IMG/VR virus record: IMGVR_UViG_2617270938_000002
Length of the DNA: 13,037 nucleotides
Source of the DNA: a virus
Taxonomy: Duplodnaviria; Heunggongvirae; Uroviricota; Caudoviricetes
Direction: 5' to 3' (one strand)
Shown here one piece after another: positions 1-13,037 of the stretch. The translations under genes were made by a program, and so were the position numbers. Within the stretch, counting starts at the first letter, position 1. Every line of letters starts with the position of its first letter. The notes under the pieces are model-generated. The model saw only the letters and a list, made by a program, of their open reading frames with translations. It had not been told where the DNA came from and ran no database searches.

Positions 1-531
1 TGATGCCGTTCCTGCGCTGGAAGACGCTGACTGAGCCGACGACGCGGCCTGTCCGGCTGACGTGCTGGCTGCACGTGCTGAGCCTGCAGCATCAGTCGCA
101 CGGGTTGCCGCCTCACGGGCTGATGTGCCGGCATCGCTGGCTGACTTCTTCGCGGCTGCTGTGTTCTGCGCCACTGCGGACGCGTTACGCGCCACCTCTT
201 CCACCATCAGTTCAAAGCGGCGCAGTGCCTCCGGACGGGCATCATCCTCCGTCATGGCACCGAGAAAATCATTCAGCGTACCGGGTCGGGAATCTTCATA
301 CACGGTGATGGTCCCGGCATGTGACGGCGGGAATCCTTCCACCAACAGAATAACGCTGTACTGACCGTACTCAACGTCCATGCTGTAACGCCCGGCTTCA
401 TCCGGATTTTCAGATGCCACCGTGTTCACCACCACCGTGGTGCTGTTACGTTTTGCTTTCAGCTGGATTGTGCAGTTCTGTACCGGTTTACCTGCACCGT
501 CTTTCAGTACACCTGAAATCTTTACTGCCAT
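1..531 (-). CDS. stf: Side tail fibre protein Stf, N-terminal 177 codons; gene runs off the left edge of the window
   Basis: Minus-strand ATG at 531-529, in frame to position 1 with no stop. Translation begins MAVKISGVLKDGAGKPVQNCTIQLKAKRNSTTVVVNTVASENPDEAGRYSMDVEYGQYSV, matching the lambda Stf (orf-401) N-terminus as I recall it. GGGGTG Shine-Dalgarno-like motif upstream. Absent from the ORF track because it has no stop in the window. Confidence 0.8.
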   Translation of the reverse strand, partial: MAVKISGVLKDGAGKPVQNCTIQLKAKRNSTTVVVNTVASENPDEAGRYSMDVEYGQYSVILLVEGFPPSHAGTITVYEDSRPGTLNDFLGAMTEDDARPEALRRFELMVEEVARNASAVAQNTAAAKKSASDAGTSAREAATRATDAAGSARAASTSAGQAASSAQSASSSAGTAS

Positions 532-548
532 ATTCACCCCACAAAAAA

Positions 549-568
549 GCCCGCCTGAACCGGCGGGC
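549..568 (-). terminator. Rho-independent terminator downstream of lom
   Basis: Stem GCCCGCC (549-555) / GGCGGGC (562-568) with 6-nt loop; on the minus strand it is followed by a TTTTTT run (complement of the A-run at 543-548). Lies between the lom stop (596) and the stf start (531). Confidence 0.6.
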
Positions 569-595
569 TGTCATAACACTGTGTTACCTGGCTAA

Positions 596-1195
596 TCAGA
601 ACTTATAACCGACACCCATGATGAAACCGTCAGTGCGCCAGTCACCACTGCCGGAGCCTTCATAAGCAATATCAATGGCCACGGATTCGGTCGGGTTAAA
701 CTGCACGCCAGCCCCCCACGCCAGAGACGTGTTGCTGCGGCGACCGTCATCACTTCCGGTCAGCACGTCGTGCGTTTTCCCCTTGTTGTCAGTTACGCGG
801 AGATAATCCCCGGAGAAAGTCGACACACGGCTGTAAGCCACACCCGCCATCGCATACGCGCTGAACCATTCATTCACGCGCACAGACGGCCCCGCCATTA
901 CGCTGAACCAGCGGTTACGAACGGAATCTTCATGCCAGCGGGTATCGCTGTAACGGGTAAGCTGGCGATTCTTGTCTCCTGCATAGCTGAATGACGTCAC
1001 CAGCCCCAGTGTGTCCGTAAACTCATAACGGTATTTCACGTTAATCCCGTTCAGATCATCGCTGCCGGGAACGTTGGTCCGGGCATGAAGATACCCCGCG
1101 CTCAGCGTGGACTGATGTTCAGATGCCCATGCAGGCGCACCGGATACGGCCAGACAAATGGCTGCGGACAAAATGGCGGCATAAAGTTTACGCAT
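596..1195 (-). CDS. lom: Lom outer-membrane protein (Ail/Lom/PagC family), 199 aa
   Basis: ORF translation has a signal-peptide-like N-terminus ([24 protein letters not shown]) and a C-terminal aromatic residue (GVGYKF) typical of beta-barrel outer-membrane proteins; overall resemblance to lambda Lom; sits between J and stf as in lambda; GAGAGGT Shine-Dalgarno upstream. Confidence 0.9.
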
Positions 1196-1218
1196 AATTA
1201 CCTCTCGCTTTTCTGCAA

Positions 1219-1243
1219 TAAAAAAGGCACCATTTCTGGTGCC
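1219..1243 (-). terminator. Rho-independent terminator between J and lom
   Basis: Stem GGCACC (1226-1231) / GGTGCC (1238-1243) with flanking A-T pairs, followed on the minus strand by TTTTTTATT (complement of 1219-1225). Confidence 0.55.
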
Positions 1244-1264
1244 TTTATATGGGTTATAACAACT

Positions 1265-3685
<2,421 letters not shown>

Positions 3686-3741
3686 TCACGCTCCATAAAC
3701 GACAAAACCGCCCGCAGGCGGTTTCACATAAACGTTTTTCA

Positions 3742-4389
3742 TCAGCGACCAATCACCACAACCTGACCACCATCCCCTTCGTCTGCCGTGCTGATCTCCT
3801 GAGAGACCACCCGCGACCCCACGCGCATTTCACCGTACAGAACGGGCAGAACATTGCCCTGGGCAACCATGTTATCCAGTGACGAGAAATAGGTGTTCTG
3901 TTTGCCGTTATCTGTACTTGCTGCCGTGGGCGTCCTGGCTTTCGGTGCCAGCATCTGCGCCACTCCGCCCAGGATCATACTGGCCCCTGCCGCATACATG
4001 CCCGATACAGCCGCGGCACCCAGCCAGCCCACAGGGTTCCACCATGCCACCGCAATCAGCGCCGCCCCCAGCACCACCTGAAACACACCGCCACTTTTAG
4101 CTCCCGCCAGACGCGGCACGATGTGGATCACGGCACCATTTGCCAGCGGCTCATTAAGACGGGCAGACAATTCGGTTTCACCTGCATCACGCCCGGCAAT
4201 GCGTACCTGGTACCAGCCGTCGCTCAGTTTCTGACGAAACGCCGGGATCTGCATGGCCAGCGCCCGGATGGCTTCGGACCCCGTTTTCACTCGAAGGTCG
4301 ATGCGGCGGCCAAATCGTTGTAAATCCCCGTAAAGGCAGATGCGTGCCATGCCCGGTGACGCCAGAGGGAGTGTGTGCGTCGCTGCCAT
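3742..4389 (-). CDS. I: Tail assembly protein I, 215 aa
   Basis: Translation MAATHTLPLASPGMARICLYGDLQRFGRRIDLRVKTG ... NGKQNTYFSSLDNMVAQGNVLPVLYGEMRVGSRVVSQEISTADEGDGGQVVVIGR matches lambda I at both ends; correct position between K and J. Confidence 0.9.
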   Translation of the reverse strand: MAATHTLPLASPGMARICLYGDLQRFGRRIDLRVKTGSEAIRALAMQIPAFRQKLSDGWYQVRIAGRDAGETELSARLNEPLANGAVIHIVPRLAGAKSGGVFQVVLGAALIAVAWWNPVGWLGAAAVSGMYAAGASMILGGVAQMLAPKARTPTAASTDNGKQNTYFSSLDNMVAQGNVLPVLYGEMRVGSRVVSQEISTADEGDGGQVVVIGR

Positions 4390-5030
4390 TTGTCGGTGTA
4401 CCTCTCTCGTTTGCTCAGTTGTTCAGGAATATGGTGCAGCAGCTCGCCATCACCACAGTAAATGGCGGCATGATTCGGCACCGATGAACCAAAACAGCAC
4501 AGCAGCACATCGCCCGGTTGTGCTGATGACAACGGCACCTGATACAGCCCTGTGGCCTCCAGATTATCCAGATAGAGATTCTGACCGTGACGCCACCAGT
4601 CATCCCCGCGATGAAAATCCGGCATCTCAATCCCCGCCAGATGATAAGCATCCCGGAACAGCGTGTAACAGTCCGTCACCCCGTGCTCAAAGCGCCGCCC
4701 GGTGAGATGCGGCACACAGCGGAACTTATGAATCGTCCCCCGGCAGACCAGCCACCACGGCAAATCACTCTGCACCTGCAGCCGCCGGTCGGCCTCACTC
4801 AGCCAGGGCAGACCACCGGGGTGGCTGTGGACCAGTGCCACAATCTCTCCCTGCATTTCTGCACTCAGCCAGTCCTCCGGCGACATCCGGAAATACGCCT
4901 CCGGCTCACCGGAGATATTCACGCAGGGAAAATATCTTTCCCCCTCCGGTGTTCTCACCACGAAGCCGCACGACTCCGCTGGCGCACATCGCCGGGCGTG
5001 CGCCAGAATCGCTGATTCTGTCTCTGTCAT
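4287..5030 (-). CDS. K: Tail assembly protein K (MPN/JAMM plus NlpC/P60 domains), 247 aa from the ATG at 5030
   Basis: JAMM motif HSHPGGLPWLSEAD (HxHx7Sx2D) and an NlpC/P60-like Cys...His arrangement (TDCYTLF ... NHAAIY). Overlaps I by 103 bp, the same length I recall for the lambda K/I overlap. The ORF-track ORF begins at a GTG at 5039; the lambda-annotated start would correspond to the internal Met at 4886. Confidence 0.85.
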   Translation of the reverse strand: MTETESAILAHARRCAPAESCGFVVRTPEGERYFPCVNISGEPEAYFRMSPEDWLSAEMQGEIVALVHSHPGGLPWLSEADRRLQVQSDLPWWLVCRGTIHKFRCVPHLTGRRFEHGVTDCYTLFRDAYHLAGIEMPDFHRGDDWWRHGQNLYLDNLEATGLYQVPLSSAQPGDVLLCCFGSSVPNHAAIYCGDGELLHHIPEQLSKRERYTDKWQRRTHSLWRHRAWHASAFTGIYNDLAAASTFE

Positions 5031-5035
5031 GGGAT

Positions 5036-5734
5036 TCACTGCGAAAGTTTGTTAATGGAAAGGAAGCCGCCAAAGTTGCCGACGTTATTGCGAAACTTAC
5101 AGCCGCTCAGGCATTTGCTGCATTTATCCTTCGTGATATCGGACGTCGGCTGATCATATTCATCCGCGACCGCCGGACCGTGATAACCGCACTCATCACC
5201 GCGATAGGTCCAGGTGCAGGTGTTGGCCAGCATGATACGTCCCGGAAAAACGGCACCGTCCGTTTCCGTCGGCGTGGACAGTACAAAAGAGGCACTCACC
5301 GCGCTCAGTTCGCTGCACTGCTCGATGCGCCAGCGGCTGATCACCTCCTGCTCCGGATCGGCGTCACTGTTTCCGTTGACGAAGTTCACCGCATCCAGAA
5401 AACGGGCGTAAACCTTACGCCGGACCACCGTTCCTCCGACCAGACTCTGCAGGTCTTCCGCCATCCCGGTGACCATGCCGTGCAGGTTAGAAACCGTCAG
5501 TGTCGGACGGGCAGCACTGCCCTTGCCGTTCAGTTCAAATCCCGTCCCCTGAATGGGATACGCCTGATACTGTCGCCCCTGCCAGGTGACCGGCTCACCT
5601 TTTTCGTTCTGCTCATTACAGAAAAAATAACGTTCTCCACCGACCTCTGTCAGATCGATTTCCCAGAGCACCACCTGGGCTGACTGAGTGAGGCGTGTCG
5701 TCTCATGATGTGTTTCCTGTGGAATATCCTGCAT
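5036..5734 (-). CDS. L: Minor tail protein L, 232 aa
   Basis: Translation MQDIPQETHH...VVLWEIDLTEVGGERYFFCNEQNEKGEPVTWQGRQYQAYPIQG...CSKCLSGCKFRNNVGNFGGFLSINKLSQ matches lambda L; same length as lambda L. Confidence 0.9.
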   Translation of the reverse strand: MQDIPQETHHETTRLTQSAQVVLWEIDLTEVGGERYFFCNEQNEKGEPVTWQGRQYQAYPIQGTGFELNGKGSAARPTLTVSNLHGMVTGMAEDLQSLVGGTVVRRKVYARFLDAVNFVNGNSDADPEQEVISRWRIEQCSELSAVSASFVLSTPTETDGAVFPGRIMLANTCTWTYRGDECGYHGPAVADEYDQPTSDITKDKCSKCLSGCKFRNNVGNFGGFLSINKLSQ

Positions 5735-5743
5735 CAGAGACTC

Positions 5744-6073
5744 CTATGCCACGACCTGTTCAAAATCTGCCGTTATGGTTACCCACAACGCCCCCACGCT
5801 TGCCGACCATTTACGACAAACCACCCTGATCGGCTTCCAGTCATAAGGTGGCGTCCACTGAAATGCGCGGACGCCACCGTGCCGTTCCAGAAAGGCTTTT
5901 AAAGATGGGTGTTCACATTTACGAACACGTATCGTCACGCTGTAAGTCGACAACTGGTTATTCAGTCCCGCCGCACGACGCTGTTCATAACCATCGCCCA
6001 GCTTCACTGTCACCACTTTCGGCTCTGATACCACATTCATATCCGGGCGCACTTTCCAGTGAAACGTCTCCAT
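5744..6073 (-). CDS. M: Minor tail protein M, 109 aa
   Basis: Translation METFHWKVRPDMNVVSEPKVVTVKLGDGYEQRRAAGLNNQL... matches lambda M; same length; start overlaps the H-fragment stop (TAATG). Confidence 0.9.
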   Translation of the reverse strand: METFHWKVRPDMNVVSEPKVVTVKLGDGYEQRRAAGLNNQLSTYSVTIRVRKCEHPSLKAFLERHGGVRAFQWTPPYDWKPIRVVCRKWSASVGALWVTITADFEQVVA

Positions 6074-7083
6074 TACCGATATGCTCCACTTAACCGACCA
6101 CCATCACGGGCCTGCTGTTGCATAAAGTCCGCTGCCGCTTTTTTCCCAAGGTCATAAACCACCTTCAGGGCAGCCGGACCTATCTGCCCGTTCGTGCCAT
6201 CGTTATTGATCTCGATGTTGTACTGCGGGGCAAACATCGCCATACCTGAACCACCAATATCCGCCACAACCCCCAGCTTACCGTCAGCACCACGACGCAG
6301 TGGCAGAATGGCTTCAGGTCCAGCTTCCCCCATCACACCCGCGCCTTTTGCAAAAGCAAAAAACGTCGGACGGTTAACCACCGTGCCACTGTAACGACTC
6401 AAATCAGCAGACTGATAAATCCCCCCATTGGCATTCAGGGAAAGGCTGCTGAGATCAAATCCCAGTACACTGCCAATCCCTTTTATCGATTTCATCATGG
6501 TTGCCTGCGCCAGGATTTTCGCCATATCTGACAGCACCGAAGAGGTGAAGGATTTGAAGTTGAGTTTGCCGGTAGTGACAAAAGTTGCCAGGCCATTTCC
6601 CATGTTGCTGAAGGCTGACGAGAACCCCTGTTCTGCTGTTCCTGCCGTATTGTCTGCATCCACGGTAAAATCCTGAAATGCACGCAGGACTCCGTTTTTC
6701 CAGTTACCCTGCACAACTTCAAGCTGTTGCCAGTAACGGCGATTCTCATTCAGTTGTCGGTTCAGGCTCTCCGTCAGCGCCTGCTCGGCCTTTCTGTAGT
6801 CATCCGTGTTATATGTCCCTTTCTGCTCACTATCCCGCCTCAACTGCTCCAGCTGTTGCTGGTATTTCTGGCGAAGACTCAGTTGTACCTGATATCGCTG
6901 CCGCTGCTGATCACCCATACCGCCAATAACCCCGCCAAGCATCATGCCTTTCGGTGACATCAGAGTGTCTATCCATCCGGCACGGTTAGCCAGCGTTATC
7001 CCGGATCCCCTCACAGACGGATTGCGCCCGGAGCGTGTCGCATTGTGGTCATGTTCTCGCTGTGCCAGTCGGAATGAGGCCAC
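6073..7083 (-). pseudogene. H: Tail tape-measure protein H, C-terminal fragment only (N-terminal part of the gene absent)
   Basis: The C-terminal part of the 336-aa ORF (INNDGTNGQIGPAALKVVYDLGKKAAADFMQQQARDGG) resembles the lambda H C-terminus and is followed directly by M. Lambda H is 853 aa, but only about 1 kb of gene is present here and the ORF's N-terminal residues do not look like tape-measure sequence. The upstream limit of the fragment is uncertain. Confidence 0.75.
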
Positions 7084-7368
7084 TGGCAGCCTTTTTCACG
7101 AAGTAACCAGCTTTCAAGACATTCCACGCCACCAGCACGACGGATCACTGCCTCATCGCGGAACACGGCCCGAACGGCAGGATCATCCGCCAGCGGTTGT
7201 GATGCCGCCGGAACGGCACCACTGGCGAAAGATGAATAACGCTCCGGCTCAGGCTCCAGCAGGACACGCCCCTGCATAAACAGGGGCATCAGCTCTGAAC
7301 CTGGCCTGAACAATACGATCCCCATACGCGGGGCAATTTCAGGGGTCAGTAGTGCTCTCACGGTCACC

Positions 7369-8166
7369 TCAATGAACGGTATCGAGCAGCTTTAACAGCT
7401 CAGTGAATCGGGATTCGAAGAAATGCGGCTGCGTCTCGCGCGGATTTGCAGGACTGGTGATGTTCTTGCCGAACATGCAGCCTTTCGCCGTCAGCGACCA
7501 GAATTTTTTGATGTTGTTAATCGCTGTACGGCTGTATCGTTCGCGCTGTTCGACGATCCCCAGCTTCGCCATCTGGTGATATGCCTGATTAGCCGTCAGG
7601 CGGATACCATACTGCTTCAGCAGTGCACTCAGTGACAGCGTGGGGCGGCTTGAGCCATCAGGCGCGTCAGCAGGAGCATCAATGGCATAACGCGGTGCCA
7701 GATTCGGTAAGCCAACAGCCTCCTGGAGTTTCTGACAGGCCCCAAGCACAGATGAGTTAGACAGATTTAACTCCCGGCGCATAAAGTCCAGCAGAATCAC
7801 ACCAGCCTTCATCTTGTCAGCAGCCTGTCCGGATAATTTTTCCGGTGCGCTGGTTACCATGTCGAAAGTACGGATCACCTTAAGATGGAATGACGGGCTT
7901 ATCCACATTGCATAGGCATACACCAGTTCTTTGCAGACATACGTCCCCTGGTTATTTCCGCCACGAATAACGTTAACTGGCTCTATATTGACCGAGTTGC
8001 AAATCTGCAACTCGCTTATTAAACGTTCAGTTTGCTCATTGCGGAGCCAGAATGCAGGCTTATGCTTATCCAGAGAACCGGCAGCCCTGTGAAGATCGTT
8101 CAGGCTGTAACGACCATAAGCATCACGACGAACTTCAATACCATCAATGACCATCAGATTATTCAT
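7369..8166 (-). CDS. KilA-N domain protein, 265 aa (possible antirepressor-type protein)
   Basis: N-terminal region MNNLMVIDGIEVRRDAYGRYSLNDLHRAAG...KPAFWLRNEQTERLI...GTYVCKELVYAYAMWISPSFHLKVI has the pattern I associate with KilA-N/APSES-type DNA-binding domains; strong Shine-Dalgarno AAGAGGAGAAA upstream of the ATG at 8166. Family assignment is from memory only. Confidence 0.6.
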   Translation of the reverse strand: MNNLMVIDGIEVRRDAYGRYSLNDLHRAAGSLDKHKPAFWLRNEQTERLISELQICNSVNIEPVNVIRGGNNQGTYVCKELVYAYAMWISPSFHLKVIRTFDMVTSAPEKLSGQAADKMKAGVILLDFMRRELNLSNSSVLGACQKLQEAVGLPNLAPRYAIDAPADAPDGSSRPTLSLSALLKQYGIRLTANQAYHQMAKLGIVEQRERYSRTAINNIKKFWSLTAKGCMFGKNITSPANPRETQPHFFESRFTELLKLLDTVH

Positions 8167-8216
8167 ACTTCGTTTCTCCTCTTAATCGGGCGGCTCCCCC
8201 CGCCGTTTTCTCGTAC

Positions 8217-8360
8217 TTACTGATAGTGATCTCGACCTTCCCTTCCGGGATATCCCAGCATGGTTGCCACCTCCTGATTGGTTGGCGGAAAGCCACGCTC
8301 TTTCTGATAAGAAATCAGCATATCCAGCACCTGCTGCTGGCATTGAGTTAACGTCGTCAT
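8217..8360 (-). CDS. 47-aa small ORF resembling the LexA N-terminal DNA-binding domain
   Basis: Translated by hand (not in the ORF track, which omits ORFs below about 60 aa): MTTLTQCQQQVLDMLISYQKERGFPPTNQEVATMLGYPGREGRDHYQ. Compare LexA N-terminus ...[34 protein letters not shown]. ATG at 8360 overlaps the stop of the upstream gene (TAATG). Could be a gene fragment. Confidence 0.4.
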   Translation of the reverse strand: MTTLTQCQQQVLDMLISYQKERGFPPTNQEVATMLGYPGREGRDHYQ

Positions 8361-8848
8361 TACGCCCCCACGTAATTCCCTGACAGATACCACTCATCAC
8401 CCGATACAGCGCGCTTGCTGCTTTTCCGTAAACACTGCTCACGACGCGCCAGAAAATTGTTTCGTTCTGGCTGGGAGTGGCTTTCACGGAATGCCTCCAT
8501 CCACACCGTTGCAGCTCGACGGTATAAGCCCCTGGACTCCAGTTCTTCCGCCTGGCGGGTCAGGCACAAAATCACCCGCGGGTCGTTAGTGCCGACATAG
8601 AAATTGCGCACAGGTCTGGTTTCACGAACTGGTTGTGGTTCCGGATCCTGCGCTCTCTCAGTCAGGCGCGGGAAATGTCTGTGTGTATCTCCTTCACAAC
8701 GGTGAGCCACACGCCCACTCTGACGTAACTTGCTTGCTGACTGCAGAACGCGCTGCCGTGAGTAACCTGCAAAAGCATCCGCAATGTCTCCGGAAGTACA
8801 GCCCGGATGGGCTTCAATGAATTTCTGAACGTCATTCAAAAGACTCAT
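8360..8848 (-). CDS. Putative PerC-family regulator, about 162 aa
   Basis: C-terminal segment LESRGLYRRAATVWMEAF resembles the conserved PerC/Pch motif (L-E-x-x-G-L-W-R-R-A-A-x-x-W) as I remember it. ATG at 8848 has an AGGGGG Shine-Dalgarno 5-6 nt upstream, inside the 3' end of the O-like gene; the ORF track starts it at a GTG at 8854. Confidence 0.5.
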   Translation of the reverse strand: MSLLNDVQKFIEAHPGCTSGDIADAFAGYSRQRVLQSASKLRQSGRVAHRCEGDTHRHFPRLTERAQDPEPQPVRETRPVRNFYVGTNDPRVILCLTRQAEELESRGLYRRAATVWMEAFRESHSQPERNNFLARREQCLRKSSKRAVSGDEWYLSGNYVGA

Positions 8849-8850
8849 GA

Positions 8851-9792
8851 TCACCCCCTGAATCCTGCCGGGATCTGGCTGTAGTCCACGTTGTCGTAAC
8901 TGGCTTTGAAGTACGGGTCTTCACGTTTTTCTGTGTGCGTGCTGACGGACGGCGATAAGCGCAGGGAAAGCTCATCCCATTTTTCCCGCAACTTCGACGG
9001 GCTGAGCACGTTACGGCACCAGAACGGATCGCGGCTGACGCGGCTGTACATCTCGCAGATTTGTTTGTGAGTACGACCATCCTGCACACACATCAGGCGA
9101 ATTTCGTTTGCCCATGCTGTCCAGTTCGGTTCTTTGGGACGAACCACCTCGCCGTCACATTCGGCGGCCTGCTCGTACAGGGCAATGATTTTTTTCCAGA
9201 GCCACTGTGCGCAGGTCAAATCATCCTGCGTTCCCCACTGGCGCTTTTTAGGGCTGAATACAACCGCATCAGGATGGCGAGTTAAAAAATCCTGTTCAGC
9301 CGTCTGCGTGTCCGGTTGCGAAGCGTCCGGACGAGAAGGTTTTTTATCTGACGGATCATGTTTTGATTTTACTGACGGATCCCCGCCAGATTCTGACGGG
9401 TGAAAACCCGCTTTTTTGCCAGATTTCGACGCATCAAATTTTGACGTGTCAGATTTTGATGCGTCAGATTTTGACGGGTCAGAATCTGACAGTTGAGAAA
9501 ATGCCGCTGCCTGAAGCTTCGCAACGTTAAGCTGATAAACATTCGACGCATTGCGGTTACCCTGGCGACGCGCCTTACGCGTTAACCAGCCTTCTGCTTC
9601 CAGCCGTGCGATAGCCGTTCTGACGGTACTCATCCCCGCGCCAATCTGACGGGCAATGGTTTCAATTGATGGCCAGCACACACCTTCGTCATTACTGAAA
9701 TCAGCCAGGCGGGCCATAATTGCCACGCTGGATAATTTCATGCCTGATGCAGCGCAACCATCCCATACATAGCCGGTTAATTTAGTGCTCAT
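8851..9792 (-). CDS. Phage replication initiator, lambda O-like (N-terminal DNA-binding domain, repetitive linker, conserved C-terminal domain), 313 aa
   Basis: N-terminal winged-helix-like segment (SVAIMARLADFSNDEGVCWPSIETIARQIGAGMSTVRTAIARLEAEGWL); internal low-complexity repeat SDSDPSKSDASKSDTSKFDASKSGKK encoded by tandem DNA repeats; position immediately after the cro/cII-like genes. Functional call is by architecture and position. Confidence 0.65.
   Translation of the reverse strand: MSTKLTGYVWDGCAASGMKLSSVAIMARLADFSNDEGVCWPSIETIARQIGAGMSTVRTAIARLEAEGWLTRKARRQGNRNASNVYQLNVAKLQAAAFSQLSDSDPSKSDASKSDTSKFDASKSGKKAGFHPSESGGDPSVKSKHDPSDKKPSRPDASQPDTQTAEQDFLTRHPDAVVFSPKKRQWGTQDDLTCAQWLWKKIIALYEQAAECDGEVVRPKEPNWTAWANEIRLMCVQDGRTHKQICEMYSRVSRDPFWCRNVLSPSKLREKWDELSLRLSPSVSTHTEKREDPYFKASYDNVDYSQIPAGFRG
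9364..9493. repeat. Iteron-like tandem repeats inside the O-like gene (candidate replication origin)
   Basis: Five contiguous 15-bp repeats at 9419-9493 (consensus about TCAGATTTTGACGNG, including TCAGAATCTGA, which is a perfect palindrome), plus further copies at 9387-9400 and a degenerate one at 9364-9378. Confidence 0.55.
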
Positions 9793-9801
9793 GACCGACC
9801 T

Positions 9802-10140
9802 CTACTTCCCTGAATTTACGACGAAACTGTTCGAGCGGGCTGAAGCACTCATGCTCATAGCCTTCGCGGAGGTAGATAACCCGTTGTGTTTCCGGCTCCC
9901 AACGAATGACTCTGACGGGCACTCCGTAGTGATCTTTGAACCAGCGGTTAACTTGTCGCAAAGGACTGTCTCCTTCTGCCGGTTGAAATCACCCACAGCC
10001 CACTCTGCAAAGCTGTGGGTTACAATTTCCCTGTCACCTGGTACATTTACTGCATAGCAATACTCCACCTTCGCTTTTCCACCCGGTACAGGAAGCGCAA
10101 TCAGTTGCGAGCGACGGTAGTGTGTTGTTAAACTGTTCAT
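9802..10140 (-). CDS. Hypothetical protein, 112 aa
   Basis: ORF tightly packed between neighbours: its start overlaps the upstream gene stop (ATGA at 10137-10140) and its 3' end supplies a GAGGT Shine-Dalgarno for the O-like gene. The C-terminal third is low complexity, so the call is weak. Confidence 0.4.
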
Positions 10141-10700
10141 GCGTTAGTTTCTCCACAGTCACGACACGCCACGGCGCCCGGAGCTGCACACTCGCGGGCG
10201 TCATTACTTTCTGAAATGCAAAAAATTTTGTAGACCAGTGCTGCATGCTCCTGCAGCTTCGAAATTGAGAGGTACAGCTCGTCGTTAATTGCTGTCTTCT
10301 CATTCGGTTCCACTACACCGTCTTCAATTGCTGAACGAATCTGTTTTGAATAACTGCCGATCTGTTCAATGACTTCCAGCAGGCGCTGGTTTATATCGGC
10401 GTTCTCTACTTCCTCAATTTCAGGAAGCGATACGAACACCCCACCAGCAGACTGTGCGACAGCATCCGCAATGTAGTGAGTGCCAGCCGCGCGCTGTAAA
10501 ACCATTGCCCATCCCAGCGGGAAAATCTGATCGCCATAGGCACGAAGGCGGTTAAATAATGCGTTCTCTGTTACATCCAGCCAGTCAGCTGCTTCAGCGT
10601 AACCACCCGGCAACGCTGCGATAGTTTTTCTGACAGCTTTCACGTACCACTCAGGCTGTTTTTCTACTTTCCAGTGATACTTACCCACGGTTAGCCTCAT
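10137..10700 (-). CDS. Hypothetical regulatory protein at the cII position (possibly CII/YdaT-like), 187 aa, Cys-rich C-terminus
   Basis: Second gene of the rightward operon, directly after the cro-like gene. C-terminus [17 protein letters not shown] contains CxxC-like spacing. Family assignment is uncertain; an alternative GTG start at 10688 has a better Shine-Dalgarno. Confidence 0.45.
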
Positions 10701-10731
10701 CGTTCTGTGGTTAAAAATTGAAGGTGTTCTG

Positions 10732-10932
10732 TTAATCTTTCGGATAGATATCCGGTCTTAAGTCAGATTTCGTAATTGCACCTGACGTGCATTGCTCAAG
10801 TTTTTTAGCCAGCACAAAACTGGCTTTTTTATAACCATTGAAAACCAGCCGTAAGTAGCCAGGTGTTGAGCCAACTTTTCCGGCCAACTCGCCCTGCTGT
10901 TCTTTGGTTAAAGAGTCCCAATACGCTTTCAT
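10732..10932 (-). CDS. Cro-like / YdaS-family HTH regulator, 66 aa
   Basis: MKAYWDSLTKEQQGELAGKVGSTPGYLRLVFNGYKKASFVLAKKLEQCTSGAITKSDLRPDIYPKD; the C-terminal LRPDI motif and HTH-like core resemble YdaS-type Cro analogues (from memory). ATG at 10932 is preceded by GGAGGT at a 9-nt spacing. The ORF-track version (10732..11037) would overlap the cI start, so the internal start is preferred. Confidence 0.6.
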   Translation of the reverse strand: MKAYWDSLTKEQQGELAGKVGSTPGYLRLVFNGYKKASFVLAKKLEQCTSGAITKSDLRPDIYPKD

Positions 10933-11022
10933 ACAATATGTACCTCCGGTATACATATTACATGATTGAAATGAACCTTCAAGATACTTGTACCTTATCG
11001 GTACAAAGGTTTTAATTTCGTT
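10933..11022. promoter_or_regulatory. Immunity-region switch (OR-like): divergent promoters plus two 17-bp operator-like sites
   Basis: Sites TGTACC-tccgg-TATACA (10939-10955) and TGTACC-ttatc-GGTACA (10989-11005; the arms extend to a TTGTACC/GGTACAA inverted repeat). Candidate pR on minus strand: -35 TTGAAG (10977-10982), -10 TAATAT (10955-10960), 16-bp spacer. Candidate pRM on plus strand: -35 TTGTAC (10988-10993), -10 TTTAAT (11011-11016), 17-bp spacer, which would give a near-leaderless cI mRNA. Confidence 0.5.
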
Positions 11023-11697
11023 ATGAAAACAATCCATGACATCCGGCGGTCTAACGCCAGAAAACTGAGAGATGGTGTTGGCGGAAATTCATCCTTTGCC
11101 ACCATGATTGATCGCGAGCCAACCCAAACCAGCAGGTTTATGGGGGATGGCGCTACTAAAAATATCGGTGACAGCATGGCACGGCACATCGAAAAATGTT
11201 TCGACCTGCCTGTCGGATGGCTTGATCAAGAACACCAGACAACGAACATCACAAAAAAACCTGATGTTTCAATCACTAACAAACAAATAACGTTAGTCCC
11301 TGTCATATCATGGGTACAGGCCGGAGCATGGAAAGAAGTTGGCTATTCTGAGGTTGATTTGAGCACAGCAGAAACGTATCCCTGCCCTGTACCCTGTGGC
11401 GAAATGACTTATATCTTGCGGGTGATTGGTGATTCAATGATTGATGAGTACCGCCCTGGAGACATGATTTTTGTTGATCCCGAAGTCCCTGCCTGCCACG
11501 GTGACGACGTTATTGCATTGATGCACGATACAGGCGAAACCACCTTCAAGCGATTGATAGAAGATGGAACACAGCGTTATCTCAAAGCATTAAACCCAAA
11601 CTGGCCTGAGCCTTACATTAAGATTAACGGTAATTGCTCTATAATTGGTACAGTGATTTTCTCGGGAAAACCAAGAAGATACACAATAAAGGCCTAA
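11023..11697 (+). CDS. CI-like prophage repressor with C-terminal S24 (LexA-like) autopeptidase domain, 224 aa
   Basis: C-terminal domain has an Ala-Gly cleavage-site candidate (WVQAGAWKE), the catalytic Ser context (VIGDSMIDEY) and the Lys context (TFKRLIEDG), closely paralleling lambda CI (GNSM ... FKKL). Divergently arranged with the cro-like gene. Confidence 0.8.
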   Translation: MKTIHDIRRSNARKLRDGVGGNSSFATMIDREPTQTSRFMGDGATKNIGDSMARHIEKCFDLPVGWLDQEHQTTNITKKPDVSITNKQITLVPVISWVQAGAWKEVGYSEVDLSTAETYPCPVPCGEMTYILRVIGDSMIDEYRPGDMIFVDPEVPACHGDDVIALMHDTGETTFKRLIEDGTQRYLKALNPNWPEPYIKINGNCSIIGTVIFSGKPRRYTIKA

Positions 11698-11709
11698 TCA
11701 ATATTTATG

Positions 11710-11733
11710 AACCTGCTTCGGCAGGTTTTTTTA
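11710..11733 (+). terminator. Rho-independent terminator after the cI-like gene
   Basis: Stem AACCTGC (11710-11716), loop TTCG, stem GCAGGTT (11721-11727), followed by a T-run through 11732. Confidence 0.7.
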
Positions 11734-11736
11734 TAC

Positions 11737-11769
11737 TTGACAATGTACCCATGAGATACATAATGTATC
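11737..11769 (+). promoter_or_regulatory. pL-like early-left promoter with overlapping operator
   Basis: Consensus -35 TTGACA (11737-11742); -10 candidate CATAAT (11759-11764) with a 16-bp spacer; operator-like TGTACC-catga-GATACA (11744-11760) with the same architecture as the two OR-region sites; perfect 15-bp palindrome GATACATAATGTATC (11755-11769) over the -10. Confidence 0.55.
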
Positions 11770-12202
11770 TAAAAGAAACATAACACAGGCAAGATTAAAA
11801 CAAAATTTGGTTGTAACACGGCGTATGGCACATGCGTCGTTAGCGGTCTGGTGACGTTAAAGGGGACAATCCACTCCTTGCTCGAGCAAACAAACCAGGT
11901 AGCCGGAATGTGCAAGTCAATGATGATGCTGATAAGACGCCTAACCAGCGTGGCGATTCGGTTTGACGCCTGGGAAGAGACCAGGGTGCAACGATGAGGG
12001 CATTTATGGAACCGCGACAAAGTGTGGTGCCGTAACTGGCTAAGTGCTCTCAGCGTTGTGGTGAATGCGCAGACTGATGCGCGAAAGACATTGCAGCTAT
12101 TGCGGAAAAGAGCTGTTCGGCGGGGCAATTAAACGCCCGTGAGAGTCTGAAATAACCGCAAGCCGGAGATCAGCACCGGTCACCACAACAGCCACTGCTT
12201 TG

Positions 12203-12337
12203 GCGGTACCAGTTTGTACACTTGCTTCCGGCTGGTACCGCTCTTTTTACAAAACAGAGAAGAGCATCACCGGACGACGGGCTCATAACCCAATCCATCC
12301 GGGCGGCTGCCACCGCAGGTGTTCTTCTCTGTTTTGT
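12203..12337 (+). promoter_or_regulatory. Structured leader elements upstream of the first early-left gene: two inverted repeats and a boxA-like motif
   Basis: Inverted repeat A: GCGGTACCAG (12203-12212) / CTGGTACCGC (12232-12241). BoxA-like CGCTCTTTTTA (12239-12249). Inverted repeat B: ACAAAACAGAGAAGAGC (12249-12265) / GTTCTTCTCTGTTTTGT (12321-12337), 17 bp with one G-T position, enclosing 55 nt. Function not established. Confidence 0.4.
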
Positions 12338-12385
12338 GGAGAAACTAATCGGCCTTGCAGGGTCGATATGATGAGGAGCAGCAAA

Positions 12386-12748
12386 ATGGCTAGCGAACGC
12401 AGTACTGATGTGCAGGCATTTATCGGGGAGCTGGACGGCGGCGTATTTGAAACCAAAATCGGCGCAGTTCTCAGTGAAGTCGCTTCCGGTGTGATGAACA
12501 CGAAAACCAAAGGTAAGGTCTCACTCAACCTGGAAATCGAACCATTTGATGAGAACCGTGTGAAAATCAAACACAAACTCTCATATGTTCGCCCGACTAA
12601 CCGCGGGAAAATTTCCGAAGAAGACACCACCGAAACGCCGATGTATGTCAATCGCGGTGGTCGCCTGACTATTCTGCAGGAAGACCAGGGACAATTACTG
12701 ACTCTTGCCGGTGAACCTGACGGAAAACTCCGCGCAGCAGGTCATTAA
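12386..12748 (+). CDS. Hypothetical early-left protein, 120 aa
   Basis: ATG at 12386 preceded by GAGGAG (12373-12378) at a 7-nt spacing. The ORF-track ORF 12200..12748 begins at a TTG and its first 62 residues are Cys/Arg-rich junk overlapping the leader stems, so the internal ATG is preferred. No family recognised. Confidence 0.6.
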   Translation: MASERSTDVQAFIGELDGGVFETKIGAVLSEVASGVMNTKTKGKVSLNLEIEPFDENRVKIKHKLSYVRPTNRGKISEEDTTETPMYVNRGGRLTILQEDQGQLLTLAGEPDGKLRAAGH

Positions 12749-12813
12749 TATCGTTCTTAATAAACTGATTATTTATCTCATCACTGAATATCTTTATATA
12801 GTGAGGACTTATT

Positions 12814-13037
12814 ATGTCTCAGAACTTAGACGCAACCGCAATTAATCAAATCCATGCCCTTATTTCTGCTCAGGGTGTTAATGAAATTATCAGTAAGATT
12901 GGTGCCGATGCTGTGGCATTGCCTGAGAATTTCCGCATTCATGATCTGGAAAAATTTAATTTAAATCGCTTCCGTTTCCGTGGTGCGCTTTCCACTGCCA
13001 GCATCGATGACTTTACCCGTTATTCTAAAGATCTTGC
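12814..13037 (+). CDS. Hypothetical protein, N-terminal 74 codons; gene runs off the right edge of the window
   Basis: ATG at 12814 preceded by GAGGA at about 7 nt; open to the window end ([74 protein letters not shown]...). Not in the ORF track because there is no stop in the window. No family recognised. Confidence 0.55.

Follow-up and report, generated by a model that had tools for sequence, protein, structure and literature searches.

Rac, Qin, DLP12 and e14 are cryptic (defective) lambdoid prophages of Escherichia coli K-12. Defective lambdoid prophages of E. coli are described in general terms in the review literature (PMC6379469), where grounded prophages are treated as subject to progressive deletion and to recombination with lambdoid phages. 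In-frame deletions in the tape-measure gene shorten the tails of lambda (Katsura & Hendrix 1984, as cited in PMC5099701) and of TP901-1 (PMC5099701). Among intact lambdoid siphophages, Ayreon (MF807953.1) and mEp460 (NC_019716) are collinear with both arms of the locus described here, including its repressor region and tail-tip genes (97–99% identity).

The window (the whole stretch of DNA that was analysed, 13,037 bp) is one whole draft contig of E. coli 3-105-05_S3_C3. Both contig ends lie inside repeated prophage genes, and neither attachment sites nor chromosomal flanks are present on the contig. The element is, with high confidence, the remnant of a lambda-like prophage (mEp460/Ayreon type, with e14-type immunity) of this strain and carries a ~16-kb deletion scar at 7012/7013. 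Four deletions are found within 13 kb (seam A, 7012/7013; seam B, 6917–6921; the seam in J, 1417–1426; seam D, 8251–8252), with overlaps of 2–5 nt; this is prophage decay of the ordinary kind. The features at the largest scar are the following:

7012..7013, unstranded: seam A, breakpoint of the ~16.2-kb deletion with a 2-nt overlap (CA), placed from BLAST end points and alignment
7369..8166, minus strand: intact KilA-N domain gene, 265 aa (Pfam PF04383, E 2.2e-26; phrog_129, E 6.5e-128)
7014..7367, minus strand: 5′ fragment of a gene of the DUF968/YdfU family (HNH-like), with 118 codons if read from the GTG at 7367 and 116 if read from 7361, the PGAP start
7011..7013, minus strand: TGA, formed at the seam, that ends the truncated DUF968 gene (translation, three-way alignment and wild-type sequence)

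The window was compared by megablast with 5,426 complete E. coli genomes and 50,697 phage records. In thousands of hits, matches to the left arm stopped at 7013 and matches to the right arm began at 7012 every time. Seam A joins nt 350 of the DUF968 gene (Ayreon 38791) to nt 794 of the tape-measure protein (TMP) gene (Ayreon 10282, codon 265). A three-way alignment was made of the window, locus L004 (for TMP) and locus L003 (for DUF968). Base by base against these intact parents, TMP identity runs through ...GGATCCCCTCA and DUF968 identity runs from CACAGACGG..., 2 nt being common to both arms. The seam is not a chance arrangement, because the arms are 97–100% identical over kilobases to genes that lie 16–17 kb apart in intact relatives. 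The first-pass annotation had proposed, within 6950–7370, a deletion junction that joins the early-right region to the interior of the tape-measure gene; alignment with intact lambdoid genomes, the check that it had suggested, confirms this junction and maps it to 7012/7013.

The same annotation had suggested looking for microhomology or an insertion sequence (IS) scar at the seam; the former is present as the 2-nt CA, the latter is absent. No IS end, terminal inverted repeat or target-site duplication was found at seam A, each base there coming from one parent, and a repeat scan of 6500–7600 returned short chance-level repeats only, with no IS-like or inverted repeats at the seam; an IS scar was rejected on these grounds. 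The parents are unrelated on either side of the CA, with no direct repeat of tens of bases, and no structured RNAs were hit in Rfam. A BamHI site (GGATCC, 7003–7008) lies 4 nt from the seam; it was considered as a cloning scar and rejected, being native to TMP in L004 and in Ayreon.

Window positions 1–7013 and 7012–13037 are collinear with Ayreon and with an intact prophage of E. coli WP5-W18-ESBL-11. In Ayreon, 1–7013 corresponds to 19707–10282 and 7012–7971 to 38791–37832, in the same order and orientation; the two seam points lie 16.2 kb apart in Ayreon and 16,945 bp apart in the WP5-W18-ESBL-11 prophage, collinear in both. Ayreon 38792–44708 and 1–10281 have no match anywhere in the window, and the annotation of these intervals lists Q, holin, lysin, Rz, terminase, portal, capsid, Z, U, V, G and T. 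In full, the loss comprises the last two thirds of DUF968, Q (an antiterminator), a gene for a DNA methylase, holin, endolysin, Rz, cos, both terminase subunits, portal, a protease/capsid fusion, head–tail connectors, Z, U, V, G, T and TMP codons 1–264. Unlike the element, Ayreon keeps these 16.2 kb, full-length TMP (1021 aa) and J, and the rusA and LexA-DBD genes in intact form; its replication-gene segment differs from the window (~8926–10127) by mosaicism. The right arm is 99.7% identical to the WP5-W18-ESBL-11 prophage, whose tail genes are only 87–96% identical to the window, and the left arm is 97–99% identical to Ayreon and H9Ecoli. Such differing closest relatives of the two arms are normal for lambdoid mosaicism and would also fit two parents.

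On the right of the seam, KilA-N is the last intact early-right gene; it equals WP_032248148.1 in L003 in length (DNA identity 99.7–99.8%), and its end at 7369 had been placed correctly before. The 118-aa open reading frame (ORF) at 7011–7367 matches phrog_96 over profile positions 1–117 of 334 (E 3.4e-50), and at 99–100% DNA identity it corresponds to the 5′-terminal third of DUF968 in many intact E. coli prophages and phages; window 7012–7700 is 100% identical in six complete E. coli genomes. The intact DUF968 protein has 329 aa, with PF06147 at aa 160–326, wholly past the break. The 118-aa ORF has no Pfam hit: the DUF968 domain is absent and the conserved N-terminal third alone is present. 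The ORF is a real gene truncated to a pseudogene and not, as had been supposed, a fusion artefact spanning the seam; TMP DNA supplies no more than the final base of its TGA. In this stop codon, TG (7013–7012) is the microhomology common to both parents and A (7011) derives from TMP; the intact gene has TGC at the same position, encoding Cys117 of a CWHC motif. A GTG in the TMP frame (7014–7012) overlaps the new stop as GTGA. Of the two findings that together would refute the first-pass annotation, one is the case, 7084–7368 being a normal conserved gene of intact phages, and the other is not, a complete TMP gene being absent. A 116-aa product with the same end as the DUF968 stub (P0004) occurs on many contigs; it was considered as the same seam in other strains and rejected, being due to a TGC-to-TGA nonsense change within a contiguous DUF968 gene in L011 and L015 and to a contig end at that point in the other loci.

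On the left of the seam, the TMP gene is left in two pieces:

6073..7083, minus strand: seam-spanning chimeric ORF, 336 aa, GTG start, made of the DUF968 start and two TMP pieces
6922..7011, minus strand: short internal TMP segment from the TMP_2 domain, residues 266–296 of the Ayreon protein (1021 aa)
6917..6921, unstranded: seam B, in-frame 1332-bp (444-codon) TMP deletion with a 5-nt overlap, ATACC (GGTAT on the gene strand)
6073..6918, minus strand: C-terminal 281 codons of TMP, from Met741 (PF09718, E 7.2e-22; phrog_6747, E 9.9e-167)

The chimeric ORF takes codons 1–23 from DUF968 DNA, in a frame other than that of the gene, has the seam within codon 24 and continues in TMP for codons 25–336. 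PHROG matches to TMP start only at aa 19–24 (phrog_5918 and phrog_20739 match aa 19–56), and Tape_meas_lam_C lies at aa 126–200. Homology to TMP, which had been taken to be confined to the C-terminal part of this ORF, in fact begins at aa 24–25 (nt 7013). Window 6917–7013 matches Ayreon 10378–10282 (97.9%) and L004 14246–14342 (99.0%), and 6073–6918 is 97–98% identical to Ayreon and L004, with the native start and N-terminus absent; the database gene call at this place is a 281-aa product. Missing from the 1021-aa reference are residues 1–265 and 297–740. Tape_meas_lam_C is the sole TMP domain detected, TMP_2 (aa 228–426 of the intact protein) and TMP_4 being cut or deleted; on this domain content, TMP is a remnant here and not a functional protein.

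Among complete E. coli genomes, seam B is contiguous elsewhere only in VE-V11-M and VE-V10-F. VE-V11-M has the shortened TMP as an open ORF of 587 aa in an otherwise complete set of tail genes; because such a prophage shares seam B, this seam is probably older than the ~16-kb deletion. The 1332-bp difference was also considered as an IS2-like insertion in the long TMP allele, as suggested by its size and 5-nt flanking repeat; this was rejected, the segment carrying in-frame TMP_2 and TMP_4 domains and being contiguous in 1803 of 1838 E. coli records.

The remaining features of the window are a tail-tip block, an early and immunity region, and two further seams:

5744..6073, minus strand: minor tail protein M homologue, full length (PF05939, E 1e-39; length as in L004 and Ayreon)
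5036..5734, minus strand: minor tail protein L homologue, full length (PF05100, E 1.8e-99)
4287..5039, minus strand: tail tip protein K homologue (JAB + NlpC/P60, Pfam), full length
3742..4389, minus strand: tail assembly protein I homologue, full length (PF06805, E 1.4e-23)
1265..3682, minus strand: tip attachment protein J, shortened in frame by an internal deletion (805 aa versus 1137–1165)
8251..8252, unstranded: seam D, 538-bp out-of-frame deletion with a 2-nt overlap (BLAST and alignments)
8360..11697, unstranded: what is left of the early and immunity region (99.7% identity to the intact WP5-W18-ESBL-11 prophage)
11023–11697, plus strand: S24-peptidase repressor
10137–10700, minus strand: CII/YmfL, with a Cro-like gene also present in the region
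8851–9792, minus strand: HTH_36 replication-type protein
8360–8854, minus strand: PerC

The gene call for the K homologue has 247 aa and matches the 744-bp genes of relatives. The seam in J (1417–1426) has a 3-nt exact overlap, AAT, within an imperfect 10-nt repeat; in Pfam, Ig_J_second is cut at 40/105 and Ig_GpJ_C begins at 78/135, and the seam is contiguous in none of the complete E. coli genomes. At seam D, ~110 nt from the start of the LexA-DBD gene are fused to ~67 nt from the end of rusA, the former surviving as a 47-aa LexA_DNA_bind gene call. The first-pass annotation had held that everything from the replication region to the middle of H is missing; this stands for Q, lysis, terminase, portal, head and major tail genes, whereas the nin-like region is partly kept (PerC, the LexA-DBD/RusA remnant, KilA-N and the 5′ end of DUF968).

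Seam A is best accounted for by one illegitimate, microhomology-level (2-nt) recombination inside the integrated prophage, removing about 16.2–16.9 kb. Replication slippage or template switching, or end-joining after a double-strand break, may have been the mechanism; the 2-nt overlap is too short to pin it down. The deletions in J, within TMP and in LexA-DBD/rusA would be further steps of the same decay. On a contig lacking att sites and flanks, parsimony favours one prophage as the source of both arms.

The arms could instead have been brought together by illegitimate recombination between two co-resident lambdoid prophages, an early-region donor and a tail-tip donor, with the chromosome between them deleted or inverted. 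The best relatives do differ (right arm, WP5-W18-ESBL-11, 99.7%; left arm, Ayreon and H9Ecoli, 97–99%), multiple copies of such genes are common in E. coli genomes (median 2–3 places per genome), and the contig ends in repeated prophage genes, consistent with several lambdoid prophages in the genome. Arm order and orientation are, however, exactly those of single intact phages and prophages; early/tail mosaics are normal in the group, Ayreon alone having both arms at 97–99%; and an extra event would be required that the single-prophage model does not need. An origin from two prophages is accordingly considered unlikely.

The TMP site TATGGG (codons 740–741, window 6915–6921) is the end point of three different junctions, its partners being TMP codon 296, TMP codon ~370 and the terminase gene. 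Such a site might be a recombination hot spot or module boundary, so that decay is not purely random and scars like 7012/7013 create an SOS-driven fusion expressing the TMP C-terminal fragment together with M-L-K-I-J′-Lom, to the benefit of the host or a helper phage; we regard this as quite unlikely.

That two prophage regions were mis-joined into a chimeric contig in the 2014 short-read draft is very unlikely. The whole 13,037-bp draft contig consists of repeated prophage DNA only, and the two arms are adjacent in 0 of the 5,426 complete E. coli genomes (0 places covering at least 80% of the query). The comparison of the locus across related strains, as proposed in the first pass, was made on these genomes and revealed the junction in none. 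Scans for the exact 26-nt junction gave no hits in GTDB species-representative genomes, metagenome contigs or viral contigs either, and a literature search on the assembly and run accessions returned nothing. Against a mis-join, the arms share just 2 nt, whereas mis-joins use shared k-mers or overlaps of tens of bases; a separate pipeline (Logan, SRR1186721) also gives seams A, B and D, on a contig (SRR1186721_456) that covers window 3020–8280 with 4 mismatches; and the contig is recorded in 2 samples by the database. The isolate behind SRR1186721 may be the same one or a sibling; in that case the seam would be independently assembled but not independently sampled.

A selected functional fusion, in which TMP′, M, L, K, I, J′, lom and the side fibre are placed under an SOS-inducible early operon with translational coupling at GTGA and the tail-tip and outer-membrane proteins are used by the host or a helper phage, is extremely unlikely. 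In its favour, M, L, K, I and Lom have kept their full length, one strand carries every gene from the cro-like one through lom, GTGA is created by seam A, tail-tip genes are also kept by relatives after other deletions, and a terminator consensus scan of the coding strand from 8166 to 5744 found weak sites only (uninformative either way). Against it, most of the receptor-binding end of J is lost, and no tail or tailocin can result from a TMP without its N-terminus and with V, U, Z, G and T gone. A conserved, selected cassette is also hard to reconcile with the gene subsets retained by relatives, which vary (M, L and most of K are gone from EC19); seam A is known from one lineage only, and intact ORFs are expected anyway soon after a recent deletion.

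Under the preferred reading of a decayed single prophage, the element as it stands on this contig cannot, judged from its gene content, assemble virions; the earlier statement that it makes none on its own agrees with the absence of lysis, packaging, head and tail-shaft genes. Neither an F-type tailocin nor a self-sufficient tail particle is encoded, because V, U, Z, G, GT and the lysis cassette lie within the deleted interval and TMP is beheaded. The remnant would thus be incapable of lysis, DNA packaging and tail building, and would persist as a repressor-carrying cryptic prophage that, as a virus, is probably harmless to its host. The intact repressor may provide the host with immunity. The intact M-L-K-I-lom genes would be mere passengers or a reservoir for recombination; they may be donated to incoming lambdoid phages, and recombination of a helper phage with the tail-tip genes is plausible in the light of the literature. 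For annotation, the 116/118-aa "hypothetical protein" and the 281–336-aa "tape measure protein" on the contig are pseudogene fragments, and the element is properly scored as a defective prophage, not as a complete one.

Compared with the tape-measure deletions of lambda and TP901-1, seam B is likewise in frame (444 codons) and, in VE-V11-M, lies within an otherwise complete tail set, where by analogy it would give a shorter tail. Unlike those short-tail alleles, the shortened TMP of the window was later beheaded by seam A, which makes tail length irrelevant. Decay of this general region is common among related prophages. Three independently decayed ones, in E1620 (NZ_CM180509), VG48B2 (NZ_CP128584) and EC19 (NZ_CP060908, at thrW), share the early-region family and the tail-tip genes, and each has a large deletion of morphogenesis genes with partial genes left at the scar. 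Their breakpoints are not those of seam A: E1620 has terminase joined to TMP, VG48B2 has dam joined to tail gene Z and EC19 has DUF1441 joined to K, the DUF968-to-TMP join being absent from all three. Like Rac, Qin, DLP12 and e14, the element has kept its repressor, early genes and a tail/fibre block and has lost lysis and morphogenesis genes by internal deletions, with pseudogenes at the scars; the likeness to e14 extends to immunity genes annotated as ymfK/ymfT/ymfL. The breakpoints of the K-12 prophages are different, those of the element being lineage-specific as far as searched. The K-12 relics are also not known to be nearly as close to living phages as the element is (97–99% identity to Ayreon), which suggests that its decay is recent. 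With such close living relatives each deletion step can be reconstructed, and the element provides a clean, base-resolved case of stepwise prophage decay.

The window was found by sequence identity to be the entire 13,037-bp contig JNMO01000100.1 (assembly GCA_000700385.1), the J protein of which is KDU06527.1 of Escherichia coli 3-105-05_S3_C3. The long genes all lie on the minus strand, apart from the repressor and a few leftward early genes. In gene direction (right to left on the contig) the order is:

11023-11697, plus strand: S24-peptidase repressor
following the repressor: Cro-like gene, CII/YmfL gene, HTH_36 replication-type gene, PerC
8217-8360, minus strand (gene call): LexA-DBD stub, 47 aa
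8166-7369, minus strand: KilA-N
7367-7011, minus strand: 118-aa ORF
7083-6073, minus strand: tape-measure-like ORF
left end: minor tail genes M, L, K and I, shortened J, Lom and the start of the side tail fibre gene, in that order

The intact lambdoid phage Ayreon (MF807953.1, 44.7 kb, isolated on E. coli K12), in which both arms of the window are present, served as the reference. Two mosaic patches (7971-8093 and 8926-10127; part of KilA-N and a replication-gene segment) were diverged from Ayreon and 99.7-99.96% identical to the prophage of WP5-W18-ESBL-11, an illustration of module exchange in this phage group.

The join between the DUF968 gene and the tape-measure gene (TMP), referred to as seam A, was located by megablast searches with 6600-7700, 6850-7170 and the whole window as queries against 5,426 complete E. 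coli genomes and 50,697 phage records. Each time the alignments split at one place, with the tail side stopping at 7013 and the early side starting at 7012, and none of these records carried both sides adjacent to each other. Every base at the seam was explained by a three-way alignment of the window with the intact tape-measure gene of H9Ecoli and the intact DUF968 gene of WP5-W18-ESBL-11: the tape-measure-derived side reads ...CCCGGATCCCCTCA, the DUF968-derived side reads CACAGACGGATTGC..., and the parents overlap in the dinucleotide CA only. A repeat scan gave no IS end, inverted repeat or longer direct repeat at this position; a GGATCC motif 4 bases away is native tape-measure sequence. 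Seam A is a real deletion scar, a precise non-homologous join whose position is exactly mapped, in a lambdoid prophage that decayed recently.

Window 1-7013 aligned to Ayreon 19707-10282, save for two internal gaps, and window 7012-7971 aligned to Ayreon 38791-37832 on the same strand as the tail-arm match. The missing stretch corresponds to Ayreon 38792-44708 plus 1-10281 (16.2 kb in prophage order, circularly permuted). According to the Ayreon annotation, the lost genes are the 3' two thirds of the DUF968 gene, antiterminator Q, DNA methylase, holin, lysin, Rz, a late regulator, cos, the small and large terminase subunits, a W-like protein, portal, a ClpP-like protease/scaffold-capsid protein, a head-tail joining protein, Z, U, V, G and GT, and the 5'-terminal 793 nt of the tape-measure gene. 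None of the genes required for lysis, packaging, late transcription or the making of heads and tail shafts is left in the element, and the scar leaves two pseudogene stubs. The WP5-W18-ESBL-11 prophage, which appears to be intact and whose early region matches window 7012-13037 at 99.7% identity, has the two points in collinear order, separated by 16,945 bp. The first-pass annotation had proposed a deletion within 6950-7370 joining the early-right region to the tape-measure interior; this reading held, and the break points and base-level alignment placed the junction at 7012/7013, but the extent of the loss that it gave needs correction.

Recombination between two co-resident prophages is a less likely alternative origin of seam A: the closest relatives of the two arms differ, but such differences are typical of lambdoid mosaicism, and the collinearity of the arms favours a simple deletion. 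Replication slippage, template switching or the end-joining of a break could have produced a deletion of this kind. The contig is unlikely to be an assembly chimera, because de Bruijn and overlap assemblers do not make mis-joins through a 2-nt overlap and because a second, independent assembly agrees with it: Logan contig 456 (5,261 bp; run SRR1186721) corresponds to window 3020-8280, differing by four mismatches, and includes seam A together with two further seams, B (6917-6921, inside TMP) and D (8251-8252). Seam A is independently assembled, which does not imply independent sampling, as SRR1186721 may stem from the same isolate, a sibling colony or an unrelated strain. A literature search on the accessions gave no match.

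The 118-aa ORF had been regarded as a fusion artefact spanning the seam, a view not borne out by its phrog_96 match (profile positions 1-117 of 334, E 3.4e-50), DNA identity and alignment: it is the normal 5' end of a DUF968/YdfU-family gene, stopping at seam A. Six complete E. coli genomes match window 7012-7700 (this ORF and the 3' part of KilA-N) at 100% identity, and many phages, SfII, SfV, cdtI and Stx2c phages among them, do so at 97-99%. The PGAP start of the intact gene is the GTG equivalent to window 7361, which leaves 116 codons. Where the intact gene reads ...CGT CTG TGC TGG CAC (R L C W H), the window reads CGT CTG TGA, with TG from the shared dinucleotide and A from the tape-measure side; as this stop is formed by the join, the stub stops right at seam A and contains no residue of foreign origin. 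It lacks the CWHC motif and the DUF968 domain, which spans aa 160-326 of the intact protein (329 aa). A 116-aa DUF968 fragment was also found in loci from other E. coli samples (L011, 10001-10990; L015, 6731-7657), in which a TGC-to-TGA nonsense change at codon 117 (first Cys of CWHC), the same codon at which seam A makes its stop, splits the gene into 116-aa and 195-aa ORFs. Window 7011-7014 is GTGA, so that the TGA of the stub overlaps a GTG in the tape-measure frame; judged by sequence, this overlap could allow translational coupling into the TMP remnant, its use in the cell being hypothetical.

The ORF crossing seam A (7083-6073, 336 aa) consists of DUF968 DNA in the wrong frame (codons 1-23), a GTG straddling the seam (codon 24), and residues 25-55 and 56-336, equivalent to residues 266-296 and 741-1021, respectively, of the 1021-aa Ayreon tape-measure protein. 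The homology noted earlier in this ORF was confirmed, but its structure was revised to two TMP pieces starting at residue 25. At seam B, 91 nt from seam A, the Ayreon matches split (window 6917-7013 to 10378-10282; window 1424-6921 to 17204-11706), and a 1332-bp, 444-codon in-frame deletion therefore lies inside the remnant, with an overlap of 5 nt (GGTAT on the gene strand). The only complete E. coli genomes that carry this join uninterrupted are VE-V11-M and VE-V10-F; in the former, the shortened gene remains open as a 587-aa ORF and is preceded by T, G, V, U and Z, all intact. As in-frame TMP deletions lead to shorter tails (PMC5099701), seam B would have arisen in a still-functional phage, and it appears to be older than the large deletion. 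The RefSeq tape-measure call in VE-V11-M (NZ_AP027978.1) covers the last 281 aa only, although the 587-aa ORF (3224-4987 of the locus) is open back to T, and is probably an annotation under-call.

The tape-measure DNA kept left of seam B starts at TATGGGTGATCAG... in three different junctions (slash, start of the retained DNA):

GGCGG/TATGGG: window (6915-6921), VE-V11-M (~4068-4072) and VE-V10-F; partner, TMP codon 296
AACGA/TATGGG: VG48B2 (~6064-6070); partner near TMP codon 370, TMP intact at 654 aa
GGCCAGC/TATGGG: E1620 (~10124-10126); partner, terminase large-subunit gene, overlap TAT confirmed against an intact terminase allele

If end points fell at random in a 3-kb gene, two more would land within the same 7 nt with a probability of ~5e-6. 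The coincidence is partly explained by short repeats (GGTAT has six copies in the tape-measure gene) and by selection for in-frame products. Of 1838 E. coli records, 1803 are unbroken across this site (TMP codons 740-741), which may be either a hot spot for deletions or the boundary of a module.

Two further deletions were mapped. J (1265-3682, minus strand) lacks 996 bp relative to H9Ecoli and 1080 bp relative to Ayreon, in frame at 1417-1426, with the loss of most of the second Ig domain and most of the receptor-binding domain; the parents overlap exactly in 3 nt (AAT), which lie within an imperfect 10-nt repeat. This join occurred in no complete E. coli genome, and in seven such genomes J has another, shorter deletion at this position. 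Seam D is a 538-bp out-of-frame deletion, with a 2-nt overlap, that places the final ~67 nt of rusA directly after the first ~110 nt of the LexA-DBD gene and yields the 47-aa stub. Overlaps at all four scars on the contig are only 2-5 nt.

The remnant would yield no particles and would be inherited vertically, and its intact repressor may still confer immunity. Genes of prophage remnants in general are rescued by recombination into related phages (PMC6379469); full-length M, L, K, I and lom may be rescued in this way. Early-operon transcripts might run into the tail genes: the cro-like gene through lom are all on one strand, with only weak terminator-like matches between them. That seam A is a selected functional fusion is unsupported, with J crippled, TMP beheaded, different gene sets kept in relatives, and the DUF968-to-TMP join found in the lineage of the window only.

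Three relatives share with the window the immunity/early-region family and a large deletion of morphogenesis genes, but each has its own deletion: in E1620 a terminase large-subunit fragment runs into the 3'-terminal 846 bp of the tape-measure gene (with one further deletion), in VG48B2 a truncated dam gene is joined to tail gene Z, and in EC19, integrated at thrW (tRNA-Thr) next to proA, DUF1441 is joined to a K remnant. EC19 also carries an Avs2 defence gene just past the tail-fibre genes. The morphogenetic middle has thus been lost recurrently, with the early region and the tail-tip/fibre genes kept, and seam A is a fresh instance of a very well-known kind of event.

Follow-up and report, generated by a model that had tools for sequence, protein, structure and literature searches.

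Background

The 47-aa open reading frame (ORF) analysed here finds its closest described relative in the 108-aa 'LexA family transcriptional regulator' of lambdoid prophages (WP_000210156.1), corresponding to gp44 of phage SfII (AGQ45534.1) and orf42 of SfV, and classified in PHROG 362. Residues 1-37 are identical in the two products. The gene yfdN is found on the left in both cases, and the stop-start overlap is alike. Yet, residues 38-108, which include the recognition helix and the wing as well as two C-terminal helices, are gone from the shorter product, and 10 foreign residues have been added. No functional study of the 108-aa family of E. coli was found in the literature searched. The 108-aa parent is about 50% identical to the N-terminal domain of E. 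coli LexA (PDB 1LEA, 3JSO) over residues 2-70, but LexA has a S24 peptidase/dimerisation domain, which is missing from both the parent and the 47-aa stump. Among analogues of the parent whose function has been studied, the nearest is gp6 of the Bacillus tectivirus GIL01, a truncated, LexA-domain-only homologue which activates a late promoter (PMC6182141). GIL01 gp6 recognizes a site of its own rather than the SOS box, and is irrelevant to the stump.

Two further systems are relevant to the locus. Antirepressors controlled by LexA, as Tum of phage 186 and GfoA/GfhA of the Gifsy phages, are similar in the prophage context and in the presence of a KilA-N/Ant-like neighbour. Deletions at microhomologies, including those accompanying IEE-dependent IS excision, are known in E. 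coli; they range from a few nt to tens of kb and exploit 2-6 nt of homology, and IEE is reported in >33% of E. coli assemblies (PMC9943667).

Organization of the locus

The window, i.e. the whole stretch of DNA analysed (13,037 nucleotides), is an entire contig of a draft assembly, and the junction described below depends on that assembly. The relevant features are the following.

7011-7367, minus strand: N-terminal fragment of a DUF968 gene, truncated at about 7012 where a very large deletion joins it to the tape-measure gene
7369-8166, minus strand: KilA-N domain gene, 265 aa (Pfam PF04383, E=2e-26), next after rusA in intact relatives
8186-8250, minus strand: rusA 3' remnant, last 65 nt; the ancestral TGA stop is now CGA
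8217-8360, minus strand: 47-aa ORF, made of lexA-like codons 1-37, 10 out-of-frame codons and a stop derived from the rusA 3' end
8251-8252, minus-strand reading GGGATA/TCCCGG (the slash marks the join): junction of a 536-bp deletion with 'TA' microhomology; positions 3954-4489 of the intact prophage L001 are absent
8251-8360, minus strand: retained 5' 110 nt of a 327-nt LexA-domain-only gene (helices 1 and 2 only), 100% identical to L001 4490-4599
8360-8854, minus strand: PerC-family/YfdN gene, 164 aa (Pfam PF06069, E=3.7e-10), annotated yfdN in relatives
8851-9792, minus strand: O-like replication initiator (HTH_36), first in the coupled run
11023-11697, plus strand: prophage CI-type repressor with S24 peptidase domain, ymfK-like (Pfam PF00717, E=1.5e-26)

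A 15-bp sequence repeated 4.3 times is found at 9420-9483, inside the O-like gene.

The short ORF runs on the minus strand from an ATG at 8360-8358 to a TAA stop at 8219-8217, and its translation is MTTLTQCQQQVLDMLISYQKERGFPPTNQEVATMLGYPGREGRDHYQ. The initial annotation had read in it the N-terminal pattern of LexA, and had placed it about 50 bp from the KilA-N gene, with the ATG overlapping the stop of the PerC-like gene. All this is borne out: the A at 8360 is common to the ATG and to the TAA stop of the 164-aa PerC-family gene (TAATG), the distance from the KilA-N gene measures 50 nt, and the resemblance to LexA is well above chance. Residues 1-36 match positions 1-36 of the 65 in the Pfam profile PF01726 (LexA_DNA_bind) with E=1.1e-7 and 31.9 bits, the curated cut-off being 23.7 bits, and the match to PHROG 362, which collects phage LexA-domain-only proteins, has E=4e-18 and covers positions 1-38 of 106. 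The NCBIfam lexA equivalog (TIGR00498) is matched at positions 1-37 of 203 with 24.9 bits, far below its curated cut-off of 110.95 bits. The product is thus a fragment of a PF01726/PHROG 362 member, in which the full-length domain is incomplete. It is not a LexA proper: the winged helix-turn-helix is interrupted, and the protein ends at 47 aa, with no C-terminal S24 peptidase/dimerisation domain. The position of the gene, between yfdN/dam and rusA, is conserved, as the yfdN overlap is kept and the rusA 3' remnant lies directly downstream.

One detail had been read differently. The ORF had been supposed to end inside recognition helix 3, but the homology to LexA stops at residue 37, short of this helix, which spans residues 40-52 in the model of the intact protein. 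Instead of a broken helix 3, the tail PGREGRDHYQ (the last 10 residues) represents the 3' end of rusA read in the +1 frame. An AlphaFold model of the 47-aa stump has helices at 6-22 and 28-34 (helices 1 and 2, pLDDT about 80), followed by coil.

The short ORF as a deletion product

Comparison with the intact E. coli prophage L001 points to the way in which the ORF was formed. The window and L001 are 100% identical on the side of the repressor and lexA-like genes up to the junction, and 99.8% identical on the kilA-N side. The parental sequences are GGGATA/CCGTTC in the lexA-like gene, after nt 110, and CGGTTA/TCCCGG, 65 nt before the rusA stop. In L001 the intact lexA-like gene and rusA translate into 108 and 129 aa, respectively. 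The flanks are collinear, 536 bp are gone inside, 'TA' is shared at the join, and lexA-like codon 37 now runs, out of frame, into the 65 nt left at the rusA 3' end. We conclude, with a probability of about 0.93, that the short ORF is a pseudogene fragment which arose when a decaying lambdoid prophage underwent a deletion mediated by microhomology. No observation speaks against the deletion. The argument that about 50 bp leave no room for a full-length gene put out of frame was sound, a deletion having been found instead of a frameshift.

The ancestral early-right operon would have had the order O-like, yfdN(perC), [dam], 108-aa LexA-N-terminal-domain-only gene, rusA, kilA-N, DUF968, Q. A deletion between two 'TA' dinucleotides would have removed lexA-like codons 38-108 and all of rusA except the last 65 nt, leaving in place the start codon, the ribosome-binding context and the yfdN stop-start overlap. 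Since start context and coupling are retained, the stump can probably still be translated whenever the operon is active. The TAATG coupling is indeed present as had been described, but is inherited from the intact operon, as seen in L001, and is not specific to the short ORF. Devoid of the recognition helix, the beta-wing and the two C-terminal helices, the stump should be unable to bind to DNA, and in all likelihood is inert.

The parent gene and its distribution

It had been suggested that related prophages be searched for a longer LexA-like gene at this site, and the 108-aa gene resides there in thousands of genomes. The 1.7 kb around the short ORF found matches in 2,154 of 5,426 complete E. 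coli genomes; the best matches always come in two or three pieces spread over 2.2-2.9 kb, which contain in addition genes for a 'LexA family transcriptional regulator' and a RusA resolvase. The same arrangement occurs in phages SfII and SfV, in several Stx2 phages and in others. In L001 and SfII (L002) the gene order is O-like, yfdN/perC, (dam), 108-aa LexA-domain gene, rusA, kilA-N, DUF968, Q, and stops and starts overlap along the run. The centre of the lexA-like gene was detected in 2,204 of the 5,426 complete genomes (~40%), and no fewer than 1,000 contigs are on record with the intact 108-aa sequence. A comparison of 97 distinct intact alleles gave 49 synonymous and 37 nonsynonymous polymorphic sites, indicating that the intact gene is under constraint.

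The intact protein spans the whole LexA_DNA_bind profile (positions 1-65 of 65, E=3e-19). Helices at 6-22, 28-35 and 40-52, strands at 56-59 and 65-68, and extra helices at 74-87 and 93-103 are predicted in its model, of which 68 residues, 50% identical, can be superimposed at 1.3 A on LexA in its complex with DNA (3JSO). Ser39, Asn41, Ala42 and Glu45, which we take to be base-contacting residues of LexA, are unchanged in the parent relative to E. coli LexA. The alignment covers LexA residues 2-86, and continues through the hinge to the position of Ala84-Gly85, the LexA cleavage site (PMC3159453). A profile search revealed no match to the S24 peptidase domain (PF00717) in the 108-aa protein, which scores 70.5 bits against the NCBIfam lexA model, under the 110.95 cut-off. 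The parent is a LexA-DNA-binding-domain-only protein encoded in the region between replication genes and Q, and not a target of LexA.

A reused breakpoint

The left side of the junction is not peculiar to the window. A 36-aa product (P0123; MTT...ATMLG followed by the stop) clusters with the 47-aa protein, and is encoded on at least 153 contigs. These contigs share the identical left end ...ATGCTGGGATA, which is joined at precisely that point to differing sequences. The partners include the middle of rusA, the tape-measure end, the inside of kilA-N, a J/lom region, tail-fibre genes, a small-terminase region, gpA, a Q-like gene and a fragment of DUF968. In CP053736.1, a complete genome, the left end is joined to the interior of an IS2, and a second complete genome, CP182368.1, has the same left breakpoint. 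In the loci compared, 19 distinct continuations, corresponding to 17 partner sites, were counted, vs 151 intact copies. The opposite side of the break is reused as well: five upstream sequences, from cro-like, perC and O-like genes and from the immunity region, are joined to (TA)CCGTTC... Altogether, at least 22 independent rearrangements, found in independent assemblies, start at the same base of GGGATA/CCG.

An unbiased sample was provided by 120 IMG/VR contigs, with nt 1-32 of the lexA-like gene as the anchor. Three interior structural breakpoints were found in the 716 nt of the gene plus rusA, at nt 109, 110 and 496. By our calculation, in which the position was preset by the window, the probability that two of three uniformly distributed breakpoints fall within 2 nt is ~2e-5. 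At the protein level, the other breakpoints with foreign sequence are scattered along the gene, and no other position is prominent.

For partners of known native sequence, the bases immediately preceding the join are CGGTTA, CGGATA, CGGTTA, GAAATA, CTGATA, TGGTA, TGGTA, CCCTA, CAGATA and CCGTA. Identity to ...GGGATA involves 2-6 nt, is often imperfect, and is found on the retained side only. TA is usually kept in both junction classes, i.e. with downstream and with upstream partners. The pattern fits an unresected end of fixed position, joined by terminal microhomology or priming a template switch. A site-specific recombinase recognizing half-sites was considered, and rejected: partners match the hot spot in just 2-6 nt at the join and on one side only, which argues for end-joining or template switching over a recombinase.

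Other sources of a fixed break were evaluated. Hairpin or cruciform formation finds no support in DNA folds of 61 and 101 nt around the breakpoint, z values ranging from -0.6 to +0.4 on the two strands. Insertion and subsequent excision of an IS is unsupported, no IS end having been found beside either flank in the loci compared. Chi, the gyrase consensus, the preference of RusA for cutting 5' of CC, and type IIS or common restriction sites were checked by eye, and none fits the position. In phage Stx2a_WGPS2, IS629 is located within yfdN, not in the lexA-like gene. Joining at microhomologies of the IEE type could account for the rejoining step, but leaves the fixed end unexplained; moreover, in contrast to IEE-type deletions, the recurrent breakpoint has no IS end beside it in the loci compared, though one partner lies inside IS2. 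No report of a breakpoint hot spot at this position was found in the literature searched.

A tentative interpretation, to which we give somewhat less than an even chance, is that a fragile site, precise to the base, lies at nt 110/111 of the lexA-like gene and is cut by a phage or host enzyme, and that, separately, the 108-aa protein is an uncleavable LexA mimic able to read SOS boxes. A site-specific break, most simply a 2-nt staggered cut at TA, would release ends to be rejoined to distant sequences by 2-6 nt of terminal microhomology. Were this reading true, the short ORF would be one of the products of an undescribed, site-directed route of prophage decay, and an uncleavable LexA mimic would be present in about 40% of E. 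coli.

The reuse of the breakpoint bears also on the hypothesis that the stump is a functional micro-protein, acting for example as a dominant-negative fragment which titrates a partner of the LexA-like protein, or of the host LexA, through helices 1 and 2, and retained on that account. The start context and the translational coupling are intact, the confidence of the prediction for the two helices is moderate (pLDDT about 80), and the 36-aa version of the stump, found on the at least 153 contigs mentioned above, is fairly common. The 47-aa allele is nonetheless a singleton, the junctions yield tails differing in length (products of 36, 37, 41 and 47 aa), and the same break gives rise also to products without the N-terminal part. 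Recurrence is thus a property of the DNA position, and not of a peptide. In addition, LexA dimerises via its C-terminal domain, and not through helices 1 and 2. We regard a functional micro-protein as very improbable, and favour the interpretation of the stump as a pseudogene fragment.

Rarity of the 47-aa allele and erosion of the prophage

The exact 47-aa product was found in a single contig, JNMO01000100.1 of assembly GCA_000700385.1, which is the window itself, and had already been deposited in GenBank under KDU06540.1 with the title 'lexA DNA binding domain protein [Escherichia coli 3-105-05_S3_C3]'. The 26-mer spanning the junction is absent from GTDB species genomes, IMG/VR and JGI metagenomes, and no top match among complete E. 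coli genomes crosses the junction in one piece. A 58-aa version of the ORF, starting at a GTG, is not on record.

Three further deletions at microhomologies were recognized in the window. About 1.0 kb is missing from J near 1426 (CGG[G/T]AAT), and about 1.3 kb from the tape-measure gene (H) near 6921 (ATACC). The third deletion is very large, joins the tape-measure gene to DUF968 at about 7012 (CA), and took away Q, the lysis and head genes and most tail genes. The prophage is heavily eroded, and the short ORF is one of its scars.

Four unusual joins in a single contig, and an allele found nowhere else, may alternatively suggest that the junction is an artefact of a short-read draft assembled in 2014, and that the true genome is intact. 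The sequences shared at the joins are 2-7 nt long, however, far too short for bridging by an assembler, the contig is on record for two samples, and the identical left breakpoint occurs in the complete genomes CP053736.1 and CP182368.1 and in many independent assemblies. An assembly error is accordingly hard to credit, and a genuine deletion remains the preferred explanation.

Lack of evidence for an SOS circuit

The initial annotation had regarded the LexA-like peptide and the adjacent KilA-N protein as a possible remnant of, or variation on, a LexA-controlled antirepressor circuit of the Tum/Gifsy type. The remnant part of this proposal stands, as the 108-aa gene resides at this position in relatives. 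The part concerning a LexA-controlled antirepressor does not. The LexA box CTGT-N8-ACAG is missing from the 13-kb window; one-mismatch matches are 7 vs 4.7 expected, thus at chance level, and none is located upstream of kilA-N, where a search for a box had been proposed. A search for a separate promoter or terminator serving the short ORF or kilA-N gave just weak consensus matches at background level.

A circuit with KilA-N as the antirepressor has, we believe, next to no probability: the KilA-N protein gives weak matches to PHROG families close to anti-repressors (phrog_2127, phrog_63) and a LexA-related sequence adjoins its gene, but, at variance with 186 and Gifsy, the window has no LexA operator, kilA-N comes fifth in a long early operon of co-directional genes and is not separately promoted, and rusA is interposed between the lexA-like gene and kilA-N in all intact relatives, the two being adjacent here because the deletion removed rusA. 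In such a module the prophage repressor would not itself be RecA-cleavable. The repressor of this prophage (11023-11697) has instead a full Peptidase_S24 self-cleavage domain, so an antirepressor is not needed for SOS induction. In short, there is no evidence for an SOS/antirepressor circuit at this locus.

Concluding remarks

The short ORF is ordinary, being the truncated copy of an annotated prophage gene. What merits a second look is not the ORF itself, but the recurrent breakpoint and the widespread gene from which the ORF derives. Reuse of the breakpoint is the mark that a site-specific break or nick in the DNA leaves behind; if this is indeed its origin, it offers a defined sequence with which to seek the enzyme behind part of the erosion of E. 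coli prophages. The parent gene, carried by Stx phages and by Shigella serotype-converting phages, encodes a LexA DNA-binding domain with unchanged recognition-helix residues and no cleavage domain, and its product could affect SOS-controlled traits, including the induction of toxin phages.

Recurrent breakpoint in the lexA-like gene

The junction found in the window at 8251/8252 lies at a rearrangement breakpoint of the lexA-like gene, GGGATA|CCG (nt 110|111), which recurs to the exact base in other loci compared. The site has been joined to 17 different partner sites downstream and to 5 upstream, always through terminal microhomologies of 2-6 nt, which nearly always include TA.

Loci sharing the breakpoint
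Left-fixed: window 8251/8252; L004-L011, L059, L089, L168, L172, L185, L187-L193
Right-fixed: L138-L143, L178

In ten independent assemblies (L012-L016, L194-L198) a contig stops within the gene, at nt 109-113, which implies that the corresponding genomes either host two copies of the gene diverging at the hot spot, or carry a repeat which begins there.

The intact parent and the neighbouring genes

The window lacks everything past nt 110 of the parent gene, which is intact in the E. coli prophage L001:
L001 4273-4599, intact gene encoding the 108-aa parent

Among complete E. coli genomes, about 40% carry the parent; a literature search retrieved no functional study of it. The protein corresponds to the LexA N-terminal domain plus the hinge; residues Ser39, Asn41, Ala42 and Glu45 are present, and an Ala-Gly pair is found at the position of the LexA cleavage site. 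The peptidase domain is absent, and two additional C-terminal helices are predicted.

Near-consensus LexA boxes reside in two relatives, outside the region retained in the window:
L002 (phage SfII) 8135-8154, TACTGTATATAAAAACAGTA, inside the cI region
L001 44-63, CACTGTTTATTTTTACAGTA, downstream of Q
Either box could be bound by the host LexA or by the 108-aa protein.

Within the window, the O-like replication gene hosts 4.3 repeats of a 15-bp unit, CAGATTTTGACGCGT, at 9420-9483. The repeats, which encode a protein repeat of the SDASKSD type, are probably origin iterons. In its C-terminal part, the PerC/YfdN protein (8360-8854) also matches NF033650, the family of ANR proteins (AraC negative regulators), below threshold (23.5 bits, the cut-off being 32).

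Other deletion scars

Three further microhomology deletion scars mark the prophage in the window, which as a whole is a single draft contig (JNMO01000100.1):
Window ~1426, deletion of about 1.0 kb inside J
Window ~6921, about 1.3 kb deleted within the tape-measure gene
Window ~7012, very large deletion by which the tape-measure and DUF968 genes are fused

The same operon in another prophage, from E. coli CP8-3_Sichuan (CP053736.1; L190 2327-3041), carries several internal deletions as well. There the N-terminal part of perC is fused to the C-terminal part of dam, and the lexA-like stump is joined to internal sequence of a transposase gene of IS2. The co-occurrence of several deletions in this prophage suggests that microhomology deletions arise in bursts within single prophages.

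Follow-up and report, generated by a model that had tools for sequence, protein, structure and literature searches.

The closest described counterparts of the immunity region considered here are those of the cryptic prophage e14, in Escherichia coli K-12, and of the Shigella phage SfV. In a differential RNA-seq map of K-12, the transcription start site (TSS) of the e14 repressor gene ymfK is the first base of its start codon, a leader length of 0, which places ymfK among five leaderless E. coli mRNAs in that map (PMC4681348, Fig 2E and Table S3); in uninduced cells no TSS was recorded for ymfT or ymfJ (PMC4681348). Late in the SOS response the e14 genes ymfJ, in the pL arm, ymfM, in the PR arm, and also intE show an induction of about 16-28-fold (log2 4-4.8), their rise beginning only from about 50 min, about 40 min after LexA targets, and the authors attributed this late induction to a CI-like repressor (PMC11002266). 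YmfM has been described as an SOS-inducible division inhibitor (bioRxiv 10.1101/2020.11.19.390815), and forced expression of the croE operon leads to filamentation (PMC6018989). For the phage members of the group, the GenBank record of SfV (U82619) marks a "putative operator region", the record of phage Ayreon has a promoter annotated after the cI terminator, and the SfIV paper reports that SfV-type phages are without N, cII and cIII. The SfV and e14 genome papers aside, searches of the literature turned up no footprint, EMSA, ChIP or reporter experiment on this repressor.

The window (the whole stretch of DNA analysed, 13,037 nucleotides) houses a region of this kind. Its cI gene, of ymfK/cohE type (11023-11697, plus strand), encodes a 224-residue protein identical at 223 of 224 positions to YmfK/CohE of K-12 e14 (the difference being T221K) and at 222 of 224 to SfV cI, while the divergent cro gene, of ymfT/croE type (10732-10932, minus strand), encodes 66 residues that are identical at 66/66 positions to SfV Cro and at 65/66 to K-12 YmfT; Pfam matches of this Cro to YdaS_toxin and HTH_3 are weak. 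The surrounding 1.7 kb are 96-99% identical in DNA to phages 2H10, Ayreon, cdtI, a set of Stx2c phages, SfV and SfIV; among 5426 complete E. coli genomes, 3087 have a match, with the genes labelled ymfK, ymfT and ymfL by PGAP. As in e14 and SfV, cro is followed by a gene for a ymfL-like CII/CP76 protein (10137-10700, minus strand; PF06892), an early gene of the PR operon, and by a ymfM-like gene of the same operon (9802-10140, minus strand), whose product, a predicted cell-division inhibitor, is identical to K-12 YmfM at 110 of 112 positions. Because cI is one residue removed from YmfK and Cro equals that of SfV, the immunity type, which the earlier note had left unassigned, can be given as e14/SfV, an assignment to an already described type that draws on the near-identity of repressor, Cro and operators; the operator region annotated in U82619 corresponds to window positions 10938-11006, from the first through the second of the palindromes discussed below. 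All five putative operators lie at the same positions in e14 and SfV as in the window. The first of them, OR1, has one more mismatch here than in e14 (GTATACA versus GTGTACA), a variant common to SfV and Ayreon; OL2 has TGTATC in place of TGTACC, a variant common to Ayreon; and in the pL leader (11795-12200) the mosaic segment is not the one that SfV and e14 have.

The prophage around this region provides a different context from e14 and SfV, and its late genes have been lost. Between 7012 and 13037 the window matches, at 99.7-99.9% identity, a prophage in strain A0 34/86 in which Q, lysis and terminase genes are retained. To the left of 7012, a truncated DUF968 gene is joined to the C-terminal part of a tape-measure gene, after which come M, L, K, I, a shortened J and lom, so that the late regulatory gene Q, the lysis genes, the terminase/packaging genes and the head genes are deleted. 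The prophage is accordingly structurally defective, as had been suggested from the sequence. Among complete E. coli genomes there is no full-length match to the whole window, the best covering 81%.

The repressor contains an S24 domain, as the earlier note had stated (PF00717, Peptidase_S24, E=1.5e-26), with a predicted cleavage site at Ala100-Gly101 and predicted catalytic residues Ser138 and Lys176. In an alignment of 21 relatives these two residues are nearly invariant, and most of the relatives have the QAG-AW cleavage motif. The N-terminal domain was undetected by Pfam HTH models, and the helix-turn-helix is visible as a fold only: the AlphaFold model (AF2, mean pLDDT 77) has N-terminal helices at residues 4-19, 22-28, 33-40 and 50-59, the recognition helix lying at about residues 33-40 (PTQTSRFM), and its best match in the PDB is intact lambda repressor (3bdn_A, E=6e-9). 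By its Pfam match, these residues and the model together, cI has the make-up of a self-cleaving repressor of the lambda fold, joining an HTH to an S24 domain. The Rep protein of Salmonella phage SPC32H (PDB 5d50) has weak sequence similarity to cI (E=0.0018, residues 1-76) and a weak structural likeness in the N-terminal DNA-binding domain; according to the title of its PDB entry Rep is inactivated by an antirepressor, whereas the cI of the window has a canonical S24 domain.

Three 17-bp sites in the window fit the pattern TGTACC-N5-KRTACA, at 10939-10955, 10989-11005 and 11744-11760, exactly where the earlier note had placed them, and there is no other match in the 13 kb. The comparison with shuffled sequence that the note had proposed puts them far above chance, as not one of 200 dinucleotide-preserving shuffles contained any match. 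When up to two mismatches to TGTACC-N5-GGTACA were allowed, there was a single additional match, at 2355 (0.34 expected); with up to three mismatches there were 12 matches against 3.9 expected, five of the 12 clustered in two regulatory regions. A weight matrix trained only on the OR3 and OL1 sites of relatives outside E. coli ranked five sites highest in the window, namely OR3 (24.6 bits), OL1 (22.5), OL2 (15.0), OR1 (12.3) and OR2 (9.7); the sixth-best site scored 2.0 bits, and 0.09 sites of at least 9.7 bits are expected per window by chance. The middle OR site (10972-10988) surfaced only through comparison with relatives, and the second site at pL (11764-11780) was picked up by a repeat finder as well. 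A further OR site 20 bp from 10939 was sought by eye and none was seen, and a full-text literature search for four of the site sequences returned no paper. The proposal of an OR/OL-type switch is well supported as regards lambda-type operators around cI and cro, and the three sites said to make it complete do exist; the full set comprises five, of which three belong to OR and two to OL, OR2 and OL2 having been missed.

Three of the putative operators are packed into the 90-bp intergenic region between cI and cro, where they cover PR -10/+1, PR -35 and PRM -35, respectively. OR1 (10939-10955, TGTACCTCCGGTATACA) begins on the last base of the proposed PR -10 and spans the PR start region; it holds the cro Shine-Dalgarno sequence GGAGG (10943-10947, minus strand), and the TCC of its spacer is fixed because it forms this sequence, so that the overlap with both PR -10 and the cro ribosome-binding site noted earlier is borne out. 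OR2 (10972-10988, TGAACCTTCAAGATACT), a weaker site, lies over PR -35 and abuts OR3 (10989-11005, TGTACCTTATCGGTACA), a perfect palindrome that covers the PRM -35 hexamer TTGTAC, again as previously noted. OR2 and OR3 are 17 bp apart centre to centre with no gap between them, and their simultaneous occupancy may be hindered. Relative to the PRM start, the centres of OR3, OR2 and OR1 fall at -26, -43 and -76. On the other side of cI, OL1 (11744-11760, TGTACCCATGAGATACA) fills the spacer of pL, where the earlier note had also located it, and overlaps the -10 by 2 nt, and the weak OL2 (11764-11780, TGTATCTAAAAGAAACA), set 20 bp from OL1, starts on the final T of the pL -10 and continues across the start site.

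The promoters on which these sites lie differ in how they could be placed. PRM (10988-11023, plus strand) has its -35 at 10988-10993 (TTGTAC), its -10 at 11011-11016 (TTTAAT) and its +1 at the A of the cI ATG (11023). It was placed there, with the hexamers to match, because the window nearly matches K-12 over this region, only 3 of 106 bases differing between -100 and +6 of the cI ATG. In relatives a -10-like hexamer is found 6-9 nt, mostly 6-7 nt, upstream of the cI ATG, with no conserved Shine-Dalgarno sequence. The cI mRNA should therefore be leaderless, in the manner of lambda PRM, which agrees with the leaderless-type arrangement read earlier from the window and relies on the leader length of 0 published for the near-identical K-12 locus. 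PR (10955-10982, minus strand), with -35 TTGAAG (10982-10977) and -10 TAATAT (10960-10955) separated by a 16-bp spacer, has 8 of 12 consensus bases, under the threshold of the promoter scan; relatives have TTGnnG and CATAAT, TATAAT or TAATAT at these positions, and it is from this conservation that PR is assigned as a probable promoter. pL (11737-11764, plus strand), with -35 TTGACA (11737-11742), a 16-bp spacer and -10 CATAAT (11759-11764), has 11 of 12 consensus bases, and the sequence CTTGACAATGTACC-N5-GRTACATAATGTACC at pL is nearly invariant among Enterobacterales relatives. Between cI and pL lies an intrinsic terminator (11709-11735, plus strand; an 8-bp stem then a T run) that is annotated likewise in SfV and Ayreon. 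An Rfam search of 10700-13037 at a permissive threshold gave nothing beyond sub-threshold noise.

A protein search yielded a graded series of relatives, from 89% down to about 37% repressor identity, and an alignment of 21 of these led to 79 genomic loci. At all 30 loci with a full-length relative (42-100% identity), drawn from Escherichia, Klebsiella, Pantoea, Serratia, Proteus, Rosenbergiella, Salinicola, Halomonas and Salinivibrio, sites are present at -84 to -88, the position of OR1, and at -34 to -38 from the cI ATG, and a cro homologue is transcribed divergently from cI. Enterobacterales relatives have a further site 50-80 nt downstream of the cI stop codon. OR2 is found in most relatives at -51 to -53, as TGAACC-nnCAA-GGTACT, with TGTACC in Erwinia, Proteus and Halomonadaceae; its conservation is partly due to the embedded PR -35. 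OL2 appears in relatives as TGTACC-N5 followed by GAAACA, GCAACA or GGAACA, its left half conserved and its right half degenerate, and is absent from the Proteus and Rosenbergiella loci. At OR3 and OL1 of 24 loci outside E. coli, half-site positions carry about 2 bits and the 5-bp spacer 0.1-0.6 bits; considered separately, OR3 has half-sites of about 2 bits and a spacer of 0.2-0.6 bits in 23 distinct relatives, and OL1 half-sites of 2 bits and a spacer of 0.1-0.8 bits. Among 45 more distant loci, the six in which the repressor retains the helix REPTQxSR carry the sites, with offsets unchanged. In the remaining 39, about 5.6 kb per locus contained zero matches reaching 9 bits; their repressors either belong to the same family but have TNSSYLSQVR or REPSYISR as the helix, or combine a similar S24 domain with an unrelated HTH_3 N-terminal domain. 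Since the motif occurs only with repressors bearing the PTQxSR helix, it follows the DNA-reading head of the repressor, and very probably the 17-mers are where the lambda-like repressor of this prophage binds.

That reading has to be set against others, of which two have very little to recommend them. The palindromes might work at the RNA level, as hairpins or terminators, and not as DNA bound by a protein, and indeed the consensus scan flags 10988-11006 as terminator-like, with a 7-bp stem then AGGTTTTAAT. An RNA stem would covary, which disfavours this reading, since the bases of the "stem" are invariant without covariation and it is the "loop" that varies; invariant half-sites around a free spacer are rather the signature of a sequence-specific dimeric DNA-binding protein. 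The T run, moreover, is not conserved among relatives, and five copies of the sequence lie on promoter cores, with OR1 and OL1 at or upstream of start sites. The candidate hairpin at 10988-11006 was rejected on these grounds of conservation, and the reading as a whole is extremely improbable. Hardly any more credible is direct control of the promoters by host LexA through SOS boxes. This idea can appeal to published listings that count intE and ymfJ among LexA-regulated genes (see the discussion in PMC11002266), but no CTGT-N8-ACAG with up to one mismatch occurs in 10900-11800, so the region does not have the features of the LexA regulon; the TGT and ACA triplets of the 17-mer are 11 nt apart as against 8 nt in a LexA box, and the e14 genes respond about 40 min later than LexA targets do (PMC11002266). 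It is also improbable, though not to the same degree, that the principal reader of the palindromes is Cro (YmfT), or some other prophage regulator such as the CII-like YmfL, instead of the S24 repressor. Comparison cannot separate CI from Cro as reader of the motif, because both are conserved together with it at 30 of 30 loci, and in a switch of this sort both would be expected to bind the operators. Against a principal role for Cro or YmfL, the sites coincide with core elements of PR and pL, the places at which the maintenance repressor has to work; the motif vanishes when only the N-terminal domain or the helix of the repressor changes; and the arms of e14 are silent in lysogens and SOS-induced, which requires a cleavable S24 protein. 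A CII-type activator such as YmfL would, besides, not occupy -10 and +1.

More serious consideration is due to a reading that keeps the architecture and changes its logic, in which CI fills OR3 first and PRM is subject only to negative autoregulation, with no activation by CI, OR2 merely blocking PR -35 or excluding OR3. OR3 matches the consensus best, both in the window and in nearly all relatives, it lies over PRM -35 with its centre at -26 from the mapped TSS, and OR2 abuts it without a gap, all of which would suit such a circuit. On the other hand, the centre of OR2 at -43 fits the position from which lambda CI activates, the poor PRM -35 (TTGTAC) suggests a need for help, and a strong OR3 could serve Cro instead, as in lambda. 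The logic is thus considered rather unlikely, although by a good way the likeliest of the alternatives. It also weighs against a strictly lambda-like reading that OR3 is the best match to consensus and yet lies on PRM -35, where strict lambda logic would have the weakest CI site, and that PRM is active in K-12 lysogens despite this strongest match at OR3.

The preferred reading, which we hold with considerable confidence, is that the region is a lambdoid immunity switch of the e14/SfV family in which a CI-type repressor acts on five operators. Most likely a dimer of the 224-residue repressor (YmfK/CohE) occupies 17-bp operators of consensus TGTACC-N5-GGTACA. Occupation of OR1, OR2, OL1 and OL2 would keep both early operons off, that is, the PR operon of cro, ymfL, the division inhibitor gene ymfM and replication genes, and the pL operon, which runs from yfdP onward toward xis and int. 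cI itself would be produced from the leaderless PRM transcript. Repressor at OR2, whose centre at -43 from the PRM start is the position from which lambda CI activates PRM, could have the same effect here, and OR3, centred at -26, should repress PRM. On DNA damage, RecA-stimulated self-cleavage at Ala100-Gly101, by Ser138 and Lys176, would inactivate the repressor and release PR and pL together; Cro, which is expected on the same sites, would then turn PRM down. In this scheme we infer the identity of the binding protein, the order in which the sites are filled, cooperativity and any activation of PRM. The SOS inducibility that the earlier note claimed for an intact circuit is supported by proxy, through the late SOS induction of e14 in K-12, whose repressor differs by 1 residue.

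With lambda the locus would share divergent cI and cro genes, a tripartite OR of 17-bp pseudo-palindromes, a leaderless cI mRNA from PRM, a site whose centre is near -42/-43 of PRM (-42 for lambda OR2), a further operator set on pL, which is transcribed in the cI direction, and an S24 self-cleaving repressor with the lambda-repressor fold. The operator sequence is unrelated to that of lambda; OL has two sites here and three in lambda; and the sites are spaced at 33 and 17 bp in OR and at 20 bp in OL, compared with 23-24 bp for lambda. OR3 is the best match here and OR1 in lambda, where OR3 is the weakest CI site. There is no rexAB between cI and pL, in contrast to lambda, and no N gene was recognised. 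A closer parallel in the number of operators may be phage 933W, whose immunity region is reported (Tyler, Mills and Friedman 2004) to have three OR and two OL sites under the control of an S24 CI; its repressor and operator sequences differ from those here. The overlap of operators with both promoters of OR and the second set on pL place this region among lambdoid OR-OL switches. It is an ordinary, known switch of that class, and nothing about it challenges current understanding.

One broader suggestion can be offered tentatively. Immunity regions normally diversify fast, and a long-fixed operator code is unusual. The operator code TGTACC-N5-GGTACA, together with the PTQxSR helix, may have been fixed from Enterobacterales to Halomonadaceae and Vibrionaceae in a switch whose OR geometry is not that of lambda, which might use pure negative autoregulation or mutually exclusive OR2 and OR3, and which might give superinfection immunity across orders; this combination is regarded as doubtful, more so than the altered autoregulatory logic weighed above.

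For the biology of its host, the analogy with e14 suggests that a structurally dead prophage retains a DNA-damage-sensitive switch that would control YmfM, the FtsZ-directed inhibitor of cell division. The same region would probably confer immunity against phages of the SfV, cdtI, Stx2c and Ayreon types. More than half of the complete E. coli genomes contain the module, and the five-site map, with its promoter assignments, provides a basis for the design of studies on e14 CohE, a repressor that the accessible literature describes merely as "CI-like".

The predicted DNA-binding domain at the N-terminus of the repressor (residues 1-70, encoded by window 11023-11230) matches no helix-turn-helix model in Pfam, and the only PDB sequence match to it is a weak one, to Rep of Salmonella phage SPC32H (5d50, E=0.0018). 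A stand-alone homologue, 71 amino acids long and 59% identical, is encoded by Pseudomonas phage BR133a.

In loci from Salinicola, Halomonas, Salinivibrio and Phytohalomonas (L031-L035) the OR region is retained, but the end of cI is followed by the OL-type sites at a distance of 0.9-1.6 kb; extra genes thus occupy the space between cI and pL, as rexAB do in lambda. Where two OL-type sites score in these loci they are spaced by 33-34 bp rather than 20 bp; one locus, L034, has a single such site. In two loci from Rosenbergiella (L028 and L029) several half-sites read GGAACA/TGTTCC in place of GGTACA/TGTACC, and OR2 is the perfect palindrome AGTTCC-TTCAA-GGAACT. This may represent a small shift in specificity, alongside a repressor that is 57% identical. 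In E. coli SCPM-O-B-8794 (L004) the cro reading frame extends to 235 codons as against 66, the probable cause being a frameshift or fusion in that strain.

Compared with the prophage of A0 34/86, the window lacks Q and the genes for lysis, terminase, head and most of the tail. A deletion junction lies at window ~7012, within the minus-strand ORFs 6073-7083 and 7011-7367, where a DUF968 gene has been cut short and fused to the C-terminal portion of a tape-measure gene of the lambda type. At 8251/8252 a further 537 bp are deleted relative to the related locus L003, so that the RusA gene is mostly lost and a small 'LexA family' gene is without its 3' portion; the ORF of 101 amino acids at 8182-8487 is probably the remnant. 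A gene for an Ail/Lom family outer-membrane protein (596-1195, minus strand) adjoins the shortened J gene. The third gene of the PR operon (9802-10140, minus strand), in a prophage no longer able to make virions, encodes a homologue of YmfM, the cell-division inhibitor of e14, with 110 of 112 residues identical.

Directly downstream of OL2, a leader motif, ACAGGCAGGACGCCCACGAAGTA, is kept across genera, being found in e14 of K-12 (L083), in SfV (L001) and in many of the loci L007-L023; its role may be that of a 5'-UTR element or of a nut/put-like signal. The window lacks this motif and has another segment after OL2. The stretch 11795-12200 is common to Ayreon and the A0 34/86 prophage, and is replaced in SfV and e14. 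About 600 nt (window 11781-12385) separate pL from the first annotated gene, the yfdP-like gene with its ATG at 12386, and no convincing ORF was found in this interval. It does contain, at ~12205-12250, a strong hairpin followed by a U run, GCGGUACCAG...CUGGUACCGC UCUUUUU (-36.8 kcal/mol, z=-3.0). A second, RNA- or termination-based immunity has been reported in SfV (Roberts et al. 2007, as cited in PMC3475682). Given the hairpin and U run, transcripts from pL would be confronted by a terminator before they reached the cargo genes.

Follow-up and report, generated by a model that had tools for sequence, protein, structure and literature searches.

Several described RNAs resemble parts of the locus analysed here. 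The leader of the lambda N gene, which carries a long stem that is cleaved by RNase III, lies between pL and the first early-left gene, and lambda nutL has a conserved boxA and boxB. HK022, a lambdoid phage without N, carries put, a structured, promoter-proximal RNA in its early-left leader, upstream of terminators; put, an RNA-only processive antiterminator that acts in cis on RNA polymerase, is ~70 nt long, forms two stem-loops, and occurs twice per genome, once in each early operon. The c4 RNA of P1 and the CI RNA of P4 (Rfam C4 family) are tRNA-like leader RNAs which are freed by RNase P and act on their own operon. The stable RNAs "species 1 and 2" of the T4 tRNA cluster, as well as MALAT1/mascRNA, are structured non-tRNAs that are cotranscribed with tRNAs or tRNA mimics and have their ends set by tRNA-processing enzymes. 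GOLLD and ROOL are large, conserved structured RNAs of phages and prophages that are typically found beside tRNA genes, with Lactobacillales as hosts or in rumen and lake samples.

In the window (the whole stretch of 13,037 nt that was analysed), an open reading frame for an S24-peptidase repressor (11023-11697) is followed directly at its 3' end by an intrinsic terminator and then by a pL-like promoter (Table 1). The original prediction had described this promoter as consensus-like, which was borne out, and it proved to be flanked by operator-like palindromes. Copies of ATGTA-N9-TACAT were located at 11743, 11763, and 10938 (the last in the cI/cro intergenic region), and since three copies were found against 0.13 expected, the promoter is plausibly controlled by the repressor. 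Transcription would start near 11771. Judged from its sequence, 11770-12385 is the untranslated 5' part of the early-left transcript, plausibly under repressor control. Four conserved, covarying RNA modules, designated A, B, T, and C, make up this leader as a mosaic. The prophage of the window is itself defective.

Table 1. Features of the promoter region, the leader, and the first early-left gene (positions in the window)
Feature	Position	Strand	Details
Intrinsic terminator of cI-like repressor gene	11709-11728	+	8-pair hairpin, then T-run
pL-like sigma-70 promoter, TTGACA-16-CATAAT	11737-11764	+	11/12 consensus positions
Two operator-like palindromes, ATGTA-N9-TACAT	11743-11781		overlap promoter spacer, -10, and start site
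Module A, ~240-nt domain, helices H1-H6 and one pseudoknot	11818-12058	+	covariation
H1, 10-bp hairpin, loop GCA	11818-11840	+	pair 6 covaries
H2, long hairpin, variable tip	11848-11898	+	pairs 11848-11852 with 11894-11898
Conserved 19-mer GGUAGCCGGAAUGUGCAAG	11898-11916	+	single occurrence in window
H4 hairpin and pseudoknot	11937-11963	+	11937-11940 with 11948-11951; AACC 11943-11946 with GGUU 11960-11963
H5, 5-bp hairpin, conserved purine loop GAAGAGA	11969-11985	+	three pairs swap
H6, ~17-bp helix around variable insert	11989-12058	+	11989-12005 with 12042-12058
Module B, tRNA-like cloverleaf	12058-12190	+	minimum-energy four-way cloverleaf, z -2.8
Module B acceptor-like stem	12058-12063 with 12181-12186	+	predicted fold
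Module B D-like hairpin	12067-12082	+	
Module B T-like hairpin	12162-12180	+	tail AACA
Intrinsic terminator T, GGCGGUACCAG...CUGGUACCGC then UCUUUUU	12202-12248	+	dG -21.2 kcal/mol, z -4.8
Module C, three-way junction (89 nt), conserved core GACGGGCUCAUAACCCAAUCCA	12249-12337	+	z -7.3
Shine-Dalgarno GAGGAG and yfdP	12373-12378; ATG 12386, stop 12748	+	RefSeq annotation yfdP

The position of the leader, between a pL-like promoter and the first early-left gene, is thus that of the lambda N leader, and as an early-left leader RNA upstream of a terminator in a lambdoid genome without N it is also like put. However, whereas the stem of the lambda N leader is a simple hairpin, that of module C forms the outer helix of a three-way junction that is conserved; unlike lambda, the locus has no conserved boxA/boxB, and an N gene is likewise absent. 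In contrast to put, module A comprises ~240 nt, six helices, and a pseudoknot, occurs once per genome, and is also found outside early operons, fused to tRNAs. BLAST (word size 7) against the cI-nun region of HK022 gave nothing above chance, and our covariance model of the 5' domain of module A (R1) had no match in HK022. Membership in the put family (a put-like element was one of the options raised originally) was rejected on the lack of similarity to the HK022 pL-nun region by either method and on the presence of one copy per genome instead of two. Like c4 and CI, module B is a tRNA-shaped part of the untranslated leader in a regulatory phage operon, and because of this shape it is, by analogy with c4 and CI, a presumable substrate of RNase P, but it is ~130 nt long and has a hypervariable arm. 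Assignment to the C4 antisense family was rejected, as there was no match to Rfam C4 and no consistent complementarity to downstream targets: a crude duplex scan of the variable cores of module B against their own leaders and flanks yielded no consistent signal, and its single outlier is probably a delimitation artifact. With T4 species 1 and 2 and MALAT1/mascRNA there is no sequence relationship; the boundaries of module A coincide with tRNA ends, at which processing would take place. GOLLD and ROOL share with module A the context (phage, tRNA adjacent) only, as their Rfam models were unmatched at gathering score or at an E value of ≤10; module A has Enterobacterales as hosts, and A plus B (about 375 nt) is smaller than GOLLD or ROOL and modular, with a tRNA slot.

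The leader had been predicted to be highly structured, and the 621-nt sequence indeed folded more stably than shuffled sequences (z of -6.2 on the plus strand and of -2.0 on the minus strand). This thermodynamic signal was located in the 3' part, in the terminator and module C; the 5' 246 nt alone had a z of -1.5, and support for the 5' part is covariation rather than stability. Three inverted repeats were found in the leader. The 10-bp repeat reported originally was confirmed at 12203-12212/12232-12241 and is the stem of terminator T; the 17-bp repeat was recovered within a longer one of 25 nt at 84% identity (12249-12273/12313-12337); and a perfect 10-bp repeat (12055-12064/12180-12189) had gone unreported. 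Also missed were the mosaic of mobile modules, the tRNA mimic in a tRNA-Arg slot, and the nature of the first 10-bp repeat as an intrinsic terminator. The central proposal of the original prediction, a structured phage RNA downstream of a pL-like promoter, was upheld: the compensatory changes that it suggested looking for in related prophages were found, and the stems are conserved. A covariance-model scan had also been suggested. Searches with Rfam models, at gathering scores on the whole window, at an E value of ≤10 on 11600-12500, and on 12 diverse relatives, yielded only tRNAs and one int-alpA RNA, along with weak matches in the window to terminator look-alikes. The purpose-built R1 model matched the 5' domain with 136 bits (E, 5e-40).

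The leader was also proposed to be noncoding, and this view holds. Its open reading frames are only 20 to 119 amino acids long, none matched Pfam, and none of the open frames is conserved among relatives, in which they are interrupted at differing places (open lengths, 30 to 130 amino acids). Indels relative to these sequences are not multiples of three, and G-U pairs are possible in the plus-strand RNA only. PHROG profiles matched two short open reading frames, phrog_3651 on the minus strand and phrog_33599 on the plus strand, and both matches cover the same conserved RNA core; several phage records have "hypothetical proteins" annotated at the leader. A protein-coding gene, intact or frameshifted, was rejected on these grounds.

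Module A is a predicted structured RNA domain that is new and undescribed; it had no match in Rfam at gathering scores, at an E value of ≤10, or in the 12 relatives. In its 5' domain, 94.9% of cells were paired versus 86.7% upon shuffling, with two-sided changes at fifteen pairs, and the covariation score (0.254 versus 0.115) was reached by none of 500 shuffles (slid controls, 27 to 46%). Pair 6 of H1 is G-C in 102 and A-U in 60 of 163 sequences; pair 2 of H2 is C-G in 99 and U-A in 64, and swaps also occur at its pairs 3 and 4. H4 showed covariation at 4 of 4 pairs. Pair 1 of the pseudoknot is C-G in 128 sequences and A-U in 28, the window carrying the A-U variant (UAACC/GGUUU) and the majority UCACC/GGUGU. 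The swaps in H5 are C-G to G-C and U-A to C-G, with CCUGG/CCAGG in the window versus CCUCG/CGAGG in the majority. For H6, whose 3' strand is continuous with module B, 32 distinct strand pairs were tested; 93% of cells were paired (81% shuffled), and 11 of the 17 positions showed several types of pair. Long invariant single-stranded stretches lie between these covarying helices. The AUGUGC of the 19-mer GGUAGCCGGAAUGUGCAAG could pair with GCACAU at the tip of H1, where there is no sequence variation. As this 19-mer was the search key for the fetched loci, its invariance among them is by construction. Exact matches to it were found in 24 species-representative genomes, all Enterobacterales except two metagenome bins (labeled Bacillota and Oscillospiraceae).

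Upon comparison of sister copies, the slot after H6 was found to hold either a bona fide tRNA-Arg(UCU) or one of a graded series of tRNA-shaped RNAs, which retain an acceptor stem, arms of the D and T type, and the geometry of stacking but have 50 to 150 nt of hypervariable sequence in place of the anticodon arm. In sister copies the D and T loops are canonical but the anticodon regions are expanded; in the window, a 79-nt variable arm takes the place of the anticodon arm and its 7-nt loop. The scaffold of module B, GUGGUGA-AU-GCGCA...UGCGC ... GCCGG...CCGGU-CACCAC, combines an acceptor stem of 7 bp, followed by a spacer of 2 nt and a D arm, with a T arm of 5 bp that stacks on the acceptor stem. 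In the covariation analysis, 98.6% of its cells were paired, with seven pairs changed on both sides (0 of 500 shuffles), and across Escherichia, Klebsiella, and Salmonella phages the stems covary with tRNA geometry while only the central arm varies. Both ends of module B coincide to the nucleotide with those of tRNA-Arg(UCU) in sister copies, with which it has the 5' junction (..CGUU|GUGG) and the 3' flank in common. ARAGORN called no tRNA or tmRNA genes in the window, in which the Rfam tRNA model (RF00005) likewise had no match. Given its slot, flanks, and cloverleaf fold, module B is regarded as a tRNA mimic that replaces the true tRNA-Arg(UCU) of sister copies.

Hairpins with a T-run equivalent to terminator T, with covarying stems, follow 195 of 255 copies of module A, and in typing phage 9 two tandem terminators follow the cassette. 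No promoter-like site was found between T and yfdP, and the early-left genes therefore depend on readthrough of T. Module C has a 20-bp outer stem, which contains the 17-bp repeat, covaries, and ends ~35 nt before the Shine-Dalgarno sequence of yfdP. It was identified as an element of 89 to 90 nt, with both the outer stem and the inner hairpin covarying, in Escherichia, Salmonella ST64B, Citrobacter, Kosakonia, Phytobacter, and Pseudescherichia, and it is conserved ahead of yfdP/sb37 genes in different genera. Both H6 and module C contain UGCUCUU strings that covary with their partners. By analogy with the lambda N leader, the 20-bp stem could be a target of RNase III.

Module A is present, unannotated, in 1,833 of 5,426 complete E. 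coli genomes (about a third), and also in P1 and epsilon15-like phages; between these and the lambdoid phages its identity is 79 to 83%, compensatory changes included. Loci were fetched by exact 19/22-mer matches, and the sample is therefore biased toward close relatives. Module A, the tRNA slot, and T travel jointly as a cassette, for which three unrelated genomic contexts were found: lambdoid prophages carry it behind the repressor gene, P1 between trnI and ban (5' domain only), and epsilon15-like phages in an island of opposite orientation that lies between terminase and portal. An S24 repressor gene precedes 142 of 274 copies, another 93 sit between TerL and portal, and 22 are found upstream of ban; more than half lie directly after pL in prophages without an N gene beside pL. 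In lambdoid relatives, unrelated immunity regions precede the homology, which sets in at 11799. The P1 homology starts with the final base of trnI, and the 5' domain there lies directly before the ribosome-binding site of ban; in tRNA-carrying copies the homology stops at exactly +1 of tRNA-Arg. Module A is bounded by the 3' end of a tRNA in P1 and, in epsilon15-like phages, by the 5' end of one. Near-identical leaders are present in the viable phages mEp460 (98.8% identity), cdtI, and Ayreon. The same operon, terminator, and module C were found in ST64B, SfV, LLS, and phiNP, from which the 5' domain of module A is absent (the serotype-converting Shigella phage SfV has modules B, T, and C only). 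Prophage CPS-53 of E. coli K-12 retains only 12367-12450 and is consequently no source of expression data. Literature searches by exact sequence did not find the element, and no expression or processing data on it were found. It is not described in the Pas sRNA preprint, the ST64B transcriptome paper, or the 50-genome noncoding RNA paper, nor in the main text of the catalogue of 10,006 viral structured-RNA candidates.

We tentatively favor, while considering it far from assured, a model in which the leader is a mobile noncoding RNA unit derived from a tRNA cassette in the pL operon, to be cut by tRNA enzymes, with T as attenuator and C in control of yfdP. Upon induction, pL would fire into the cassette, and module B would be recognized as a pre-tRNA, with cleavage by RNase P at 12058 and by 3'-end enzymes after 12186. 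Cutting would free module A as a discrete stable RNA with its 3' end locked in H6, together with the tRNA-shaped B. Most transcripts would end at T, making the cassette an attenuator that limits early-left expression, and readthrough transcripts would bear C, the stem of which, as an RNase III-type substrate or a protein-binding site, might set the stability or translation of yfdP. Released A and B might bind a host or phage factor or serve as a tRNA decoy. We infer cleavage of module B by RNase P from shape only, and pairing in H6 extends as far as position -1 of the tRNA-like element, an arrangement unfavorable for this enzyme.

The element is an uncatalogued, strongly covarying RNA of temperate enterobacterial phages, among them Stx-converting phages, cdtI, SfV (B, T, and C), Klebsiella prophages, and P1; it is absent from Rfam and now misannotated as "hypothetical proteins." Modeling of the four modules would clear spurious open reading frames and the PHROG families built on them. 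Should the cassette regulate pL readthrough, this would explain int, xis, and early-left expression in many lambdoid prophages without N; should A and B act in trans, they would be a new pair of phage noncoding RNAs made by tRNA-processing enzymes. The graded series from tRNA-Arg to mimics with a hypervariable arm is a natural experiment in the reuse of a tRNA scaffold, and the element is amenable to study in the tractable phages mEp460, Ayreon, and P1.

The main rival to processing and attenuation, possible but on balance less than probable, is cis-acting RNA-based processive antitermination, which would work like put of HK022 without belonging to its family. Module A, or the stem-loops of H6/C, on the nascent pL RNA would modify RNA polymerase, either unaided or in concert with Nus factors or a phage protein, so that it passes T and the terminators beyond and continues through yfdP and yfdQ to int. 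The 142 copies that directly follow a repressor gene, share its strand, and are near a promoter point in this direction, as does an intrinsic terminator between module A and the first gene with no intervening promoter; Ayreon has a further annotated terminator after yfdQ in the same operon, and the dependence on readthrough of T is as compatible with regulated antitermination as with passive attenuation, if not more so. No N gene or N-like gene is annotated in mEp460 or Stx2a_WGPS2, and mEp460 comes from a collection of phages isolated as Nus dependent (PMC11893012). The short H5 hairpin with its purine-rich loop is reminiscent of boxB. However, the window and the complete mEp460 genome each have a single copy, with no second copy on the pR side, and there is no similarity to HK022 putL; the P1 copy lies just upstream of the ban ribosome-binding site, and the epsilon15-like copies, with a fused tRNA and two tandem terminators behind them, belong to a moron-like island. 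A cut by RNase P at the tRNA would separate a cis-acting RNA from the polymerase, and ST64B and its three companions lack the 5' domain despite sharing the operon. A broader proposal, which we regard as doubtful, is that module A is either an unrecognized class of large pseudoknotted phage RNA carrying interchangeable tRNA-shaped cargo RNAs on its terminal helix or a new RNA-only antiterminator of the many N-less lambdoid prophages in Enterobacteriaceae, overlooked until now in P1 and a third of E. coli genomes. With a cargo, module A could be a ribozyme, a ribonucleoprotein scaffold, or an aptamer, for example, a platform that controls maturation of a tRNA or decoy or its delivery against tRNA-targeting host defenses.

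It is unlikely that the pseudoknotted 5' domain is the aptamer of a riboswitch-like attenuator whose occupancy by a metabolite, tRNA, or protein governs either termination at T or processing of the downstream RNA. Invariant single-stranded stretches between covarying helices, the pseudoknot, and the location 5' proximal to a terminator (or, in P1, directly ahead of the ban ribosome-binding site) would suit such a role, but ~190 nt (H6 and module B) separate the domain from T, the downstream genes are wholly different among contexts, and Rfam riboswitch models were unmatched. Nor is there a conserved alternative pairing between domain and terminator, since the complementarity of 12106-12116 with 12237-12247 in the window is absent from relatives. 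Equally improbable, in our estimate, is a decaying tRNA-Arg cassette (leader, tRNA, and terminator) in which the degenerated tRNA is now a mere spacer that happens to attenuate pL. The intact tRNA-Arg(UCU) in the same slot of sister copies, the lack of an ARAGORN call, and the defective state of the window prophage are what decay would leave, but the stems of module B covary and keep tRNA geometry in phages of three genera, the 5' module has retained its identity across phage groups with compensatory changes, and viable phages carry nearly the same leader. The least probable reading, to which we give very little weight, is a lambda-type nutL for an N-like protein or the remains of N or another frameshifted gene; of these, a decayed N region had been put forward originally. 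The string CGCTCTTTTTA (12239-12249) is indeed boxA-like, and the two PHROG matches and the annotated "hypothetical proteins" could suggest a gene. However, this string is the 3' end of the T stem plus the U-tract, and its sequence is not kept: its GCUC part is replaced by CCGCC, CCGTC, and similar strings in relatives. A nut site was rejected, since instead of a conserved single-stranded boxA (CGCUCUUA / UGCUCUUUAACAA) relatives carry CCACCGCCCUUUUU, GACCGCCCAUUUU, and the like, and the only hairpin 3' of 12249 is module C, with no boxB there. Against remains of a gene stand the opposite strands of the PHROG matches, the interrupted frames, the nontriplet indels, and the lack of Pfam matches. 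The first early-left gene, yfdP, is not Arg rich, matches phrog_204, and has no Pfam family; its place in the original prediction was right to within a nucleotide, its start being at 12386, corrected from 12387.

The leader between the pL-like promoter and yfdP, the first early-left gene, was shown to hold a conserved cassette with its own boundaries, composed of a structured domain (module A), a tRNA slot and a terminator (T); here the cassette lies under the pL promoter, and a separate conserved element of the yfdP 5' untranslated region (module C) follows downstream. As originally predicted, no convincing open reading frame (ORF) was present: ORFs between promoter and yfdP specified only 20 to 119 aa and gave no Pfam matches, matching frames in relatives from other genera were broken at differing places, the shared peptide being that of the RNA core only, and alignments to P1 and epsilon15-like phages contained indels of 1, 2, and 4 nt; on these grounds a frameshifted coding gene was rejected. 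The module C core is overlapped on its two strands by short ORFs that matched phrog_3651 (12170-12313, - strand) and phrog_33599 (12222-12371, + strand), families of unknown function probably built from miscalled ORFs over a conserved noncoding RNA, and the "hypothetical proteins" that the mEp460, Ayreon, and cdtI annotations place in the leader are best regarded as spurious. Many G-U pairs were found on the + strand, and folding, which had been proposed as a check, showed the leader RNA to be far more stable than shuffled sequences for the + strand only (z = -6.2, against -2.0 for the - strand). Both predicted inverted repeats were confirmed, together with a third, perfect over 10 bp (12055-12064/12180-12189).

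Features of the leader and its surroundings (window coordinates unless a relative is named)
Feature	Position	Strand	Remarks
CII-like gene	10137-10700		lambdoid immunity region
cro-like gene	10732-10932		divergent from repressor gene
S24-peptidase repressor gene	11023-11697		lambdoid immunity region
Terminator hairpin	11709-11728		end of S24 repressor gene
Promoter TTGACA-16-CATAAT	11737-11764		11/12 consensus positions; after repressor-gene terminator
Leader	11770-12385		
Module A	11818-12058		
H1	11818-11840		pair 6: G-C in 102, A-U in 60 of 163 sequences
H2 base	11848-11852/11894-11898		pair 2: C-G in 99, U-A in 64
H4	11937-11940/11948-11951		covariation at 4/4 pairs
Pseudoknot	H4 loop 11943-11946 with 11960-11963		UCACC/GGUGU in most copies; window UAACC/GGUUU
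H5	11969-11985		variants CCUCG/CGAGG, CCUGG/CCAGG, GCCGG/CCGGC; loop GAAGAGA conserved
H6	11989-12005/12042-12058		~17 bp around 40-110-nt variable insert
Module B	12058-12190		
Terminator T	12202-12248		
Module C	12249-12337		
yfdP	start 12386		preceded by GAGGAG 12373-12378
KilA-N gene	7369-8166	-	
Tail tape-measure gene, C-terminal fragment	6073-7083	-	directly after KilA-N
Tail genes L, I, J	5036-5734, 3742-4389, 1265-3682	-	after tape-measure fragment
Module D	L279 (ST64B) ~930-1010; L280 (phiNP) ~840-900; L002 (SfV) ~2585-2650		

Six helices (H1 to H6) were assigned to module A by anchoring on conserved blocks. Because thermodynamic stability was unremarkable (z = -1.5), the case for this structure rests on covariation, and the compensatory changes sought in related phages were indeed found. 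In an independent count over 62 sequences less than 95% identical, 94.9% of cells were paired compared with 86.7% in shuffles, both-sided changes occurred at 15 pairs, and the covariation score, 0.115 in shuffles, was 0.254, which none of 500 shuffles reached; sliding the partners left 27 to 46% paired. H6 alone occurred in 78 distinct strand combinations, mostly duplexes of 15 to 18 bp, with pairing in 93% of cells against 81% in shuffles (32 strand combinations). In the divergent copy L225 the pseudoknot, read by eye only, is apparently UGGUC/GACCA. R1, a covariance model for the 5' domain of module A, scored 136 bits on the window copy and 123 bits on a divergent Klebsiella copy lacking the exact 19-mer used for sampling. 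The suggested Rfam scan gave no match to module A in the window or 12 diverse relatives. Within Rfam 15 and the searchable literature, module A is an undescribed family; the 8495 unnamed IMG/VR candidates of PMC10690425 may include it. The H6 inserts of L095, L127 (~1620-1720), L133, L200, L280, and L281 carry two hairpins with canonical T-loops (GGUUCAAUUCC, GGUCCGUUCGAUUCGGAC), which look like tRNA fragments or T-loop modules.

Of 5426 complete Escherichia coli genomes compared by BLAST, 796 contained the full leader and 3082 contained parts of it; module A alone occurred in 1833 of these genomes, where RefSeq never annotates it, and in 554 places on plasmids, presumably P1-like. Homology with lambdoid relatives begins at 11799, downstream of unrelated immunity regions, and the first ~250 nt are 79 to 83% identical in P1, where the copy fits exactly from the trnI 3' end to the ban ribosome-binding site, and in epsilon15-like phages (phiV10, O157 typing phage 9, SPN1S, Tyrion, and a Klebsiella prophage), where it lies in an island of opposite orientation in the terminase-portal gap and ends exactly at position +1 of tRNA-Arg(UCU). 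Sampling was keyed on an exact 19/22-mer; the 19-mer GGTAGCCGGAATGTGCAAG retrieved about 270 copies (201 unique sequences, 86 clusters at 92% identity), and among 274 copies 142 lay 3' of an S24 repressor gene and in its orientation, 93 between TerL and portal genes, and 22 upstream of ban. The exact 19-mer was found in 24 species representatives, 22 of them Enterobacterales and two metagenome bins labelled Bacillota and Oscillospiraceae. The leader is assembled, as a mosaic, from mobile RNA modules.

Several of these settings yielded further observations. The unannotated 285-nt trnI-ban gap of P1 (L005, NC_005856) holds H1 to H5 at 3011-3195 (record 71010-71194; R1, 132 bits), the first base directly following the tRNA-Ile CCA, and 40 nt equivalent to the H6 3' strand and the start of module B lie at 1806-1845, on the opposite strand within plp. 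In the Enterobacter phage Tyrion (L126) an int-alpA RNA (RF02996, 44 bits) at 2598-2662 shares the island of the A/B cassette, ~900 nt downstream of it. In K-12 CPS-53 (L283, 3247-3605) the leader is reduced to its last ~20 nt plus yfdP (corresponding to window 12367-12450), preceded by an unrelated region that has many GACGG/TGACGGGTCAGATTTTGA-type direct repeats and adjoins a yfdO remnant.

In 39 unique copies the H6 3' strand continues directly into GUGGCAU, the acceptor stem of a genuine tRNA-Arg(UCU). At the same slot the window reads GUGGUGA-AU-GCGCA[GACUGA]UGCGC, then 79 variable nt, then GCCGG[AGAUCAGCA]CCGGU-CACCAC-AACA, giving an acceptor-like stem of 6 to 7 bp, a 2-nt spacer, and two hairpins, one D-like and one T-like, the latter stacking on the acceptor. 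This module B, whose predicted fold is a cloverleaf, is a tRNA mimic; as a model-called tRNA it was rejected, ARAGORN and the Rfam tRNA model both being silent on the window copy. The scaffold covaries at 5/5 pairs of the D-like stem and two of the T-like stem and is paired in 98.6% of cells, a level that none of 500 shuffles attained. The loops of the D-like (GCUGA) and T-like (UCAGC) hairpins are complementary to each other, the changes seen there being wobble-compatible only, which is suggestive of a Watson-Crick replacement of the tRNA elbow. Other copies at this slot have canonical D and T loops with enlarged anticodon regions, some ending in ACCA with a true-tRNA trailer, and the central arm is hypervariable in length and sequence. 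Since the scaffold is kept while the anticodon region expands, the occupants of the slot grade from tRNA into tRNA-shaped RNAs.

The predicted 10-bp repeat and boxA-like string together form the stem and U-tract of T (GGCGGUACCAG...CUGGUACCGC-UCUUUUU; dG -21.2, z = -4.8), a predicted terminator; the repeat is real, and the boxA reading was abandoned, because its GCUC changes together with the pairing partner. The nut site was rejected with it. A hairpin and T-run were found at the equivalent distance in 195 of 255 module A copies with enough flank, and the stems covary (GGCGGUGGCAG/CUGACCACCGCC, GGCGGUGAUGG/CUAUCACCGCC, GGCGGUCGGCAG/GUCGACCGCC). In typing phage 9 (L004) tandem terminators (2362-2397 and 2482-2497) follow the module A-tRNA-Arg unit and precede a small gene, p03, after which a third terminator lies; the first two are separated by ~110 nt of conserved sequence (ACAGCAGGACGCCAUUGCGAUGAC...), conceivably another small RNA or a regulatory hairpin.

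The predicted 17-bp repeat proved to be the outer stem, extended to 20 bp, of module C, an 89-nt predicted three-way junction (z = -7.3) of constant length in which the core GACGGGCUCAUAACCCAAUCCA is conserved and both the outer stem and the inner hairpin covary. It was found in Escherichia, Salmonella ST64B, Citrobacter, Kosakonia, Phytobacter, and Pseudescherichia, always right after the terminator U-tract and ~45 nt upstream of a yfdP/sb37-type gene. The leaders of ST64B, SfV, LLS, and phiNP (630 to 1070 nt) gave no R1 match, the module A 5' domain being absent, and retain an H6-type helix, a tRNA-like element, the terminator, and module C. By their sequences, H6 and module C look like paralogues (..AAGAGCA..[insert]..UGCUCUU..GUUGUGG), and in L141, L155, and L191 the module C core motif lies within the H6 insert. 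In ST64B, phiNP, and SfV another module, D (AACAGGCAGGACGCCCACGAAGTAGCCGCC..GGCATATGAAG..GGATGATTCG), replaces the module A 5' domain after pL; an insertion of orf33 and a terminator separates module D from the H6-type helix in SfV.

Three copies of the palindrome ATGTA-N9-TACAT lie within 13 kb (0.13 expected by chance), in the cI/cro intergenic region (10938) and across the promoter (11743 and 11763); the promoter therefore looks repressor controlled, which fits its original pL-like label. Tentatively, and at somewhat less than even confidence, we propose that tRNA-processing enzymes would use module B as a handle, freeing A and B as discrete RNAs, that T would halt most transcripts and so attenuate early-left expression, and that module C, via RNase III or a binding protein, would set yfdP expression on read-through transcripts. 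The main arguments are that the edges of module A coincide with the 3' end of a tRNA in P1 and with the 5' end of one in epsilon15-like phages and that module B keeps exactly the features read by RNase P while its anticodon arm varies freely.

RNA-based antitermination, the main rival, is rather doubtful: the cassette does stand directly after pL in N-less prophages, T is followed by no promoter, and the mEp collection, including mEp460 and mEp390, is Nus dependent (PMC11893012), but module A occurs once per genome, is present in P1 and in moron-like islands before tandem terminators, and lacks its 5' domain in ST64B-type leaders of the same operon. Less likely than antitermination, and alike improbable, are a riboswitch-like attenuator and a merely decaying tRNA cassette; nut or coding readings are very improbable indeed. 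Membership in the nut, put, Rfam C4, and GOLLD/ROOL families was rejected. In its logic the element resembles phage leader RNAs, RNase P-released phage RNAs, the stable RNAs encoded in the T4 tRNA cluster, and large phage RNAs adjoining tRNAs.

The window prophage is defective: among ten selected ORFs scanned, no Q, lysis, or head genes were found between KilA-N and the tail genes (1265-8166, - strand), unlike in mEp460, whose gene order is intact. A 602-aa open frame (1085-2893, + strand) antisense to tail gene J is probably a codon-bias artefact rather than a gene.

Follow-up and report, generated by a model that had tools for sequence, protein, structure and literature searches.

The CPS-53 (KpLE1) element of Escherichia coli K-12 carries yfdP, yfdQ, yfdR, yfdS and yfdT; gene families and gene order are those of the operon found in relatives of the phage DNA described here. 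In CPS-53 the immunity region has been lost, and yfdP and yfdO face each other with an SrsR-bound spacer between them; yfdP and yfdQ are treated as one operon (PMC9181523). Overexpression of yfdQRT or yfdQRS inhibits DnaA-dependent initiation at oriC, a phenotype for which yfdP is dispensable; YfdR binds DnaA through Phe46, and deletion of yfdQRST gives no phenotype (PMC4776307).

A yfdP-yfdQ cluster is common in the early-left operons of lambdoid phages. In the 'no Rec module' group, comprising ST64B, phiNP and LLS, the same yfdR/yfdQ/yfdP trio starts that operon; the proteins of the trio are 76-90% identical among those phages themselves. These phages have no homologue of lambda N, and the authors suspect RNA-mediated antitermination (PMC12315714).

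Here we analyse a stretch of 13,037 nucleotides of Caudoviricetes DNA (the window), the right-hand end of which an earlier note had described as two unrecognised genes at a hotspot for accessory or exclusion functions. The outcome is mainly a correction, the unrecognised genes being the catalogued yfdP and yfdQ. The hotspot intuition had the right place and the wrong genes: the exchangeable slot in this window holds an unannotated structured RNA, which we call RNA A and which is a more unusual feature than the genes. The yfdP-yfdQ pair is strictly linked across distant phages, and a putative clamp motif in YfdP together with the solved entry 9o7m for YfdQ gives a cheap and direct test.

Identity of the two genes

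The last two open reading frames (ORFs) of the window are as follows.

12386..12748, + strand: yfdP, complete, 120 aa; 99% identity to 'protein YfdP'; PF27127 and PHROG 204
12814..13037, + strand: yfdQ (DUF2303), codons 1-74 of 274, cut at the window end; PF10065

Both have the good ribosome-binding sites that had been ascribed to them, and both are conserved genes. The first, of 120 codons, has the Shine-Dalgarno sequence GAGGAG (12374-12379) 6 nt 5' of its ATG; the second begins, after a spacer of 65 nt, with the ATG at 12814, preceded by GAGGA at 12803-12807, and has 74 codons within the window.

Both do match families, contrary to what had been stated. The first product shares 119 of its 120 residues with the 'protein YfdP' cluster (P0001, 1257 sequences) and matches PHROG 204 over residues 1-119 (E 1.2e-49), and all of its listed homologues, P0001 included, carry a precomputed match to PF27127.1. 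The 120-aa protein had no match in NCBIfam or in local Pfam-A, which is without the PF27127 model of a newer Pfam release. All 74 residues of the second ORF are identical to the N-terminal residues of YfdQ (274 aa; cluster P0121, 10,812 members), annotated in full in the relatives, and they match Pfam PF10065 (DUF2303) at profile positions 2-69 with E 1.5e-19 and 70.7 bits, the cut-off being 26.6. RefSeq annotation of hundreds of E. coli genomes has this pair at the corresponding positions. The two ORFs are almost certainly yfdP and the 5' quarter of yfdQ; these are catalogued, named families, and the window reveals no new system.

Gene order and conservation of the pair

An intact relative has the order cI, a gap, yfdP, yfdQ, yfdR (encoding a 5'-deoxynucleotidase), a yfdS-like gene, yfdT, xis, int and tRNA-Thr; the prophage in the window is a deletion remnant. 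At 25-40% identity, the adjacency of yfdP and then yfdQ recurs in four of four distant lineages: Alcanivorax, Mannheimia, Pseudomonas and a Xanthomonas phage. The rule that a DUF2303 gene directly follows yfdP was derived here empirically; it holds in the window, in the E. coli relative and in all four of these lineages. The Mannheimia pair stands directly 3' of Gp157, AAA_24 (Sak4-like) and SSB genes; in Xanthomonas phage MET23-P3, ERF and YqaJ follow downstream of the pair, and in a Pseudomonas MAG the pair is downstream of an S24 repressor. A large proportion of E. coli genomes also have the pair.

yfdP and yfdQ are near-identical among phages with different repressors. Comparison of the neighbourhood in relatives gave a constant pair and a varying segment upstream: in 30 of 80 relatives with an identical YfdP, assorted small ORFs replace the segment that runs from cI to the yfdP-proximal leader. 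The loci compared for leader type, being related by YfdP, are only 100%-identical copies, and the counts are uninformative on distant context. The variable slot is this segment, upstream of module C (below), and yfdP and yfdQ are backbone. The proposed hotspot does exist in the neighbourhood, but it lies upstream of yfdP and yfdQ, which are not its cargo. yfdP-yfdQ is a conserved two-gene cassette, with which the coding part of the early-left operon begins; the operon is that of a lambdoid prophage of the e14/SfV/mEp460 type.

Promoter and leader

Upstream of yfdP the window contains the following features.

11023..11697, + strand: CI-type repressor gene (ymfK-like, LexA/S24); Pfam Peptidase_S24, E 1.5e-26; ymfK in the RefSeq annotation of relatives
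11709..11728, + strand: intrinsic terminator ending the repressor transcript; 8-bp stem, then a T-run; annotated terminator in phage Ayreon
11737..11770, + strand: pL-like promoter and palindrome; TTGACA-16-CATAAT (11737-11764), an 11/12 consensus match; promoter annotated in Ayreon
11815..12012, + strand: RNA A, about 190-198 nt; helices P1, P2, P4 and P5 and a covarying pseudoknot; annotated nowhere
12041..12190, + strand: module B, a mosaic segment; mosaic BLAST matches; fold z-score -0.88
12202..12249, + strand: hairpin C1 and U-tract, terminator-like; stem of GGCGGUACCAG with CUGGUACCGC, then UCUUUUU
12241..12366, + strand: hairpins C2 and C3 (C3 at 12349-12366), immediately 5' of the yfdP ribosome-binding site

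The immunity-proximal, early-left position given in the earlier note is correct, in that yfdP and yfdQ are the first protein-coding genes 3' of the repressor, on the same strand and behind the pL-like promoter. They open the operon as its first coding genes, but not strictly, because a structured, untranslated leader of 615 nt comes first. Over the -10 hexamer lies a 17-bp perfect palindrome, AGATACATAATGTATCT, which is unique in the window (0.01 expected by chance) and is a candidate OL operator.

Neither a tRNA or tmRNA nor an N-like ORF was found in the leader. Candidate leader ORFs (48 aa at 11851-11997; 119 aa, antisense, at 11769-12128; an in-frame TTG extension of yfdP from 12200) were rejected because no ORF is conserved across copies, the indels are not multiples of 3 and the ORFs overlap covarying helices.

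Module B sits where relatives carry tRNA; in phiV10 and SPN9TCW a tRNA-Arg follows directly after the shared AGUGCUCUCAGCGUUGUGG. A possible closing stem would pair GUUGUGGUGA (12055-12064) with UCACCACAAC (12180-12189), and the fold stability of the module is no different from that of shuffles. The hairpins of module C follow. The layout of C1, a stem plus a U-run, is kept with different sequences in Phytobacter and Kosakonia; a terminator scan missed this hairpin because its loop is long. C2 has a stem of ~25 bp, the apical part conserved in sequence and the basal stem covarying across genera. Folding of 12196-12390 gives -86.8 kcal/mol (z = -6.05), a stability reached in none of 200 shuffles, and the C2/C3 region is present at yfdP loci with or without RNA A.

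A structured RNA in the leader

RNA A begins ~45-50 nt past the predicted start site. Its pseudoknot joins 11943-11946 with 11960-11963 and covaries; a candidate second long-range pairing, of 11828-11833 with 11908-11913, is invariant. In 27 diverse copies the fraction of cells that pair is 99.4%, compared with 28-44% for slid controls, and compensatory changes occur at 11 pairs, the observed values being reached in 0 of 500 shuffles. This covariation is as strong as in curated families of RNA. It, and not energy, is the evidence for RNA A, because the thermodynamic stability of RNA A does not differ from that of shuffles (z = -0.12). RNAalifold offered an alternative outer pairing (columns 6-8 with 110-112); it was rejected, having no compensatory changes where the local P1 hairpin has them.

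A covariance model of 184 positions finds RNA A as a single copy in the window, with 162 bits and E 8e-50; the second-best match in the window scores 9.6 bits with filters off. Rfam gave no match at gathering thresholds over the whole window, and in a permissive scan (11650-12450, E <= 5) only two weak matches at chance level overlap RNA A: antisense CC0196 at 11889-11937 (14.6 bits, E 1.6) and snoR35, slightly further into module B. Searching the literature for RNA A sequence strings returned no match. About one in three complete E. coli genomes have RNA A, as do plasmids of the P1 type, and it is found also in P1 and epsilon15-like phages, where it adjoins tRNA genes.

It is conceivable, though rather improbable, that RNA A represents an undescribed class of phage RNA, one that would influence in cis the polymerase transcribing it, either by processive antitermination or against Rho; the same tentative proposal has YfdP as a beta-clamp-docking adaptor for a YfdQ oligomer. 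RNA A would carry long untranslated early transcripts, such as tRNA arrays and the yfdP leader, past the conserved leader terminator into yfdPQRST-xis-int. If RNA A controls early transcription in lambdoid phages without N, this would answer the question raised in PMC12315714.

The YfdP and YfdQ proteins

The YfdP family consists of small proteins of ~110-125 aa, which form 437 clusters of 50% identity at E <= 1e-3. Its motifs LDGGVF, PT.RG and TPMYV..GG are all present in the window YfdP, as aligned with 111 representatives. The AF2 model (pLDDT 79) has a helix at residues 9-39, three long strands at 44-88 and a disordered tail, which is its low-confidence part (pLDDT <50 at residues 99-106); the predicted fold is soluble alpha+beta, not that of a membrane protein. 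Sequence searches of the PDB with close and distant profiles found no YfdP-family protein.

Within the tail, 65 of 108 full-length family representatives have Q..[LMIFV][FLYIM], with L or M at position 4 in 59 of the 65 and F at position 5 in 55; QTDMF, QSDMF and QLSLF are examples. The consensus for clamp binding is QL[S/D]LF or QxxLF (PMC12309361), and partners of the beta clamp such as Pol III alpha (QADMF) and Hda (QLSLPL) likewise present a short linear motif in a disordered segment. Unlike that consensus, the tail peptide of the window YfdP, LTILQEDQGQLLTLAG, carries QGQLL (Q101, L104, L105), with L and not F at the last position, and ~40% of the family is without the strict motif. Our hypothesis is that the disordered C-terminal tail of the family carries a clamp-binding-like QxxLF motif. 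YfdP would be a small adaptor that docks through this tail on the beta sliding clamp of the host and works jointly with oligomeric YfdQ. We regard such docking as rather unlikely, and the conserved part of the tail might just as well serve as a contact surface for YfdQ.

For YfdQ, a homologue is present as 36 chains in PDB entry 9o7m ('YfdQ Protein'); the alignment spans residues 16-272 (E 4e-44). A sequence search showed YfdR to be absent from this entry, and a literature search on 9o7m and recent YfdQ work gave nothing relevant. The N-terminal part of YfdQ has an invariant basic motif, RFRFRG. A DUF2303 protein, gp10 of Burkholderia phage JC1, has been detected in purified virions (PMC9144972).

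Possible functions of the cassette

Uncharacterised was the right word for these genes, the biochemical function of YfdP and YfdQ still not being known according to PMC12315714. The cassette would most likely serve DNA-replication or DNA-metabolism functions of the early operon and not superinfection exclusion, and we give even chances to a replication- or DNA-directed role rather than exclusion. Experimental work on the cluster points solely to DnaA and initiation at oriC (PMC4776307). Against a replication role, yfdP is not needed for the K-12 phenotype and deletion of yfdQRST is silent (PMC4776307). The virion-associated DUF2303 protein of JC1 fits poorly with a replication role that is purely intracellular (PMC9144972).

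Recombination or DNA-end handling, for example by an assembly that anneals DNA or protects its ends, in place of or in support of modules of the Red/RecET type, is a possible but doubtful function of yfdPQ. The pair occupies the site of the recombination genes in lambdoid phages, and the recombination genes SSB, Sak4-like AAA_24, ERF and YqaJ are among its neighbours in Mannheimia and MET23-P3. Many annealases form rings or filaments; the YfdQ homologue is a large assembly in 9o7m, and the invariant RFRFRG of YfdQ is basic. Phages that lack a recognisable Rec module are, moreover, among those that have the pair (PMC12315714). No resemblance in fold to Rad52/RecT/Erf or to Gam/Ku was found.

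There is only a small chance that yfdPQ is accessory cargo at an immunity-proximal hotspot that excludes superinfecting phages or kills the host in the manner of rexAB, sieB or kil, as the earlier note had it. The location immediately 3' of the repressor and pL, the variable slot of the neighbourhood in relatives and the absence of any known function for P and Q (PMC12315714) are what such cargo would lead one to expect; the slot, however, stops 5' of module C, and yfdP and yfdQ are invariant and stay paired across distant taxa. A moron-like variable distribution was not seen for them, the pair being constant where the segment upstream varies and conserved across families of bacteria. YfdP, YfdQ, YfdR, YfdS and YfdT match no PADLOC defence model (E <= 0.01), Pfam, PHROG and NCBIfam have no exclusion annotation for the window genes, and YfdP is modelled as soluble and not as a membrane protein. 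The exclusion or accessory reading is not supported, because the published phenotypes tie yfdQRST to inhibition of oriC and YfdR to DnaA (PMC4776307).

Equally improbable is a counter-defence unit, in which yfdPQR would remove, for example, nucleotide-derived signals or deoxynucleotide pools, with YfdR as a 5'-nucleotidase. Counter-defence genes are often expressed early, which is consistent with the position of yfdPQR, and YfdR is an HD-domain 5'-deoxynucleotidase. The searches made, however, gave no resemblance to described anti-defence proteins, and the documented partner of YfdR is DnaA (PMC4776307).

Least probable of all is a virion component: YfdQ, perhaps together with YfdP, would be packaged and enter the cell along with the DNA, to act no later than the first minutes of infection. 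The gp10 of JC1 (PMC9144972) points that way, and a 36-copy count would suit a symmetric particle component, but the JC1 result is a single proteomics observation, made in a distant phage. At every locus examined the genes belong to the early operon and are remote from the structural genes, and the K-12 phenotype arises from plasmid expression without any virion (PMC4776307).

Comparison with known systems

Of the systems compared, K-12 CPS-53 shares its genes with the operon of the relatives; unlike in K-12, the cassette of the window is preceded by a repressor of the e14 type (ymfK), a pL-like promoter and the 615-nt leader.

The pL leader of lambda contains nutL and an RNase III-sensitive hairpin ahead of the ribosome-binding site of N. 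That leader and the leader of the window are alike in being long and untranslated, with large hairpins directly 5' of the first ribosome-binding site. Unlike lambda, the window has neither an N gene nor a recognisable nut site in its leader, and by analogy RNase III might cleave it.

With HK022 the comparison is of leaders, not of genes. The put RNAs of this lambdoid phage are antiterminators that act in cis, and terminator read-through depends on them and on the zinc-binding domain of the RNA polymerase beta' subunit. Like put, RNA A is a structured RNA a few tens of nt past pL in a phage that lacks N (PMC9378689), and in both cases terminators lie further down the operon, here the terminator-like C1. 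The put RNA is, however, ~70 nt long, with two stem-loops, and comes as a putL/putR pair (PMC9378689), whereas RNA A has four nested helices and a pseudoknot and is present as a single copy; in contrast to put, it also adjoins tRNA genes in P1-like and epsilon15-like phages. The RNA A model found no match in the HK022 pL/pR region (E < 0.5). That RNA A is itself a put RNA was rejected on its size, its structure, its single copy and this lack of an HK022 match. If the antitermination proposal is true, RNA A would be a second, structurally unrelated counterpart of HK022 put, common to lambdoid, P1-like and epsilon15-like phages.

Identity of the two genes

The two open reading frames at 12386-13037 were accurately placed and described in the earlier note: a 120-aa ORF at 12386-12748 on the plus strand is preceded by GAGGAG (12374-12379), and a second plus-strand ORF starts with ATG at 12814, behind GAGGA (12803-12807), and leaves the window after 74 codons; both ORFs and their Shine-Dalgarno-type sequences were recovered. 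They are not, as had been proposed, unrecognised genes without a family. Megablast matched 11690-13037 in 3090 of 5426 complete Escherichia coli genomes, at least 80% of the query being covered in 1171 of the 3090, and the RefSeq labels for this region in E. coli are ymfK (LexA-family repressor), yfdP and yfdQ. The 120-aa protein is identical at 119 of 120 positions to a 'protein YfdP' cluster of 1257 sequences, while the N-terminus of the 274-aa YfdQ agrees with the window's 74 codons at 74 of 74 positions. The partial yfdQ matches Pfam DUF2303 (PF10065; E 1.5e-19). YfdP had no match in our local copies of Pfam and NCBIfam; it falls in PHROG 204 (E 1e-49) and also in a newer Pfam family, PF27127, named 'YfdP'. 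Because of these cluster identities and family matches, yfdP and yfdQ are real, conserved, named genes, and as a two-gene finding they are already known; the label 'function unknown' was right for both.

Noguchi and Katayama recovered yfdQRST through its suppression, in multicopy, of hda-185 over-initiation; suppression needed yfdQ, yfdR and either yfdS or yfdT, yfdP being dispensable, and deleting the cluster gave no phenotype (PMC4776307). According to a 2025 survey, early-left operons of lambdoid phages commonly carry the yfdR/Q/P trio, Q and P being without known function, and a recombination role is unlikely since phages with complete recombination modules have the trio too (PMC12315714). 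The DUF2303 protein gp10 of Burkholderia phage JC1 was detected in virions (PMC9144972). A PDB sequence search returned entry 9o7m, 'YfdQ Protein', with 36 chains of a DUF2303 homologue aligned over residues 16-272 (E 4e-44), and no YfdP relatives; 9o7m contains neither YfdP-family nor YfdR proteins, and a literature search found no publication for it.

Prophage context

A defective lambdoid prophage makes up the window, with the following features.

Left 7 kb, minus strand: tail genes (lom, internally deleted J, I, K, L, M and a tape-measure gene reduced to its C-terminal part)
1265-3682: J, internally deleted, 805 aa
6073-7083: C-terminal fragment of the tape-measure gene
7011-7367, minus strand: DUF968 gene, first 116 of 329 codons
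After the DUF968 fragment: KilA-N, PerC-like gene, replication gene, DUF4222, ymfL (cII-like) and ymfT (cro-like), then the divergent repressor gene

The truncated DUF968 gene abuts the tape-measure fragment at a deletion junction (∼7010-7085). An intact relative has late regulator, lysis, terminase and head genes that have been deleted here. This prophage cannot form particles. On the repressor strand the intact relative reads cI, a 690-bp gap, yfdP, yfdQ, yfdR (an HD-domain 5'-deoxynucleotidase), a yfdS-like gene (a DUF551 protein), yfdT, excisionase, integrase and tRNA-Thr. The same early-left module is carried by phages mEp460 (with a different repressor), Ayreon, cdtI, 2H10 and Stx2 and Stx2c phages.

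Promoter and leader

The pair lies early-left and immunity-proximal, as the earlier note held. It stands behind the repressor gene and a pL-like promoter, and it does not open the operon, since ∼615 nt without a credible ORF come between the promoter and the yfdP start codon. BLAST shows this leader to be a mosaic.

11709-11728: terminator of the repressor gene
11737-11764: near-consensus promoter, TTGACA-16-CATAAT
11754-11770: perfect 17-bp palindrome AGATACATAATGTATCT, covering the -10 hexamer of this pL-like promoter
11815-12012, plus strand: RNA A, ∼190 nt, with helices P1, P2, P4 and P5 plus a pseudoknot that covaries; the pL-like promoter lies ∼45-50 nt upstream
12041-12190, plus strand: module B, at the position where relatives carry a tRNA
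12202-12249, plus strand: C1, GC-rich stem followed by a U-tract
12241-12342, plus strand: C2, ∼25-bp stem, its base covarying and its apical part conserved in sequence
12349-12366, plus strand: C3, short hairpin ahead of the yfdP ribosome-binding site

The palindrome occurs once in the window, where chance would give 0.01 matches, and forms a candidate OL operator. Between the cro-like gene and cI, related TACA/TGTA half-sites can be seen.

RNA A

Copies of RNA A were gathered from IMG/VR and from one genome per species, the latter set yielding Kosakonia, Phytobacter, Citrobacter, Klebsiella, Kluyvera, Enterobacter and Erwinia dacicola, among others. In a covariation set of 27 sequences no more than 95% alike, P1, P2, P4, P5 and two long-range pairings are paired in 99.4% of cells, a figure that drops to 28-44% on sliding the partners by 1-3 columns, and 11 pairs show both-side changes (74 cells); none of 500 shuffles reached the observed values. 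One pair of the pseudoknot covaries, from C-G to A-U in four sequences; the second long-range pairing, GCACAU with AUGUGC, is invariant and hence neither supported nor contradicted by covariation. Several pairs are G-U, which assigns the RNA to the plus strand. The lengths of its variable regions do not run in multiples of three, and the copies share no conserved ORF. A covariance model scores the window copy at 162 bits and finds no second copy in the window, nothing in the HK022 put regions and nothing at distant YfdP loci. Neither Rfam 15 nor a literature search with RNA A sequence strings gave a match.

RNA A is carried by lambdoid, P1-like and epsilon15-like phages. Related sequence occurs in 1834 of 5426 complete E. 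coli genomes, about a third, and on 590 plasmids, mostly P1-sized; among the E. coli matches listed, no annotation lies beneath it except one CRISPR spacer. In E. coli 2012C-4502, a 32-nt chromosomal spacer (positions 701-732 of related locus L239), in an array next to queE with repeat GAGTTCCCCGCGCCAGCGGGGATAAACCG, is identical to a 32-nt stretch of the window's RNA A region, so a host has gained immunity to this conserved element. By BLAST, module A matches the trnI-ban spacer of phage P1 at 79% identity, a site just upstream of tRNA-Arg(UCU) in the epsilon15-like phages phiV10 and SPN9TCW, and the post-repressor position of lambdoid mEp390. The C1-repressed ban operon of P1 encodes a DnaB-like helicase (ban) and also holds a dicF-like region and three tRNAs. 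Inside this P1 operon (related locus L004, 2424-2786), RNA A occupies the spacer, unannotated in P1, that immediately follows tRNA-Ile(CAU), and it lies ∼100 nt ahead of the ban start codon. Across 145 copies surveyed, yfdP lies within 2.5 kb downstream in 62, a tRNA immediately downstream in 29, and an S24 repressor gene upstream in 38; 21 copies sit between a tRNA and ban.

Modules B and C

The tRNA 5' leader AGUGCUCUCAGCGUUGUGG is common to module B, phiV10 and SPN9TCW, and the module's 45-nt core (12041-12088) turns up again, ∼90% identical, in Klebsiella phages of 39-160 kb that are unrelated. A closing stem is possible (12055-12064 with 12180-12189); the fold is no more stable than shuffles (z = -0.88). 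The fold of the 12196-12390 segment (-86.8 kcal/mol) is much more stable than those of its shuffles (z = -6.05). In Phytobacter and Kosakonia, compensatory changes preserve the C1-C3 architecture (12202-12366), and C1 differs in sequence but retains a stem followed by AUUUUUU. C1 looks like a conserved intrinsic terminator ∼140 nt ahead of yfdP, and 12202-12366 as a whole may combine a leader terminator with a processing or translation-control element. The unannotated structured RNA A and the leader terminator, both seen in passing, are part of what this analysis adds.

The order of promoter, complex RNA, terminator and genes, in a phage without an N homologue, is the layout to be expected of RNA-mediated antitermination, already suspected for this phage group (PMC12315714). 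RNA A also heads tRNA units that are not translated and would lie exposed to Rho. For these two reasons we tentatively favour, provided that RNA A is a real RNA, a role in cis in antitermination or against Rho, a possible rather than a probable assignment. RNA A may instead function as a free-standing RNA, as a riboswitch-like sensor or as a processing element.

Backbone or cargo

In 80 IMG/VR loci with identical YfdP, yfdP, yfdQ and the proximal leader are constant, and the segment from the repressor gene to the proximal leader varies, with RNA A in 50 loci and assorted small ORFs in 30. In the latter (among related loci L153-L232, up to 1.5 kb upstream of yfdP) varied ORFs of 54-122 aa replace RNA A and module B. 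An exchangeable slot beside the immunity region is thus real, between the repressor gene and module C; the proposed hotspot exists, but upstream of yfdP, and yfdP and yfdQ are not its cargo.

YfdP-family proteins with only 25-40% identity to a distant family representative were also chosen, and in all four lineages examined a DUF2303 gene directly follows the YfdP gene. The spacer is 4 nt in Alcanivorax and 63 nt in Mannheimia, where the pair comes directly after Sipho_Gp157, AAA_24 and SSB; ERF and YqaJ genes lie downstream of it in Xanthomonas phage MET23-P3, and in a Pseudomonas MAG it is a few genes past an S24 repressor. This adjacency identifies a linked cassette among early-operon replication and recombination genes, and the demonstration that P and Q are an obligate pair in a DNA-metabolism context also counts among the additions of this analysis. 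PADLOC defence models matched none of YfdP, YfdQ, YfdR, YfdS and YfdT. Constancy, pairing and this negative result together argue against exclusion or accessory cargo, so that the earlier interpretation survives in part, for position and 'function unknown'.

A possible replication-directed module

For the yfdPQ cassette, a role in DNA replication or DNA metabolism has about an even chance. The most economical reading is that the early-left module would act on the host replication apparatus, because YfdR is a DnaA-binding protein and it was an hda phenotype that led to the cluster. Within such a module YfdP could be a clamp-docking adaptor, an unlikely proposal drawn from its tail motif, though open to test and the third of this analysis's additions. 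In an alignment of 111 representatives from 437 clusters at 50% identity, the conserved YfdP core comprises LDGGVF, PT.RG and TPMYV..GG. The tail, otherwise variable and of low confidence, carries Q-x-[D/Q/S]-[L/M]-F in 65 of the 108 members with a tail long enough to score (e.g. QTDMF, QSDMF, QLSLF and QGQLF); the window's YfdP reads QGQLL. These YfdP-family tails have the form of the motif with which bacterial proteins bind the clamp, QL[S/D]LF or, in its general version, QxxLF, exemplified by QADMF of Pol III alpha (PMC12309361).
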